Part shown: piece by piece, positions 1 to 64,000 of the stretch
Position numbering within the stretch: the first letter of the stretch is position 1
Layout: each line of letters opens with the position of its first letter
DNA from: an uncultured Planctomycetota bacterium
GTDB lineage: Bacteria; Planctomycetota; PLA2; JAEUHO01
Direction of reading: 5' to 3'
DNA length: 64,000 nucleotides
Assembly: GCA_963752285.1 (NCBI GenBank)
Contig: CAVVXN010000005.1
Location: 128,001-192,000 of the forward strand
Position numbers and translations under genes: made by a program
The notes under the pieces: generated by a model
Seen by the model: only the letters and a program-made list of their open reading frames with translations
Told to the model about the DNA's origin: nothing
The model's database searches: none

Positions 1-2
1 TC

Positions 3-521
3 ACGCTCGTCGCCGCGACGACGGAGGAAGCGAAGGTGTCGGGTCCGCTTCGCTCGCGGTTCGGGCTCGTGGAGACGCTCGGGTTCTACGAGGAGGCCGC
101 GCTGGTGCGGCTGGTGGACGAGCACGCGCGAAGGGAGGGCGTAGACCTCCCGGTGGAGTCGGCCGAGGCGCTCGTCCGCGTGGCCCGCGGGACGCCCCGG
201 GAGGCGCTCCGGCTCCTCGAGCGGACGCTCGACCTCGCGGCGGCGGAGGGCGTGCCCCGGGTCTCACCGGAGATCGTAAAGGAGGCGCTCCGGATGCTCG
301 GGTTCGACGCGGACGGCCTGAACCCTGCCGAGCGGCGCTACCTCGCGCTGCTCCGGGGGCGTCGCGGACCCGTGCCCCTCGCGCGGCTCGCGCGGATGCT
401 CGGGACGAGCGCCGTGGCGGTGGCGCGGCAGATCGAGCCGTACCTGTGTCTTCGAGGCTTCGTCCAGGTGACGGCGATGGGTCGGCTGGCGTCGTACCGG
501 CCGCGGATCGCGCAAGCCTGA
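3..521 (+). CDS. ruvB: Divergent RuvB-family Holliday junction helicase, C-terminal part (truncated by window start)
   Basis: The frame reads TLVAATT..SGPLRSRFG...RGTPREALRLLER...D.DGL...EPYL...FVQVTAMGR, collinear with the RuvB AAA-lid and winged-helix motifs. Several canonical residues are substituted. Confidence 0.75.
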   Translation, partial: TLVAATTEEAKVSGPLRSRFGLVETLGFYEEAALVRLVDEHARREGVDLPVESAEALVRVARGTPREALRLLERTLDLAAAEGVPRVSPEIVKEALRMLGFDADGLNPAERRYLALLRGRRGPVPLARLARMLGTSAVAVARQIEPYLCLRGFVQVTAMGRLASYRPRIAQA

Positions 522-750
522 CGGAGGGAGGGAGGAGGAGCGCCCGCACGAACACGAGCAGGGAGCGGGAAGAGCGGGCCCCCGCACGGTAGAGGGCGGC
601 CGACCAGGTCGCGCGAGCGAGGGCGGGGGATCCCGGCCTCGGGCGCGCGGGCGTCGGGCGTCGCTCGGCGCGAGCTTGGTGGCCGAGCTCGGTGGCTCGG
701 CGTGCGTCGGGCGGCTCTTTGTAAAGACGCGCGCGCGCCGAACGTTCGGC

Positions 751-771
751 AAACCCGACCGGCGGGTCGGG
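751..771 (-). terminator. Possible intrinsic terminator for the heme operon
   Basis: On the minus strand, a CCCGACC-4nt-GGTCGGG hairpin is followed by TTT just after the hemN stop. A perfect 14-bp palindrome (GCCGAACGTTCGGC, 737-750) is adjacent. Confidence 0.35.
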
Positions 772-783
772 ATTGGGGCCGGT

Positions 784-2235
784 TCAGACCGTGCGGCTGT
801 AGCGGGGGCGGGTCGGGCCTTCCTCGTCGCGGCGGGCTCGTTCGGCGCGGAGGTGCGCGTCGAAGACCATGCACACGTTTCGGACGAAGAGGCGGCCGAG
901 CGGCGTGAGGCGGATGCCCTCGGCGTCCACCTGGACGATGCCGTCGTCGGCCATCGCCCGGAGCTCCTCGGCCTCCTCCGGGTAGCGCTCGCGCCAGTCA
1001 CCCCCGCCCGCGGGGATGTCGGGAAGGAGGTGCGTGCGGCCGACGCGACCGTTGCACATGAGCTCCTGGATGATCCGGCCCCGGAGCTCGTCGTCCGGCG
1101 TACGTCGGTAGCCGCGGTGTACGGGGAGCTCACCCGCCTGGATCGCGTGCTCCCACTGGGTGAGCTTCGCGTGGTTCTGCACGTACACGCCCCGCGCATC
1201 GCCGATGCCCGTGATCCCGAGCGCGACCATGTCGGTGCCCGCGCGCGTGTGGAAGCCCATGAAGTTCCGGTGGAGCGTCCCCTCCGCGCGCGCACGCGTG
1301 AGCTCGTCGTCGGGGCGGGCGAAGTGGTCCATGCCGATGAACTCGTAGCCCGCGCCGACGAACGTCTTGACGCCCGCCTGGAACAGCGCGAGGCGTTCGC
1401 GCGCCTTCGGGAGCGCCGCCTCGTCGATCTTGCGCTGGTGGGCCTTGAGCCACGGCACGTGCGCGTAGCCGAAGAGGCTCACGCGGTCGGGCCGGATGCG
1501 TTCGACCACCACGTCGAGCGTCTTCTGGAAGTCCTCGGGCGTCTGGTGGGGGAGTCCGTACATGAGGTCCACGTTGACGCTCGTGAAGCCCTCCTCGCGG
1601 CAGAACTCCACCAGCGCGAGGGTCTGCTCGACCGACTGCACGCGGTTGACGGCCTCCTGGACCTTCGGCGTGAAGTCCTGAACGCCCATGCTCACACGCC
1701 ACCAGCCGAGGCGACGGAGGGTCGAGACGTGCTCCCGCGTGGTCACGCAGGGATCGACCTCGAGCGCGATCTCCGCGTCACCGAGGATCTCGAAGCGATC
1801 GGCGATCTTCGCGTGGATCTGCTCGAGCGCCTCGGCGGGAAAGTACGTCGGCGTCCCGCCGCCCAGGTGGAGCTGCGCGAGGCGGCGGTTGCCCGCCGAG
1901 AGCGCGTCGGCGACCAGGTCGATCTCGGGCAGGAGCGCGGCGAGGTACCGGTCCACGATCGCGCGGTCGCGGCTCACGATCACGTTGCACCCGCAGTAGG
2001 TGCACATCGCCTCGCAGAAGGGGAGGTGGAGGTACAGGCTCAGCGGCGGCGCGTCGGGACCGCGCGACCGGTAGACCTCGAGCGCCTCGGCGGGGCCGAT
2101 CTCGGGTCCGAAGTGCGGCGCGGGCGGGTACGAGGTGTAGCGCGGACCCGGGCGGTCGTAGCGCGGCGTGAGCTCGACGGCACGCGCGAGGTCCGCGGCG
2201 TCGGGCGGACGATCGGGGACGCCGGGCTCGGTCAT
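784..2235 (-). CDS. hemN: Oxygen-independent coproporphyrinogen III oxidase (radical SAM)
   Basis: Motifs PRYTSYP, YLHLPFCEAMCTYCGCN (CxxxCxxC), GGGTPT, IGMDHF and LHRNFMG. The ATG at 2235 overlaps the hemE stop (ATGA). Confidence 0.95.
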   Translation of the reverse strand: MTEPGVPDRPPDAADLARAVELTPRYDRPGPRYTSYPPAPHFGPEIGPAEALEVYRSRGPDAPPLSLYLHLPFCEAMCTYCGCNVIVSRDRAIVDRYLAALLPEIDLVADALSAGNRRLAQLHLGGGTPTYFPAEALEQIHAKIADRFEILGDAEIALEVDPCVTTREHVSTLRRLGWWRVSMGVQDFTPKVQEAVNRVQSVEQTLALVEFCREEGFTSVNVDLMYGLPHQTPEDFQKTLDVVVERIRPDRVSLFGYAHVPWLKAHQRKIDEAALPKARERLALFQAGVKTFVGAGYEFIGMDHFARPDDELTRARAEGTLHRNFMGFHTRAGTDMVALGITGIGDARGVYVQNHAKLTQWEHAIQAGELPVHRGYRRTPDDELRGRIIQELMCNGRVGRTHLLPDIPAGGGDWRERYPEEAEELRAMADDGIVQVDAEGIRLTPLGRLFVRNVCMVFDAHLRAERARRDEEGPTRPRYSRTV

Positions 2236-3278
2236 CGCGCCTCCGAGGGAGCCGGCACGGGTCGGAAGCGGTGGACCGCCTCCACGAATGCGCGCGCGTT
2301 GTCCGGGGGCGTGTCCTTGAGGATCCCGTGGCCCAGGTTCGCGAGGTGGGGGCGGCCGGGGGGCACGGACGCGCACATCTTCGTCGTCGCCTCATGGACC
2401 GTGCGCTCGTTCGTGAGGAGCACGGTCGGGTCGAGGTTCCCCTGCAGCCGCACGCGGCCTTCGACGCGGGCGTACGCGGCCCCGAGGTCGGTCCGCCAGT
2501 CGAGCGAGAGCGCCTCGACGCCCGTGAGGAGCGCGTCCTCGAGGCGCGCGGCCGTGCCGAGACCGGGGAAGAGGATCACCGGCGGTCGGTGCGGCCCCAG
2601 GCCTTCGACGACGCGACGCACGGACGGCACCACGATCTCGCGGAAGAGGTCCGGCGAGAGGACGCCGGCCCAGGTGTCGAAGAGCTGCAGGACCTGCGCG
2701 CCACAGGCCGCCTGCTCCCGGAGGTAGGGCACCAGCGCGTCGGCCGCGCGGTCCACCAGCTCCCGAAACGCGCGCGGATGCGCGTGGAGGAAGCGCCGCG
2801 TGGTCTCGAAGTCCCGGCTCGTCCCGCCCTCGACCATGTACGCACAGAGGGTGAAGGGCGCGGCCGAGAAGCCGATCAGCGCGACGCGGTCGGGGAGCGC
2901 GCGGCGCAGGATCGACACGGTCTCGAAGACCGCCCGCACCCGCGACGGGTCGGGCGCGTGGACGCGCTGGACGTCGGCCGGCGAGCGGATGGGATGGACG
3001 ATCCGCGGGCCGCCGTCGGGGAACTCGACCGTGACGCCCATGGCGTCGGCCGTGAGCAGGATGTCGGCGAAGACGATCGCCGCGTCCACGTCGAACCGCT
3101 CGACGGGCTCGAGCGTCACCTCGGCGGCCAGCTCCGGCGTGCGGCAGAGGTCCAGGAACGAGGTCTTGGCGCGGACGCGCTGGTAGCCGGGGAGGTAGCG
3201 TCCCGCCTGGCGCATCATCCAGACGGGGAAGCGATCGACCGGCTCGCCCTGGAGCGCGCGGAGGAAGAGCGGGGTCAC
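2232..3278 (-). CDS. hemE: Uroporphyrinogen decarboxylase
   Basis: Motifs PVWMMRQAGRYLP, DAAIVFADIL, LQLFDTWAG, QGNLDP and NLGHGI. The GTG start overlaps the hemA stop. It occupies the C-terminal part of track ORF 2232..5699. Confidence 0.95.
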   Translation of the reverse strand: MTPLFLRALQGEPVDRFPVWMMRQAGRYLPGYQRVRAKTSFLDLCRTPELAAEVTLEPVERFDVDAAIVFADILLTADAMGVTVEFPDGGPRIVHPIRSPADVQRVHAPDPSRVRAVFETVSILRRALPDRVALIGFSAAPFTLCAYMVEGGTSRDFETTRRFLHAHPRAFRELVDRAADALVPYLREQAACGAQVLQLFDTWAGVLSPDLFREIVVPSVRRVVEGLGPHRPPVILFPGLGTAARLEDALLTGVEALSLDWRTDLGAAYARVEGRVRLQGNLDPTVLLTNERTVHEATTKMCASVPPGRPHLANLGHGILKDTPPDNARAFVEAVHRFRPVPAPSEAR

Positions 3279-4543
3279 GGCGCGGGCTCCTCGGGCTCGC
3301 CGAGACCGAAGAGCGAGCGGAGGTGCTCGGCCGTCGGCATCGAGGGGTCTTCCTTCTCCATGCCCTTCACCACACGCGCGGTGGGTCGGGCGAGGAGCTT
3401 CTGGACGAGGCGCTTCGTCAGCTTCTCGACCGCCGCGCGGACCTCGCCGTTCACGTGCTCCGGGAGGTACGAGAGCTCGCTCTGTCGCACCTGCTCGGCC
3501 CAGGCCGTGATGGTCTGGATCGTCGGCATCGCCGCGAGCGTGCGGTACCACGCGCGGAACTCGCCGTACTCCTGGGCGAGGATCGTCTCGACCTCGGGCA
3601 CGGCCTCGCGGCGCTGCGAGAGCGAGCTCGCGACGATCTCCTCGAGCGCGTCGAGGTGGTAGAGGAACACGCCGGGCAGGTCGCCGATCGACGGTTCGGC
3701 GATGCGCGGTACACAGAGGTCCACGATGAGGAGCGGGTCGCGACGCTTCGTGAGGGCGGTCTCGACCGCGGTGCGGTCGAGCGGCCGCGCGCCGCCGGCC
3801 AGCACGACGACGTGCGTGCGCGCGATCTCGGACGGCACGTCCTCGAGCCCGAGGACCCCCGCCCGAGGGAGCATCCCCGCCAGCTCCTCGGCGTGCGACC
3901 GGGTGCGGTTCGCGACCATGTAGCGTCCGTCGCCGGAGGCCGCGAGCGCCAGCGCCGTCTGCCGCGCCATCTGTCCCGCGCCCACGACGAGCACGTCGCG
4001 GCCGGCCACGCTGCCGAACACACGCTGCGCCACGCGTGCCGCGGCGCTGCCGTGCGAGACGCCCCCGGACGAGATCCGCGTCTCGCTCCGCGCGCGCTTG
4101 CCGGCGCGGAGCGCGCTTCGGGCGAGCCGGTCGAGCACCTTGCCGGCCGTGCTCGCCTTGAGCGCCGCCTCGTGCGCGGCGCTCACCTGGCCCTGGATCT
4201 CGGTCTCGCCGAGGATCGCCGACTCGAGGCCCGCGGCGACGCGGAAGAGGTGGCGCGCCGCGGTCTCGCCCTCGCGCACGCGGAGCACGGTGGTGTCGAG
4301 GCCCTTCGCGCCCGGGAGCACGTCGCCGAGCGCCTCCACGACGAGGTCCGAACCGTCCGCGCGCGCCGTCACGACGTAGAGCTCCGTGCGGTTGCACGTC
4401 GCGACGAGCATCGCCTCGTCGGCCCACGACCGGGCGCAGACCTGACGCAGGAGGTCGGAGATGCCGCCCGGCGGGACCGCGAGCCCGTCGCGCACCTCGA
4501 TGGGCGCGACGTGGTGGTCGATGCCGACGAGGAAGAGGTCCAC
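3275..4543 (-). CDS. hemA: Glutamyl-tRNA reductase
   Basis: TCNRTE catalytic Cys, HLFRVAAGLES, GETEIQGQV and the GAGQMA NADPH-binding motif. Confidence 0.95.
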   Translation of the reverse strand: MDLFLVGIDHHVAPIEVRDGLAVPPGGISDLLRQVCARSWADEAMLVATCNRTELYVVTARADGSDLVVEALGDVLPGAKGLDTTVLRVREGETAARHLFRVAAGLESAILGETEIQGQVSAAHEAALKASTAGKVLDRLARSALRAGKRARSETRISSGGVSHGSAAARVAQRVFGSVAGRDVLVVGAGQMARQTALALAASGDGRYMVANRTRSHAEELAGMLPRAGVLGLEDVPSEIARTHVVVLAGGARPLDRTAVETALTKRRDPLLIVDLCVPRIAEPSIGDLPGVFLYHLDALEEIVASSLSQRREAVPEVETILAQEYGEFRAWYRTLAAMPTIQTITAWAEQVRQSELSYLPEHVNGEVRAAVEKLTKRLVQKLLARPTARVVKGMEKEDPSMPTAEHLRSLFGLGEPEEPAP

Positions 4544-4546
4544 GGC

Positions 4547-5344
4547 CTACCCCCAGGCCACCAGCGGGTGGACGAGGAGCAGCGCGACGAGCACGACCAC
4601 GAGGCCCATGAGGTTGAGCCATGCCGCCATGCGCCCGCGGAGCGGGCGCCGCCACCAGATCCACGACGCGGCGAGGAGGAGGAGGAAGCACGCGGCCGTG
4701 AGGCCCACGAGCACGGTCGTCCCGGGAGGCGCCTCCTCGTTTCGGGCCACGACCACGCCCAGCACCAGGGCCGGCCCCAGCAGGAACACGCCCAGGAACG
4801 AGGCGCGCCGGTCGAGTCGTTCGAAGCCGCGGAGGGAGGGCCCTTCGGCACCGTCTTGTCCGAGCACGCCGCGCTTCACCCTCCGGTACTGGCCGAGGTA
4901 GCCGCCCGCGAGGAGCCCGCCCGCGAGGACGGCGGCGGTGCCCATCAGCGAGAGCCCGACGTGGAACGTGCGGATCGTGTCGTGGGCCATGTCCGCCGCG
5001 CGTCCCGCGTGGATCAGGCCCGGAGCGCCGAGGGCCGCGAGCAGCGTCGCCGCCGCGTAGAAGCCCCCGCCGTGCGTCGCGACGCGGCTCGTCGCCTCGA
5101 GCACCAGGTAGAGCGCGCCGAGCGAGAACGCGAGGAACGAGAGCGACTGGCTCGGTGTGGCGAACGGGCTCCGGCCGATGATCCGCGAGAGCAGGATCAG
5201 GCCCAGGAGGTGCGCTCCGACCGCCAGCGGGCCGAGGAGTCGGGCCCACACGGGCGGCGGCTCGCGGCGGCGGCGGGCCTCCAGGTACGCGGTGGCGACG
5301 GCGGAGTACAGCGCCACCACCAGGACCAGGATCGGGGTGCCCAT
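4547..5344 (-). CDS. Cytochrome c assembly (CcsA/HemX-like) polytopic membrane protein
   Basis: About 8 hydrophobic segments with conserved His, plus GRSPF and PSL..ERL motifs. Position directly upstream of hemA is typical for this family. Confidence 0.7.
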   Translation of the reverse strand: MGTPILVLVVALYSAVATAYLEARRRREPPPVWARLLGPLAVGAHLLGLILLSRIIGRSPFATPSQSLSFLAFSLGALYLVLEATSRVATHGGGFYAAATLLAALGAPGLIHAGRAADMAHDTIRTFHVGLSLMGTAAVLAGGLLAGGYLGQYRRVKRGVLGQDGAEGPSLRGFERLDRRASFLGVFLLGPALVLGVVVARNEEAPPGTTVLVGLTAACFLLLLAASWIWWRRPLRGRMAAWLNLMGLVVVLVALLLVHPLVAWG

Positions 5345-5537
5345 TCCGGCCCATGTTCGCGGACGATCCGGGGAGGGGGAAGGGAAGCCCGTGCGTCACG
5401 CGGGGTCCCTTCACGAGGGGCGAGAGCGTGAGCCGGAGGGGGTGCGGGGGAGGCACGCGGGGGAGCGGGGGAGTCGGGGGAGCCGGGGGTGCGGAGGCGG
5501 CCCGGGGCGCGGGGCGGCGCGTGGTAGGGTTCCCCCC

Positions 5538-5834
5538 ATGCCCGCGAAGAAGGCCGGTCCGCCGCCTGCCCCCGTCGCCGCCGAGGGCCCGTCTTTCGAG
5601 GAGCGACTGGCCGCCCTCGAAGGCGTCGTGAAGGACCTCGAGGGCGAGGATCTCTCCCTCGAGGCGTCGATCGCCCGCTATCGGGAGGGCGTCCGGCACC
5701 TCGAGGCCTGCCGCGCGCTCCTCGACGAGGCGGAACGCCGACTGGTCGAGCTGACACGGGGCGCCGCCGGCGAGACGGCCGAGCGCGCCCTCCGGGTCGG
5801 CGACGAGGGCCTCGAGCCCGACGACCCGGCGTGA
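5538..5834 (+). CDS. xseB: Exodeoxyribonuclease VII small subunit
   Basis: SFEERLAALEGVVKDLE..LSLEASIARYREG...C...L..AE motif. Confidence 0.9.
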   Translation: MPAKKAGPPPAPVAAEGPSFEERLAALEGVVKDLEGEDLSLEASIARYREGVRHLEACRALLDEAERRLVELTRGAAGETAERALRVGDEGLEPDDPA

Positions 5835-5862
5835 CGGCCCGCGCGGCGGGCGTGCCGCGCGA

Positions 5863-6771
5863 TCAGCGATCGCGGTGGGTCACGAGGCGCGCGAGCTCGT
5901 CGAGGAGGCGCGCCCCCGGGAGCGAACGGACCGCCTCCACGGCCGCGGCGACCTCGGCCTCGGCCTTCGCGCGGGCGCCCTCCACGCCGGCGAGGGACAC
6001 CCACGTCATGCGGTGCTCGACCGCGTCCTTGCCCGGGGTCTTGCCCAGGGCCTCCGCGGTCCCCACCACGTCGAGCACGTCGTCGATCATCTGGAACGCG
6101 AACCCGAGGTGCGTCCCGTAGCGACCGAGGGCGTCCACCTGCTCCGGGTTGCCCCCGCCGACGAGGCCGCCGCCCCGACACGCGCCGCGGATCAGCGCCG
6201 CGGTCTTGCCGGCCTGCACGCGGCGCAGCGTCTCCTCGTCGGGCGCGTGGCCGCTCGCGGCGAGGTCCTCGGCCTGTCCGCCGACCATGCCCTTCGGGCC
6301 GGCCGCGTGGGCGAGCTCGTACGCGACCGCCCGGCACACGTCGGGCGGCCCGAGGCTCTCGAGGAGGTGCTCGAACGCGAACGTGTGGAGCGCGTCGCCC
6401 GCGAGGATCGCCATCGCCTCGCCGAACACCTTGTGGCTCGTGGGTCGGCCCCGCCGCAGGTCGTCGTCGTCCATCGCCGGGAGGTCGTCGTGGATCAAGG
6501 AGTACGTGTGGATCATCTCGAGCGCGGCGCCGAAGGGGAGCGTCGGCCCCGGCGTGCCGCCGACCGCTTCGGCGCTCGCCATCGCCAGCGCGGGACGGAG
6601 CCGCTTCCCGCCCGCGAGGACCGAGTAGCGCATCGCCTCGGCGAGCGGGGCGAGCGGGCCCTCGACCGAGGGAAGCACGCGATCCAGATACGCGTCCACC
6701 GCCCGGCGCGCGGTCTCGAGGAACGCGCGCGCGTCGGTGGGCCCGTCCGGGGTCGCGGCCGCGTGGGTCAT
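5863..6771 (-). CDS. ispA: Farnesyl/geranylgeranyl diphosphate synthase
   Basis: Motifs GGKRLRP, HTYSLIHDDLPAMDDDDLRRGRPT, GQAED, KTA and FQMIDDVLD. An alternative ATG lies at 6783. Confidence 0.95.
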   Translation of the reverse strand: MTHAAATPDGPTDARAFLETARRAVDAYLDRVLPSVEGPLAPLAEAMRYSVLAGGKRLRPALAMASAEAVGGTPGPTLPFGAALEMIHTYSLIHDDLPAMDDDDLRRGRPTSHKVFGEAMAILAGDALHTFAFEHLLESLGPPDVCRAVAYELAHAAGPKGMVGGQAEDLAASGHAPDEETLRRVQAGKTAALIRGACRGGGLVGGGNPEQVDALGRYGTHLGFAFQMIDDVLDVVGTAEALGKTPGKDAVEHRMTWVSLAGVEGARAKAEAEVAAAVEAVRSLPGARLLDELARLVTHRDR

Positions 6772-6859
6772 TTGGGGCGCCATCTTCGGGCCGGACGGGG
6801 GCGCGGCCAAGTCAAAGCGCCGCGATCGCCGGCGCGAGGGCCGAGCCCCGCTGGCAATC

Positions 6860-8176
6860 TCAGTACCGATAGGCGTCCGGCTTGTAGGGACCGTCCTGCG
6901 GGACGCCGAGGTACGCGGCCTGCGCGTCGGAGAGTCGCGTCAGATGCACGCCGAGCTTCTCGAGGTGCAGGCGGGCGACCTCCTCGTCGAGGCTCTTCGG
7001 GAGCACGTGGACGCCGAGGGGGAGCGGCGGCTTCGACGTCCAGAGGAGGATCTGCGCGAGGACCTGGTTCGTGAACGAGGCCGACATCACGAACGAGGGG
7101 TGACCCGTCGCGCAACCGAGGTTCACGAGACGACCCCGCGCGAGGAGGATCAGGTACCGCCCGTCGGCCCGGCGGAAGCGGTCCACCTGGGGCTTCACGC
7201 TCTCCTCGGTGATGCCGCCGGTGGTCTCGAGCCAGTGGACGTCGATCTCGTGGTCGAAGTGGCCGATGTTGCAGAGGATCACGTTGTCCTTCATCGCGAG
7301 CATGTGCTCGCTCCGGACCACGTCCTTGCAGCCGGTGGCGGTGACGAAGATGTCGCCGACGGGGGCGGCCTCCTCCATCGTCACGACCTCGTACCCCTCC
7401 ATGGCCGCCTGGAGCGCGCAGATCGGGTCGATCTCGGTGACGAGCACGCGCGCGCCGAGGCCGCGCATCGACTGGCAGCAGCCCTTGCCGACGTCGCCGT
7501 ACCCGGCGACGACGACGACCTTCCCGGCCACCATCACGCCCGTCGCGCGCTTCAGTCCGTCGGCGAGCGACTCTCGGCAACCGTACAGGTTGTCGAACTT
7601 CGACTTCGTGACCGAGTCGTTCACGTTCACGGCGGGGATCCGGAGCGTGCCTCTCTCGTGGGCCTGGTAGAGGCGGTGGACGCCCGTCGTCGTCTCCTCG
7701 GAGAGGCCCTGGACGCCGGGGACCAGCTCGGGGTGCCGGTCGTGGACGATCCAGGTGAGGTCGCCGCCGTCGTCGAGGAGCAGGTTCGGACCGCGGCCGT
7801 CGGGCCACTGGAGCGTCTGCTCGATGCACCACTCGTACTCCTCGAGGGTCTCGCCCTTCCAGGCGAAGACGGGGACGCCGGCCTTCGCGACCGCGGCCGC
7901 CGCGTGGTCCTCCGTCGAGTAGATGTTGCAGGACGACCACCGAACCTCGGCCCCGAGGTGCACGAGCGTCTCGATCAGGATCGCCGTCTCGACGGTCATG
8001 TGGAGGCATCCGGCGATCCGCGCGCCGGCCAGGGGCTTCGTCTTCCCGTACCGCTCGCGGAGCGCCATCAGCCCGGGCATCTCGGGCTCGGAGATGGCGA
8101 TCTCCATGCGTCCGGCCCCGGCCAGGGCGATGTCCTTCACCTTGTAGTCGGTGGGGGTCGTGGTCATCGGCGTCAT
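6860..8176 (-). CDS. ahcY: S-adenosylhomocysteine hydrolase
   Basis: Motifs [45 protein letters not shown] and C-terminal YRY. An alternative ATG lies at 8167. Confidence 0.97.
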
Positions 8177-8294
8177 CGATCGTCCTCGGGTTCGAAGGCG
8201 CCGCGGTACGCGGCGCGCGACCTGCCTGCAACCCTCGGCGAGGCCGCTCGGCGGGGGCGAGCCGGGCCACGCACCCTGGTATGGTACGCGGCCC

Positions 8295-9233
8295 ATGGGG
8301 CCCGATCGCTTCGCCGTCGCCGAGCTCCGGGAGTCCCTCGGCCGCCCTCTGCCCGAGCTCCCCTGCAAGTACCTCTACGACGATCGGGGGAGCGAGCTCT
8401 TCGACGAGATCACGACGCTCGAGGAGTACTACCCCACCCGCGTCGAGACCTCGATCCTCGAGGGATCGGGCGACGCCATCATCGAGGCCGTCCGCCCCCG
8501 CGAGCTGGTCGAACTCGGCTCGGGCGCGGGCCGGAAGATCCAGATCCTCCTCGACGCGATGGCCCGCCGCGGGCTCTTGGAACGGGTCCTCCTCCTCGAG
8601 ATCAACGAGCGGTTCCTCGCGACCTCGGTGCAGTCGCTCGAGGCCGGTCACCCGGGGCTCCGGGTCGTCGGGATCCCCGGCGACTTCGAGCGCGACCTCA
8701 TCCGGCTCGGCCTCGGCGGAGACCGGCTGATCCTGCTCCTCGCGAGCACGATCGGGAACCTCGCGCCCGACGAGGCGGGGCGGTTCGTCGGGCGCGTCGC
8801 GCGTCAGATGGCCGCGCGGGACGCCTTCCTCGTCGGATTCGACCTGATCAAGGACAAGGCCGTCCTCGAACGCGCCTACAACGACGGGCGTGGCGTGACC
8901 GCCGCGTTCAACCGGAACATCCTCCGCGTGGTGAACGCGCGCTTCGGCGGCGACTTCGACGTGGACGCCTTCGAGCACGTCGCGTTCTACGACGAGGCGA
9001 ACGCGTGGATCGAGATGCGGCTTCGCGCCACGAAGCCGACGCGCGCGCGCGTCGATGCCGTCGGCGTGTCGCTCGCCTTCGACGCCGGCGACGAGATCCG
9101 GACCGAGATCTCGTGCAAGTACGACCGCGCGCGGGCCGAGGCCGTCGCCAGGGTCGGCGGGCTCGTCCTCGATCGCTGGGACACCGACCCGGAGGGTCGG
9201 TTCGCCCTCGGGCTCCTGCGTCGCGCCTCGTGA
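8295..9233 (+). CDS. egtD: L-histidine N-alpha-trimethyltransferase (EgtD/Methyltransf_33 family)
   Basis: Motifs [47 protein letters not shown] and TEISCKY. Confidence 0.9.
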
Positions 9234-9294
9234 ACGGGGCCGCACGAACGTCCTCCGGCTTCCGCCCCGGGGCCGGGGCGGTACCCTTCCTCCG

Positions 9295-10182
9295 ATGAAG
9301 CGCACCGTCCTGATCGTCGGCGACCGGCGGAAGCAGGGCGTTGCGGAGGCGGTGGCCACCCACCGCCCCGCCCTCGAGCGCGTCTTGGACGTCGTGGGCG
9401 TGGACCTCGACGAGGAGATCGACCTCGCCACGGCCGAGGCCGACCTCGTCCTCGTGTTCGGCGGCGACGGCTCGATCCTCCACGTTGCCCGTCGCCTCGG
9501 GAGGAACCCCCTCCCGGTGCTCGGAGTGAACTACGGGCACATCGGGTTCCTCGCCGACCTCGAGCCCCAGGACCTCGACCAGGGCATCCGGCGGTGGCTC
9601 GAGGGACGCCACGTCCTGTCCGAACGCCGACGCTTCCTCGTCCGTTTCCTCCGGAACGGCGAGGAGGTCTGGAAGCTCCTCGCGTTCAACGACGTGGTGG
9701 TCGGACGCCGGCAGCTGGGAGGGATGGTGGACGTGGACGTCGGCATCGACGGGCGGCCCGCCGTCACCTTCTCGGGGGACGGGCTCATCGTGGCCACGGC
9801 GTCGGGCTCCACCGCACACGCGCTCGCCGCGGGCGGGCCGCTGGTCGAGCCGACGACCGACGCGGTGCTCCTGGTCCCGATCGCGCCCCACGCTCTGAGC
9901 GCGCGGTCCCTCGTGTTGCAGAGCATGCGGCGGATCCAGCTCTCCGTGCGGAGCCGGCACCGGCTCGGCGACGTCACGGTGGACGGGGCGCCCCCGCAGC
10001 CGCTCGAGCCCGGCGACGTCGTGGACGTCAGCGACGCGAAGGCGCCGCTCCGGCTCGTCCACGCGTCCGGGCGCTCCTTCTACGACGCGCTGCGGCACAA
10101 GCTCGGGTGGCGCGGCCGCTCGAACTACGGCCGTCACGGCGGGGAGGCGTGGGAAGAGGAAGCGGAGCCGCCCGCCCCGTGA
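9295..10182 (+). CDS. nadK: NAD kinase
   Basis: Motifs GGDG, GVNYGHIGFL, ND and GDGLIVATASGSTAHALAAGGP. Confidence 0.93.
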   Translation: MKRTVLIVGDRRKQGVAEAVATHRPALERVLDVVGVDLDEEIDLATAEADLVLVFGGDGSILHVARRLGRNPLPVLGVNYGHIGFLADLEPQDLDQGIRRWLEGRHVLSERRRFLVRFLRNGEEVWKLLAFNDVVVGRRQLGGMVDVDVGIDGRPAVTFSGDGLIVATASGSTAHALAAGGPLVEPTTDAVLLVPIAPHALSARSLVLQSMRRIQLSVRSRHRLGDVTVDGAPPQPLEPGDVVDVSDAKAPLRLVHASGRSFYDALRHKLGWRGRSNYGRHGGEAWEEEAEPPAP

Positions 10183-11081
10183 AGACCTCGCGCGCCCCCG
10201 CGCCGATCGGTTCCGAGATCGACCCGGTCCTCTTCCCGCCGGCCTTCCTCCGACTCCTGGCGGTCGTGCCGCGCGCGGTCGAGCGCCTGAGGACCGGCGT
10301 CGCGGAAGGGCGGCGCGCGTCGCCCGGCGAGGGGGGGCGCTACCTGTTCCGCGGCCACCGCGCCTACCGGCCCGGCGACGACCCCCGGCGCGTGGACTGG
10401 AAGGTGGCGGCGCGGCTCGGCCGCCTCCTCGTCCGCCAGTTCGACGCCGAGCGCGACGCGCTCACGGAGGTCTGGCTCGACGGCAGCGCGTCGATGGCGC
10501 CGCTCGGCGGCCGCGTCGCGAGCGCGCGCGCCGCGGCCATCGCCTGCGCGGTGGGCCTCGCGTCCGAGGGGCGCGCGCGGCTCGGCATCGTCGCGGACGG
10601 ACACGCGGACCTCCTGCTCGAGGCCGACCGACCCGGTCGGTTGCGCGCGTTCCTCGGCGCGCTCTCGGCGCGCGCGCCCGGCGGACGCGCGGACCTCGCG
10701 CAGGCGCTTCCGCGACTCGTCCGCCGCGTGCCGTGGGGCGCGCGGCTCCTCTTCGTTTCCGACCTCCTCTCGCGCGCGGACCCCGGCGTGCTCCACACCC
10801 TCGCCGGACGCGGCCTCCGCGGCGCGGTGCTCCACCTGCGCCTGCCCGAGGTGTACGCGCCCGAGCCGACGGAGGGCGTGACCGTGCGCGACGCCGAGAC
10901 GGGCGAGGAGCGGGCGCTCGCGCTCGACCGGGCGGGCGCCGCGCGCGTCGCCGCCGCCGCCGCCCGGCACGGCGACCGCTGGGCGCGGCACGCCGCCGCC
11001 GTGGGGCTCCTCTACCTGCCGTTCGCCCCGAGCACGCCCGAAGAGGTGCTCCTCCGGCGGCTCGTGGAGGAGGTCCCATGA
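10179..11081 (+). CDS. DUF58 family protein (MoxR/vWA-associated)
   Basis: Motifs F.GHRAYRPGDDPRRVDWKVAAR...VRQF, LDGSASM, VSD and DAETGE. The GTG start overlaps the nadK stop. Confidence 0.85.
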   Translation: MKTSRAPAPIGSEIDPVLFPPAFLRLLAVVPRAVERLRTGVAEGRRASPGEGGRYLFRGHRAYRPGDDPRRVDWKVAARLGRLLVRQFDAERDALTEVWLDGSASMAPLGGRVASARAAAIACAVGLASEGRARLGIVADGHADLLLEADRPGRLRAFLGALSARAPGGRADLAQALPRLVRRVPWGARLLFVSDLLSRADPGVLHTLAGRGLRGAVLHLRLPEVYAPEPTEGVTVRDAETGEERALALDRAGAARVAAAAARHGDRWARHAAAVGLLYLPFAPSTPEEVLLRRLVEEVP

Positions 11082-12620
11082 GCCTCGCGGCGCCCTGGGC
11101 GCTCGCCGGGCTCGTCGTCCTCCCGGTGCTGTACCTCCTCCACCGACGCCGCCGTCGCGTGCCGCCGGTCGTGATGCCGTCGCTCCTCTTCCTCTCGGAC
11201 GAGGCGACGGCGCACCCGCCGCGTCGGCGCCGGGTGGACGCCGAGCTCCTCCTGACGCTCGCGGCCGGGCTGCTCCTGGTCGCCGCCGCGACCGGTCCGT
11301 CGATCGTCGTCAACCCCGCGTCGCGCACGTTCCGCGTCGTGGTGTCGGGGGGCGCGCCGCTCCTCGCACGGAGCGTACGCGCGGCGTCGGACGGCGTCGT
11401 CGGCGCGATCGAGGCGGCCCGTCGTCCCGGCGACCGCGTGGACGTCCACGTCGTGCCCGAGGCGGGGCCCGACCGACCGCGGCCCGACGCGGGCGACCTG
11501 ATCGGCGTCGCGTGCGCCGGTGAGGCCGCCTGGCGCGCGGTCGTGTCGGACCGCCCGTCGCCCCCGACGCCCGGCGTCCACTGGATCGAGGTCGGCCGGG
11601 CCGAGACGCGAAACGCCGGGATCGTGCACGCGACGGTCCTGCCCGCGGAGGGGGGGCTCCAGGTCTTCGCGAACGTCGGCGTCGTCGCGCCGGAGGCCCT
11701 CGATCTCGAGGTCGTCGTCACGGCGGACGGGCGGGAGGCCGGACGGCGGGCCGAGCGTCTCGAGGACGGCGGCTACCTCGCCGCGACGTTCGCGGTGCCC
11801 GCCGAGACCGAGGACGTCGAGGTGCGCCTCGCGTCCTCCGACGGCGGCGCGTGGTCGGACGCGCTCCCGGCCGACGACGTCGTGCGCCTCTCCCGCCGGC
11901 CGCTCGCGCTCTACGTGGCGCCGGACGTGCCGCCGGCGATCGCGAGCGCGTTCTCGCGCGCCCTCGTCGCGGCGGTCGGCGCGGGCGGTGTCCGCGAGGT
12001 CCCCGAGGCGGATTCGGAGCTCGCCGTGCAGGTCGCGCCGCCCTCCGAAGGACACGGGCGGCTGGTCGTTGGTCCTCCATCCGCTCGCGCCGGGCGAGGC
12101 CGCGGTCTTCGCGCCCGACGCCCCCGACCTCCTTCGTCCCGACCCCCTCGTCCGCGACCTCTCCACGGCGGGCGTGACGCTCCGCTACGCGCGCTCCGCA
12201 CTCGGAGTCGGGGGCGAGGTGCTTCTCGGCCGCGGCGCGGCCTGGCCCGTCGTGGTCCGGACGGGGCGCGTCGTCCACTTCCTCCCCGACCCGGTCTCGG
12301 GCGCGCCGTCGCCCGCGGACGCCCCGCTCTGGCCGCTCTTCGTGGACGACCTCGCCCGGGTCGTGCACGGGCGCGCGGCGGGGTCCGCGCCGGGCTGGCG
12401 CGTGACCGGGCTCCTCGACCCCGACGCGAGCGCCCTCGGACGCCGCGCGTCGCCCTTCGACACGGGGACGCTCGCCGACGTGCCACCGGACCGCGCGCCC
12501 GACCGCATCCCGCTCCGCGTCCCGCTGGCCCTCGCGGCCCTCCTCGCGCTCGCGGGGCTCTGGATCGCGCCCGCGCTCCGGGTCGGCGAGCGGCGCCGTT
12601 TCGTCCCCCGCACCGACTGA
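11078..12620 (+). pseudogene. BatA N-terminal domain membrane protein with an apparent +1 frameshift near 12050
   Basis: The N-terminus is BatA-like (LAAPWALAGL..LPVLYLLH...PSLLFL). Protein-like coding switches to the 11520..12620 frame at about 12050 (DTGGWSLVLHPL...DPLVRDL...WPLFV...C-terminal TM), paralleling the intact paralog at 35572-37524. Confidence 0.7.
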
Positions 12621-12636
12621 CGGTACCCTCGACCGC

Positions 12637-13563
12637 ATGACCGGCGTGCCCCCGTCCCTCGAAGACCGCGCCCGCGGGGCGCTCCTCGGGCTCGCGTGCG
12701 GCGACGCGCTCGGCGCGCCGCTCGACGGCATGGGAAGGGAGTCGGCCCGCATCCGTCACGGCCGGGTGGACCGGTTCCTCGGCGGCGGGCAGCACCTCCT
12801 CGCGCCGGGCGACGTGACCGCGCGGGCGCTCCTCGCGCGTGCGCTCGCGACCACGCTCCTCGAGGGGCCGCCGTCCGTCGAGCGGGCGCTCGACGCGTAC
12901 GAGGCGGTGGCGCGCTCGGGCGCGGTCGGCCTCGGCGACGTCACGCGCGCCGTGCTGTCGCGGATCGCGTCGGGCACGGACCGCGCCGTCGCCGTCGCAG
13001 AGGCGCATGCAACGCTCGAGCGTCGTTCCGCGGGGATTGGGCCGGCGATCCGCGCCGTGCCCCTCGCGCTCCGGCTCCACGCCGAGCCCGAAGCGCTCGT
13101 CGAGGCGGTGCTCGCGGACGCGCGGTCCACCCACGCCGATCCGCGCGCGCACGCCGCGGCGGTCGCGCTCGCGCTCTGGGTGCGCGCGCACCTCGCCGGC
13201 GAGGACGACCCGGTCGTCGCGCTCGACGCGGTCCGCGAGGCGATGGCGCTCCGTCCCGAGCTGCCCGACGTGCTCCCCGCGCCGGCCGCGGTGTCGGGGT
13301 ACCCGGTCCGCGCGACGGCCTTCGCACCGGACGTGCTCCACGCCGTCGCCCGCCACGTCCTCGGCGCGCGGACCGTGGAGGCCGCCATCGTCGGCGCGGC
13401 GAACGAGGCCGGGCAGGCGTCCGCGATCGGAGCCGCCACGGGCGCGGTGGCCGGCGCACGGTTCGGCGCGGCGGCGCTGCCGAGGCGGTGGACCACGCTC
13501 CTCCGCGGAGCCGCGACGTGGCGGGCGCTCGCCGACCGGCTCGTCGCGGTCCCCGCGGCGTAG
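12637..13563 (+). CDS. ADP-ribosylglycohydrolase (DraG/ARH)-fold protein with catalytic motifs degenerate
   Basis: Motifs DRARGALLGLACGDALGAP, STH and GAVAGARFG..LP..W are present. The TDDT and DxDT metal-ligand motifs are absent. Confidence 0.8.
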   Translation: MTGVPPSLEDRARGALLGLACGDALGAPLDGMGRESARIRHGRVDRFLGGGQHLLAPGDVTARALLARALATTLLEGPPSVERALDAYEAVARSGAVGLGDVTRAVLSRIASGTDRAVAVAEAHATLERRSAGIGPAIRAVPLALRLHAEPEALVEAVLADARSTHADPRAHAAAVALALWVRAHLAGEDDPVVALDAVREAMALRPELPDVLPAPAAVSGYPVRATAFAPDVLHAVARHVLGARTVEAAIVGAANEAGQASAIGAATGAVAGARFGAAALPRRWTTLLRGAATWRALADRLVAVPAA

Positions 13564-13566
13564 CGC

Positions 13567-14835
13567 GTGCGACCGCTCGCACTCCTCGGTCTCGCGGGGC
13601 GCCGGCTGCTCGGCCGGCCGGTCCGCTCGTTCCTGCTCCTCCAGGGCACGGTGTGGGGCGTGGCGGTCGCGATCTTCCCGAGCGCCGTGATCGAGGGCTC
13701 GCGCGTCGCGATGCGCGAGCACGCGGCGCGGTACGGCGCCGACCGCGTCTCGATCGCGCCCGACCCGACCGCGCCGGGCGGCGCGCGCTTCGACCGAAGC
13801 GACCTCCTCGCGGTCGGGCGCGCGCTCGACGACGCGGGGGACGCGCCCGAGGCGATCGCCGGCGCGAAGGTCCTCGCGGTCGTGGGCGATCCCTCGGGCG
13901 ACCCCGAGAAGGCTGCGGCGCTCGTCGCGGCGACGCCGGGCGCGACGCGCGCGCGCGACCTCGTCCTCGCGCTCGGCCGCGCGCTCGCCCCGGGTGACGG
14001 TCCCGACGACTGCGTCGTCGAGGCGGGTGTCGCCCGGTGGCTCGGGCACGACGCCCTCCGGCCCGGCGACGACGTCGTCTGGCCGGGCGACGGCCGGCGC
14101 CTCCACGTCGTCGGCGTGCTCGCGCCCCCGGACGAAGTCCTGGCCCACACGAACGACATCGGCTTCGACGTGGACCACCCGCTCTACGCGAGCGTCGGGC
14201 GCGGCCTGCTCTACGCGCTCGGCGTGCCGATCGTGGCCGACGGGTGGAAGCGCTCGTCGCGCACCGTGTGGACGCCGCTCCAGGGCGACGACCTCGACTG
14301 GATCTTCCTCTCGGAGCCCGCGACGCGCGTCCGCGACGCGGCGGCGACCGCCTCGCGGGCCCTCGTCGCGCGCGGCCGGGCCCCCGTGACGCTCCACGCC
14401 CTCGTGATGCCGTTCCTCCTGGGCGAGCAGGTGGACCGCTTCGGCGCCGTCCGCGTCGCGCTCTTCCTCGCGTGCCTCGCGATGGGCGCGGTCGTGATGA
14501 CGAACCTGGGCCTCCTGACCGTGCTGAGGCGACGGCGCGAGATCGCGATCCGCCGTGTCGAGGGGGCGACCCGCGGCGACATCGCGGCGCAGGTGTTGTG
14601 GGAGGGCTTGCTCCTCTCGATCGTGGGCGCGGTCGTCGGATCGGGCCTCGGGATGCTCCTCGCGCGCCTCCGCGTCGCCCTGGAGGCGGCGTCGGGCTTC
14701 ACGTGGACGTTTCCGTGGCGGGACGCGTCGATCGCGATGGGCGTCGCACTCGCGATCGGGGCCCTCGCGTCGGCGATCCCCGCGCTCGAGGCCGCGCGCG
14801 CCGATCCCGTCGAGGGGCTGATGGACGATGCGTAG
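13567..14835 (+). CDS. ABC transporter permease, MacB/FtsX family
   Basis: N-terminal TM, periplasmic domain, RRREIAIRRVEGAT..DI..Q, and terminal A.ADPVEGL. Confidence 0.85.
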   Translation: MRPLALLGLAGRRLLGRPVRSFLLLQGTVWGVAVAIFPSAVIEGSRVAMREHAARYGADRVSIAPDPTAPGGARFDRSDLLAVGRALDDAGDAPEAIAGAKVLAVVGDPSGDPEKAAALVAATPGATRARDLVLALGRALAPGDGPDDCVVEAGVARWLGHDALRPGDDVVWPGDGRRLHVVGVLAPPDEVLAHTNDIGFDVDHPLYASVGRGLLYALGVPIVADGWKRSSRTVWTPLQGDDLDWIFLSEPATRVRDAAATASRALVARGRAPVTLHALVMPFLLGEQVDRFGAVRVALFLACLAMGAVVMTNLGLLTVLRRRREIAIRRVEGATRGDIAAQVLWEGLLLSIVGAVVGSGLGMLLARLRVALEAASGFTWTFPWRDASIAMGVALAIGALASAIPALEAARADPVEGLMDDA

Positions 14836-16129
14836 CCCGCGCGTCCTCCTCCTCCACGCGCCGCGGCTCGTGCGCCTCCTCGGTGTCGCGGCCGAGGGCC
14901 GGCGTCAGATCTTCCGCCATCCGCTCCGGAGCGTCCTCACCGCCGCGACCAGCGCGGTCGCCATCGCGGTCACCGTGAACGTGATCTCGCTCGTGTACGG
15001 GCTCGACCAGGACCTGCGCCAGGACGTGGCGCGCTTCGGCCGGCGCACGGTGGACGTCGGACGGCTGCCCGTGATCGCGCCCGGTCTCGAGCGGATGCCG
15101 CTCGGGCCGGACCAGGTGAAGGAGGTCGAGGACGCACTCGGCGGGCTCGACGTGACGATCGCGACGCGCCGGCTCGTGCGCGGGCGCGCGCGAGGCGACG
15201 CGGAGGAAGACCACCTGTCGTTCGCCGCGGTGCCCCCGGCGTACCTCCGGACGTTCGACGTGTCCCTCGCCGCCGGCCGGTTCCTCGAGGACGCGGACGA
15301 CCCGGCGTCGGTCGCCGTCCTCGACGCGAGCGTGGCCCGCGCGCTCTTCCCCGGCGTGCCGCTCGACCGGGTGATCGGGCGGTCGATCGAGACCACGACC
15401 ACCGCCGGCGCGGGCACCCGTCGCGTCGTCGGCGTGCTCGAGGACCCGATCCGCTACCGCGGCATGTTCGAGTCGTTCGACGAGGCCCGCGGCGCGCGGA
15501 CGCTCACGAGCGGCCTCCTCTCGTTCCGGAACGTCTACCTGCCGCGCCACGCGCTCGGCGAGGGCGAGCTCGCGGGCGTGAGCGTCGTGGCGGCGCGCGA
15601 GGAGGACGTCGGCGAGATCGCGCGTCGCCTCCGTCGCCTCTGGCCGCCCCGCTCGTCGGACCCGCTCCTCTCGCTCCAGAGCGTCGGCGTGTTCGTGCGG
15701 CGCGAGTGGATGGACCTCTTCGGGCAGAACACCCAGACGGGCGCGTTCCTCGGGAACGTGGTGTGGATCATCGTCGTGGGCGTCGCCGTGATCATGCTGA
15801 CGACCCTCGCGCTCCTGACGATCCGCGAGCGCTACGACGAGCTCGCGATCCGCCGCGTGGAGGGGGCCACGCGGAGCGACGTAGCCTGGCAGGTCACGGT
15901 CGAGGGCACGATCCTCTCGCTCGTCGGGGGCCTGGCGGGGCTCCCGGTGGGCCTCGTGGGCGCCGAGCTCCTGAAGCGCATCGTGGATTTCCCGTTCCGC
16001 TTCGAGACCCGCTACGCCCTGATCGCCACGGGCGTCTCGGTGGCTCTGGGGCTCGCGGCCTCCGTGCTGCCCGCGCGGCGCGCGGCGTCGCTCGAGCCCG
16101 CGCGTGTGCTCTCGCGGAGGCTCACGTGA
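14828..16129 (+). CDS. ABC transporter permease, MacB/FtsX family
   Basis: Motifs HPLRSVLT, GRFL and ERYDELAIRRVEGAT, ending PARRAASLEP. Confidence 0.87.
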   Translation: MRSPRVLLLHAPRLVRLLGVAAEGRRQIFRHPLRSVLTAATSAVAIAVTVNVISLVYGLDQDLRQDVARFGRRTVDVGRLPVIAPGLERMPLGPDQVKEVEDALGGLDVTIATRRLVRGRARGDAEEDHLSFAAVPPAYLRTFDVSLAAGRFLEDADDPASVAVLDASVARALFPGVPLDRVIGRSIETTTTAGAGTRRVVGVLEDPIRYRGMFESFDEARGARTLTSGLLSFRNVYLPRHALGEGELAGVSVVAAREEDVGEIARRLRRLWPPRSSDPLLSLQSVGVFVRREWMDLFGQNTQTGAFLGNVVWIIVVGVAVIMLTTLALLTIRERYDELAIRRVEGATRSDVAWQVTVEGTILSLVGGLAGLPVGLVGAELLKRIVDFPFRFETRYALIATGVSVALGLAASVLPARRAASLEPARVLSRRLT

Positions 16130-16797
16130 GCGAGGCCCTGATCCGCTTGGAGGCGGTGTCGCGCACGTACCTCGGCGCCGCGCAACCGGTACCGGCGCTC
16201 CGCCCGCTCTCGCTCGAGGTGGCGCGGGGCGAGATGCTCGCCGTGACCGGTCCCTCCGGCTCGGGGAAGTCCACGCTCCTCCATCTCCTCGGCTGCCTCG
16301 ACCGCCCGACGACCGGGCGCTACCTCCTCGACGGCCGCGACGTGTCGGCGCTCTCCGACCGGGTCCTCGCGCGGATCCGAAACGCCACGATCGGCTTCGT
16401 GTTCCAGCGCTTCCACCTCCTGCCCGACGAGTCGGCGCTCTCGAACGTGACGCTGCCGCTCCTCTACGCGGGGGTCGAGCGCGGCGAGCGGCGCCGTCGC
16501 GCGCTCGAGGCGCTGGAGCGCGTGGGGCTCGGGGCCCGCGCCGGGCACCGTCCGGGTCACCTCTCGGGCGGCGAGCAGCAGCGCGTGGCGATGGCCCGCG
16601 CGCTCGTGAAGCGGCCCACGCTCCTCCTCGCCGACGAGCCCACGGGGAACCTCGACAGCGCCGCCGGCGGTCGGGTGCTCGATCTCGTGGACGAGGCGAA
16701 CCGCGAGGGGACGACGGTCGTGCTCATCACGCACGAGCCCGCGGTCGCCGCCCGCGCGGGCCGGAGGATCCGCCTCGAGGACGGCGCCGTCGTCTGA
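16126..16797 (+). CDS. ABC transporter ATP-binding protein (LolD/MacB-like)
   Basis: Walker A GPSGSGKST, Q-loop GFVFQ, signature LSGGEQQR, Walker B LLLADEPTGNLD and ITH. The GTG start overlaps the permease stop. Confidence 0.95.
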   Translation: MSEALIRLEAVSRTYLGAAQPVPALRPLSLEVARGEMLAVTGPSGSGKSTLLHLLGCLDRPTTGRYLLDGRDVSALSDRVLARIRNATIGFVFQRFHLLPDESALSNVTLPLLYAGVERGERRRRALEALERVGLGARAGHRPGHLSGGEQQRVAMARALVKRPTLLLADEPTGNLDSAAGGRVLDLVDEANREGTTVVLITHEPAVAARAGRRIRLEDGAVV

Positions 16798-16836
16798 CGC
16801 CCGCCTGCCGGGGGGGCTGAGCGGTGCGGCGGGCCC

Positions 16837-16874
16837 TTGACAGGAGCCGGTCGAAGTATAAGTAGGTGCTTATG
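16837..16874 (+). promoter_or_regulatory. Sigma70-type promoter with overlapping ArsR/SmtB-type inverted-repeat operator
   Basis: TTGACA at 16837-16842 and an AT-rich -10-like region at 16857-16864. An imperfect inverted repeat TATAAGTA-GG-TGCTTATG (16857-16874) overlaps the ATG. Confidence 0.6.
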
Positions 16875-17378
16875 CGTTCAGGCGGGTGCTGTTCGGGGGG
16901 GGCCGGGCTCGAGGTCGCGGCGACGGCGAAGTTCTTCCGCGGGCTGGGCGACGCGTCGCGGCTCCGGATCGCGGTCGCTCTCCTCGAGGGGCCGTGCTCC
17001 GTCGGCGAGCTCGTGCGGGCGACGGGGCTGTCGCAGCCCAACGCCTCGACGCATCTGGCGTGCATGCGGTGCTGCGGGCTCGTCGAGTTCGAGCAGCGGG
17101 GGCGCCGCCGCTACTACAGGCTCGCGGACGCCGAGCTCGTGAAGATGCTCGGGATGGCCGGCGCCATCGTGCAGCGGGCCCGCGAGTCGATCCTCGCCTG
17201 CAGCCGCTACGAGTCGGAGTCGCGCGCCGACGGGAGGACCTCGAATGCGGACGGTCGTGCTCCTCGGGCTCGCGAGCGCGCTCGGCGGCTGCGCCGTGCC
17301 GCCGCCTCCGGCGCCGAGCCTGGCGACGTCGCCCGCGGTCGCCCCCGTCGTCCTGTCCGCGTCCGGCCCGGCGGCTAG
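16872..17378 (+). CDS. ArsR/SmtB family metal-sensing repressor, CmtR-like
   Basis: F.GLGD.SRLRI...SVGELV...LSQPNASTHLACMRCCGLV...YYRL. It has Cys in helix 4, a C-terminal Cys (ILAC) and an N-terminal CC. The ORF overlaps the next gene by 134 nt. Confidence 0.88.
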   Translation: MRSGGCCSGGAGLEVAATAKFFRGLGDASRLRIAVALLEGPCSVGELVRATGLSQPNASTHLACMRCCGLVEFEQRGRRRYYRLADAELVKMLGMAGAIVQRARESILACSRYESESRADGRTSNADGRAPRARERARRLRRAAASGAEPGDVARGRPRRPVRVRPGG

Positions 17379-18582
17379 GTCGGGGGCTCCCGAGGGCGAT
17401 CCGGCGGTCGCGAGGCTCTTGGCGCTGACGGATCGGGCGAATCCCGTCCTGGCCGCGGAGCGAAAGGGGATCGACGTGGCCACCGCCGCGGTCTGGCAGG
17501 CCGAGCTCGCCCCGAACCCCACGCTGGAGGCGGAGGTCGAGGACTACCGTCTCGGCGTCGGCTCGTGGCACGGGTCCACGCGGCGCGTCGGCGTGAGCGT
17601 TCCGCTCGTCGTGAGCGGAAGGCTTCGGGCGGCCCGCACCGCCGCGGAGGCGGAGCGGGACGTGAAGCGGCTCCAGTACGTCTCGAAGCGCGAGGAGGTG
17701 TTCCTCGAGGTCCGCCGGGCGTACGTGGACCTCGCGGCGGCGCGCCGGCTCCACGAGGTGGCGGTCGCGGCGCGAGACCTCGCCGCGGGGCTGGTCGAGA
17801 CGGTGCGGGCCCGCCACCAGGCGGGGGTGGCGCCCGAGTCCGAGGTGTGGCGCACCGAGATCGAGCGATCGAGGGCCGAGAGCGACGTCGAAACCACGGC
17901 CCGCGACGTCGAGGCCGCCCGGCGCGTGCTCGACGCGGCCGTGGGGGCGCCCGTTCCCGGCGCCGTCGCCGACGCCTCCGTGCTCGCGGCGGGCTACGAG
18001 GTCCCCTCGTGGGAGGCCCTCCGGGCCTTGACGGCCAAGCACCGCGAGGTCGGCGTGGCGAGGTCCGAGGCGGTCGCCGCGCGCACGCGGATCGAGCTCG
18101 CCCAAGCGGAGACGTTTCGCGATCCCGACCTGCACGTGAGCGCCGGCGAGAACGAGGCCGGCGACTCCGTCGTCGGCCTCGGCGTGGGCGTGCCTCTGCC
18201 CTTGAACGACCGGGGGCAAGCCCGCCTCGCCTCGGCGCGGGCCGCCTACGAGGCCGCGGTCCTCCGCGTGGAGGGCGTCCGACGGGACGTAGAGCGTAGA
18301 GGCGCGGGTCTCTACCGCGACTTCGTCACGGCGGAGGAGCGCGCGCGCCGGTACGAGAACGAGATCCTGCCCGCCGCCGAGAAGGCGCTCGAGCAGACAC
18401 GCGCGGGGTACGAGGTGGGCAAGCTCCCGTATCTCGAGGTGCTCGACGCGCGCCGGACCCTCGCCGAAGCCCGCGTGGCGCACGTCCAGGCCCTGGCTGA
18501 CATGAATCGAGCCGCACAGGAGATCGAGTCGTTCCTCTGCGTGTATCTGGTCCCCACGACTCGGGAGGAGATGAGCTCGTGA
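17245..18582 (+). CDS. czcC: Outer membrane efflux protein, TolC/CzcC family (lipoprotein)
   Basis: GGAGG RBS and lipobox LGGC. Motifs PNPTL, VPLPL.DR.Q and Y..G..PYLEVLDARR. Confidence 0.88.
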   Translation: MRTVVLLGLASALGGCAVPPPPAPSLATSPAVAPVVLSASGPAARSGAPEGDPAVARLLALTDRANPVLAAERKGIDVATAAVWQAELAPNPTLEAEVEDYRLGVGSWHGSTRRVGVSVPLVVSGRLRAARTAAEAERDVKRLQYVSKREEVFLEVRRAYVDLAAARRLHEVAVAARDLAAGLVETVRARHQAGVAPESEVWRTEIERSRAESDVETTARDVEAARRVLDAAVGAPVPGAVADASVLAAGYEVPSWEALRALTAKHREVGVARSEAVAARTRIELAQAETFRDPDLHVSAGENEAGDSVVGLGVGVPLPLNDRGQARLASARAAYEAAVLRVEGVRRDVERRGAGLYRDFVTAEERARRYENEILPAAEKALEQTRAGYEVGKLPYLEVLDARRTLAEARVAHVQALADMNRAAQEIESFLCVYLVPTTREEMSS

Positions 18583-19040
18583 AGCGCACGTTCGTGATCC
18601 TGACGACGCTGGCCTGTCTCGCGGGGGGTCTCGCGCGGGCCGGGGACCCGCCCGCGGAGCTCCGCAAGAACGACCAGCGCATCCAGATCCCCGGCAAGCT
18701 CGTGAGCATCGGAGAGACCCTCGGGTCCCTCGGCGCGAACGCCCAAGACTCCCTCTACACGCGCGGCGCCCTCGGCCTGCTCGCCCCGGACGGGGAGCTC
18801 TGGTCGTTCGTGGACAACCAGAAGGGGCACGGCGTCCTGACGAACGAGCGGTGGAAGGGGAAGGAGACCCGCATCCTCGGCTGGAAGTACCCGAAGACGC
18901 GGTACATCGAGATCTCGAAGCTCGAGCTCCGGGACGGCGACGCCTGGGTGGCGTACGACTACTGCAAGTCCTGCGGGTGGGAGCCCGGAGACAACCACGA
19001 CCGCGACCTCTGCGAGGACTGCGCCGAGGAGGAGAAGTAG
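18579..19040 (+). CDS. Secreted small protein with C-terminal CxxC...CxxC (putative periplasmic metal-binding protein)
   Basis: Signal peptide and translational coupling to czcC. The C-terminus is YCKSCGWEPGDNHDRDLCEDCAEEEK. Confidence 0.7.
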   Translation: MKRTFVILTTLACLAGGLARAGDPPAELRKNDQRIQIPGKLVSIGETLGSLGANAQDSLYTRGALGLLAPDGELWSFVDNQKGHGVLTNERWKGKETRILGWKYPKTRYIEISKLELRDGDAWVAYDYCKSCGWEPGDNHDRDLCEDCAEEEK

Positions 19041-19043
19041 GCC

Positions 19044-20345
19044 GTGCTGGCGCGACTCCTCCACGGCCTGATGACGCTCGCGGTCTTCGCCGGGCTCGGC
19101 AACGCGTTCTACGCCGTGGGGCACGAGGGGCGGTGGCCCTGGCAGGAGCCGCCCGGCCACGGCACCGACTGGTGCGAGGCGCACGGGGTGCCGCTCTCCC
19201 AGGACGAGCAGTGCAACCGGGAGCTCGCCCGCGGGGGTCTTCTTCTCGTCCGCGACGGCGAGCCGCGCGAAGGGGAGTGTCCGAACACGTACGTGCGCAT
19301 CACGATGCCTCCGGAGGTGGTGGAGAACGCCGGCATCGAGACCCGCGAGGTCGAACCCGTCCTCGTGACGGAGTCGATCCGCGCCACCGCCGAGACCGAC
19401 TATCTGCCCGGCGCGTACGCGCGCGTCGCGCCGCGCGTCGTCGGCGCGGTGACCGAGGTGCGCGCGAGCGTGGGGATGTCCGTCGCCGCGGGCGAGGTGG
19501 TCGCCGTGATCGACTCGCAGGCGGTCGGGGAGTCGGTCGCGGAGCTCCGCCGGGCGCAGGCGATCTTCCGCCTCCGCGAGCGGACGTACGCCCAGGAGGA
19601 GGAGCTCAGCCGGAAGGACATCGGCACGAGGCGCGACCTCCTGGAGGCGGAAGCCGGCCTCGACGAGGCCCGCGTCGAGCTCGGGGCGGCCCGGCAACGC
19701 CTGCGCGTCCAGGGCCTGGGCTCGGCGGAGATCGAACGGCTGGCGACCTCCGACGAGGTGGCGACCAGCGTGGAGGTCCGGGCGCCGATCGCCGGCACCG
19801 TGCTCGACGTTGGCGCGGTCGTCGGGGACACGGTCGGTCCGGAGCGCGCGCTCTGCGCGATCGCCGACGTCTCCCGCCTGCGCCTCGACATCGACGTCTA
19901 CGAGCAGGACCTGCCGAAGATCGAGAGCGGGCAGCGGGTGGTGTTCCGACTGGACGGCCTGCCCGGGCAGCACTTCGTGGGCCACGTCCAGTCGGTCGGG
20001 GGGGCCGTGGACGAGGCGACGAGGACGATCCCCGTGGTCGCCGACGTGAAGAACAAGGAGGGCCTCCTGCACGCGAGGATGTTCGGGCACGCCGAGATCC
20101 GCGTACGACCCGCGGAGCCGAAGATCGTCGTGCCGGAGTCGGCGGTCCAGACCGACGGGGACTGCTGGTTCGTCTTCACGAACCCCGTGCCGAACGTCTT
20201 CAAGACCCGGGCCGTGGAGCTCGGCGCCGCCTACAGCGGTGGCTTCGAGATCCGGGGCGGCCTCGCGAAGGGCGACCGCATCGTCACGACCGGGAGCTTC
20301 CAGCTCAAGACGGAGGTGCTCCGGGGCGAGATGGGCGCGGGGTGA
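19044..20345 (+). CDS. czcB: RND efflux periplasmic adaptor (CzcB/CusB family); may extend through a Sec UGA to 20360
   Basis: N-terminal TM with a WCEAHGVP motif, lipoyl and hairpin domains, VRAPIAGTV, VDEATRT, VPESAVQ and GL.KGDRIVTTGSF.LK. Confidence 0.92.
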   Translation: MLARLLHGLMTLAVFAGLGNAFYAVGHEGRWPWQEPPGHGTDWCEAHGVPLSQDEQCNRELARGGLLLVRDGEPREGECPNTYVRITMPPEVVENAGIETREVEPVLVTESIRATAETDYLPGAYARVAPRVVGAVTEVRASVGMSVAAGEVVAVIDSQAVGESVAELRRAQAIFRLRERTYAQEEELSRKDIGTRRDLLEAEAGLDEARVELGAARQRLRVQGLGSAEIERLATSDEVATSVEVRAPIAGTVLDVGAVVGDTVGPERALCAIADVSRLRLDIDVYEQDLPKIESGQRVVFRLDGLPGQHFVGHVQSVGGAVDEATRTIPVVADVKNKEGLLHARMFGHAEIRVRPAEPKIVVPESAVQTDGDCWFVFTNPVPNVFKTRAVELGAAYSGGFEIRGGLAKGDRIVTTGSFQLKTEVLRGEMGAG

Positions 20346-20385
20346 TGCGTCGAGAAGTGAGCCGCGGTCGCGGCTGAGGACGCGT
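20345..20385 (+). other. Putative bacterial SECIS element
   Basis: Lower stem ATGCGTC (20345-20351)/GACGCGT (20379-20385), upper stem AGCCGC (20360-20365)/GCGGCT (20370-20375) and apical loop GGTC. The loop starts 21 nt after the in-frame TGA at 20343-20345. Confidence 0.55.
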
Positions 20386-20411
20386 TCCCGGGAAGCACGA
20401 GACGAGAGCCC

Positions 20412-23573
<3,162 letters not shown>

Positions 23574-25006
23574 GCGTGACCGGGACGGTCTCGTCGCCGC
23601 GCCGGACGTCGAGGGGGACCGTGCCCTTCGCCGCGGCGAGGACCGCGCGGAGCTCGTCCGCGTCGCGGACCGGCGTGCCCGCGCTCGCGACGATCACGTC
23701 GCCGCGACGAAGGCCCGCGATCGCGGCCGCTTTCCCGGCGTCGACGGAGCGGACGACGACGCCCGAGGCCGAGGCGTCCATCCCGAGGAACGCCGCGAGC
23801 TCCGGTCCGAGCGTCACGATCTCGAGGCCCAGCGCGTCGGGGCTCACGAGGCGCGCGCGCGCCTCGCTCCGGTCTCCGAGGGTCACCTTCACCTCCCGGC
23901 GCCCGTCGTCGCCCTCCACGCGGAGCACGACGTCGTCCCCCGGACGGCGGAGCGCGAGCGCCCGCGTGAGCCCCGCGGAGTCGGGGACGGCCACGCCGTC
24001 GAGCGCGAGGACCGAGTCGCCCTCGCGAAGGCCCGCTCTCGCGGCCGGCGAGTCCGGCAGGACCGACATCAGGCGCGCGCGCGGCTCGCCTTCCTCCGCC
24101 GACACGTCGCCGAGCACGACGCCCACGTACGCGGAGCGGATCCGGCCGCTCGCGTCGAGATCCTCGATCGCCCGCCGGATCGCCGCGGCGGGGACGGTCC
24201 CGCCCCGTCCCCGTTCGGGATCGGACCCGCGCCGCGAACACGGCGCCGTAGACCCAATCCTGCTCTCGTGTTCGTGTGGAGGCGAGGCAGCGTCACCCGG
24301 ACGGGCTCCACGGGGACGACCGCGCCCGAGATCTCCGCGCCCGAGATCTCCCTTCCGTTCCCGTCCAGCACGTATGCCGCGTCGAGCCGTGGGACGACGC
24401 GGAGAAGCGACCCCGCCGAGAGGAAGCGGGCCCTCGTGGCACCCGGCGCGCGTTCCACGGCGATTCCCGCGAGCTCGCCCCTCGTCGTGACGAGCGCTCC
24501 GCCCGCGTCGCTCGCCTCGACCTTCGGCGCACGCGTCAGCGGGTCCACGCCGCCCACGACGAGGAGCCGCGGGCGTTCGCCGGCCGAGAGGACGAGCGTG
24601 CCCCGGCGGACGGCGTCGTCGGGCGCGAGCGCGAGGCCGTGGACCTCGCGCGCGGCCGTCTCGGGGAGCGCGTACACGGCGACCCCCAGCTCGTCGTCGG
24701 CGGCGACGAGCGTCGCCTCGACCTCGAGCGCGTTCTCGAGGACCGCGTGGAGCGTCCTCTCGCCGCGCGAGACGAGCCAGGCCACGACGAGTCGCGGCGG
24801 CGAGCCGACGAGGACGCCCTGCGCCTCGCCCTCGTCGGTCCGGACGCGGGCCGTGGCACCGTCCGCCCGGTCGGCGAGCGCGACCGTCTCGGCGTTCAGC
24901 CGCTCGAGGAGGGAGTCGGGCTCGTCGGCGCGGGCGCCCGGGGGCGGGAGGAGGAGCGCGAGCAGGAGGGCGGCGAAGGGGAGCAGGTGCTTCGGCATGT
25001 CGGGCC

Positions 25007-25429
25007 TCAACGGATGCGCCGCGGCGTGAGCGGCAGGAGCACGGGTTCGACGGGGACGGTGGGACGGGCGAACGACTCGCGCGCGTCCGCGCTCGAGGCT
25101 CTGGGCCCCGGCGCGCGACTCGTCACGACGAGCGTCACGACGACGCCGGCGGCGAACGCCGCGACGTGGCCGAGCGCGAGGCGCACCGCGCGTCGTGGCG
25201 CGCGGGGGGCCGGCGCGCGCGCCCGGATCCGCGACGCGAGGTCCATCGGCGGCCCGGGCACCTCGTACGGTCGGTAGAGCCGCGCCCGGTCCGCGGCGTG
25301 CCGTCGCGCCTCCTCGGCGCAGGACGTGCAGCCTTCGAGGTGCGCGCGCACGCGTCGTGCGCGCTCGGGCGCGAGAAGGTCGTCGAGGTGGTCCGGGAGG
25401 AGGGCGCGGACTTCCGAGCAGTCGTTCAT
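25007..25429 (-). CDS. Anti-sigma factor, zf-HC2 (ZAS) with TM helix
   Basis: C..V..LL...LD...HLEGCTSC (HxxxCxxC) followed by a TM segment. ATGA overlap with the sigma factor. Confidence 0.88.
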   Translation of the reverse strand: MNDCSEVRALLPDHLDDLLAPERARRVRAHLEGCTSCAEEARRHAADRARLYRPYEVPGPPMDLASRIRARAPAPRAPRRAVRLALGHVAAFAAGVVVTLVVTSRAPGPRASSADARESFARPTVPVEPVLLPLTPRRIR

Positions 25430-25917
25430 CGTTCGTCCTCGAGGAGGGAGCCGAGTCGGCGGGCGAGGGTCTCGCGAGCGCGGCGGAAGCGGTCCTTCGC
25501 CGCGCGCTCGCTGACGCCGAGCGCGGCGGCGACCTCGCGGTAGGGGAGCTCGTGGTGCGCGCGGAGCAGGAACGCGCTCCGAAGCTCCGGATCGAGCCGG
25601 AGCACCTCGTCCCGCACGCGGCGGTCGAGGTCGCGCAGGTCGGACGAGGGCGCCGTGGGATGGGCCGGCGGCTCGCCGACGAGCGCGCCGCCGCGTCGCC
25701 GTCGGAGCGCGTCGATCCCCAGGTTCGTCGCCACCTTGAAGAGCCACGGGCCGAGCGAGCCGTTCGCGCCGGCGAGGCGGCGCTCGTGCGCGAGGTAGCG
25801 GAGGAAGGCCTCCTGTGCGAGCTCTTCCGCGAGGGCGCGGTCGCCGGTCAGGCGCGCGAGGTACGCGTAAATCGGGCCGCCGTAGCGGCCGTAGACCTCG
25901 TCGAAGGATCGGCCCAT
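25426..25917 (-). CDS. ECF (sigma-70 group 4) RNA polymerase sigma factor
   Basis: Region 2 AEELAQEAFL..WLFKVATN..D..RRR and region 4 L.YREVAAALG.S...K....RAR..L. Confidence 0.92.
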   Translation of the reverse strand: MGRSFDEVYGRYGGPIYAYLARLTGDRALAEELAQEAFLRYLAHERRLAGANGSLGPWLFKVATNLGIDALRRRRGGALVGEPPAHPTAPSSDLRDLDRRVRDEVLRLDPELRSAFLLRAHHELPYREVAAALGVSERAAKDRFRRARETLARRLGSLLEDER

Positions 25918-25996
25918 GCACCCCATCCCACGGACGGCGGGGGGGCCGGGGGAAGCGAAATCCCCCGCGGCGGGGTCCGACGCGCTCGCGCGGGGG

Positions 25997-26761
25997 TCAG
26001 AAGGCCATGACGATGGCGCCCGCGGCGAACGCCATCACCGCGAGGCTGAACAGCACGAACGCGAACAGGAGGATCACGCGCGCGGCCCCGCAGCGGAGCG
26101 CCGCGCTCGCGCAGCTGATCCACACGACGCTCTCGACGGGCAGCACCCAGATGGCGCGGTCCGCGCGGAGCATGGTGTCGTAGAAGAGCATGTCCGCGCC
26201 GAGCATGCCGCCGAGGACGATCGCGAGGAACGACGCGCGGAAGAAGCCGAGCAGCTCGATCTCCGCGAGACGTCCGCCCAGCGCCACCAGCGCGTAGAGC
26301 GCGGCGAAGAGCAGGAGTCCGAGCGAGGTCCGCCCGCCGAGCGACGTCGGGATCGACATCTTGGCCACGCGGGCCAGCCGCCGGAAGAACCCCTCCTCGC
26401 GGACGTCGGGCTCCTCCGCGGGGAGCCGCTCCGCCGGCGCCTCCGTCGGCGTCGCGCTGGGGTCGATGGACTGCGCCGCCGCGGACCAGTCCGAGAACGC
26501 GCTGTCCTGGTGGTCCTTGTGGCTCTCGGCCCGGACGGGGACGAAGCGGCTCACGATCCGCGCCTTCTGGACCGTGACCGTGGCGTCTCGGCCGAAACCG
26601 GAGAGGCGGAGCTCGACCTCCCCGTCCCGCTCCTGCACGACGTGTCCGCGGAAGACCGCGCCATTGTCGAGGACGATGATCTCCTCGGACGCGTGGGCCG
26701 CGGTCGCAAAGGCGCCGAGCGCGAGGAGGAGGAGGACGGCGGTCAGCAGGCGGCTGGGCAT
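25997..26761 (-). CDS. Hypothetical membrane protein (signal peptide, small beta domain, 4 C-terminal TM helices)
   Basis: Coding-like composition with an IVLDNG.VFRG.V small-domain motif and a hydrophobic C-terminal half. Confidence 0.7.
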   Translation of the reverse strand: MPSRLLTAVLLLLALGAFATAAHASEEIIVLDNGAVFRGHVVQERDGEVELRLSGFGRDATVTVQKARIVSRFVPVRAESHKDHQDSAFSDWSAAAQSIDPSATPTEAPAERLPAEEPDVREEGFFRRLARVAKMSIPTSLGGRTSLGLLLFAALYALVALGGRLAEIELLGFFRASFLAIVLGGMLGADMLFYDTMLRADRAIWVLPVESVVWISCASAALRCGAARVILLFAFVLFSLAVMAFAAGAIVMAF

Positions 26762-26990
26762 CGGTTCGTGTCCCTATCGGCAGGGAGCCCGCCCGGCGTA
26801 GAGCCTCTTCGTTCGGTCCCGACGAGGGGCCACGCGTGCGGGCTTCGCGGGGGGGGGCGGCCCCGGGACGCCTACAATCCGGGCCCGCCCGTCCGTGAGC
26901 TCCCGTGACCCCGTTCGACCCCGCGTCCCTCGACCCCGTCCCCCCCGAGCCCGGGCCGAAGGCCCCCGCCCCGGCGCGCTGAGGTCCCGG

Positions 26991-27545
26991 ATGCCGCCCG
27001 CCACGGTCGCGACGCTGGGGGTGCTCGGCCTCTTCGCTCTCTGGGGCGCCCGGCGGGGGAGCCTTCGCCAGCTGGCCGCTCTGGGGGTCCTGGCCGTCGC
27101 CTTCCTGGTCGCGGCGCGGCTCGGGCCCCGCCTCCACGCGAGCGTCGAGAAGGCGATCACGCTGGGGGGCCGCGACCTCGCGCTCGTCGCCTGGTCGGCC
27201 GCGTTCCTCGGCGTGCTCCTCGCGGGCGCCGCGGTCCTCGCGCTGGTCGGCCCGTGGCTCTCCCGTGCGCGGCTCGGGTTCGGGGAGCGGACCGTGGGCG
27301 CGCTCCTCGGCCTCGTGCACGGCCTCGTGATCGTGACCCTGATCCTCCAGGGCGTTCGCGCGGCGTGGCCCCTGCCCGCGTCGCGCCCGATCTGGCTCCG
27401 CGTCGAGGGGACGCCGCTCTCGGACGGGGCGGACGCGGTCGGAGGGACGCTCGCGGGCGTCCTCCCCACGCCCCGCTGGCTCGCCGGGCCGCGCGGTCGG
27501 GTCCGGCGGTCCGGCGAGGGGGGCGCCGCGCCCGCGCCCCCGTAG
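26991..27545 (+). CDS. CvpA (colicin V production) family membrane protein
   Basis: G.RRG..RQ and ERTVGALLG..G motifs with 4 TM segments; near purF. Confidence 0.6.
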   Translation: MPPATVATLGVLGLFALWGARRGSLRQLAALGVLAVAFLVAARLGPRLHASVEKAITLGGRDLALVAWSAAFLGVLLAGAAVLALVGPWLSRARLGFGERTVGALLGLVHGLVIVTLILQGVRAAWPLPASRPIWLRVEGTPLSDGADAVGGTLAGVLPTPRWLAGPRGRVRRSGEGGAAPAPP

Positions 27546-27595
27546 GTCGGCACGCGAGGTCGGCGTCCAAGCGCGAGGGGTACGATCGGCGCGAC

Positions 27596-30370
27596 ATGGG
27601 ACGCGAAGGCTGGATCTACGGGCTCGTCTTCGTCGCCATCCTGGGGGCGGGGGCGCTGATGCTGGGACCCCGGCTCGTGCGGCTCGCGGCGCCGGGGGTG
27701 CCGGCGCCCGGCGCCGCCCCCGGGGACGCGGGCGCGGTCCCGCCGCGCGCGAGATCGCCCGAAGGCCCCTCGGCGCCCGCCGGGCCATCGCCGGGCGGGG
27801 CGACCGCGGAGCCGGAGCCGCCTGCCGCGGCGGCGCCGATGCCCTGGATCGAGGTCCGGCTCCGTGGGCCCGCGGGCCCGCTCCGGGGCCCCGTGAAGCC
27901 GGTCGGCGGCGCGGAGGTCGATCGGTCGCCCGACACCTTGGACCCCGACGTGCTGGTCGTGCGCGCGACGGCGGACGTCGTCCGCTTCGGCGCGAGCGGG
28001 CACCAGTGGGTGTCGGTCGCGCGCGCGGCGCTCCACCCCGGGCTCGAGGTGGTCCTCCCCGAGGCGGCGCCGCCGATCGTGCTCCGCGTGCGCGAGGTGG
28101 ACGGTCGGCCGGCCCCGGGCGTGCCCGTCCTGGTGCTGCCGGCCGCGCCGGGACCGCTCCCCCGCACGGACGCGGGCGGGACGGTCGTGCTCGACGACCT
28201 GGCCCCGGGCCTCGTGGTCGTGGACGTGGGTGGACGGGAACGCCGGGGCCCGACGCTTCGGCTCCTCGCGGGCTCGGACCTCGACACGAAGGCCGTCCTG
28301 GAGCCCGCGTGGCGCATCACGGGCCGCGCGGTGGACGCGGGCGGGCGAGCGCTTGCGGGTACGCACGTGGACGCCGTCGCGGAAGACGGCCCGGTGGGCG
28401 GCCCGACCATGACGGACGAGGAGGGGCGCTTCACGTGGACGGGCCCCGTCCGGGACGCCGTCTCGCTCCGGCTCCGTGGCGACGCGTGCGCCCCGCGGGA
28501 GGTCGAGGTCCGCGCGCCGTCGCTCGGCGCGCTGGCCACCGACCTCGCCGACGTCGTGCTGGCGCGCCCGGGCGGGTCGATCGAGGGGCGCGTGACGGGC
28601 GTCACCGCCGTGTCGGCGGCGAAGGCCGAGGTCCGCGTCGAGCCGGCGGTCGCCGCGCTCCTCGGCGAGCTGTTCGGCCCGGACGCGGCGCTCGTGGAGC
28701 CGCGGCGCGTCCCGGTCGGTCCGGACGGCCGCTTCGAGGTGGACGACCTCCGCGCGGGGATCCCGCTACGGGTCTCGCTCCGCGGCCTGGGTCTCCCCCT
28801 CGACCAGCGCGTGACGCTCACCGACGGCGAGAAGATGTCGCTCGAGCTCGTGCCCGCGACCGGGCTCTCGCTCTCGGGGCGCGTGCTCGACGGCGGAGGC
28901 GGCGCGCCCGTCTTCGACCTCGCGCTGCTGGTCTCGACGGATCCCGCCGAGGGGGACGCCCGCCCGTCCGATCGCGAGGTGCGCACGGACCGCGCGGGGC
29001 GGTTCTCCGTCGGCGGGCTCTCCTCGGGGCCCGTCTACCTGCGCGCCGCGGTCCCGGGGCGCGGGGCGCTCGCCGTGGAGGCCTCCGTGCCTGCCGCGGC
29101 GCCGCTCGAGATCCAGCTCCCCCCGGCGGGATCGGGCCCCGCGCTCGAGGGCGTCGTCGTGGACGACGGGAACACGCCGCTTCTCGACGTGACGGTGCGC
29201 GCCGCGGGGCTTCGCACGCGCACGGGGGCGGACGGGCGCTTCCGCCTGGCCGGCGTCCGTTCGTTCGGCGACGCGGTGGACGTGACCGCGGCGTACGCGC
29301 CGGGTCCGGTGGCCTCCGGCGTCGATCCCCGACCCTTCGCGGACGGGGTCCGGCGTCGCGCGCGGCCCGCCGACGGTCCCGTGCGCCTCGTGCTGCCGCG
29401 CACGCGGTCCGTGAGCTTCACCGCGCTCGACGGCCTCGACGACGCGCCGCTCGCCTTCGTGCACGTCGTCGCGCGCACGGACGGGGGCGACGTCGTCGCC
29501 GACCGCGCGATCGCGCTCTCGTCGGGCGCCGGCCGCGTGGACGGGCTCCCGCCCATGACCGGGTACACGTTCGCCCTGTTCACGGCGCAGCACCGCAAGG
29601 TCGTGGTCGTGCCCCTGCGTTCGGACCTCGCGCCGGCTGCCGAGAGCGGTCTCGGCGTCGTGCGCCTCGGCCGGGGGATGCGCGTCCACGGCACCGTCGT
29701 GGACGCCGACGGGAAGCCGATCGCGCACGCGCGCGTCGGCGCGCTGGAGCCGGGGTGGCTCCGCACCCGGAGCTCCGACCCCGCGCTCGGACGCGAGCTC
29801 CTCGACCGCTGGGTGGACGCGGACGCGTCGGGGCGATTCCTGCTCCAGGGGCTCGACCCGCGACAGCCCGCGCCGCTCGCCGCGTGGGCGCCCGGCTACG
29901 CGCCGGTGGCGTGGCGCGCGCGCCTCGAGGAGTTCCGGGACGACCCCGACGTGTCGATCCAGATCCGTCTGCGCCGCGGCGGGTACCTCGACGTGGACCT
30001 CGTCGAGAGCGACGGGACGACGCCCGTCCCCGGGGCGATCCTCGACCTCGAGGACGCGCGCACGGGCTCCGACTACCTCGACGCGCTCCGCCGCGGGATG
30101 CTCGGCGGCCCGGTCGCCTCGGACGAGGACTGGCAGCTCGCCTCCGAGCACTACCTCTTCGAGCACGAGAAGAACGGGACCTACCGCCTCGGCCCGATCG
30201 CGCCGGGCCCGTACGACGTGTGGGTGGAGCGCCCCGGCTACCGTCCGCTCGAGCGCCGCCTCACCATCCTCGACCCGAGCGAGAGCGACGCGCTGATCGA
30301 CGTGGTCGCCGGCCGCGAGCGTCCCCTCGAGATGCTGACGCTCACCTGGACGCTCGAGGCGGCGCGCTGA
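27596..30370 (+). CDS. Membrane-anchored protein with tandem carboxypeptidase-regulatory-like (beta-sandwich) repeats
   Basis: N-terminal TM and Pro-rich linker, then repeated G.V.D..G.P..GA.V ... TD..GRF...GL units. Confidence 0.8.
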   Translation: MGREGWIYGLVFVAILGAGALMLGPRLVRLAAPGVPAPGAAPGDAGAVPPRARSPEGPSAPAGPSPGGATAEPEPPAAAAPMPWIEVRLRGPAGPLRGPVKPVGGAEVDRSPDTLDPDVLVVRATADVVRFGASGHQWVSVARAALHPGLEVVLPEAAPPIVLRVREVDGRPAPGVPVLVLPAAPGPLPRTDAGGTVVLDDLAPGLVVVDVGGRERRGPTLRLLAGSDLDTKAVLEPAWRITGRAVDAGGRALAGTHVDAVAEDGPVGGPTMTDEEGRFTWTGPVRDAVSLRLRGDACAPREVEVRAPSLGALATDLADVVLARPGGSIEGRVTGVTAVSAAKAEVRVEPAVAALLGELFGPDAALVEPRRVPVGPDGRFEVDDLRAGIPLRVSLRGLGLPLDQRVTLTDGEKMSLELVPATGLSLSGRVLDGGGGAPVFDLALLVSTDPAEGDARPSDREVRTDRAGRFSVGGLSSGPVYLRAAVPGRGALAVEASVPAAAPLEIQLPPAGSGPALEGVVVDDGNTPLLDVTVRAAGLRTRTGADGRFRLAGVRSFGDAVDVTAAYAPGPVASGVDPRPFADGVRRRARPADGPVRLVLPRTRSVSFTALDGLDDAPLAFVHVVARTDGGDVVADRAIALSSGAGRVDGLPPMTGYTFALFTAQHRKVVVVPLRSDLAPAAESGLGVVRLGRGMRVHGTVVDADGKPIAHARVGALEPGWLRTRSSDPALGRELLDRWVDADASGRFLLQGLDPRQPAPLAAWAPGYAPVAWRARLEEFRDDPDVSIQIRLRRGGYLDVDLVESDGTTPVPGAILDLEDARTGSDYLDALRRGMLGGPVASDEDWQLASEHYLFEHEKNGTYRLGPIAPGPYDVWVERPGYRPLERRLTILDPSESDALIDVVAGRERPLEMLTLTWTLEAAR

Positions 30371-30389
30371 TCGGCGCGCGACCGGCGCC

Positions 30390-31898
30390 TCAGCGGCCGT
30401 TCCGGCCGTTCGCGCCGACCGAGAGCGCCGTCCGCGCCTCCCGGCTCCGCTCCGACTCGATGGTCCGTAGCACCTGCGACGTCACGTCGCCGGTCGGGTA
30501 CACGCCGTCCATGCACGCCATGCAGAAGCGCTCCACGCGCTTCATCGGACCGCGCACGGCCTTCGCCATCTCGTCGATGGTCATGTACACGACCGCGTCG
30601 GCGCCGATCGCCTTCGCCACGCGCTCGTCGGTGCTCTCGCGCCGCGCGAGGAACTCGCCCTTCGTCTGCATGTCGATGCCGTACACGCACGGATGCTGGA
30701 TGCGGGGCGCCGTGATGCCGACGTAGACCTCCGCCGCGCCGGCCTGCCGCACCATCTCGACCACGGCCCGCGTGGTGGTCCCGCGCACGAGGCTGTCGTC
30801 CACCAGGAGGACGCGCTTGCCTTCGAGCTCCATCGGGAGCGTCGTGAGCTTCGCCCGGACGCTCTTCGCGCGGTTCACGCCCTGCGGCATGATGAAGGTG
30901 CGACCGATGTACCGGTTCTTGAGCAGGCCCTCGCGGTAGCGGACGTCGAGCGCGCGCGCACACTCCAGCGCCGCCGGGCGTGCCGAGTCGGGCACGGGGA
31001 CGACCACGTCGGCCGCGATGCCGCGCGCGAGCACGAGCCCGGCGAGGGCTTCGCCGAGGCGCAGGCGCGCCTTGTACACGCTGATGTCGTCGATCACGCT
31101 GTCGGGTCGCGCGAAGTAGATGTACTCGAACACGCACGGCCGGTGCTTGCCGCGCCCGCGCCCGTTCAGGACCTTGTTCTGGAGCCGGCCCGACGGCGTG
31201 ACGAGCACCACCTCGCCGGGATCGAGGTCGCGGACGAGCTCGAAGCCGATGGCGGCGAGCGCCGCGCTCTCGCTCGCGACCGCCCACTCCGTGCGCCGCC
31301 CGCGACGCCGCGAACCGAGCACGGCCGGCTTGATGCCGTACGGGTCGCGGAAGGCGAGGAGCCCCTTCCCGCCGACGATCGCGACGCCGCTGTACGAGCC
31401 GTGCACGCGGCGAAACACGTCCTGCATCGCGTGGAAGGCGGCGTTGGGCCAGCCGCGCCCGCGCTCCTGCGCCAGGCCCGCGGCGAACACGTTGAGGATC
31501 GCCTCCACGTCGCAGGCGGTGCCGAGGCGCCGGCGGTCGCGCGTCGCGAGCTCGCGCTTCAGGGCGGGGAAGTTCGTCACGTTGCCGTTGTGGGCCATCG
31601 CGATGCCGTACGGCGCGTTCACGTAGAGCGGCTGCGCGTCCGCGGACGTTCCGCTCCCGACCGTGGGGTACCGCGTGTGCCCGATCGCCACCCGGCCCTT
31701 GAGCGACGGCAGGTTCGTCGCGTCGTCCAGCCGGAAGACCTCGCTGACGAGGCCCTGGTTGCGAACGGTGTGGAAGGTCTCCCCGTCGAACGAGGTAATG
31801 CCCGCGGCGTCCTGGCCGCGGTGCTGCAGCGCGAGGAGGGCGTCCGCGACCTCGAGGGCCGCGTCGGGACCGGCGTGGATGCCGAAGAAGCCGCACAT
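30390..31898 (-). CDS. purF: Amidophosphoribosyltransferase
   Basis: N-terminal MCG nucleophile, LQHRGQD, GHTRYPT, HNGN, CVFEYIYFARPDS, VDDSLVRGTT and Fe-S Cys (PCVYGID, CMAC). Confidence 0.97.
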   Translation of the reverse strand: MCGFFGIHAGPDAALEVADALLALQHRGQDAAGITSFDGETFHTVRNQGLVSEVFRLDDATNLPSLKGRVAIGHTRYPTVGSGTSADAQPLYVNAPYGIAMAHNGNVTNFPALKRELATRDRRRLGTACDVEAILNVFAAGLAQERGRGWPNAAFHAMQDVFRRVHGSYSGVAIVGGKGLLAFRDPYGIKPAVLGSRRRGRRTEWAVASESAALAAIGFELVRDLDPGEVVLVTPSGRLQNKVLNGRGRGKHRPCVFEYIYFARPDSVIDDISVYKARLRLGEALAGLVLARGIAADVVVPVPDSARPAALECARALDVRYREGLLKNRYIGRTFIMPQGVNRAKSVRAKLTTLPMELEGKRVLLVDDSLVRGTTTRAVVEMVRQAGAAEVYVGITAPRIQHPCVYGIDMQTKGEFLARRESTDERVAKAIGADAVVYMTIDEMAKAVRGPMKRVERFCMACMDGVYPTGDVTSQVLRTIESERSREARTALSVGANGRNGR

Positions 31899-32028
31899 CC
31901 GAGGAGGATCTCCAGTTCCGAAGGGCCGTAGAGTGTACGACCACCTCCTGCGTGGAGACCGTCTGGCGAGCGAGAGGGCGTTCGGCCCGCGGGTCGGCGC
32001 CGGGCGCCGGGCTGTGGACCGCAACGCG

Positions 32029-32631
32029 TCAGCTCGGCGTGCGGGCGCGCCGGGCGGGGAGCTTGCCCCGCGCCGCGAGGCGCGCCTCGATCTCCTGGAG
32101 GCGGAGGCTCTCCTCGATCTTCCGGGTGTACGTCTGCACGGTGTCGTCCGGCTGGTGCTCCAGCCGCAGGATGTCTCCGATCTGCTTCAGGAGCGCCGGA
32201 TCGTCCTCCAGGCGGTAGTTGTAGCGCACCATCAGGTAGCCGACGATGTCCAGGAAGATGCGCCGGCTGAAGTACGAGCAGATCGCGTGCATCGCGACGG
32301 TGATGGCGACCATCGCCACCACGGCGAAGGCCAGGTAGTAGCCCGCGTCCGCCAGGGCCGCCTGGGAGTCGTTGCTGGCCGAGGCGTGTTGGGACTGCCG
32401 GATCAGCACGTAGAGGTGGATCCCCACCCCGATCAGCACGAAGGAGAAGCCAACGATGCTCTCCAGGCGCTGCATGAAGAAGTTCCGGAAGTGCTTGACC
32501 TTGTCGATCTCGAGCCCGAGCAGCTCCTTCATGGCCCCCTTCTCCCGCTTGCCGGTCAGGGCGCGGGAGAGGAAGAAGACCCCGAGGAGGATCGCCAGCC
32601 AGGCGATGATCTGACGCTCGACGTATTGCAC
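32029..32631 (-). CDS. Hypothetical membrane protein (3 TM)
   Basis: Coding-like C-terminal part of track ORF 32029..33570, starting at a GTG (VQYVERQIIAW). TACGGT lies 7 nt upstream. Confidence 0.7.
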   Translation of the reverse strand: MQYVERQIIAWLAILLGVFFLSRALTGKREKGAMKELLGLEIDKVKHFRNFFMQRLESIVGFSFVLIGVGIHLYVLIRQSQHASASNDSQAALADAGYYLAFAVVAMVAITVAMHAICSYFSRRIFLDIVGYLMVRYNYRLEDDPALLKQIGDILRLEHQPDDTVQTYTRKIEESLRLQEIEARLAARGKLPARRARTPS

Positions 32632-32715
32632 GGCGCCGACCGTAGCCGTCCGCCCCCCGGGAGGCAAGGCGTCGGGAGGCCGCTCCCGCCCGGCGGCGCG
32701 GGTAGGCTGCCCGCC

Positions 32716-33408
32716 GTGGAGAACGTGCGCCGGGAGCTCGAGCGGCTGGGGCGCGCCTTGGTGCGGCGTCGGGCCCGCGCGGCCGCCGAGCGCTTCGGCC
32801 TCGTCGTGCTCCTGTTGCTCGTCCTCGGCGCCGCCGCGAGCCGCTGGCTCGGCCCGTTCTGGCCGTTCGACCGGCTGGAGGGTCGCGTCCTCCCCGCGCT
32901 CGTCCTCGCGGGGGGGATCCTCCTCCTGGTCCCGACCCTGGCCCGGCTCGCCGTGCTCCTCCGCCTGCGGGTCCCGACGCGCCGCCTCGCCCGACGACTG
33001 GACGACGAGCACGGCTGGCGCGACGCGACGGACACCGCCCTCTCCCTCGACGCAGAAGCGCCCGGGCCCGTCGGGCGCTTCCTCGCCGCGCAGTCCGCGG
33101 GGCGGCTCGGCGACCTCGACCCCGCGCGGCTCCTTCCCACCCGGCCCCCGCGGCGCTGGCCGTTGCGGGTCCTCGCCGTCCTGCTCCTGCTCGTCCTGCT
33201 CCTCCCCGGAGTCGTCGGTCTCCCCGGCCGTGCCGGCGCGGGCCGCCGCCCGTCGGAGGGCGAGCCGGTGCCGCTCGTGGGCACACCCATCGACCTCTGG
33301 CTCCGGAGCCACGCCCGGGAGCCGCTCCCCGCGGAGCCCCTCCCGCCGCGTGCGGAGTCCTCGGCGCCCGGGCCCGCCGCGCCCGCGCCGGGCGGGGGGG
33401 CTCGATGA
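32716..33408 (+). CDS. Hypothetical membrane protein of DUF58/vWA cluster
   Basis: Two TMs, then an ARRLD...W.D...TAL motif and a third TM. The GTG has TAGGCT 7 nt upstream. Confidence 0.65.
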   Translation: MENVRRELERLGRALVRRRARAAAERFGLVVLLLLVLGAAASRWLGPFWPFDRLEGRVLPALVLAGGILLLVPTLARLAVLLRLRVPTRRLARRLDDEHGWRDATDTALSLDAEAPGPVGRFLAAQSAGRLGDLDPARLLPTRPPRRWPLRVLAVLLLLVLLLPGVVGLPGRAGAGRRPSEGEPVPLVGTPIDLWLRSHAREPLPAEPLPPRAESSAPGPAAPAPGGGAR

Positions 33409-34703
33409 CGCGCTCCGGCCGGTACGCACGCCGCCGGCTCGCGGCCCTGCTCCCCGCGCTCTTCGCGGCGGCCCTCCTCGGTGGCCGGGCCGGCACGGCC
33501 CCCGCGCGCGCCGCGCCGGCCGAGCCGGGCGCGGTCGTGTGGACGTCGGACCTCGACCGCGCGTACGCACAGGCCCGCGCGCAGGGGACCGCGGTCTTCC
33601 TCGCCGTGCACTACCGCGGCGGGGCGGGCGCGCCGACGGGGCGCGCCGATCCCGAAGCCTGGCGCGCGGTCTACGACGATCCGCGGGTCGCGCGCGCGGC
33701 CCGGGGCTTCGTCGCCTGCCAGCGCGTGCGCTCCCTCCCCCCCGACGCCGACGCGCGGCCCCGCGCGCCCGACCACCTCGTCCTCGCCCCGGACGGTCGG
33801 GTCCTCGCCCGGCTCGACGGCGGGACGGTCGCGCCCGGGGAGGCCGCCGTGCTCGCCCTCGTGGACCTCCTCGACCGCGGCCGCCGCCAGCTCGGCACCG
33901 GGCGCGCCGAGGGCCCGACCGCCCCCCCGGCCGCTCCCGGGTCGGCCGACGCGAGTGGCGCAGGCGCGGTGCCCGGCCCGCTCGGCCTGGCGCCGCGGGC
34001 GCGTGGTGTCCGCGTGCACCTCGGCTTCCTCGGCGTGCTCCCGCCCGTCCCGGGCGGCGCCGGCGCGCTCGACGCGCGGGTGCTCGCCGCGTGGGACCGG
34101 AAGCCTCCGGTCGACGTGGGCCGGGTCCGGATCCGGTCGGGTGTCGCGGCGCCGGACCTCCCCGTGGACGTGCCCTTCGCGTCGCTCGGAGCGGACGACC
34201 CGCTCCCGCGCGGTCCGCACGAGATCGCCGTGTGGATCGCCCCGGCGCCGGGTGGGTACCGCTTCGCCGACGCGCCGATCTACCTCGGCCTCGTCCGGAT
34301 CGACGTGGGCGAGGGCGGCGGCGGGGGCGGTGGCGCGTCGGGCCCGAGGCCCGACCCGACCGAGCCCCAGCCGCCGCCGTCGCCGGCCGCGCCGAAGGGC
34401 GCTGGGGAGAAGGCGCCGCCGCCGCCGAAGCCGCCCGGTCCGACCGAGGTCGTCCAGCCGTTCGTGCGCGACCCCGACGCCCCGCGCGTGAAGAAGGAGG
34501 ACGCCCTCGTCGCGGTGCCCGACCCCGACCACGCGCTCCGTCCGCCGTCCACGGTGCCGCTCTCCGACGCGCTGAGGGACCTCGACCGGGTGATCGAGCA
34601 CGCGATGGGCGACGAGCACGTCTCGGCCGCGGACCGCGCGTACCTGGTCCGGTACTTCGAGGCGCTCCGTCGGGCGGCGGGCGCCGGCGAGGGGCCGCGG
34701 TGA
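33405..34703 (+). CDS. Secreted protein with Cys-less thioredoxin-like N-terminus and Pro-rich tail
   Basis: Signal peptide, WTSDLDRAYAQARAQG..VFL and C-terminal E.VS..DR.YLVRYFEAL. ATGA coupling to the upstream gene. Confidence 0.65.
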   Translation: MTRSGRYARRRLAALLPALFAAALLGGRAGTAPARAAPAEPGAVVWTSDLDRAYAQARAQGTAVFLAVHYRGGAGAPTGRADPEAWRAVYDDPRVARAARGFVACQRVRSLPPDADARPRAPDHLVLAPDGRVLARLDGGTVAPGEAAVLALVDLLDRGRRQLGTGRAEGPTAPPAAPGSADASGAGAVPGPLGLAPRARGVRVHLGFLGVLPPVPGGAGALDARVLAAWDRKPPVDVGRVRIRSGVAAPDLPVDVPFASLGADDPLPRGPHEIAVWIAPAPGGYRFADAPIYLGLVRIDVGEGGGGGGGASGPRPDPTEPQPPPSPAAPKGAGEKAPPPPKPPGPTEVVQPFVRDPDAPRVKKEDALVAVPDPDHALRPPSTVPLSDALRDLDRVIEHAMGDEHVSAADRAYLVRYFEALRRAAGAGEGPR

Positions 34704-35575
34704 GCGCCCTCCTCTCGCCGGCCGACCTGCGCCGACTCGACCGCCTCGGGGTGCGACGGCGGCGGAGCGTCCGCGGAGGCGCGCCCGGCGAGTGGCAGAG
34801 CCGGCGGTACGGCGCGTACGGCCTCTTCGCGGACCACCGGCCGTACTCGCCGGGCGACGACCTGAGGTACGTGGACTGGAACGTGTACGGTAGGCTGGGC
34901 GAGCTCTTCGTGAAACGCTTCGAGGCCGAGGAGAACGTGGACCTCGTCCTCTTCCTCGACCGCAGCCTCTCGATGTCGGGCCCGAAGGCGCTCGCCGCGC
35001 GCCGGATCGCCGGCGCGCTCGGCTATCTCGCGCTGACGCACCTCGACCACGTGCGCCTCGCGTGGCTCCCGGCGCCGGACGCGGGCCCTTCCGTGGGCGA
35101 CTACCGGGCGCGCTCGCGCGCCCAGGCGTTCCTCCGGGACCTCGAGCAGACGGGCGAGGGCGGCCGGACGGACCACGTGAGGGACCTGGGACGCGTCGTC
35201 GGCGCGATCCGCCGGCGCGGGCTCGCGGTCTTCGTGAGCGACCTCTTCGATCCGGTGGGCGCGATCCGCGGTCTCTCGCTCCTGCGCGGCATGGGCTTGT
35301 CGCTCTCGACGTTGCACGTGGTCGACCCGGCCGACGCCGCGCTCCCCGACGGCCACTCGTTCGTCGCCGTGGACCGGGAGACGGGCGAGAGCGTCGCGCT
35401 CGACGTGACCGACGAGCTCCGGCGCGGCGTGTACGAGGCGTGGGAGCGCCGCGCGACCGCGGTGATGCGCTGGTGTCGCGCGCACGAGGTCGCGTACCTG
35501 CGGGTGGACGCGCGGCAGAGCCTGTGGAGCGCGCTCCGGGACGCGCTTCGCGCGCGCGTCGCGATCGAGGCATGA
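34700..35575 (+). CDS. DUF58 family protein
   Basis: Motifs [23 protein letters not shown]...VKRFEAE, LDRSLSM, VSDL and DRETGE. Confidence 0.92.
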
Positions 35576-37524
35576 ACGGGTTCCTCGCCCCTCGGCTCGC
35601 GGCCCTCGGACTGCAGGCGCCCGCCGCGCTCGGCGTACTCGCCCTCGGCGTTCCGCTCGTGCTCCTCCACCTGTACCGGCGCCGGCGCGTGACCGTCGCG
35701 TTCCTGGGCCTCTTCACGGAGGCGCGCGGTCCCCGCCGCGCGGGGGCGGGCTTCCAGCGGGTGCGGGAGCGCGTGTCGCTCGCAGCGCGACTCGCGGCGC
35801 TCGCGCTCCTCGCGCTGGCGCTCGCCGGTCTCGCCCCGCGCGGAACGCGCGCGCCCGAGGAGGCGCTCGTGCTGGTCCTCGACGGGGACGCGACCGTCCA
35901 GGCGCGCGAAGGCGACGGGCGCACGCGCTGGGAGCACGAGGTGGACCTCGCGAGCGCCTGGGTCGGGAGTCGGCCCTGGCGGGCCGTCGCGGTGGTGGAG
36001 GCCGCCGGCGCGCCGAGGACGCTCGCGCCGCCCGGCCCTCCGGAGGCGGCGCGCGCCCGGCTCGCCCGGGTGACGGGCCCGGAGAGCGCGGGCCGGGGCG
36101 ACCTCGAGGCCGCGCTCGACGACGCACGCCGGGCGGCGAGGCGCCTCGCGCCCGCGCGGGTCCTCGCTTTGACCGCGCGCCCGCTCGACGTCCCACCCGA
36201 CGAGCCCGGCGTCTCGTTCTCGGCCCTCGGCGCCGGCGCGACGCGTCGCGAGCAGGGCTTCGTCTCGCTCGACGTGCTCCGCGCGGACGACGGCGTGCGC
36301 CGCCGCCTTCGAGCGCGCGTGCGGAACGAGGACGACGCGCCGGCCCGGCGCGACCTCGTCGTGCGTCTCGGCGACGCCGAGGTCGAGCGACGCGTTCTCG
36401 ACCTCGCGCCCGGCGCGACCGAGGTGGTCGACGTGGTGGTGCTCCCGCCGCGCGGCGGCGCGTACGCCCGTCTGGAACTCGAGGGCGGGGACGCGTATCC
36501 CGACGACGACCGGGTCGTCGCCTGGCTCGCCCCGCCTGCGAGGCCGTCGGTCCTCGTGGTCCACGCGGGCGCGGTCCGTCCCTACACCCGCGCGGTCCTC
36601 GAGGCGATGGGGGACGGGCTCGACCTCGCCCGATCGGGCACGGTGGACGTGCAGGACCTCGCGCGGGCGGACCTCGCCGACGTCACGATCGTGGACGGCG
36701 TCGCGCTCCCCGACGGCGCGCTCCGTCCCGGAGCGTGGCTCTTCCTCGCCCCGCTCGCGGGCGCGCTGCCCTTCGAGGTCGGTGTCCCGGTGGACGACCC
36801 GCTCGTCTGGCGGACCGCGCCCGACCACCCTCTCGTGCGCGACATCGACCTCGGCTCGGCGTGGATCGCGCGGGCCGACCCCGTGTCGGGGCCCGGCGTG
36901 GTGGCCCTCGCCGAGGCGGACGGGCGCGCGGTCCTCGCCGAGGGCGAGCGGGACCGCGTGCGGTACGTGGTGCTCGGCCTTCGGCCGGAGGCGTCCGACC
37001 TGCCGGTGCGGGCCGCGTTCCCGCTCCTCGTCCGAAACGCGATCCGGCGCCTGGCGCGGGGTCCCGTGGAACTGCTGCCGTCCTTCCTCGTGCCCGGAGA
37101 GGCGCTCGTGCCGCGCGCGCCGCTGCCGGGTGCCGGCCCCGCGGGCGTGGCGGAGGCGACCGTCGCGTGGGACGGCGCCTCCGAGGGTGCGCGGCTCGCC
37201 CCCGACGCGGCCGACTGGCGCGTCCCCGCCGGCGCGCGCGGGGAGGTCCGGGTCTCGACCGCCTCGGGCCTCGCCGCCCGGACGGCGTTCGTGGACGTGG
37301 ACCCGGGGCGGCGGATCGCGCCCGTGCGGCCGCCCGCGGTCGCGCCGGCGGCCGCCGCGCCGGTGCCCGACGACCTCGTGCGTTGGCGGCGTGCGCTCGT
37401 GACGCTCGCGTTGTTGCTGCTCCTGGCGGACGTCGCGCTCGTCGTCGCCGCGCGCGCCGGCGCGCGGGCTCCGGGCCTCCCGTCCGTGAGGGAGGAACTT
37501 GCCCCCCCGGCGCGCGTCGCGTAA
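35572..37524 (+). CDS. BatA N-terminal / vWA-like domain membrane protein
   Basis: PLVLLHLY, a degenerate vWA (VLVLDG..T), DHPLVRD, SDLP..AFPLL and a C-terminal TM. Confidence 0.8.
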
Positions 37525-37532
37525 AAACCGTC

Positions 37533-38996
37533 ATGGAAAAGCGACTGCTCGGGGAAGCTCTCACCTTCGACGACGTGCTGCTCGTCCCGGCGTTCAGCGC
37601 GCTCGTGCCGTCGGACGCCGACGTCCGCACGCGCTTCACGCGCCACACGCCTCTCAACGTCCCCATCGTCTCCGCCGCGATGGACACGGTGACGGAGAGC
37701 GAGCTCGCGATCTCGCTCGCGCGACTGGGCGGGATCGGCGTCATCCACAAGAACCTGTCGCCCGAGCGCCAGGCGCTCCAGGTGACGCGCGTCAAACGCA
37801 GCGTGAACGGCGTGATCGCCGATCCCGTGACGTTGCCCCCGGAGGCGCCGATCGGCCGCGCGCGCGAGCTGATGGACGTCCACCGCATCTCGGGGGTCCC
37901 GATCGTGGACGCGGGCGGCACCGTGGTCGGGATCCTGACCACCCGCGACCTGCGGTTCGTCCAGGGCGACGAGAAGGTCGGCGACGTGATGACGTCCGCC
38001 GACCTCGTGACCGCGCCGCCCGAGACGGACCTCGCGCACGCCCGCGAGATCCTGCGACACGCGAAGGTCGAGAAGCTCCTCCTCGTGGACCGCGACCGGC
38101 GGTTGCGCGGTCTCATCACGATCCGCGACCTGGACAACCTGGAGCGCTACCCCGCGGCGAACCTCGACCCGAAGGGCCGGCTCCTGGTCGGCGCCGCCGT
38201 GGGCGTGTTCGACGACGAGCGCGTGGCCGCCATCGTCGCGGCGCACGTGGACGTCGTGGTGATCGACACGGCCCACGGGCACTCGAAGAACGTCCTCCAG
38301 GCGCTCGAGCGCTACAAGACGGCGCATCCCAACGTGGACGTCGTCGCGGGCAACGTGGCGACGGAGGAGGCGGCGCGCGACCTGGTCGCCGCGGGCGCCG
38401 ACGCGGTGAAGGTCGGCGTCGGCCCCGGCGCGATCTGCACGACCCGCGTGATCGCCGGCGCCGGCGTGCCGCAGCTCAGTGCGATCTCGGCCGTCGCTGG
38501 GGCGCTCGAGGACACCGACGTCCCGGTCATCGCGGACGGCGGCATCCGGTACAGCGGGGACATCGTGAAGGCGCTCGCGGCCGGCGCGCACTCGGTGATG
38601 CTGGGGAGCCTCCTCGCGGGCGTGGAGGAGAGCCCCGGCGAGGTCATCTACTTCCGCGGTCGCACGTTCAAGGCCGTGCGCGGCATGGGCAGCGTGGGCG
38701 CCATGATGGCCGGCAGCGCCGACCGCTACGGCCAGGGCGACGTGCACCAGCGCGAGAAGTTCGTGCCGGAGGGCGTGGAGGGCCGGGTCCCGTACAAGGG
38801 ACCGCTCGGCACGCTCCTCTACCAGCTCGTGGGCGGTGTTCGGAGCGGGATGGGATACGTGGGTTGCGCGTCGATCGACGAGCTCCGCACGAAGCCGCGC
38901 TTCGTGCGCCTGACGCTGGCGGGGCTCCACGAGTCGCACCCGCACGACGTCCAGATCACCCGCGAGGCCCCGAACTACCTGATCGAAGAGCCCTGA
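37533..38996 (+). CDS. guaB: Inosine-5'-monophosphate dehydrogenase
   Basis: Motifs [19 protein letters not shown], a CBS pair, [25 protein letters not shown] and ESHPHD. Confidence 0.98.
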
Positions 38997-38998
38997 CC

Positions 38999-40540
38999 GT
39001 GTCGCACGAGCGCTTCCTCATCGTGGACCTGGGCAGCCAGTACGCCCAGCTCATCGCGCGGCGCGTCCGGGAGCACCGCTGCTACGCCGAGATCGTGCTC
39101 CCGAACGTCTCGCTCGACCGCGTGCGCGAGGCGAAGGGCGTCATCCTCTCGGGCAGCCCGTGGAGCGCGTACGACCCGCGGGCGCCGCGCGTCGATCCCG
39201 CGCTCTTCTCGTCGGGCGTGCCCGTGCTCGGCATCTGCTACGGCATGCAGCTCATGGCGGCGCTGCTCGGGGGCGAGGTCGAGCGGGCGCGCGCGCGCGA
39301 GTACGGCCCCGCCCGCATCTCGGTGCGACCCGGCGGCGGTGGGCTCTTCACGGGCCTCGGTCCGGAGCTCGACGTCTGGATGAGCCACGGCGACCGGGTC
39401 GAGCGACCGCCGGACGGGTTCGAGGACATCGCGTCCACGCCCAACGCGCCGCACGCCGCGGTGCGCGACCCCGCGCGCCGCCTCTACGGCGTGCAGTTCC
39501 ACCCCGAGGTGACCCACACGCCCCAGGGCTCCGACATCCTGGGCAACTTCCTCTACGAGGTGTGCGGCGCGTCGGGCGACTGGCGCATGAGCGCCTTCAT
39601 CGAGGAGGCGACCCGGCGCATCGCCGACCAGGTCGCCCCCGACGAGCAGGTGATCTGCGGGCTCTCGGGCGGCGTGGACTCCACGGTGGCGGCCGTGCTG
39701 GTCCACGCGGCGGTGGGCGACCGCCTCACGTGCATCTTCGTGGACAACGGCCTCCTCCGGAAGGACGAGGCGGAGGAGGTGGACCGCGCGTTCCGCGAAC
39801 GGTTCCGGATCGCCTTCCGTCACGTGGACGCGGGTGTGCTCTTCCTGCGGGACCTCCTCGGCGTCACCGATCCCGAAGAGAAGCGCCGGCGGATCGGCCA
39901 CCGGTTCGTCCGGGTGTTCGAGGAAGAGGCGAAGACCGTCGAGAACGTGCAGTGGCTCGCGCAGGGCACGCTCTACCCGGACGTGATCGAGTCGCAGTCG
40001 GCGTTCGGCGGTCCGTCCGTCACGATCAAGACCCACCACAACGTGGGGGGGCTCCCGGACGAGCTGGGGTTCCGGCTCCTCGAGCCCTTCCGGGACCTCT
40101 TCAAGGACGAGGTGCGTGCGATCGGCCGGGAGCTCGGCGTTCCCGACGCCATCGTGGACCGCCAGCCCTTTCCCGGCCCGGGCCTCGCCGTGCGGGTGGC
40201 AGGGGAGGTGACGGCGGAGCGGCTGGAGATCCTGAGGGAGGCGGACGCGATCGTGCGGGAGGAGATCGAGCGGACCGGCGCGCATCGGCGGCTCTGGCAG
40301 TACTTCGCCGTGCTCGTGCCCGTGAAGACCGTGGGGGTGATGGGGGACGAGCGGACGTACGAGAACATCGTCGCCGTGCGGGCGGTCGAGAGCACCGACG
40401 CGATGACCGCGGACTGGGCCGATCTGGGCAAGCCCTTGCTCACCCGGCTCGCGAACCGGATCATCAACGAGGTCCGCGGCGTGAACCGCGTCGTGTACGA
40501 CGTGTCCACGAAGCCGCCCTCGACGATCGAGTGGGAGTGA
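38999..40540 (+). CDS. guaA: GMP synthase (glutamine-hydrolysing)
   Basis: Motifs DLGSQY, GICYGMQ, QFHPEV, SGGVDS, KTHHNVGG, PFPGPGL and KPPSTIEWE. Confidence 0.98.
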   Translation: MSHERFLIVDLGSQYAQLIARRVREHRCYAEIVLPNVSLDRVREAKGVILSGSPWSAYDPRAPRVDPALFSSGVPVLGICYGMQLMAALLGGEVERARAREYGPARISVRPGGGGLFTGLGPELDVWMSHGDRVERPPDGFEDIASTPNAPHAAVRDPARRLYGVQFHPEVTHTPQGSDILGNFLYEVCGASGDWRMSAFIEEATRRIADQVAPDEQVICGLSGGVDSTVAAVLVHAAVGDRLTCIFVDNGLLRKDEAEEVDRAFRERFRIAFRHVDAGVLFLRDLLGVTDPEEKRRRIGHRFVRVFEEEAKTVENVQWLAQGTLYPDVIESQSAFGGPSVTIKTHHNVGGLPDELGFRLLEPFRDLFKDEVRAIGRELGVPDAIVDRQPFPGPGLAVRVAGEVTAERLEILREADAIVREEIERTGAHRRLWQYFAVLVPVKTVGVMGDERTYENIVAVRAVESTDAMTADWADLGKPLLTRLANRIINEVRGVNRVVYDVSTKPPSTIEWE

Positions 40541-40542
40541 GG

Positions 40543-40974
40543 ATGAACGACCCCGAGAACGCCTCCGGCATCGACGACCGCTACCCGCGCCTCCACTGGC
40601 GGCTCGACCCGCCGACCTGGAGCGCCTTCCGGCGCTTCGGGGTGACGCAGGACGTCGAGGCGGGGCACGTGGTCTTCTCCGAGGGGACGCCGTCGATCTC
40701 ACTCGTCCTCGTCGCCGAGGGGGAGCTCGTGATCAGCCGGGCCGGCCGCGAGCTCGCCCGCGTCGGCGAGAACTACTCGGTGGGGGAGATGGGCCTCCTC
40801 CTCGACATGCCGCGCGCCGCGACCGCGACCGCGAGCCGACCGACGAAGGTGCTCGAGCTCTCCCGCGCCGACCTCCTCCGGATGCAGGAGGAGGCGCCGC
40901 TCGTCTCGACGAGGCTCTATCGCGTCCTGGCGGAGTGCCTGGCGGACTACCTCCACCGCGAGTCGCGAAAGTAG
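40543..40974 (+). CDS. Stand-alone cyclic nucleotide-binding domain protein
   Basis: G..VFSEG...LV.EGEL...VGEMGLL..PRAATA phosphate-binding cassette; no HTH. Confidence 0.85.
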   Translation: MNDPENASGIDDRYPRLHWRLDPPTWSAFRRFGVTQDVEAGHVVFSEGTPSISLVLVAEGELVISRAGRELARVGENYSVGEMGLLLDMPRAATATASRPTKVLELSRADLLRMQEEAPLVSTRLYRVLAECLADYLHRESRK

Positions 40975-41002
40975 CCCGGCCGGGCCCGGGTGCCGGGACG
41001 GC

Positions 41003-41581
41003 CTACGGAGCCGGGGCGGCCTTGCCGTTCGCGCCGGACGGCGCGAAGAAGTGCTGCCGGTAGTACCGGAGCTCCTCGATCGACTCGTGCACGTCGGCGC
41101 GCGCCTCGTGGAGGTTCGCCTTCGCGGGCGGGTGGAACCGACGGGGGTACCAGCGCCGAATCATCTCCTTGAGGGTGGAGACGTCCACGTTCCGGTAGTG
41201 GAGGAAGTCGTGGAGCCGGCGCATGTGCCGCCAGAGGAACGCGCGGTCCGTGTGCACGGAGTTGCCGCAGAGCGGCGACGCCCGGGGCGGGCACCACCGC
41301 CCGAGGAACGCGAGGGTCTGTTCCTCGGCCTCGGCGAGCGTCACGGTCGAGGCCCGGACCCTCTCCAGGAGCCCCGACCGGGTGAACTGCTCGCGACTCC
41401 ACTCCGAGAGCGTCCCGAGCTCGCCCTCCCCGTGGTGGATCACCAGGTGGGGGCCCTCCGCGAGGATCTCGAGGTCCCCGTTCGTGACCAGGGTCGCGAT
41501 CTCCACGATGTGGCACCGGTCCGGGTCCAGACCGGTCATCTCGAGGTCGATCCACACGAGCGGCGCGTCGGGCTCTTCCAT
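41003..41581 (-). CDS. orn: Oligoribonuclease
   Basis: Motifs LVWIDLEMTGLD, PLCGNSV..DR.FL, HYRNVDVSTLKE and H.A..D..ESI.EL.YYR. Confidence 0.95.
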   Translation of the reverse strand: MEEPDAPLVWIDLEMTGLDPDRCHIVEIATLVTNGDLEILAEGPHLVIHHGEGELGTLSEWSREQFTRSGLLERVRASTVTLAEAEEQTLAFLGRWCPPRASPLCGNSVHTDRAFLWRHMRRLHDFLHYRNVDVSTLKEMIRRWYPRRFHPPAKANLHEARADVHESIEELRYYRQHFFAPSGANGKAAPAP

Positions 41582-41676
41582 GGTCGGGCGGAGTGTAGCC
41601 GATGGCCCCCACGCCCCCGCCCACCGCACGGGCGCCGCCCCCGCCCCCCGACCGAAGCCCCCCCGCCCCCCCCCCG

Positions 41677-41836
41677 CCGCCGCCGCGATGCGGCGAGGCC
41701 GAAGGCCAAAGCCGCGAGCCCGCCCCCGCCCCGCCGCCGCCGCGATGCGGCGAGGCCGAAGGCCAAAGCCGCGAGCCCGCCCGCCCCCCGCCGCCGCGAT
41801 GCGGCGAGGCCGAAGGCCAAAGCCGCGAGCCCGCCC
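41677..41836. repeat. Three tandem copies of a 49-bp REP-like hairpin repeat
   Basis: CCGCCGCCGCGATGCGGCGAGGCCGAAGGCCAAAGCCGCGAGCCCGCCC occurs at 41677, 41734 and 41788 (periods 57 and 54). Confidence 0.9.
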
Positions 41837-41965
41837 CCGCCGCGAACACGGTTGCGCCCGGCGGCCGGCGGAGGTGCGTGCGGAGTGGTCCTGACGACGA
41901 CGCCGCGTGCGAATGCACGCAAGGAGGAGGAAGGGCCGCTCCGTGCGTGCCTCCGCCGGCCGCCG

Positions 41966-43474
41966 CTAGGAGCCAGAGCCGAAGGTGTCGGCCTTGGGGG
42001 TAAAACCGGTCCCGTCCCGGTCCGCGCGCGCGTCGTCCTGGAGGCTCACCTCGTCGCGGCCGAGGGCGAACTGCACCCCGCGGACGACGTCGTCCTTCGC
42101 GCCGTCCTTGCCCTGGAGGGCGTCCTCGACCGAGCGGTAGAAGGCGAGGATCTGCTTCGACCAGGGCCCGTTGCCGACGCCGGGCACGATCTCCTCCTCG
42201 ACGAACGTCGCGCTCTTGTCGTCGCCCGTCTCGGTCAGGCACCACGCCAGCAGCGAGCGCTTCCCGCCGTTCTTCCACGCGCCGCGCCCGCCGACGGACT
42301 CCTTCTTCAGGAGCTTCTCGACCTCGCGGCACGTCTTGCCGTCCTTCCCGAAGTAGGCGAGGCCGATGATCGCGCCGTAGGACCCGAACGGCTCCTTGGC
42401 GGACTGGACGCGCTTCTCGAGGGCCTTTCGGTACCGGTCCTCGCCCGCGCCGCAGCGGCCGAGCGCGCGGTACAGGTGATTCGCGATGGCGTCGTCCTTC
42501 TCGTGGCCGGCCTGTTTCAAGATCGCGCTCGCGGACGCGGCCGACCCGATGTACTCCAGGCTCACGGCCGCGTTCGCGCGGAGCGTGTCCTCGCGCGAGT
42601 CGAGAAACCCCTCGATCGGCTCGCGCGCGGCCTCGAGCCCCGGCCGTCCGAGCACGCGCACGATGTCCACCGCCACGGGCACGTCCTTCTTCGACGTGTC
42701 GAGGAGCGCGACGAGCTGCGCGACGACGTCGCCCTTCTGATCGGCTTCGACGAGCGCGCGCAGCGAGGCGCGCCGGGAGATCGGGTCGGGGCCCTTCGCG
42801 ATGGCGAGCTGCTTCTCGATCCACGCCTGTCGCGCCGTGGGGTCTTCGGGCGCCGCGGGGACGACGGGAGGGCCGCCCGCGTCCGGGGCCCCGGGCGCCT
42901 CTCCGGGCGCCGGCGTCGCCGCGCCGCGCCGCGCGTGGTCTTCGGCGAGGGCCTTCTCCATCATCTCCTTGAGGGCCTTCACCGCCTGGTCGCCGCGACC
43001 GTAGGGCCAGAACTCCTTGCGGTAGATCAGCTTCCCGTCGGGATACGCGAAGAGGTGCTGCGGCGACACGATGTCGCCGTCGATCGAGAACCGGGCGCGC
43101 AGCTCCCCGAAGTCGTCGGCGCTGCCCTCCGCCGTGAGGAACGCGCACACGAACTTCCGGCTCAGCTCGACGATCGCCGGGTCCTTGTACGTGTGCTCCC
43201 TCAGCTCCTGCGCGGCGGGTTCGCGTCGCTCGCCCACCACGCTGTGGGAGTTGATGCAGATCATCAGCGGCTTGTCCTCGGCCTTCGCGGTGTCGAACGC
43301 GACGGGGAGGCTCGTGATGAAGGCGATCGCGGCGGGGGCGTCGTCGGCGGCGATCGTCGGCGAGGGGCGCGCCGCCCAGGGGAGGCAGAGGGCGAGGAGG
43401 ACGACGAGCGGCCGCGGCTGCCCCGCTCGTGCCCGCGATGCCGGTCCGCGCGCTCGGAGCTCGTCGTCTCGCAT
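41966..43474 (-). CDS. Secreted thioredoxin-like / HEAT-repeat protein
   Basis: Signal peptide, a Trx-like start (AF..AKAEDKPLMI), a Pro linker and HEAT repeats (LRANAAVSLEYIG; LYRALGRCG). Confidence 0.75.
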   Translation of the reverse strand: MRDDELRARGPASRARAGQPRPLVVLLALCLPWAARPSPTIAADDAPAAIAFITSLPVAFDTAKAEDKPLMICINSHSVVGERREPAAQELREHTYKDPAIVELSRKFVCAFLTAEGSADDFGELRARFSIDGDIVSPQHLFAYPDGKLIYRKEFWPYGRGDQAVKALKEMMEKALAEDHARRGAATPAPGEAPGAPDAGGPPVVPAAPEDPTARQAWIEKQLAIAKGPDPISRRASLRALVEADQKGDVVAQLVALLDTSKKDVPVAVDIVRVLGRPGLEAAREPIEGFLDSREDTLRANAAVSLEYIGSAASASAILKQAGHEKDDAIANHLYRALGRCGAGEDRYRKALEKRVQSAKEPFGSYGAIIGLAYFGKDGKTCREVEKLLKKESVGGRGAWKNGGKRSLLAWCLTETGDDKSATFVEEEIVPGVGNGPWSKQILAFYRSVEDALQGKDGAKDDVVRGVQFALGRDEVSLQDDARADRDGTGFTPKADTFGSGS

Positions 43475-43544
43475 GGGGGCCTCCCCGGGGTCGTGGGTAC
43501 CCGGTCTCCGGGTCCACGACCCGCCCAGGGTACCGCGGCCGGCC

Positions 43545-44633
43545 TCAGCGGCGGCGCGGCGGCGTGTCGGGCGCCGGCGCCCCCCCGAGCGCGGCCTCGA
43601 GGGCGAGCTGCCCGCAGGCGGCCGAGATCTCGTCCCCCCGGCGGGTCCGGAGCGTCGCCGAGACGTGTCGGGCGCGGAGCCGCCCGAGGAAGCCGCGGGC
43701 GGCGAGCCCGGAGGGGGGACGGAGGTCTGGGCGGTGGCGCACCTGGTTCAAGGGGATCAGGTTGACGTGCAGGTGGCGCCCGCGAAGCAGGCGGCCCAGC
43801 GTCTCGGCGTGCTCCGCCCGGTCGTTCTCGCCCTCGATCAGGACGTACTCGATCGTCGCGTCGCGACCCGTCGCCCGCGCGTACCGCGTCGCCGCCTCGA
43901 CGAGCTCCTCGGTCCGACCCGGTCGGCTCGTCGGGACGAGGCGTCCCCGTGTCTCGTCGTCGGGCCCGTGGAGGGAGACGGCGAGGTTCGTGCCGAGGTC
44001 CGCCTCGCGCAGGCGGTCCACGAGCGCGCCCGTGGACGCCGTCGAGATGGTGATCCGCCGGGGCGAGAGGCCGAGCCCGCGCGGGTCCCGCCAGAGCGCG
44101 ACGGCCCGTCCCAGCGCCTCGAGGTTGAGCAGGGGTTCGCCCATGCCCATTACCACGACGTGCGTGGGGCGCTCGCCCCGCGCGTCCACGAACCGGAGCG
44201 GCTGCTCGACGATCTCGGCCACGGCCAGGTTCCGGACGAGGCCGCCGACCCCGGACGCGCAGAACACGCAGCCGATCGGGCAGCCGACCTGTGTGGAGAC
44301 GCAGACGGTCCGCCGGCGTCCTTCGGGGATCCACACGCTCTCGACGCGTCGGCGGTCCGTGAGCTCGACGAGGAGCTTCGTCGTCCCGTCCGCGGCTTCC
44401 TTCGCCTCGAGGACCCGCGTCGCCTCCGGGGTCACGACCTCCTCGAGCCGCAGGCGGAGCGCCGCGGGGAGCGCGCGGAGCGCGTCCACGCCTAGGGCCC
44501 CGTGCCGGTGCACGGCCTCGAACACCTGGTCGGTCCGGTAGCGCTCGGCGCCGAGGGCCGCCAGGATGCGCGCGAGCTCCGGGGGGAGGAGGCCCGCGAG
44601 GAAGGGGCGGTCGGGGGCGGGAACCGGGTCCAC
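43545..44633 (-). CDS. rlmN: Dual-specificity rRNA/tRNA methyltransferase (radical SAM)
   Basis: Motifs DGTTK, ESV, CVSTQVGCPIGCVFCASG, MGMGEPL, VNLIPLN and AACGQL. Confidence 0.93.
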   Translation of the reverse strand: MDPVPAPDRPFLAGLLPPELARILAALGAERYRTDQVFEAVHRHGALGVDALRALPAALRLRLEEVVTPEATRVLEAKEAADGTTKLLVELTDRRRVESVWIPEGRRRTVCVSTQVGCPIGCVFCASGVGGLVRNLAVAEIVEQPLRFVDARGERPTHVVVMGMGEPLLNLEALGRAVALWRDPRGLGLSPRRITISTASTGALVDRLREADLGTNLAVSLHGPDDETRGRLVPTSRPGRTEELVEAATRYARATGRDATIEYVLIEGENDRAEHAETLGRLLRGRHLHVNLIPLNQVRHRPDLRPPSGLAARGFLGRLRARHVSATLRTRRGDEISAACGQLALEAALGGAPAPDTPPRRR

Positions 44634-44688
44634 GAGGGAGGATCGTCGTCGGCGCGGAGGCTCGGGCCGGCCGGGCCGGCGCGCGGTG

Positions 44689-46002
44689 TCAGGACCCCGT
44701 CTTGCGTCGTTTCTGCTGGCCGCGGAGCGGGGTCCGTCCCTCGACCACGTCGCGGGTCACGCGGAAGACAGAGCCCGGCGGGCTGTCGGGGAGGTCGAAC
44801 ATCACCTCGAGCAGCAGCTCCTCGAGGATCGACCTCAGCGCGCGGACGCCCGTCTCGCGCTCGAGGGCCCGGTCGGCGATCGCGAGGAGCGCGTCGGGTT
44901 CCACCTCGAGCTCGGCGTTCTCCAGCGCGAACACCTGCTGGTACTGCCGCACGAGCGCGTTCTTCGGCTCCTGGAGCACGCGCACCATGTCCATCCGCGC
45001 GAGCGGGTCGAGGGTCGCGACCACGGGGAGCCGCCCGACGAACTCCGGGATCATCCCGAACTCGATCAGGTCGTGGGGCTGGACGAGGTGGAGGAGCGCC
45101 GCGCGCTCCTCGGCCTCGAGCCGCTGCGCGTCGCCCACGCCCCGGCCGAAGCCCATCAGGCTCCGCCCGGTGCGCCGCGCCACGATGTCCACGAGGCCCG
45201 AGAACGTGCCGCCGCAGATGAAGAGGATGTGCTCGGTGTCCACCTGGATGTACTGCTGCTCGGGGTGCTTCCGCCCGCCCTGGGGCGGGACGTTCGCGAT
45301 CGTGCCCTCCATGATCTTCAGGAGCGCCTGCTGCACGCCCTCGCCGCTCACGTCGCGGGTGATCGAGGGGTTCTGGGTCGTCCGGTTGATCTTGTCGATC
45401 TCGTCGATGTAGACGATCCCGAACTCGGCGCGCTCGCGGTTGAAGTCGGCGGCCTGGAGGAGCTTCAGGAGGATGTTCTCGACGTCCTCGCCGACGTAGC
45501 CCGCCTCGGTGAGCGTGGTGGCGTCGGCGATCGCGAAGGGGACGTCCAGGATGCGGGCCAGCGTGCGTGCGAGGAGGGTCTTCCCGCTCCCGGTCGGGCC
45601 CACCAGGAGGATGTTCGACTTGTCGAGCTCGACCTCGGAATCGACGCCGTAGACCGCACGCCGATAGTGGTTGTAGACCGCGACCGCGAGCGTCTTCTTC
45701 GCGCGGTCCTGGCCGACCACGTACTCGTCGAGGAACGACCGGATCTCGCGCGGGGTCTTGAGCGTCCCGCTCTCGCCGGCGAGCGCCGGCGGGCGGTCCT
45801 CCGTACGGCGCCCGGCGGGCCGGCGCGACCGGCGGACGGTCCGCCCGGCGCGCTTCTGCTCCTCGAGGAGGATCGTGTTGCAGAGCTCGACGCACTCGTT
45901 GCAGATGTTGATGCCCGGCGGGCCCGCGATCAGGCTCTCGACGGTGTGGCGGCTCTTGCCACAGAAGGTGCATTTCTCGATCGGCCCGCGCCGCGCCGTC
46001 AT
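44689..46002 (-). CDS. clpX: ATP-dependent Clp protease ATP-binding subunit
   Basis: C4 zinc domain, [37 protein letters not shown] and an MGF loop. Confidence 0.98.
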
Positions 46003-46138
46003 TCGTGCACTCCGTACCGGACCTTCGTCCGGCCCCCGTGCGCGGGGGTGCCGTCCGAGCCTCCCGAGTCTAGCCGCGGGGCCGGGGCGCGAGCCCCGGG
46101 TCTGGCAAGGATTCCATCGGCTCGAACCGCGCCCTGGT

Positions 46139-46798
46139 TCAGGCGGAGGCGGTCGCCGGTCCCTTCGCCATGGACTCGACGACCTCGTCGATCAGGCCGT
46201 ACTCCCGGGCCTCGGCGGCGGACAGGTACTTGTTTCGCTCCGTGTCGCGCTCGATCTCCTCGAGGGGCCGGCCGGTGTGACGGGCGAGGATCTGGTTCAG
46301 GACGGCCCGGTTCTCGAGGATCTCCTCCGCCTCGATCTCGATGTCGGCCGCGGTGCCCTGCACGCCGCCCCACGGCTGGTGGATCATGATCCGGGAGTTC
46401 GGCAGCGCGCGGCGCTTTCCTGGGGAGCCCGCGGCCAGGAGGATCGCGGCCATGCTCGCCGCGCTCCCGATGCACACGGTCTCGATGGGGCACGAGACGT
46501 ACTGCAACGTGTCGTAGATCGCGAGACCGGACGAGATCAGGCCGCCCGGGCTGTTGATGTAGAGGTGGACGTCACGGTTCCGGTCGCTCTTCTGGAGGTA
46601 GAGGAGCTGGCCGATCACGATGTTGGCGACGTCGTCGTTGATCGGCGTGCCGAGGAACACGATGCGATCCTCGAGCAGGCGGCTCCACAGGTCGTAGACG
46701 CGCTCTCCGCGCCCCGTGCGCTCCACGATGGTCGGATTCGGGATGAGCGCCGCCCGGGGGCCGGCCCGCGAGGGGTCCTCGAAGCTCGGATGGGTCAC
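46139..46798 (-). CDS. clpP: ATP-dependent Clp protease proteolytic subunit (Asn at the catalytic Asp position)
   Basis: Motifs [27 protein letters not shown] and [26 protein letters not shown] precedes the GTG. Confidence 0.95.
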
Positions 46799-46824
46799 GA
46801 TTCTGGCCTCCCGCGCCGACCGCG

Positions 46825-48279
46825 TCACGACGCGGACGCGTCCGCTTCGCCTTCCTTCGACTTCTTCTTGCTGGACTTCGGCCCGGACGACCTCTTCTTC
46901 GCGGGCTTCGCGCCTTGCTCCGGGGCGGCCGACGCCTCGGGGGGATCGACCTCCGTCACCTTCGCCTCCCGGTAGAGCAGCTCGCGGGTCTTCCGGTGCT
47001 TGATCTGCGTCTCGAGCTCCAGGAGCCCGCTCCCGTCGCGGAATGACGCGAGGACCTCCTCCTCGGGGCGCTGGTACACGCTCGCGATCTCCTGCACGGC
47101 CTGCGCCAGCTCGGACTCGGGGACCGACACGTCCTCCGCCTCGGCGATGCGGTCGAGGAGGAACCAGCGGCGCATGTCGTTCTCGACCGCCGCCTGCGCG
47201 TCGGTGCGGCCCGACTCGACCCGCTTCGCGATCTCCTCCTCGGGTACGCCCTCGACCTCGAGCTGCATCCGGAGCCGACGGGCCCACCGCTCGGTCTCCC
47301 GCTCGACGAACGGCTCCGGCAGCGAGATGTCGAGACCGGAGACGAGCTGGTCGAGAAGCCGAGCCTCGCCCGCCTGGTCGCGGTTCCGGGTCTTCACGCG
47401 ACGGATGCGCTTCTCGAGCTCCGCGCGCATCTCCGTCTCGTCGTCGTAGTCGTGGCGCTTCAGGAACCCCTCGTCCACCGGCGGGAGGGCGTAGCGCTTC
47501 ACCTCCTTCAGCTCGACCTCGAGGTGGAGCTCCTTCCCGCGGAGCTCCTCCCGCAGGTCGTCCGCGGCGACGTGGACCGTGGCCTCGGCCTTCGCGCCCG
47601 GCGCCTTCCCGAGCAGCGCGGCGTCGAGGGTCTCGACCACGAACCCGGCGAGCACGCCACGGCCCAGGGGGTAGTAGACGTTCTGGTCGTGCGCGACGAC
47701 GCTCTCGCCGTCCTTCGCCTCCCAGTCCACGATCGCGATGTCGCTCTTCTCGAGGGGCTCGCCTTCGCCGGCGGTCGTGAGCTTGGCGTCCCGGCGTCGG
47801 ATGGCGTCCACCGCCGCCTGGATCTCGGCCTCGGCCACCTCGACGCGCGGCACCTCGAGGGCGACCCCCTTGTACTCCGGCGTCTCGAACTCGGGCTTCA
47901 CGACGAGCTCGAGCTCGAACGAGAACGGGGCGTCCGGCTGGAGCTCGAGCGCCTCGACGTCCACGTGGGGCGCCTCGATCGGATCGACCTTCTTCTCCTC
48001 GAGGATCTGCTTGATCGCACCCTCGACGAGCTGCTCCTTGACCTCCCGGCCGAGGCTGGTCGCGAACCGCTTCTCGAGGAGGCGGCGAGGCGCGTGTCCC
48101 TTCCGAAACCCGGGGTACACGATCGACTCGTTGATCTCCTGGTAGCGCTTGTCGAAGGCCTCGCGCACGCGGTCGGGAGGGAGGGTGATCGCCACCTTCT
48201 TCCGACAGGGGCCGAGGCTCTCCACCTGGACGTCCATCGGCGGGGTCTCGACGGCAGGGGTTTCCGGGGGGCTGTCCAC
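46825..48279 (-). CDS. tig: Trigger factor
   Basis: PGFRKGHAP ribosome-binding motif, P..E..EYKG and an FKBP-like region; upstream of clpP-clpX. The start is uncertain (GTG 48279 with GGAG, TTG 48318 or ATG 48237). Confidence 0.92.
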
Positions 48280-48439
48280 GTCGTGCTCCGGCGCGGGGGT
48301 CCCGACGGCACCGCGCAAGCCTCAGAGCGTAGCCCGCCCTCCCGGCCCCCGAAGGGATCCCGCGGGCGCTTCTCCCGACCGGGAAGAGACGATCCCGACG
48401 TGTGCGGCGGCCCGGAGGAGACGTGACGGAGGGGGATCC

Positions 48440-48467
48440 TTGCACCGGGCTCGGTCGCCCGTACCAT
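48440..48467 (+). promoter_or_regulatory. Putative sigma70 promoter for rho
   Basis: TTGCAC-16nt-TACCAT, about 350 nt upstream of the rho ATG. Confidence 0.5.
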
Positions 48468-48819
48468 GACGGCGGCTTGGAGGACTTCCGGGATGGGGCC
48501 CGGCGCGGCCATCGCGCCGCGTGCCCGTCCGGCGGCCGTGGCCTTCTCGGCCGCGACCCGAGTCGAGTGGTCCCGAACGACGCGCACGGTGCGTCGAGCG
48601 AGATGCGCGCGGAAGTCTCTCCAGGGGTGCCGGCCACGGGGGCCGCCATCCTGCCGTTGCTGAGTGACCCGGGCCCCGAGTGCACGTCCCCTCGCCGGGG
48701 ACCGCGAGGCCGTCGCCGTACGCGTCGGCCACGGGGTCGTAGCGATTCGAGGCCGGCGAACCGTGGAGCGGGCGCGACCCGCCGCCGGCCTGAACCCTCG
48801 TGCTCCCTAGGACCTCGAG

Positions 48820-50136
48820 ATGAACGACAACCGCACCCCGTCGGGTGGTCCGCCGGGTCGCCGCCGCCGCCGCCGTCGCGGAGGACGCGGCCGGGCCCGC
48901 CCCGTCGCGGTCGAGACCGCCCCCTACGACGACTCCGGCCTGCCGATGGGCTCGGCGTCCGACGAGGCCGCGCCGCCGCCGCCCAATCCCGATCGTCCGT
49001 TCGAGCCCCCGACGACGGCCGCCCTGTACGAGATGGGAGTGCTCGACGCGACACGCGACGGGCACGGGTTCCTGAGGAGCCCGTCCACGGGGTATGTGCC
49101 GAGCCTCGAGGACGCGTACGTTCCCCCCAGCCTCGTGCGCCAGTACGGCATGCGGGACGGCGCGATCGTCGATGGCGAGGTGGGCCCGCCCAAGCGCAAG
49201 GGGCAGAACCCGCAGCTGATCGTGCCGACGTGCATCGGTGGTGTGGCCCCGCACCTGTACCATCAGACGCCGAAGTGGGACGACCTCACCGTCGTAGACC
49301 CCGAGCAGCGCATCGACCTCGCGCAGGGGACCGACGACATCACGCTGCGGATCATCGACATGCTCAGCCCGATCGGGTTCGGGCAGCGCGGGCTCCTCGT
49401 GTCCCCGCCGCGCGCGGGCAAGACGATGATCCTGCAGAAGATCGCCCAGTCGGTGCAGAAGAGCTACCCCGACGCGTACCTCATCGTGCTCCTCGTGGAC
49501 GAGCGGCCCGAAGAGGCGACCGCCATGCGGCGCGCGACGAAGGGCGAGGTCGCCGTCTCGACGAACGACAAGCCCCCCGAGTCGCACGTCCGCGTGACCG
49601 AGATGGTGCTCAAGAAGGCGAAGCGCCTCGTCGAGGCCGGGCGCGACGTGGTCGTGCTGATGGACTCGTTGACCCGGCTCGGCCGCGCGTACAACCTGCT
49701 GCAGCGCGGCGGCGGCCGGACCCTGTCGGGCGGCATCGACTCGCGGACGCTCGAGCGGCCGAAGGCCTTCTTCGGCGCCGCGCGCAAGGTCGAGCACGGC
49801 GGCTCGCTCACGATCGTGGCGACGGCCCTGATCGACACCGGCTCCCGGATGGACCAGGTCATCTTCGAGGAGTTCAAGGGCACGGGCAACATGGAACTCG
49901 TGCTCGATCGCGACCTCGCCGAGCAGCGGATCTGGCCCGCCATCGACGTGAACAAGTCGGGTACGCGCAAGGAGGAGAAGCTCCTCCCGCCGTCGTTCCT
50001 GGAACGCGTCTACCTCCTGCGCCGGGCCCTCAACAAGGCGCGTCCCGTCGAGGCGATGCAGATCCTGATCGACCGGCTCGGGCAGTTCCCCACGAACGAG
50101 GACTTCCTCGGGAGCCTCCGCCCCCGCGGGGACTGA
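48820..50136 (+). CDS. rho: Transcription termination factor Rho
   Basis: Motifs [45 protein letters not shown] and [12 protein letters not shown]. Confidence 0.97.
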
Positions 50137-50283
50137 ACCCCGGGGCCCGGGCGGACCCCCGGGGGTGCCCCCGGAGGTCGGACGCGGGCGGCGCCTCCCT
50201 CGGCCTCGGAGCGGACCCGCCTCCATGGGTCGCTACCATGCCGAGTCGTCCCCGCCGCCCCCCGCGCGGCCCATGAGGTGCCC

Positions 50284-53200
50284 ATGCATCGGATCGTCCT
50301 CGCCTGCCTCGCCTCCCTGCTCGTCCTCTGCCTCGCGCCGGGCGTGGCTTCGGCCGCCGACGCGCCGACCGACGGCCTGCGCTACCCCTCCCTCACCCCG
50401 GACGGCCAGACCGTGGTCTTCGCGTACCGCGGCGACATCTGGGTCGCGGCGGTGGACGGGAAGGGCCCCGTCCGCCGGCTCACCATCCACGAGGCGCAAG
50501 ACACGCTGCCCCGCGTGAGCCCGGACGGGAAGCTCGTCGCCTTCGCCTCGCAGCGCGGCGGCGGCTACGACGTCTACGTGGTGCCGATCGACGGCGGCGT
50601 GCCGCGCCAGGTCACCTTCCACGGCGGCGCCGAGGTGGACTGCGACTGGTCGCCGGACGGGAAGCGGCTCCTCATCATGGCCGCGCGCACGCCGAGCCTG
50701 GAGGGGATGGACCTGTACGAGGTGGACGTGTCGGGCGGGACGCCGCGTCCCGTGACGGAGGACGGCGGTCGCGAGGGCTCGTGGCATCCCGACGGGAAGC
50801 GCGTCGTGTACGCGCGCGGGTTCAACACGATCTACCAGGACGACTACCAGGGCGGCGCGAACTACGACCTCTACACCGTCCCCGAGCCGGGCGCGCTGCC
50901 CGAGCGCCTCACCGAGACGCCCGGGAACGAGCGCTACCCCTGCTACTCGGCCGACGGCAGCACCATCTACTTCGTCGCCGAGGAGCACGGCGTCTCCGGC
51001 TTCTACGCGATGCCGGCGAGCGGCGGGCCGCGCAAGCGCCTCACGTCGTTCCGCGAGGACGTTCTCCGCCCGGACCTCGGCTGGGACGGGCACACGGTGG
51101 TGTTCGAGATGGGGGGACGGCTCTGTGTGACGGACCTCGCGTCGCCGAAGCCCGAGGCGCGCGCGCTGCCGATCATCGTCCGCTCGGACGTGCGCCACAG
51201 CGGCGTGGTGGAGCGGCGCCTGACGTCCGGACCGGAGCAGCTCGACGTGAGCCCCGACGGAACCACGCTGGTGTTCTCGGTCCACGGCGACCTGTGGACG
51301 ATGCCGGCGAGCGGCGGGGAGGGTCGGCGCCTGACGTCGGGTCCCGAGAACGACGAGTGGCCGCGATACAGCCCGGACGGCCGCAAGATCGCGTACCAGT
51401 CCGACAAGTCGGGCAACAGCGACATCTGGCTCCTCGACCTCGCGACGGGCAAGAAGACACAGCTCACGGACCACAAGTCCGACGACTTCTTCCACGCCTG
51501 GTCTCCGGACGGCCGGCGGATCGTGTTCGCCTCGGAGCGCAGCGGGAACCGAGACATCTGGTCGCTCGAGATCGAGAGCGGGCGGCTCGAGCAGCTCACG
51601 AAGGACCCCGCCCCGGACGACGACCCGTCGGTCAGCCCGGACGGCCGGTGGGTCGCCTTCGACTCCGGGCGCGACGGCGCGCAGTCGATCTACGTCATGC
51701 CGATCGACGGAGGCGACGCGCGGCGCGTGTCGCAGGGAACGACCTTCTTCCAGGTCCCGTCCTTCTCGCCGAACGGCGCGATGCTGCTCTTCGAGGCCTA
51801 CAACCCCGCGACGGGCGACTCGGGCGGGCTCTACGTCGCCTCGGCGCGCGGCGGCCCCGAGATGCAGGTCACGCAGGAGGGGACCGGCGGCCGGTGGGAC
51901 CCGAAGGGCGGCTGGGTCTACTACACGGTTCGCGGGGACGAGGGCACGAAGGTCTACCGTCACCCCGCGCCGACGTCGATCGACATGGGCGAGCCGGTCC
52001 CCTTCGAGGGCCGCGTCGATGTGGAAGTCCACGAAGAGCTGGGCCAGCTCTTCGACGAGATCTGGCAGCACCTGAAGGACGGGTTCTACGACCCGCGCAT
52101 GCACGGCGTGGACTGGGACGCGATGCGCCGGAAGTACCGGCCGCTCGCGGTGGACGCCGAGATCAAGGACGAGTTCCAGAACGTCGTGCGCCAGATGCTC
52201 GCCGAGCTCAAGGCGAGCCACCTCGGGATCTCGGGCGGCGAGGACGACGAGGCCGAGGGCGTGCGCCCCGAGGTCGTCGAGACCGGGCAGCTCGGCATGG
52301 AGCTCGACGCCGAGCCGCAGCGCGAGGGCGGGTACCGGGTCGCGAGCGTGGTGCCGGGCGGTCCCGCCGACCAGACCGGGCTCCGCGTCGGCGACGTGGT
52401 GACGGGTCTCGCGGGCAAGACCCTGAACGAGTCCGCGAACCTCGACAAGATCCTCGCCGGCACGGTCCACCACGAGGTGCCAATCGTGTTCCGCCCCCTG
52501 ACGGCCACCGGCCTCGAGCAGGAGCGGAAGGACACGCTGACGCCCGCGTCCTGGCAGGACATGGGCAACCTCGTGTACCGGAACTGGGTCGTCAAGAACC
52601 AGCGGAAGGTGCACGACGAGACGAAGGGCCAGGTGGGGTACATCCACCTCCAGGCGATGAACGGTCAGAACCTGATGCGGTTCCAACAGGCCGTCGCGGC
52701 GTGGAACCGCGACCGGCGCGTGAAGGCGATGATCCTCGACGTTCGTGACAACGGCGGCGGGAACATCCACCAGCAGCTCATGGAGGTGCTGATGGCCCGG
52801 CCGTTCATGCAGCTCCAGGCGCGCGAGACGGGGCAGCGCGTGACCCAGCCGGCGCTCTACTGGGACAAGCCGGTCGTGCTGCTCGTGAACGAGCGCTCGT
52901 TCTCGGACGCCGAGGTGTTCCCGTACGCGTTCCAGACGGCGAAGCTCGGGAAGATCGTCGGCATGCCGACGGCGGGCGGCGTGATCGGCACGAACGACAT
53001 CACGCTGTCCGACGGCTCGACGCTCCGGATCCCGCGCGTCGGCTGGTGGGGGATGGACGGGAAGGAGCTCGAGGGCCACGGGGTCGTGCCCGACCTCGTG
53101 GTGCCCGAGACGCCCGAGGACCGCCGTCTTGGCCGCGATCCGCAGCTCGCGTCCGCGATCGGGGTCGTGAAGCGCGAGATCGGCCAGGAGAAGCCGGCAC

Positions 53201-54270
53201 CCGAGGGCCCGAAGCCCGAGGGCCCGACGTCGAAGCCTCCCGTGCCGGCGACGCCCGAGCCCGAGACGCCGCCCAAGACGCCGCCCGCCGCCTCGCGCCA
53301 CGTGGCGGCGGACGCCGAGAACCCGCTCGCCGACGCCGTCGTGGGGGAGTGGGTGCGCTACCGCCTCTCCTTCGGGGGGACGGAGACCGTCGTCCGCTAC
53401 CAGGTCGCGGACGTCTCGAACGGCCAGGTGAGGATCGACCAGCAGGTCGAGTCGGGCGGCGCGTTCCTCCCGCCGATCCCGGACGAGGTCGCGCTCGAGC
53501 CGGTCGTGGAGCTGCTGAAGACGCTGGGCGACGTGACGAGCACGAGCCCGACCCGGGGCGTGGGGAGCGACGGGGAACGGCGGACCGCGCGGCTGGCTCT
53601 CACCTTCGCGTGGGGGGGCACGCCGATCGACCTCGTGTTCACGAACGACGTCCCCGTCCTCGGGTTGCTCAGCGCGTCGCTCCACGGGACGGTCGTGCTC
53701 GAGGCGATCGACTGGAGCGGTCGAGGTGCCGAGACGCCGGCGACGAGCCCGGAGCCGCCCGCCGAGTCGTCCGCGCCGCCGGGGGACGTGACGAGCCCGG
53801 GGAGCGGGTCCGCGGCGCCCGCGTCGTCGTCGGCCGCCGGCGCTACGGCCCCTCCGAACCCCCTGGACGACGCCCAGGTCGGCGAGTGGGCGCGGTATCG
53901 CCAGACGACGTCGCGAGGGGAGATCACGATCACGCTCGAGGTCACCCGCGTGGACGCGGACGAGGTCGGGGTGAAGGCGACGATCGAGCACCAGGGCCAG
54001 GTGGTCGAGGGCCCCGAGCGACAGCAGGCGAAGGGCGCGGGCTTCTCCTTCCGCGGCGCGGAGGACGTGACCTGGTCCGAGGAGGACCTGACCGTCGCGG
54101 GGAAGGACCTTCACTGTCGCGTCGCGACGTTCACCACGAGACGCGGCGGGACCACGAAGCGGTGGTTCTCGACCGAGATCCCCGTGGCCGGGCTCGTCCG
54201 CGAGGAACGGGACGGCAAGGTCGTGCGCGAGCTCCTCGCGTGGGGCACGGACGGCCGGCCTCGGGACTGA
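50284..54270 (+). CDS. Tricorn-like S41 peptidase (PD40/TolB propellers, PDZ, S41) with C-terminal extension
   Basis: Signal peptide, many SPDG repeats, ELKASH, PDZ (GGPA..GLRVGD), GYIHL, DVRDNGGG, SFSDAE and EGHGVVPD. Confidence 0.92.
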   Translation: MHRIVLACLASLLVLCLAPGVASAADAPTDGLRYPSLTPDGQTVVFAYRGDIWVAAVDGKGPVRRLTIHEAQDTLPRVSPDGKLVAFASQRGGGYDVYVVPIDGGVPRQVTFHGGAEVDCDWSPDGKRLLIMAARTPSLEGMDLYEVDVSGGTPRPVTEDGGREGSWHPDGKRVVYARGFNTIYQDDYQGGANYDLYTVPEPGALPERLTETPGNERYPCYSADGSTIYFVAEEHGVSGFYAMPASGGPRKRLTSFREDVLRPDLGWDGHTVVFEMGGRLCVTDLASPKPEARALPIIVRSDVRHSGVVERRLTSGPEQLDVSPDGTTLVFSVHGDLWTMPASGGEGRRLTSGPENDEWPRYSPDGRKIAYQSDKSGNSDIWLLDLATGKKTQLTDHKSDDFFHAWSPDGRRIVFASERSGNRDIWSLEIESGRLEQLTKDPAPDDDPSVSPDGRWVAFDSGRDGAQSIYVMPIDGGDARRVSQGTTFFQVPSFSPNGAMLLFEAYNPATGDSGGLYVASARGGPEMQVTQEGTGGRWDPKGGWVYYTVRGDEGTKVYRHPAPTSIDMGEPVPFEGRVDVEVHEELGQLFDEIWQHLKDGFYDPRMHGVDWDAMRRKYRPLAVDAEIKDEFQNVVRQMLAELKASHLGISGGEDDEAEGVRPEVVETGQLGMELDAEPQREGGYRVASVVPGGPADQTGLRVGDVVTGLAGKTLNESANLDKILAGTVHHEVPIVFRPLTATGLEQERKDTLTPASWQDMGNLVYRNWVVKNQRKVHDETKGQVGYIHLQAMNGQNLMRFQQAVAAWNRDRRVKAMILDVRDNGGGNIHQQLMEVLMARPFMQLQARETGQRVTQPALYWDKPVVLLVNERSFSDAEVFPYAFQTAKLGKIVGMPTAGGVIGTNDITLSDGSTLRIPRVGWWGMDGKELEGHGVVPDLVVPETPEDRRLGRDPQLASAIGVVKREIGQEKPAPEGPKPEGPTSKPPVPATPEPETPPKTPPAASRHVAADAENPLADAVVGEWVRYRLSFGGTETVVRYQVADVSNGQVRIDQQVESGGAFLPPIPDEVALEPVVELLKTLGDVTSTSPTRGVGSDGERRTARLALTFAWGGTPIDLVFTNDVPVLGLLSASLHGTVVLEAIDWSGRGAETPATSPEPPAESSAPPGDVTSPGSGSAAPASSSAAGATAPPNPLDDAQVGEWARYRQTTSRGEITITLEVTRVDADEVGVKATIEHQGQVVEGPERQQAKGAGFSFRGAEDVTWSEEDLTVAGKDLHCRVATFTTRRGGTTKRWFSTEIPVAGLVREERDGKVVRELLAWGTDGRPRD

Positions 54271-54407
54271 CCGCCCCGCCCCCCGGGCCTCCGCCGCCCG
54301 GCCCCCACCCCCGGGGCGGGGGGGCCGTGGACCGCCCCGCATGGCACGCGGACGCCGGTCGCCGTCCGGATCGTGCGTGCCGGCGCGCCCGGCGTTAGAA
54401 ACGAGGC

Positions 54408-56393
54408 GTGAGAAGCGTTCGGATCGCCGTGTGGATCCTCGTTGCCGCCGTCGCGGGCGCGCACGAGGCTTGGGCGCACGGGGGGCAGTTCCTGCCGCCG
54501 CCCCCGCCGGTCGGCATGCCGCCCACCCTCGTCCCGCCCACGCCGCCTGCCCTGACGCCCGGCGGCCCCGCGCCGCGTCCCACGACCCCCGGCACCGTGC
54601 CGCCGCCCGTGACGACGCCGACGCTTCCCACGTCCTCCGCGCCGGGCTTGAGGCGCGGGCGCACGGCGCCCACCGACCCGAACGCCTCGTGGGAGACGTG
54701 GTGGACGCTCGACCGGCTCGTGTGGCTGCCCGACCGGCGCGAGGCGTTCGCGCGAAACCCCACGACGCCGACCGAGGGGGGGGACCCGGACGCGTGGGCG
54801 CGCCGGCGCGCCGAGATCGCCGAGCGGGAGGTCGTGCCGATCCTGAGATCGCTCGTCGATCCCGCGCACCGCGTGCGTGACGACGTCCGCGGTTCCGCCC
54901 TGATCGCCCTCGCGCGGGTGGGGCGCGCGCCGGAGGACCTCGATCGCGTGCTCGCGTGGCTCGAGGACGAGCGCGCGCCCGACCTGGTTCGCGAGTCCGC
55001 CGCCATCGCGGTGGGACTCCGGCGGCGGAGCGATCCCTCCTGTCAGCTCGACGGCACGCGCCTCGACACGGCGCGCGAACGCCTGTTCGCCGTGTTCGAC
55101 GACGGGCACGCGCCGAGGCGGACGCGGGCGTTCTCGGCGCTTTCGCTCGGCCTACTCGCCGACCAGCCGTACGGCGACTCGTACACGAAGGAGGGCCGAC
55201 TCGTGGGGCGCGGGCTCTGGCTGCGCCTCGCGGGGCAGGACTCCGACACGGAGCTCACCGTCGCCCTCCTGACCGCGCTGGGGATGCAGCCCGTGGGGTC
55301 CGTCCCGGACGGCGTGCAGGAGGAGCTCACCTCGCTCGTGTTCGGGCGGCGCGCGCTGCACAGGCGCTGGAGCGCCGTCGAGCGGGGCCACGCCGCGGCG
55401 GCGCGCCTGCGGCTCGGCGGGCCGGGGACGGAGGCGCTCGTCGAGCGGTTCCTGATGGCGCGACGGCTTCCGAAGGAGATCGCGCAGGCGACGTTCGTCT
55501 CGTTCGCCCGCGTCGCCCCGCGGCTTCCGGCGTCGTCCCGCGTCGAGGTCGCGCGCGCGCTCGCCGTCGCGATCGACGGCGCGCACGACCCGCTCACGCG
55601 CGGCCTCGGGTACCTCGCGTGCGGGCACCTCCTGGGCGCGGAGGCCGCGGAGGGGGCGGACGACGTGCTCCAGGCGACCGACATCGACCATGACCTGGAG
55701 CTCCAGGCGAAGGGCGGTGCGCGCCCCTCGCGCGGGTTCGCGATCCTCGGGCTCGCGCTCGCCTGTCACGGCGCGAACCCCCGGACGCGCGCCGCGACGG
55801 CCTTCCTGGCGGCGTCCCGCGCCCTCCTCGCAGACCTCCTCCCACGGGAGAGCGACCCCGAGATCCAGGGCGCCCTGGCGGCCGCTGCCGGCCTCGCGGG
55901 CGCCGACGACGCGCGCCCCGCGCTCCGCGCGCTCCTGGGGGACCGCCACGGGACGCCCTCGGTACGGGGGCACGCCGCGGTCGCTCTGGCCTCGCTCGGC
56001 GACGGGGGCCCGGACACCGTCCGCCTGCTCCACCTCGCCGCCGCGGAGCGGAACCACCCCGAGCTCGGGGCCGAGGCCGCGCTCGCGCTCGCCCTCCTCG
56101 GGGGGCGCGCGGCGTTGACGCCGCTGCTCCAGGAGCTGTCCTCCGCGAAGACCGAGATCGCGACGGCCGCCGTCGTGCTCGCGCTCGGACGCCTCGGCGA
56201 CCCCGGCGCCGTGGGCCCGCTGGGTGAGCGCGCCGCGGACGACTCGCTCTCCGAGGCGCAGCGCGCGCTCGCCGTCGTCGCCCTGGGCCTCGTCGTGGAA
56301 CCCGAGCCGCGCCCGAGCCTCCTCCACCTGACCTTCGGGGGCTTCTACGTGGGACGGACGGACGCGCTGCACGAGGCGTACGGAATCCTGTGA
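54408..56393 (+). CDS. Secreted HEAT-repeat protein with Pro/Thr-rich N-terminus
   Basis: Signal peptide ending AWA-HGGQF, a Pro-rich linker, WETWW and repeated VR.SA.IALG / RGHAAVALA units. Confidence 0.75.
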   Translation: MRSVRIAVWILVAAVAGAHEAWAHGGQFLPPPPPVGMPPTLVPPTPPALTPGGPAPRPTTPGTVPPPVTTPTLPTSSAPGLRRGRTAPTDPNASWETWWTLDRLVWLPDRREAFARNPTTPTEGGDPDAWARRRAEIAEREVVPILRSLVDPAHRVRDDVRGSALIALARVGRAPEDLDRVLAWLEDERAPDLVRESAAIAVGLRRRSDPSCQLDGTRLDTARERLFAVFDDGHAPRRTRAFSALSLGLLADQPYGDSYTKEGRLVGRGLWLRLAGQDSDTELTVALLTALGMQPVGSVPDGVQEELTSLVFGRRALHRRWSAVERGHAAAARLRLGGPGTEALVERFLMARRLPKEIAQATFVSFARVAPRLPASSRVEVARALAVAIDGAHDPLTRGLGYLACGHLLGAEAAEGADDVLQATDIDHDLELQAKGGARPSRGFAILGLALACHGANPRTRAATAFLAASRALLADLLPRESDPEIQGALAAAAGLAGADDARPALRALLGDRHGTPSVRGHAAVALASLGDGGPDTVRLLHLAAAERNHPELGAEAALALALLGGRAALTPLLQELSSAKTEIATAAVVLALGRLGDPGAVGPLGERAADDSLSEAQRALAVVALGLVVEPEPRPSLLHLTFGGFYVGRTDALHEAYGIL

Positions 56394-57277
56394 CTACCCG
56401 AGCGCGGCCTGCCGGGGCCGCGGGGCCCTCGGGCCGCGCGGTCCGGCGGGTCCTCTCTGTGGGAGGAACCGTCTTCCTCCTGCTCGTGGTCGCGGGGGTG
56501 CTCTTCCGCGTGTTCGGCATCGAACGTCGGTTCCTGTACCACCCCGACCGCCTCGTCGCGCGTACGCCCCGCGACGTCGGCCTCGCGTACGACGACGCGA
56601 CGTTTCCCGCCGCGGACGGGACGCGCCTCCACGGATGGTGGGTCCCCGCCGAGGGCGCGCGCCTGACCGTGGTCTGGTGTCACGGCAACGCGGGCAACAT
56701 CTCGGGACGCGTGGGCAACCTCGCGCTCCTGCACCGCCGTCTCGGCGTGAACGTCCTCCTCTTCGACTACCGCGGGTATGGCCGGAGCGACGGGACCCTC
56801 TCCGACCTCGACGAGCGGGCCACCTCCGCCGACGTGGAGGGCGCGCGCGCTTTCGCGCGCTCGCGGCCGGACGCGCGGGGGACGCGCCTCGTACTCTTCG
56901 GCCGGTCGCTCGGGGCGGCGGTCGCGCTCGCGGAGGCCGTCCGGGATCCGCCCGACGGCCTTGTGCTCGAGTCGCCGTTCACGTCGGTCGCCGCCATGGC
57001 CCGGGGGATCCTCCCGCTCGTCCCCTGGGGCCTCGTCCTCTCCTCGCGCTACGACTCGCTCCGGCGGGTCGGGGCGCTCCGCGCGCCGCTGCTGCTGGTC
57101 CACGGCGACCGGGACGAGGTCGTGCCGTTCGAGATGGGTCGGCGGCTCTTCGACGCCGCGCCCGAGCCCAAGACGTTCCTCCGCGTGGCGGGCGGGGGGC
57201 ACGACGACCTCGCGGAGGTGGGGGGCGAGGCGTACGTGGAGGCCTGGACGCGCTTCCTCGAGGCGATCGGGCCCTGA
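56390..57277 (+). CDS. Alpha/beta hydrolase (ABHD13/17-like)
   Basis: Motifs HGNAGN, DYRGYG.S.G, nucleophile GRSLG, HGDRDEVVP and GGGH. Confidence 0.92.
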   Translation: MTTRARPAGAAGPSGRAVRRVLSVGGTVFLLLVVAGVLFRVFGIERRFLYHPDRLVARTPRDVGLAYDDATFPAADGTRLHGWWVPAEGARLTVVWCHGNAGNISGRVGNLALLHRRLGVNVLLFDYRGYGRSDGTLSDLDERATSADVEGARAFARSRPDARGTRLVLFGRSLGAAVALAEAVRDPPDGLVLESPFTSVAAMARGILPLVPWGLVLSSRYDSLRRVGALRAPLLLVHGDRDEVVPFEMGRRLFDAAPEPKTFLRVAGGGHDDLAEVGGEAYVEAWTRFLEAIGP

Positions 57278-57307
57278 CGGGGCGGGGGCCTTGGGACGCC
57301 GAGGTCC

Positions 57308-59473
<2,166 letters not shown>

Positions 59474-59509
59474 GGGGATTCCTCGCGAAGTCAGGGGACG
59501 AATCGCACG

Positions 59510-59537
59510 ACCGTAGAGGGAGGCCGGGCTCCGTCAA
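59510..59537 (-). promoter_or_regulatory. Putative sigma70 promoter for EF-G paralog
   Basis: Minus-strand TTGACG-16nt-TACGGT, followed by a GAGG RBS and the ATG at 59473. Confidence 0.55.
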
Positions 59538-59675
59538 CCTTTCCCACCTCCCCGGATCCGGGTTTCTCCGCCCCTTCACGGGGGCGTGCGCCCGGTCGTG
59601 CTCGCGGCGCCTTCCGGAGGCGTGTCCCCCGGGGGTGCGAGACTGTCCGCGCCGCACGCGGAGGAGGCCCACGGG

Positions 59676-61355
59676 ATGTGGCACGACCCCGACGACCGCC
59701 TCCAGAAGGCCGTGGACCGGTTCGAGGAAGGCGACGTCGAGACCGCGCGGTCCATGCTCCGCGCGCTCGACCGACTCGGCGTCCTGAGCCCGCGGATCGA
59801 CCTGTACCTGGCGCACTGCCACCTCGAGGACGACCGTCCCCGGGCGGCGCTACGGCGCTACCGGCGCGCCCTCGGGCTCGACCCCCGCGAGGCCTCGGCG
59901 TGGGTGGGCGTCGCGCTCTGCCACGGCCGGCTCGGCCGGCTCGAGAGCGCGGTCGAGGCGCTCGAGCGCGCGCGGCGCCTCGACCCCGACCGCGAGGACG
60001 TCCACTGCCACCTCGCGCACTGCCACGCGCTTCTCGGAGACCTCGCGGCCGCAAAGGCGCACGCCGAGCACGCGATTCGTCGCGACCCCACGTGCCCCCA
60101 CGTCCACCGGCACCTCGCGGTGGCGCACCTCCTGAACGGAGATCCCGCGCAGGGTCTCGCGTGCTGGAAGGAGGTCCTGGCGCGCGACCCCGCTCATCCC
60201 GAAGCGGACGTGGGCGTCGGGAGGTGCCTGGCCGCGCTCGGGCGGCGGGCGGAGGCCCGCCGGCGGTTCCTCGCGGCGCTGGACGGCGACTACGCCGCCG
60301 ACGCGCACGCGGGCCTCGGCCAGATCGCCTGGGGCGAGGGGCGGATCGAGGACGCGGTCGTCCACTTCCGGGGCGCCGTCCATGCGGACCCCGATCACGC
60401 CGACGCGCGACTGCGCCTCGCCGAGACGCTCGCCGAGCTGGGGCAGGTCGCCGAGGCGTGGACCGCGATCGAGCCGCTCTCGACCTCGTGGGACACAGGG
60501 CCCGAGGCGGAGGACGTGGCCGACCTGGAGGTGGCGGAGGCCGCGGCGCGGATCCGCCGGCTCGGGGGCCGGCCCGCCGAGGGTCTCCGGCTGCTCCGCG
60601 CGCTCTGGGCCCGGAGTCCCGGCGCCGTGGACCGCGCCGTCGCGGTCGGGCGCTATCTGCTCGAGGCCCGACGCCCGGCCGCGGCGCGCCGCGTGCTCGC
60701 CCCCGCCGCCGAGCGGGAGCGTCGAGCGCGCGGGGCGCTCGGTGCGTCGGCCACGCGTCTCCTGGCGCGGGCGCTGGGGCGCGTCGGGCGGGCGCGCGAG
60801 GCGATCCCCCTCCTCTCCAAGGCGGCGGATCTCGCGCCCGGGGCCGAGGAGCTGCAGCTCGACCTGGCGGCGGCGCACCTCGCGGTCGGCCGGCCCGCGC
60901 GCGCCGAGCGTGCGCTTCTGCGCGCGCTCGGGCGCGCGCCGGGGCTCGCGGGCCTCTGGGCCGCCGCCGCGGAGCTCGCCATCGAGGACGATCGTCCCGA
61001 AGCCGCCCGCGCTCGGATCCGGCGCGCGCTCGCGCTGGACCGCCGCCACGGGCTCGGGCTCGCCCTCCTGACCCGGTATCTCGTCGAGCGCGGGAGCTGG
61101 CTTCGGGCGGTCCACGCCGCCCGCGCCGCGAGCCGCGTCCTTCCCCGGGACCACGCGGTCGTGAAGCACCTGGCTGAGGGCCTGCTGGGACTCGGCTGGG
61201 CCGGAGAGGCCATCCTGCCCCTCCGGCGGTACGTCCTGGCCCAGCCCGGGGACCCGGAGGGATACCGGCTCCTCGGGCGTGCGCTCGAGGCCACGGGCGA
61301 CGCCCCGGGCGCGAGCCTGCAACGGCGCCTTTCTCGAGCGGCGGTGCTAGCCTGA
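59676..61355 (+). CDS. Tetratricopeptide repeat protein
   Basis: GAGGAGG RBS and repeated TPR consensus (AL.LDP...AW..LA...G..E.A). Confidence 0.85.
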   Translation: MWHDPDDRLQKAVDRFEEGDVETARSMLRALDRLGVLSPRIDLYLAHCHLEDDRPRAALRRYRRALGLDPREASAWVGVALCHGRLGRLESAVEALERARRLDPDREDVHCHLAHCHALLGDLAAAKAHAEHAIRRDPTCPHVHRHLAVAHLLNGDPAQGLACWKEVLARDPAHPEADVGVGRCLAALGRRAEARRRFLAALDGDYAADAHAGLGQIAWGEGRIEDAVVHFRGAVHADPDHADARLRLAETLAELGQVAEAWTAIEPLSTSWDTGPEAEDVADLEVAEAAARIRRLGGRPAEGLRLLRALWARSPGAVDRAVAVGRYLLEARRPAAARRVLAPAAERERRARGALGASATRLLARALGRVGRAREAIPLLSKAADLAPGAEELQLDLAAAHLAVGRPARAERALLRALGRAPGLAGLWAAAAELAIEDDRPEAARARIRRALALDRRHGLGLALLTRYLVERGSWLRAVHAARAASRVLPRDHAVVKHLAEGLLGLGWAGEAILPLRRYVLAQPGDPEGYRLLGRALEATGDAPGASLQRRLSRAAVLA

Positions 61356-61497
61356 TGGCCCCAGCAGGTGACGCCCGGGCGCTCCGGACGTGGGAATGGA
61401 CCAGGTGCCCGAGAGATTCCGCACGCCGGGGGGCACGCATCCGAGCGGGGTGCGCGTGCTCAGGCCCCGGAAACAAGCCTCTGGAAGCCGTTTGTGG

Positions 61498-61514
61498 CTG
61501 GCAACGGGTTTGCG
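61498..61514 (+). promoter_or_regulatory. Putative sigma54 (-24/-12) promoter
   Basis: CTGGCAACGGGTTTGCG has exact GG-N10-GC spacing and lies about 36 nt upstream of the ATG at 61550. Confidence 0.5.
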
Positions 61515-61549
61515 TTAGCATCCAGGGTTGCCCGGTCGGGAGATCGCCC

Positions 61550-64000
61550 ATGGTGCACGTTCGCACGGTCCGCGGATTCGCCTTCGGCCTTGCCGTACTC
61601 GCCCTCGCCCTTGCCGCGCCCGCGTGCGGGGGAGGTGGCGGCGGCGCGAGCGGGGGTGCAAACCTCGTCCTCGTCGGCTTCCTGCAGTCGGGAACCGACA
61701 CGGCTCCGGTGAACACGGAGCTCCAGCTGACCTTCAGCGAGCCGGTGGACCCGGCGACGGTGAACGCGGGATCCGTCGAGATCCGCGAGGCCCCGGCCTT
61801 CGGCCTCACGGCCACGGGGACGTTCATCGTGCAGGGGAGCACCGTGCTCTTCCGTCCGAAGCTGCCCACCGACTGCGCGCTGCTCACGGGCGGACTGAAG
61901 CCGGGGACGACCTACCGGGTCACGGTGGTCGGCTATCCCGAGGAGTTCTCGATCAAGAGCATGAGCGGGTCGCCCCTCGAGCGCACCCAGAACTTCACCT
62001 TCAGCACGCTGCCCGAGACGAACTCGGACGTGCTGCAGGACCAGATCCCGGCCACGGCGCCGGTCGTGCTCTCCACCTCACCGGCCTCGCACGACGCGGC
62101 CGTCCCGGTGGTGGACGGCAACGAGATCGACGTGAACCTGAGCGAGAACCTCGACCCCTGCACCGTCAGCAAGGCGAACATCCAGCTCCACGTGTACCAG
62201 GTCGGTGCGCAGGCCGCGTACGTGCCGGCTCCGAACGGGCACAACTCGGGCTTCACGCCGATCGCGGACCAGGACACGGGTAACCCGTACTCCTGGGGCG
62301 CCTCGAACTCGACGACCCTCACGCCGCCGCAGCTCCTCCCGGCGAACATCGTGCTGGAGCAGACGCTCACCGCGACGCGCATCCGGGTGATCCCGAAGTT
62401 CGGCCGGTTCCCGGACAACAGCCTGGTCGTGCTCGAGCTCTCGTTCGGCGTCAAGGACTTCGGCGGGGACGGCCTGCCGCCCACCGTGGTCAAGTTCACG
62501 ACCGAGAACCAGCCGGCTCAGGACGGCGCGCTCTCGATCCCCTTCGACTCGACCACCCCGATCGTGAAGGGTCTCACGAGTGCGGACGTGAACACGGCGC
62601 GCGCGCCGGGCAAGGCGCAGGCCTTCCTGCTCTTCGCCGGCGACGGCGACAACGGGAGCACGTTCCTCACGCCGACCTTCCCGCGGGCCACGGCCGACTG
62701 CGCCTTCCGCGCGAACTCGGGCGTGAAGACCGACTTCAACCCCGACCCCACGACGACGCCCAGCGTGAACCTCGACACCGGCTCCACCCGGAACACGGCC
62801 TGCAACAACCAGACGGACGGCTCGACCGCCGTGGTCTGGGAGTTCGGGACGTTCCACCTCCAGCCCGGCGTGGTGGTCCGCATCGTGGGCAAGAACCCCG
62901 CGATCCTGCTGTGCCAGGGCGACGTGATGATCGAGACCGGCGCGACCCTGAAGGTCCGCGGTGACGGCGTGAACGGCTCCCCCAAGAGCGACGGGGCGAA
63001 CGGCCAGGGCTACATCTACTCGGGCGGCTACTTCTACCCCGTGAAGACCCTCGGCGGCTCCGGCACGGCGGGCGCCGGTGACGGCGGCGTCGCGCACTCG
63101 CGCTACGCCGAGAACCTCGTGTACAGCGAGAACGGGTGGGCCGGCTACTCGAGCCCCGACTACAACACGCCCGGCGAACAAGGCGGCGTCGGCGCGGGCG
63201 AGGGCCAGCCGGGCCTCAACTCGAATACGTCGAACGCGGGCTGCGGCTACGGTGGCGGTGGCGGCGGTCACGCGACCAAGGGCGCCGACGGCGGGAACTT
63301 CCTCGACTCGACCGAGAGCGAGGTGACCACGGAGCCGATCCAGGGTCATGGCCTCGGTGGCGACACGTACCCGACCGGCGCCAGCGCCGACCGCATGTTC
63401 ACTCCCTCGGCCGGCTCGGGCGGCGGTGGGGGCGGCGGTAACTCCTACAGCTCGTACACCCTCTACGACGGCCCGGGCGGCGGCGGCGGCGCCGGCGGCG
63501 GGTTCGTGGACATCACGTCGGGCGGCGGGATCTACATCTACGGGACGCTGGACGCGTCGGGTGGCCACGGCGGCAACGGGTCGCAGGGCTACTACAGCTA
63601 CTACGTCCCGGGTGGCGGTGGCGGCGGCGGCTCGGGCGGCGGCATCCGCCTCCTGACGCCGAACGACATCGACATCTCGGGCGGGACCGTGATCGCGGCC
63701 GGCGGCGCGGGCGGCATCGGTGGCTGGACGACGTACATGTCCACCACGGCGCAGCGAAACAACGGCGGCCTCGGCGGCCTCGGTCGCCTCGTCATGGAGG
63801 ACGGGGACTCGGTGATCACCGGTTTCGGCCTCGCGACGATCGCCCCGACGGAGGGCCAGGACGGCTTCTACCGCGGCAAGTTCTCGGCTTCCCGCTTCCA
63901 GGGCGGCGGCCTGAACCCCGTTGCGACCACCGACTTCATCTTCCTCGGGCCGATCTCCGCCGCGACCTTCTACTCCGCCCAGGCGTCGGACTTCGTCATG
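61550..64000 (+). CDS. Large surface lipoprotein with Ig-like (Big_5-type) domains and Gly-rich repeats (runs off window end; absent from the ORF track)
   Basis: Read from 61550 as MVHVRTVRGFAFGLAVLALALAAPA-CGGGGGG, with LTFSEPVDPATV, V.STSP, NLSENLDP and later GGGGGGH, GSGGG and GGGGGGSGGGI. GGAG RBS is present. Confidence 0.85.
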   Translation, partial: MVHVRTVRGFAFGLAVLALALAAPACGGGGGGASGGANLVLVGFLQSGTDTAPVNTELQLTFSEPVDPATVNAGSVEIREAPAFGLTATGTFIVQGSTVLFRPKLPTDCALLTGGLKPGTTYRVTVVGYPEEFSIKSMSGSPLERTQNFTFSTLPETNSDVLQDQIPATAPVVLSTSPASHDAAVPVVDGNEIDVNLSENLDPCTVSKANIQLHVYQVGAQAAYVPAPNGHNSGFTPIADQDTGNPYSWGASNSTTLTPPQLLPANIVLEQTLTATRIRVIPKFGRFPDNSLVVLELSFGVKDFGGDGLPPTVVKFTTENQPAQDGALSIPFDSTTPIVKGLTSADVNTARAPGKAQAFLLFAGDGDNGSTFLTPTFPRATADCAFRANSGVKTDFNPDPTTTPSVNLDTGSTRNTACNNQTDGSTAVVWEFGTFHLQPGVVVRIVGKNPAILLCQGDVMIETGATLKVRGDGVNGSPKSDGANGQGYIYSGGYFYPVKTLGGSGTAGAGDGGVAHSRYAENLVYSENGWAGYSSPDYNTPGEQGGVGAGEGQPGLNSNTSNAGCGYGGGGGGHATKGADGGNFLDSTESEVTTEPIQGHGLGGDTYPTGASADRMFTPSAGSGGGGGGGNSYSSYTLYDGPGGGGGAGGGFVDITSGGGIYIYGTLDASGGHGGNGSQGYYSYYVPGGGGGGGSGGGIRLLTPNDIDISGGTVIAAGGAGGIGGWTTYMSTTAQRNNGGLGGLGRLVMEDGDSVITGFGLATIAPTEGQDGFYRGKFSASRFQGGGLNPVATTDFIFLGPISAATFYSAQASDFVM

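Follow-up and report, generated by a model that had tools for sequence, protein, structure and literature searches.

ZneB–ZneA, the Zn(II) RND system of Cupriavidus metallidurans (PDB 3lnn, 4k0e), is the best match in both sequence and fold for the adaptor and the pump of the operon described here, and both operons encode tripartite heavy-metal efflux systems. Comparison of the adaptor with ZneB (3lnn) gave E values of 6e-30 for the sequence and 3.6e-25 in Foldseek, and ZneA (4k0e) was the nearest solved structure to the pump (E = 1e-193). The ZneB alignment ends at adaptor residue 416; the terminal helix of the adaptor, its G-A-G-[C/U]-C tail, its N-terminal W-C-x-x-H and Cys motifs and the proposed selenocysteine (Sec) are unmatched. 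In the Cu(I)/Ag(I) system of E. coli, CusB binds metal on a flexible terminal segment via N-terminal methionines and feeds it to the pump, and CusF is a small periplasmic chaperone. The fold of the adaptor also matched CusB of this CusB–CusA and CusF system (PDB 3ne5; E = 1.4e-22).

Sec near the C-terminus and beside a Cys is described for SaoC (Cys-Sec-COOH), KCU-star and UXX-star in two reports, with a SECIS element largely 3′ of the open reading frame (ORF) and a suggested metal-ligand role (bioRxiv 10.1101/2022.07.06.499078; PMC13188914). The same reports describe Sec in place of Cys within metal-ligand motifs of the SO_0444-family Cu/Zn efflux transporter (U-S-C), a MerT-like protein and a P-type ATPase (PMC13188914; bioRxiv 10.1101/2022.07.06.499078). 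These SO_0444-type, MerT-like and P-type ATPase selenoproteins are inner-membrane permeases or ATPases, whereas the adaptor is an RND component; the accessible portion of the selenoprotein family table lists no RND component (PMC13188914). In addition, full-text searches of the accessible literature found neither an RND adaptor nor a membrane-fusion protein reported as a selenoprotein.

The efflux operon and its adaptor

The operon lies within a stretch of 64 kb, the whole of which was analysed and is called the window here; all features given below are on the forward (+) strand. At the head of the operon is an ArsR/SmtB-family Cys-rich regulator (16866..17378; PF01022 HTH_5, E = 8e-14; GC3 0.89), the 3′ boundary of which is uncertain because it runs past the start called for the following gene. 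The next gene encodes a TolC-like outer-membrane factor of the tripartite pump (17245..18582; PF02321 OEP, E = 3.6e-44), for which all matches to the NCBIfam TolC, NodT and IhpA models were below the cut-offs. It is followed by a small secreted CxxC...CxxC protein ending in ...YDYCKSCGWEPGDNHDRDLCEDCAEEEK by translation (18579..19040), with no match in Pfam or NCBIfam, and by the RND periplasmic adaptor, or membrane fusion protein (19044..20360). Directly downstream of the adaptor is a heavy-metal RND pump of the CusA/CzcA family (20412..23573; TIGR00914, 1148 bits with a cut-off of 701). The adaptor gene is adjoined by both the outer-membrane factor and the RND pump genes, and an RND pump is encoded downstream of the adaptor in 80/80 related loci. 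The first-pass annotation had called this operon Cys-rich throughout, and the ArsR-family regulator, the CxxC...CxxC protein and the WCxxH motif of the adaptor were all found; within the adaptor, W43-C44-x-x-H47 is invariant.

The identity of the adaptor was evaluated using family models and structure comparison. The protein scored 161.4 bits against TIGR01730, above the family cut-off of 94.9, and matched Pfam HlyD_D23 with an E value of 1e-39. Its best Foldseek matches were ZneB, CusB and MacA, all with the membrane fusion protein fold. The AlphaFold2 (AF2) model had a mean pLDDT of 88.1; the tail was disordered after a helix at residues 418-432, with pLDDT below 50 for residues 431-438. Assignment to the CzcB/NccB subfamily (TIGR00999; 140.4 bits, cut-off 319.3) or to CusB (NF007303; 53.7 bits, cut-off 390) failed. 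The gene had initially been named czcB; the general RND adaptor model recognises the protein but the CzcB/NccB and CusB models do not, and the name is descriptive only. Moreover, none of the adaptor's 14 NCBIfam matches at E <= 0.001 was to a selenoprotein model (SaoC, KCU-star, UXX-star or CC/Se motif).

The in-frame TGA and its counterparts in relatives

The 3′ end of the adaptor frame, annotated as a 433-aa ORF (19044..20345), reads ATG GGC GCG GGG (20331-20342), TGA (20343-20345), TGC GTC GAG AAG (20346-20357) and TGA (20358-20360), that is M-G-A-G-[UGA]-C-V-E-K-stop. The letters agree exactly with the earlier claim that the gene ends at the TGA at 20343-20345 and that its frame continues as C-V-E-K-stop. 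From comparison with related genes, the TGA at 20343..20345 is very probably a selenocysteine codon (U434) and not the gene end. The full adaptor would then, with similarly high confidence, comprise 438 aa in place of the 433 aa annotated, residue 434 being Sec, and the proposed true stop would be the second TGA, after the C-V-E-K codons (20346..20360).

The locus set consisted of the window and 80 related loci (81 genes), and the relatives are all metagenome-assembled genomes. A stop was present at the UGA position in 30/81 genes and was TGA in 30/30, with no TAA or TAG; the other 51/81 genes encode Cys-Cys there. The true stops of the family were mixed (TAG 47, TGA 25, TAA 9 in 81 genes), both after the tail of the 30 UGA forms (TAG 17, TGA 10, TAA 3) and in the 51 Cys forms (TAG 30, TGA 15, TAA 6). 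The UGA aligned with the first Cys of G-A-G-C-C in 51/81 loci and in 41/120 homologs. Since the UGA position is homologous to Cys in 51/81 loci, this pattern is a classical Sec/Cys exchange. The suggestion in the first-pass annotation that GAGCC ends occur on the adaptors of related planctomycetes also proved sound, as such ends were found in P0027, P0062 and L003. In the wider adaptor family, CC, C-x-D/H or H-x-H occupies the same position of the tail.

Conservation extended past the UGA. The next codon was TGY in 25/30 UGA forms (TGC 17, TGT 8), and three more encode Cys at +2; two UGA forms, L025 (UTDD) and L069 (UADD), have no Cys after the UGA. In the 25 forms with TGY, 2-4 further conserved residues come after the Cys. 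Tails such as CPEK, CPEE, CPDK and CVEK show synonymous third-base variation, and protein-level conservation was present, though over 3-5 codons only. Furthermore, 29 UGA forms and one nested Cys form (L003, with the tail CCPEK) made up a single clade with an SH-aLRT of 100. This is a deep Planctomycetota clade with identities down to ~42%.

Among the best 120 homologs listed, 78 have G-x-G as their last residues, 41 read on as G-A-G-C-C and one differs. The 78/120 listed homolog clusters annotated as ending at G-x-G include NCBI, JGI and ENA records. For the 28 clade members inspected at the DNA level, this annotated end is the in-frame TGA. Judging from these sequences, the short selenium–sulfur tail of the adaptor is most likely cut off in current database records.

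An alternative reading takes the TGA as an ordinary stop. The protein would then end at ...MGAG, the TGC and the tail would be a decaying relic of a CC tail, and the sequence that follows would fold into an adaptor–pump intercistronic element, acting as an mRNA stabiliser, a processing site or a translational coupling device. Most rough ORFs of the window (30/44) have TGA as their ordinary stop, more than have any other stop, which is in line with this alternative; the same count indicates that the genetic code is not reassigned. However, an ordinary stop should drift among TAG, TGA and TAA, and TGA makes up 25/81 at the true stops as against 30/30 here. Moreover, in a clade with identities down to ~42%, a relic would not keep the frame, the Cys (25/30 directly, three more at +2) and a P-E/D-K/E tail that varies synonymously. 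Together with the hairpin evidence given below, this makes an ordinary stop very unlikely.

The hairpin and proposed selenocysteine decoding

A two-tier hairpin directly 3′ of the UGA had been claimed, and the RNA is predicted to fold in this way. The whole structure spans 20340..20389, with a lower stem (20344-20351/20379-20386), a purine-rich internal loop of 8 nt (20352-20359) and an apical stem-loop (20360..20375), the candidate bacterial SECIS core. The lower stem contains the 7 bp originally described, one of which is a U-G pair. The apical stem pairs 20360-20365 with 20370-20375 (AGCCGC/GCGGCU), and the apical loop GGUC (20366-20369) occupies the 21st to 24th nucleotides past the UGA. 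The minimum free energy (MFE) of 20340-20395 was -26.7 kcal/mol (z = -3.0). Dinucleotide shuffling gave -19.2 ± 2.5 over 200 sequences, and 1/200 folded as well as the real one. By itself, the window hairpin is only moderately unusual for a genome of 74% G+C. Its weight comes from being kept in relatives.

Among the relatives, a stem of at least 5 bp within +10..+50 was found in 27/29 UGA loci versus 8/50 Cys loci (Mann-Whitney p = 7e-13), and a similar hairpin is present in L027, which lies outside the 27/29 count. Near the true stop, a stem of at least 5 bp was found in 28/30 UGA forms versus 22/51 Cys forms (p = 1e-11). In the UGA loci the stem starts at +14..+22 and the loop at +21..+26, and every hairpin listed has a G at the first or second loop position. 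The lower stem was seen in only some relatives and is not conserved across loci. Covariation analysis revealed compensatory changes at 5/5 stem pairs, with 84.9% of cells paired. The covariation score was 0.579, compared with 0.181 for shuffled alignments (0/500 reached 0.579) and 0.07-0.18 with slid partners. The alignment for this analysis was fitted to the model structure; an unfitted MAFFT alignment gave the same five pairs with more broken cells. Conservation of the hairpin with covariation, a check proposed at the outset, is thus seen at all five pairs, and the hairpin is much rarer in the Cys forms. The relatives keep the UGA, the next Cys with the tail, and the hairpin, and the UGA position is homologous to Cys.

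Searches of Rfam at the gathering thresholds across the whole window gave no match to the hairpin. At E <= 10, the sole match within 20300-20430 was to the S4-leader (E = 1.8) and was set aside as chance. By bSECISearch-type criteria, bacterial SECIS elements are stem-loops just 3′ of the UGA, at a usual distance and with an early G in the loop, and the hairpin agrees with them in size, distance and loop G.

The spacer between the adaptor and pump genes contains the hairpin, which could have another role there. This location fits the intercistronic element of the ordinary-stop reading, as do the retention of the hairpin by the Cys form L003 within the UGA clade and the finding that 22/51 Cys forms, too, have some such structure close to their stop, with a stem of 5 bp or more. 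On the other hand, the distance between UGA and hairpin varies little, with loops at +21..+26, and the stem of L011 takes in the true stop. A terminator was also considered and rejected, since no terminator-like site was found at the hairpin; the ordinary-stop reading loses support on this point as well.

The Sec machinery was searched in the window and in the flanks of the related loci. ARAGORN detected no tRNA-Sec (selC) in the 64-kb window or in 30 related loci, and no match to SelA, SelB or SelD was obtained among the 44 ORFs of the window. In addition, the 106 flank ORFs of UGA-type loci contained no sel genes or known selenoproteins (NCBIfam, E <= 1e-60). The lack of Sec genes in these regions would suit an ordinary stop, but it is not counter-evidence to Sec decoding, because only these parts of the genome were searched. 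Other long candidates for TGA readthrough in the window were only chance same-frame adjacent genes and two ORFs of odd composition. TGA being the main stop, all ORFs in 23400-25400 fuse when it is read as U. A PDZ protein (23533..24126) was rejected as a second selenoprotein, since its weak match to the Trx7/PDZ (seleno)protein model (55.8 bits, cut-off 300) stems from the PDZ domain only.

The small CxxC protein provided a second candidate. Its window copy is Cys-only; in seven related loci (L005, L006, L009, L019, L020, L022 and L026), an in-frame TGA replaces the second Cys of the first CxxC (CxxU), and conserved coding sequence continues past this TGA. The TGA-for-Cys replacement in this neighbouring protein appears to be an independent sign of Sec decoding in the relatives, and the CxxU protein may be a second selenoprotein family in the same operon.

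In another alternative, the hairpin would stimulate readthrough of the UGA, with a suppressor or a near-cognate tRNA for Trp, Cys or Arg doing the decoding, and short and long forms would be made side by side. Structures 3′ of a stop codon are known to stimulate readthrough in other systems, and the comparative data demonstrate translation of the tail but do not identify the residue placed at the UGA. Nevertheless, several lines of evidence argue for Sec: the position is homologous to Cys in 51/81 loci, the size, distance and loop G of the hairpin are those of bacterial SECIS elements, and Trp or Arg would destroy the CxxC motif of the small protein in the seven loci with TGA for Cys. Furthermore, Sec-using Planctomycetes are on record, and some possess complete Sec gene sets (PMC4807772). 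Readthrough with a residue other than Sec is thus highly improbable.

The proposed role of the tail

In the proposed mechanism, the GC-rich stem-loop, with its loop starting 21 nt past the UGA, would act as a bacterial SECIS and bring SelB and Sec-tRNA(Sec) to the ribosome paused at the UGA. After Sec insertion, the four codons C-V-E-K would be read and translation would terminate at the TGA at 20358-20360. The product, 438 aa long and anchored in the membrane, would be the periplasmic adaptor of a heavy-metal RND pump of the ZneA/CusA type and would have the disordered C-terminal tail ...G-A-G-U-C-V-E-K, in which a vicinal selenol/thiol pair would take the place of the Cys-Cys pair carried by most relatives. 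The U-C tail may serve as a flexible arm that ligates a thiophilic metal ion, capturing the ion in the periplasm or taking it from the small CxxC protein, and then handing it to the pump. A metal-ligand role is the most likely function of the tail, and a soft-metal site can reasonably be inferred, with a divalent Cd/Zn/Pb/Hg-type ion somewhat favoured over Cu(I)/Ag(I). Dependence on SelB, incorporation of selenium, binding of a metal and the kind of metal bound are all predictions.

The GCUG tail of thioredoxin reductase and the Cys-Cys tail of MerA are mobile C-terminal arms that supply a buried site with electrons or Hg(II). A vicinal Cys-Sec pair on a flexible C-terminal tail is the arrangement of thioredoxin reductase, and the U-C pair might accordingly be a redox centre (a selenenylsulfide) and not a metal ligand, reducing Hg, Au(III), selenite or tellurite or sensing the periplasmic redox state. 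Known selenoproteins are mostly redox enzymes (PMC13188914). However, the host is an RND adaptor without a redox domain, and the H-x-H or C-x-D/H found at this position in the wider family are metal ligands, not redox pairs. The neighbours, which are metal pumps and Zn/Cd/Pb-type P-type ATPases, also argue against a redox centre, making such a function unlikely. This alternative bears on function alone and can hold together with the reading of the UGA as Sec.

As the UGA is only five codons away from the gene end, failure of Sec insertion, for example during selenium shortage, still gives a nearly full-length, tail-less adaptor. We tentatively propose, as a possibility that may well prove wrong, that operons of this type encode a selenium-assisted relay for metal efflux by RND pumps, which would make this the first tripartite efflux system to include selenoproteins. 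By selenolate/thiolate ligand exchange, the mobile U-C arm would hand a thiophilic metal to the ZneA-like pump, the CxxU small protein would join in some lineages, and selenium supply would switch between a tailed, high-affinity adaptor and a tail-less, basal one. If so, selenium status would have a built-in link to metal detoxification.

If confirmed, the adaptor would represent a new selenoprotein family within the periplasmic adaptors of RND heavy-metal pumps, where none is on record. Its Sec would fit the recent theme of bacterial Sec as a metal ligand and not only a redox catalyst, and the family would offer one scaffold on which Sec-Cys, Cys-Cys, Cys-x-His and His-x-His tails can be compared. 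Annotation pipelines miss the proposed Sec site, which a family model could correct.

In comparison with CusB, the adaptor has Cys/His close to its N-terminus and a C-terminal Sec-Cys as candidate ligands, and, unlike CusF, the small protein of this operon is in no known family. The adaptor would be like thioredoxin reductase and MerA in presenting a vicinal chalcogen pair on a C-terminal arm; those proteins are flavoenzymes with no sequence relation to it, and the likeness is one of design only. Like SaoC, KCU-star and UXX-star, the adaptor would carry its Sec a few residues from the C-terminus and beside a Cys, with the hairpin largely 3′ of the ORF. It differs from them in belonging to another protein family, in the order U-C instead of C-U, and in its host, an RND adaptor.

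The UGA codon and its in-frame tail across related loci

The adaptor ORF (433 aa; 19044..20345, forward strand) ends in the codons ATG GGC GCG GGG TGA at 20331-20345, and the same frame continues on the same strand with TGC GTC GAG AAG TGA at 20346-20360. Reading across the stop thus gives M-G-A-G-[UGA]-C-V-E-K-stop, the arrangement for which the first-pass annotation had proposed selenocysteine (Sec) at TGA 20343-20345. The gene was compared at the DNA level with those of 80 related genomic loci on genome contigs (labelled L). A stop directly followed G-A-G in 30 of these 81 genes (the window, L001, L002, L004-L028, L035, and L069; UGA forms), and it was TGA in all 30, with neither TAA nor TAG at this position; 51 genes (Cys forms) carried TGY TGY, encoding Cys-Cys, in its place. 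Ordinary stops drifted freely, those closing the short tails of the UGA forms being TAG (17), TGA (10), and TAA (3) and those of the Cys forms TAG (30), TGA (15), and TAA (6). With TGA in 25 of 81 ordinary stops, the invariant TGA after G-A-G therefore stands apart.

A Cys codon immediately followed this TGA in 25 of 30 UGA forms (TGC in 17, TGT in 8) and came one codon later in three (USCSK once, UGCSE twice), and no Cys followed in two (UTDD and UADD). The tails read CPEK, CPEE, CPDK, CPGE, CVEK, CIEK, and similar, with synonymous differences among the genes (CCG/CCC/CCA, GAG/GAA, and AAG/AAA). This pattern suggested that the stretch is translated, as untranslated DNA would not keep frame, residues, and synonymous pattern over such divergence.

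The 120 best homologs were listed from 5.8 billion clustered proteins. Among the 80 closest of those listed (P0002-P0081; 43-100% identity), 78 ended exactly at G-x-G, usually as ...LRGQMGAG, the other two reading GAGCCPEK and GAGCCPPK. The remaining 40 listed homologs were more distant; 39 of them showed GAGCC plus a longer tail and one was different. The database records of the UGA clade are truncated at the TGA position, and selenoproteins that annotation has overlooked classically show up in databases in this way, one group being cut off exactly where others keep a conserved Cys.

A maximum-likelihood tree was built for all 81 adaptors by a quick search under LG+G4, using the 400 C-terminal residues of every protein with the tail excluded. 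In this tree, 29 UGA forms and L003 formed a single clade (SH-aLRT 100), all members of which are Planctomycetota; the window's neighbours were L001 (70% identity), L002, and L018. The Cys and UGA states required a minimum of 3 changes on the tree, compared with about 24 for shuffled labels. The UADD form, L069, grouped with Cys forms next to L060, outside the main clade, and possibly represents a second, independent origin or a true stop.

A covarying hairpin downstream of the UGA codon

RNA folding of 20340-20395 recovered the two-tier hairpin that had been claimed directly 3' of the UGA, with an upper stem (20360-20365/20370-20375), an apical GGUC loop (20366-20369), and a lower stem (20344-20351/20379-20386) joined through an 8-nt internal loop, all on the forward strand. 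The folding energy was -26.7 kcal/mol, compared with -19.2 ± 2.5 kcal/mol for shuffled sequences (z -3.0; equalled in 1 of 200 shuffles). Because the G+C content of the window is 74%, this energy taken alone would be weak evidence, and the argument rests on the relatives.

Perfect stems of 5 bp or more lay at +10 to +50 of the UGA in 27 of 29 UGA loci (L027, examined later, was outside this count), compared with only 8 of 50 Cys-type loci at the corresponding positions (Mann-Whitney p 7e-13 for stem score and 7e-9 for MFE). In the UGA loci, the stem started at +14 to +22 and the loop at +21 to +26 after the UGA. The loops were GGUC, GUC, GUG, GGA, GGU, GGG, GGC, GUU, and C-GUGA-type, with G at loop position 1 or 2 in every such hairpin; the L027 hairpin reads ACGGCCAC-GGGG-UGGCCG. 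The criteria applied for a bacterial SECIS element, the hairpin 3' of the UGA that directs Sec insertion, were a loop 16-37 nt from the UGA and a G in loop positions 1-2, after the bSECISearch description and the E. coli fdhF element. As the span is partly intergenic in UGA loci, the test was repeated around the true stop (-6 to +45), where stems of at least 5 bp occurred in 28 of 30 UGA forms vs. 22 of 51 Cys forms and stems of at least 6 bp in 24 of 30 vs. 11 of 51 (p 1e-11).

The stems differed widely in sequence (AGCCGC/GCGGCU, GGGGCCC/GGGUCCC, GAAUCGC/GCGAUUC, CGGAC/GUCCG, GACUGAGG/CCUCGGUC, and AGUUGCGCC/GGCGCGACU, among others). A covariance model built from a MAFFT alignment with L027 left out recovered L027 (E 4.7e-5) and L003 (E 8e-4), and gave only six weak matches elsewhere in 992,318 bases of the loci (E 0.0095-0.82). 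In the model-fitted alignment of 31 sequences, which leans towards structure, 84.9% of cells were paired and compensatory changes occurred in 5 of 5 pairs, with a covariation score of 0.579 vs. 0.181 for shuffled alignments (reached by 0 of 500) and 0.07-0.18 with slid partners. The unfitted MAFFT alignment gave the same five pairs, all compensatory, with more numerous broken cells. The lower stem of the window hairpin was not conserved in relatives. No Rfam family matched the hairpin, in searches of the whole window and of the hairpin region, and a terminator was rejected as its identity, no terminator-like site being present at the position. The hairpin was also kept in the two loci where a following Cys is absent (UADD, L069:7102-7151; UTDD, L025:7279-7328).

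L003 is the sole Cys form nested within the UGA clade; its tail is CCPEK, and L003:7279-7329 keeps the downstream hairpin GAGCCG-CGGGA-CGGCUC. The preferred reading of this locus is a reversal from Sec to Cys with the hairpin retained, which would reflect either how recent the reversal is or a second role of the element.

Taken together, the shared UGA/Cys position, the tail, and the hairpin in relatives supported the Sec reading. U434 is very probably inserted by the standard bacterial route, in which the stem-loop would recruit SelB with Sec-tRNA(Sec) and place Sec at residue 434. The SECIS would lie mostly past the true stop of the adaptor, an arrangement that the Haft preprint (bioRxiv 10.1101/2022.07.06.499078) describes in further proteins with a C-terminal Sec. 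Termination at TGA 20343-20345 would shorten the adaptor by only five residues; selenium supply would therefore choose between a tailed and a tail-less adaptor, not between protein and none.

Proposed Sec decoding and a second in-frame TGA in related operons

No tRNA gene was found in the 64-kb window, SelA, SelB, and SelD had no Pfam match among its 44 ORFs, and Sec machinery was not found in the flanks of UGA-type loci (0 of 106 ORFs at E <= 1e-60), nor tRNA-Sec in 30 related loci. For Planctomycetes, PMC4807772 reports full sets of Sec genes in four members, Gemmata obscuriglobus and Isosphaera pallida among them. A reassigned genetic code was excluded, because 30 of the 44 ORFs in the window end normally in TGA, more than in any other stop.

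The small secreted protein encoded upstream of the adaptor (18579..19040, forward strand) has a C-terminal CxxC...CxxC. In seven related loci (L005:4799, L006:5863, L009:5815, L019:5921, L020:5923, L022:5908, and L026:5960), an in-frame TGA replaced the second Cys codon of the first of these CxxC motifs (CKT-U-GFE...). The conserved sequence ran past this TGA to the normal end in all seven, and a hairpin of 7-9 bp started 20-26 nt downstream in five; the matching codon in the window is TGC. TGA thus takes the place of Cys a second time within this operon type, independently of the adaptor, which indirectly supports Sec decoding. Neither Pfam nor NCBIfam gave a family match for the small protein, and the CxxC/CxxU protein is likely a second, undescribed selenoprotein family. 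Most of its relatives (L003-L027 compared) have an extra N-terminal motif, IVC-x-GC...AQCTLH-x-KH; the window, L001, L002, and L018 belong to a lineage that has lost it (LVSIGETL...AQDSLYTRG).

Elsewhere in the window, an in-frame TGA parts two called ORFs at 61933-62985 (minus strand). These had no family match and an odd codon-position composition (GC1 0.45-0.53, GC2 about 0.6, GC3 0.97). They are probably not real genes but shadows cast by genes that lie in a different frame or on the other strand.

Operon, proposed tail function, and comparison with known systems

Rough gene calls with Pfam and NCBIfam placed an ArsR-family regulator (16866..17378; PF01022, E 8e-14), an outer-membrane factor (17245..18582), and a CusA/CzcA-family RND pump (20412..23573; TIGR00914, 1148 bits vs. 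a cut-off of 701) on the forward strand with the adaptor. The adaptor, earlier called czcB, is indeed an RND adaptor (TIGR01730, 161.4 vs. a cut-off of 94.9), but the subfamily did not hold: it missed the cut-offs of both the CzcB/NccB (140.4 vs. 319.3) and CusB (53.7 vs. 390) models, and the label is descriptive only. On the minus strand, a two-PDZ ORF (23533..24126) overlaps a 312-aa protease-like ORF (24069..25010; no family match) by 58 nt in a different frame. A frameshift or a sequencing error may have split a single DegP/HtrA-like gene in the region 23533-25010, or the two genes may simply overlap; a 'Trx7/PDZ (seleno)protein' identity of the two-PDZ ORF was rejected as a weak match from the PDZ domain only.

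Among solved structures, the adaptor was closest to ZneB (3lnn) and the pump to ZneA (4k0e), with CusB and CusA next. Since the alignment with ZneB reaches only to residue 416, the C-terminal helix and the tail are specific to the adaptor's family. An AlphaFold2 model from the multiple alignment (mean pLDDT 88.1) showed the domains typical of adaptors between a membrane helix at the N-terminus (2-26) and a terminal helix (418-432); pLDDT fell below 50 at residues 431-438, and the tail is predicted to be flexible. W-C-x-x-H, C57, and C79 were invariant and C374 near-invariant. Zn/Cd/Pb-type P-type ATPases (TIGR01512 above cut-off) adjoin the operon in five UGA-type loci (L002:1798-3816, L010:2423-4669, L015:2587-4842, L018:8-2065, and L069:2199-4115), and several other related loci have extra CusA/CzcA-family pumps, which places the operon among metal-resistance genes.

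In the wider family (1.84 billion representatives scanned, best 150 C-termini compared), seven of these 150 ended at G-x-G (P0067, P0122, P0123, P0126, P0135, P0184, and P0250), at least 60 continued as GxGCC, and others carried either one Cys and then x-Asp/His or the pattern His-x-His. The variation begins after a conserved ...LK(S/T)E......G-x-G helix end (P0122-P0270). Because CC, C-x-D/H, and H-x-H alternate there, the post-helix position would be a variable metal-ligand motif with U-C as one variant, and looks like a tunable tail across the wider family; P0123 (850 aa), P0135, and P0184 may be further UGA forms.

A metal-ligand function of the tail is thus somewhat probable. The disordered arm, with its vicinal selenol/thiol pair beside a ZneA-like pump, would capture a thiophilic metal and hand it over, as suggested by the flexible U-C arm, the invariant Cys/His sites, the pump, and the neighbouring ATPases. 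As the metal, divalent Cd/Zn/Pb/Hg is somewhat more likely than Cu(I)/Ag(I). Less probably, the U-C tail would instead form a selenenylsulfide with a redox role.

In the full-text literature searched, an RND adaptor containing Sec was nowhere described, and no NCBIfam selenoprotein model matched the adaptor. The terms 'RND', 'membrane fusion', 'HlyD', and 'adaptor' did not occur in four main texts (the GOS study, Peng et al. 2016, deep-Sep, and BSepDB), in four deep-Sep supplements, or in the passages covered of the 2026 selenoproteome review (PMC13188914), among them large parts of its family table, which includes families from Haft & Tolstoy 2025. The Sec-containing transport proteins in these parts of the review are MerT-like, P-type ATPase, YeeE/YedE, SaoB/SaoX/SaoP/SaoC, and SO_0444. 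Given these results and the truncated records of the clade, the adaptor would be a new selenoprotein family of the bacterial Sec/Cys kind with a SECIS and, within the literature covered, the first such family known from RND efflux.
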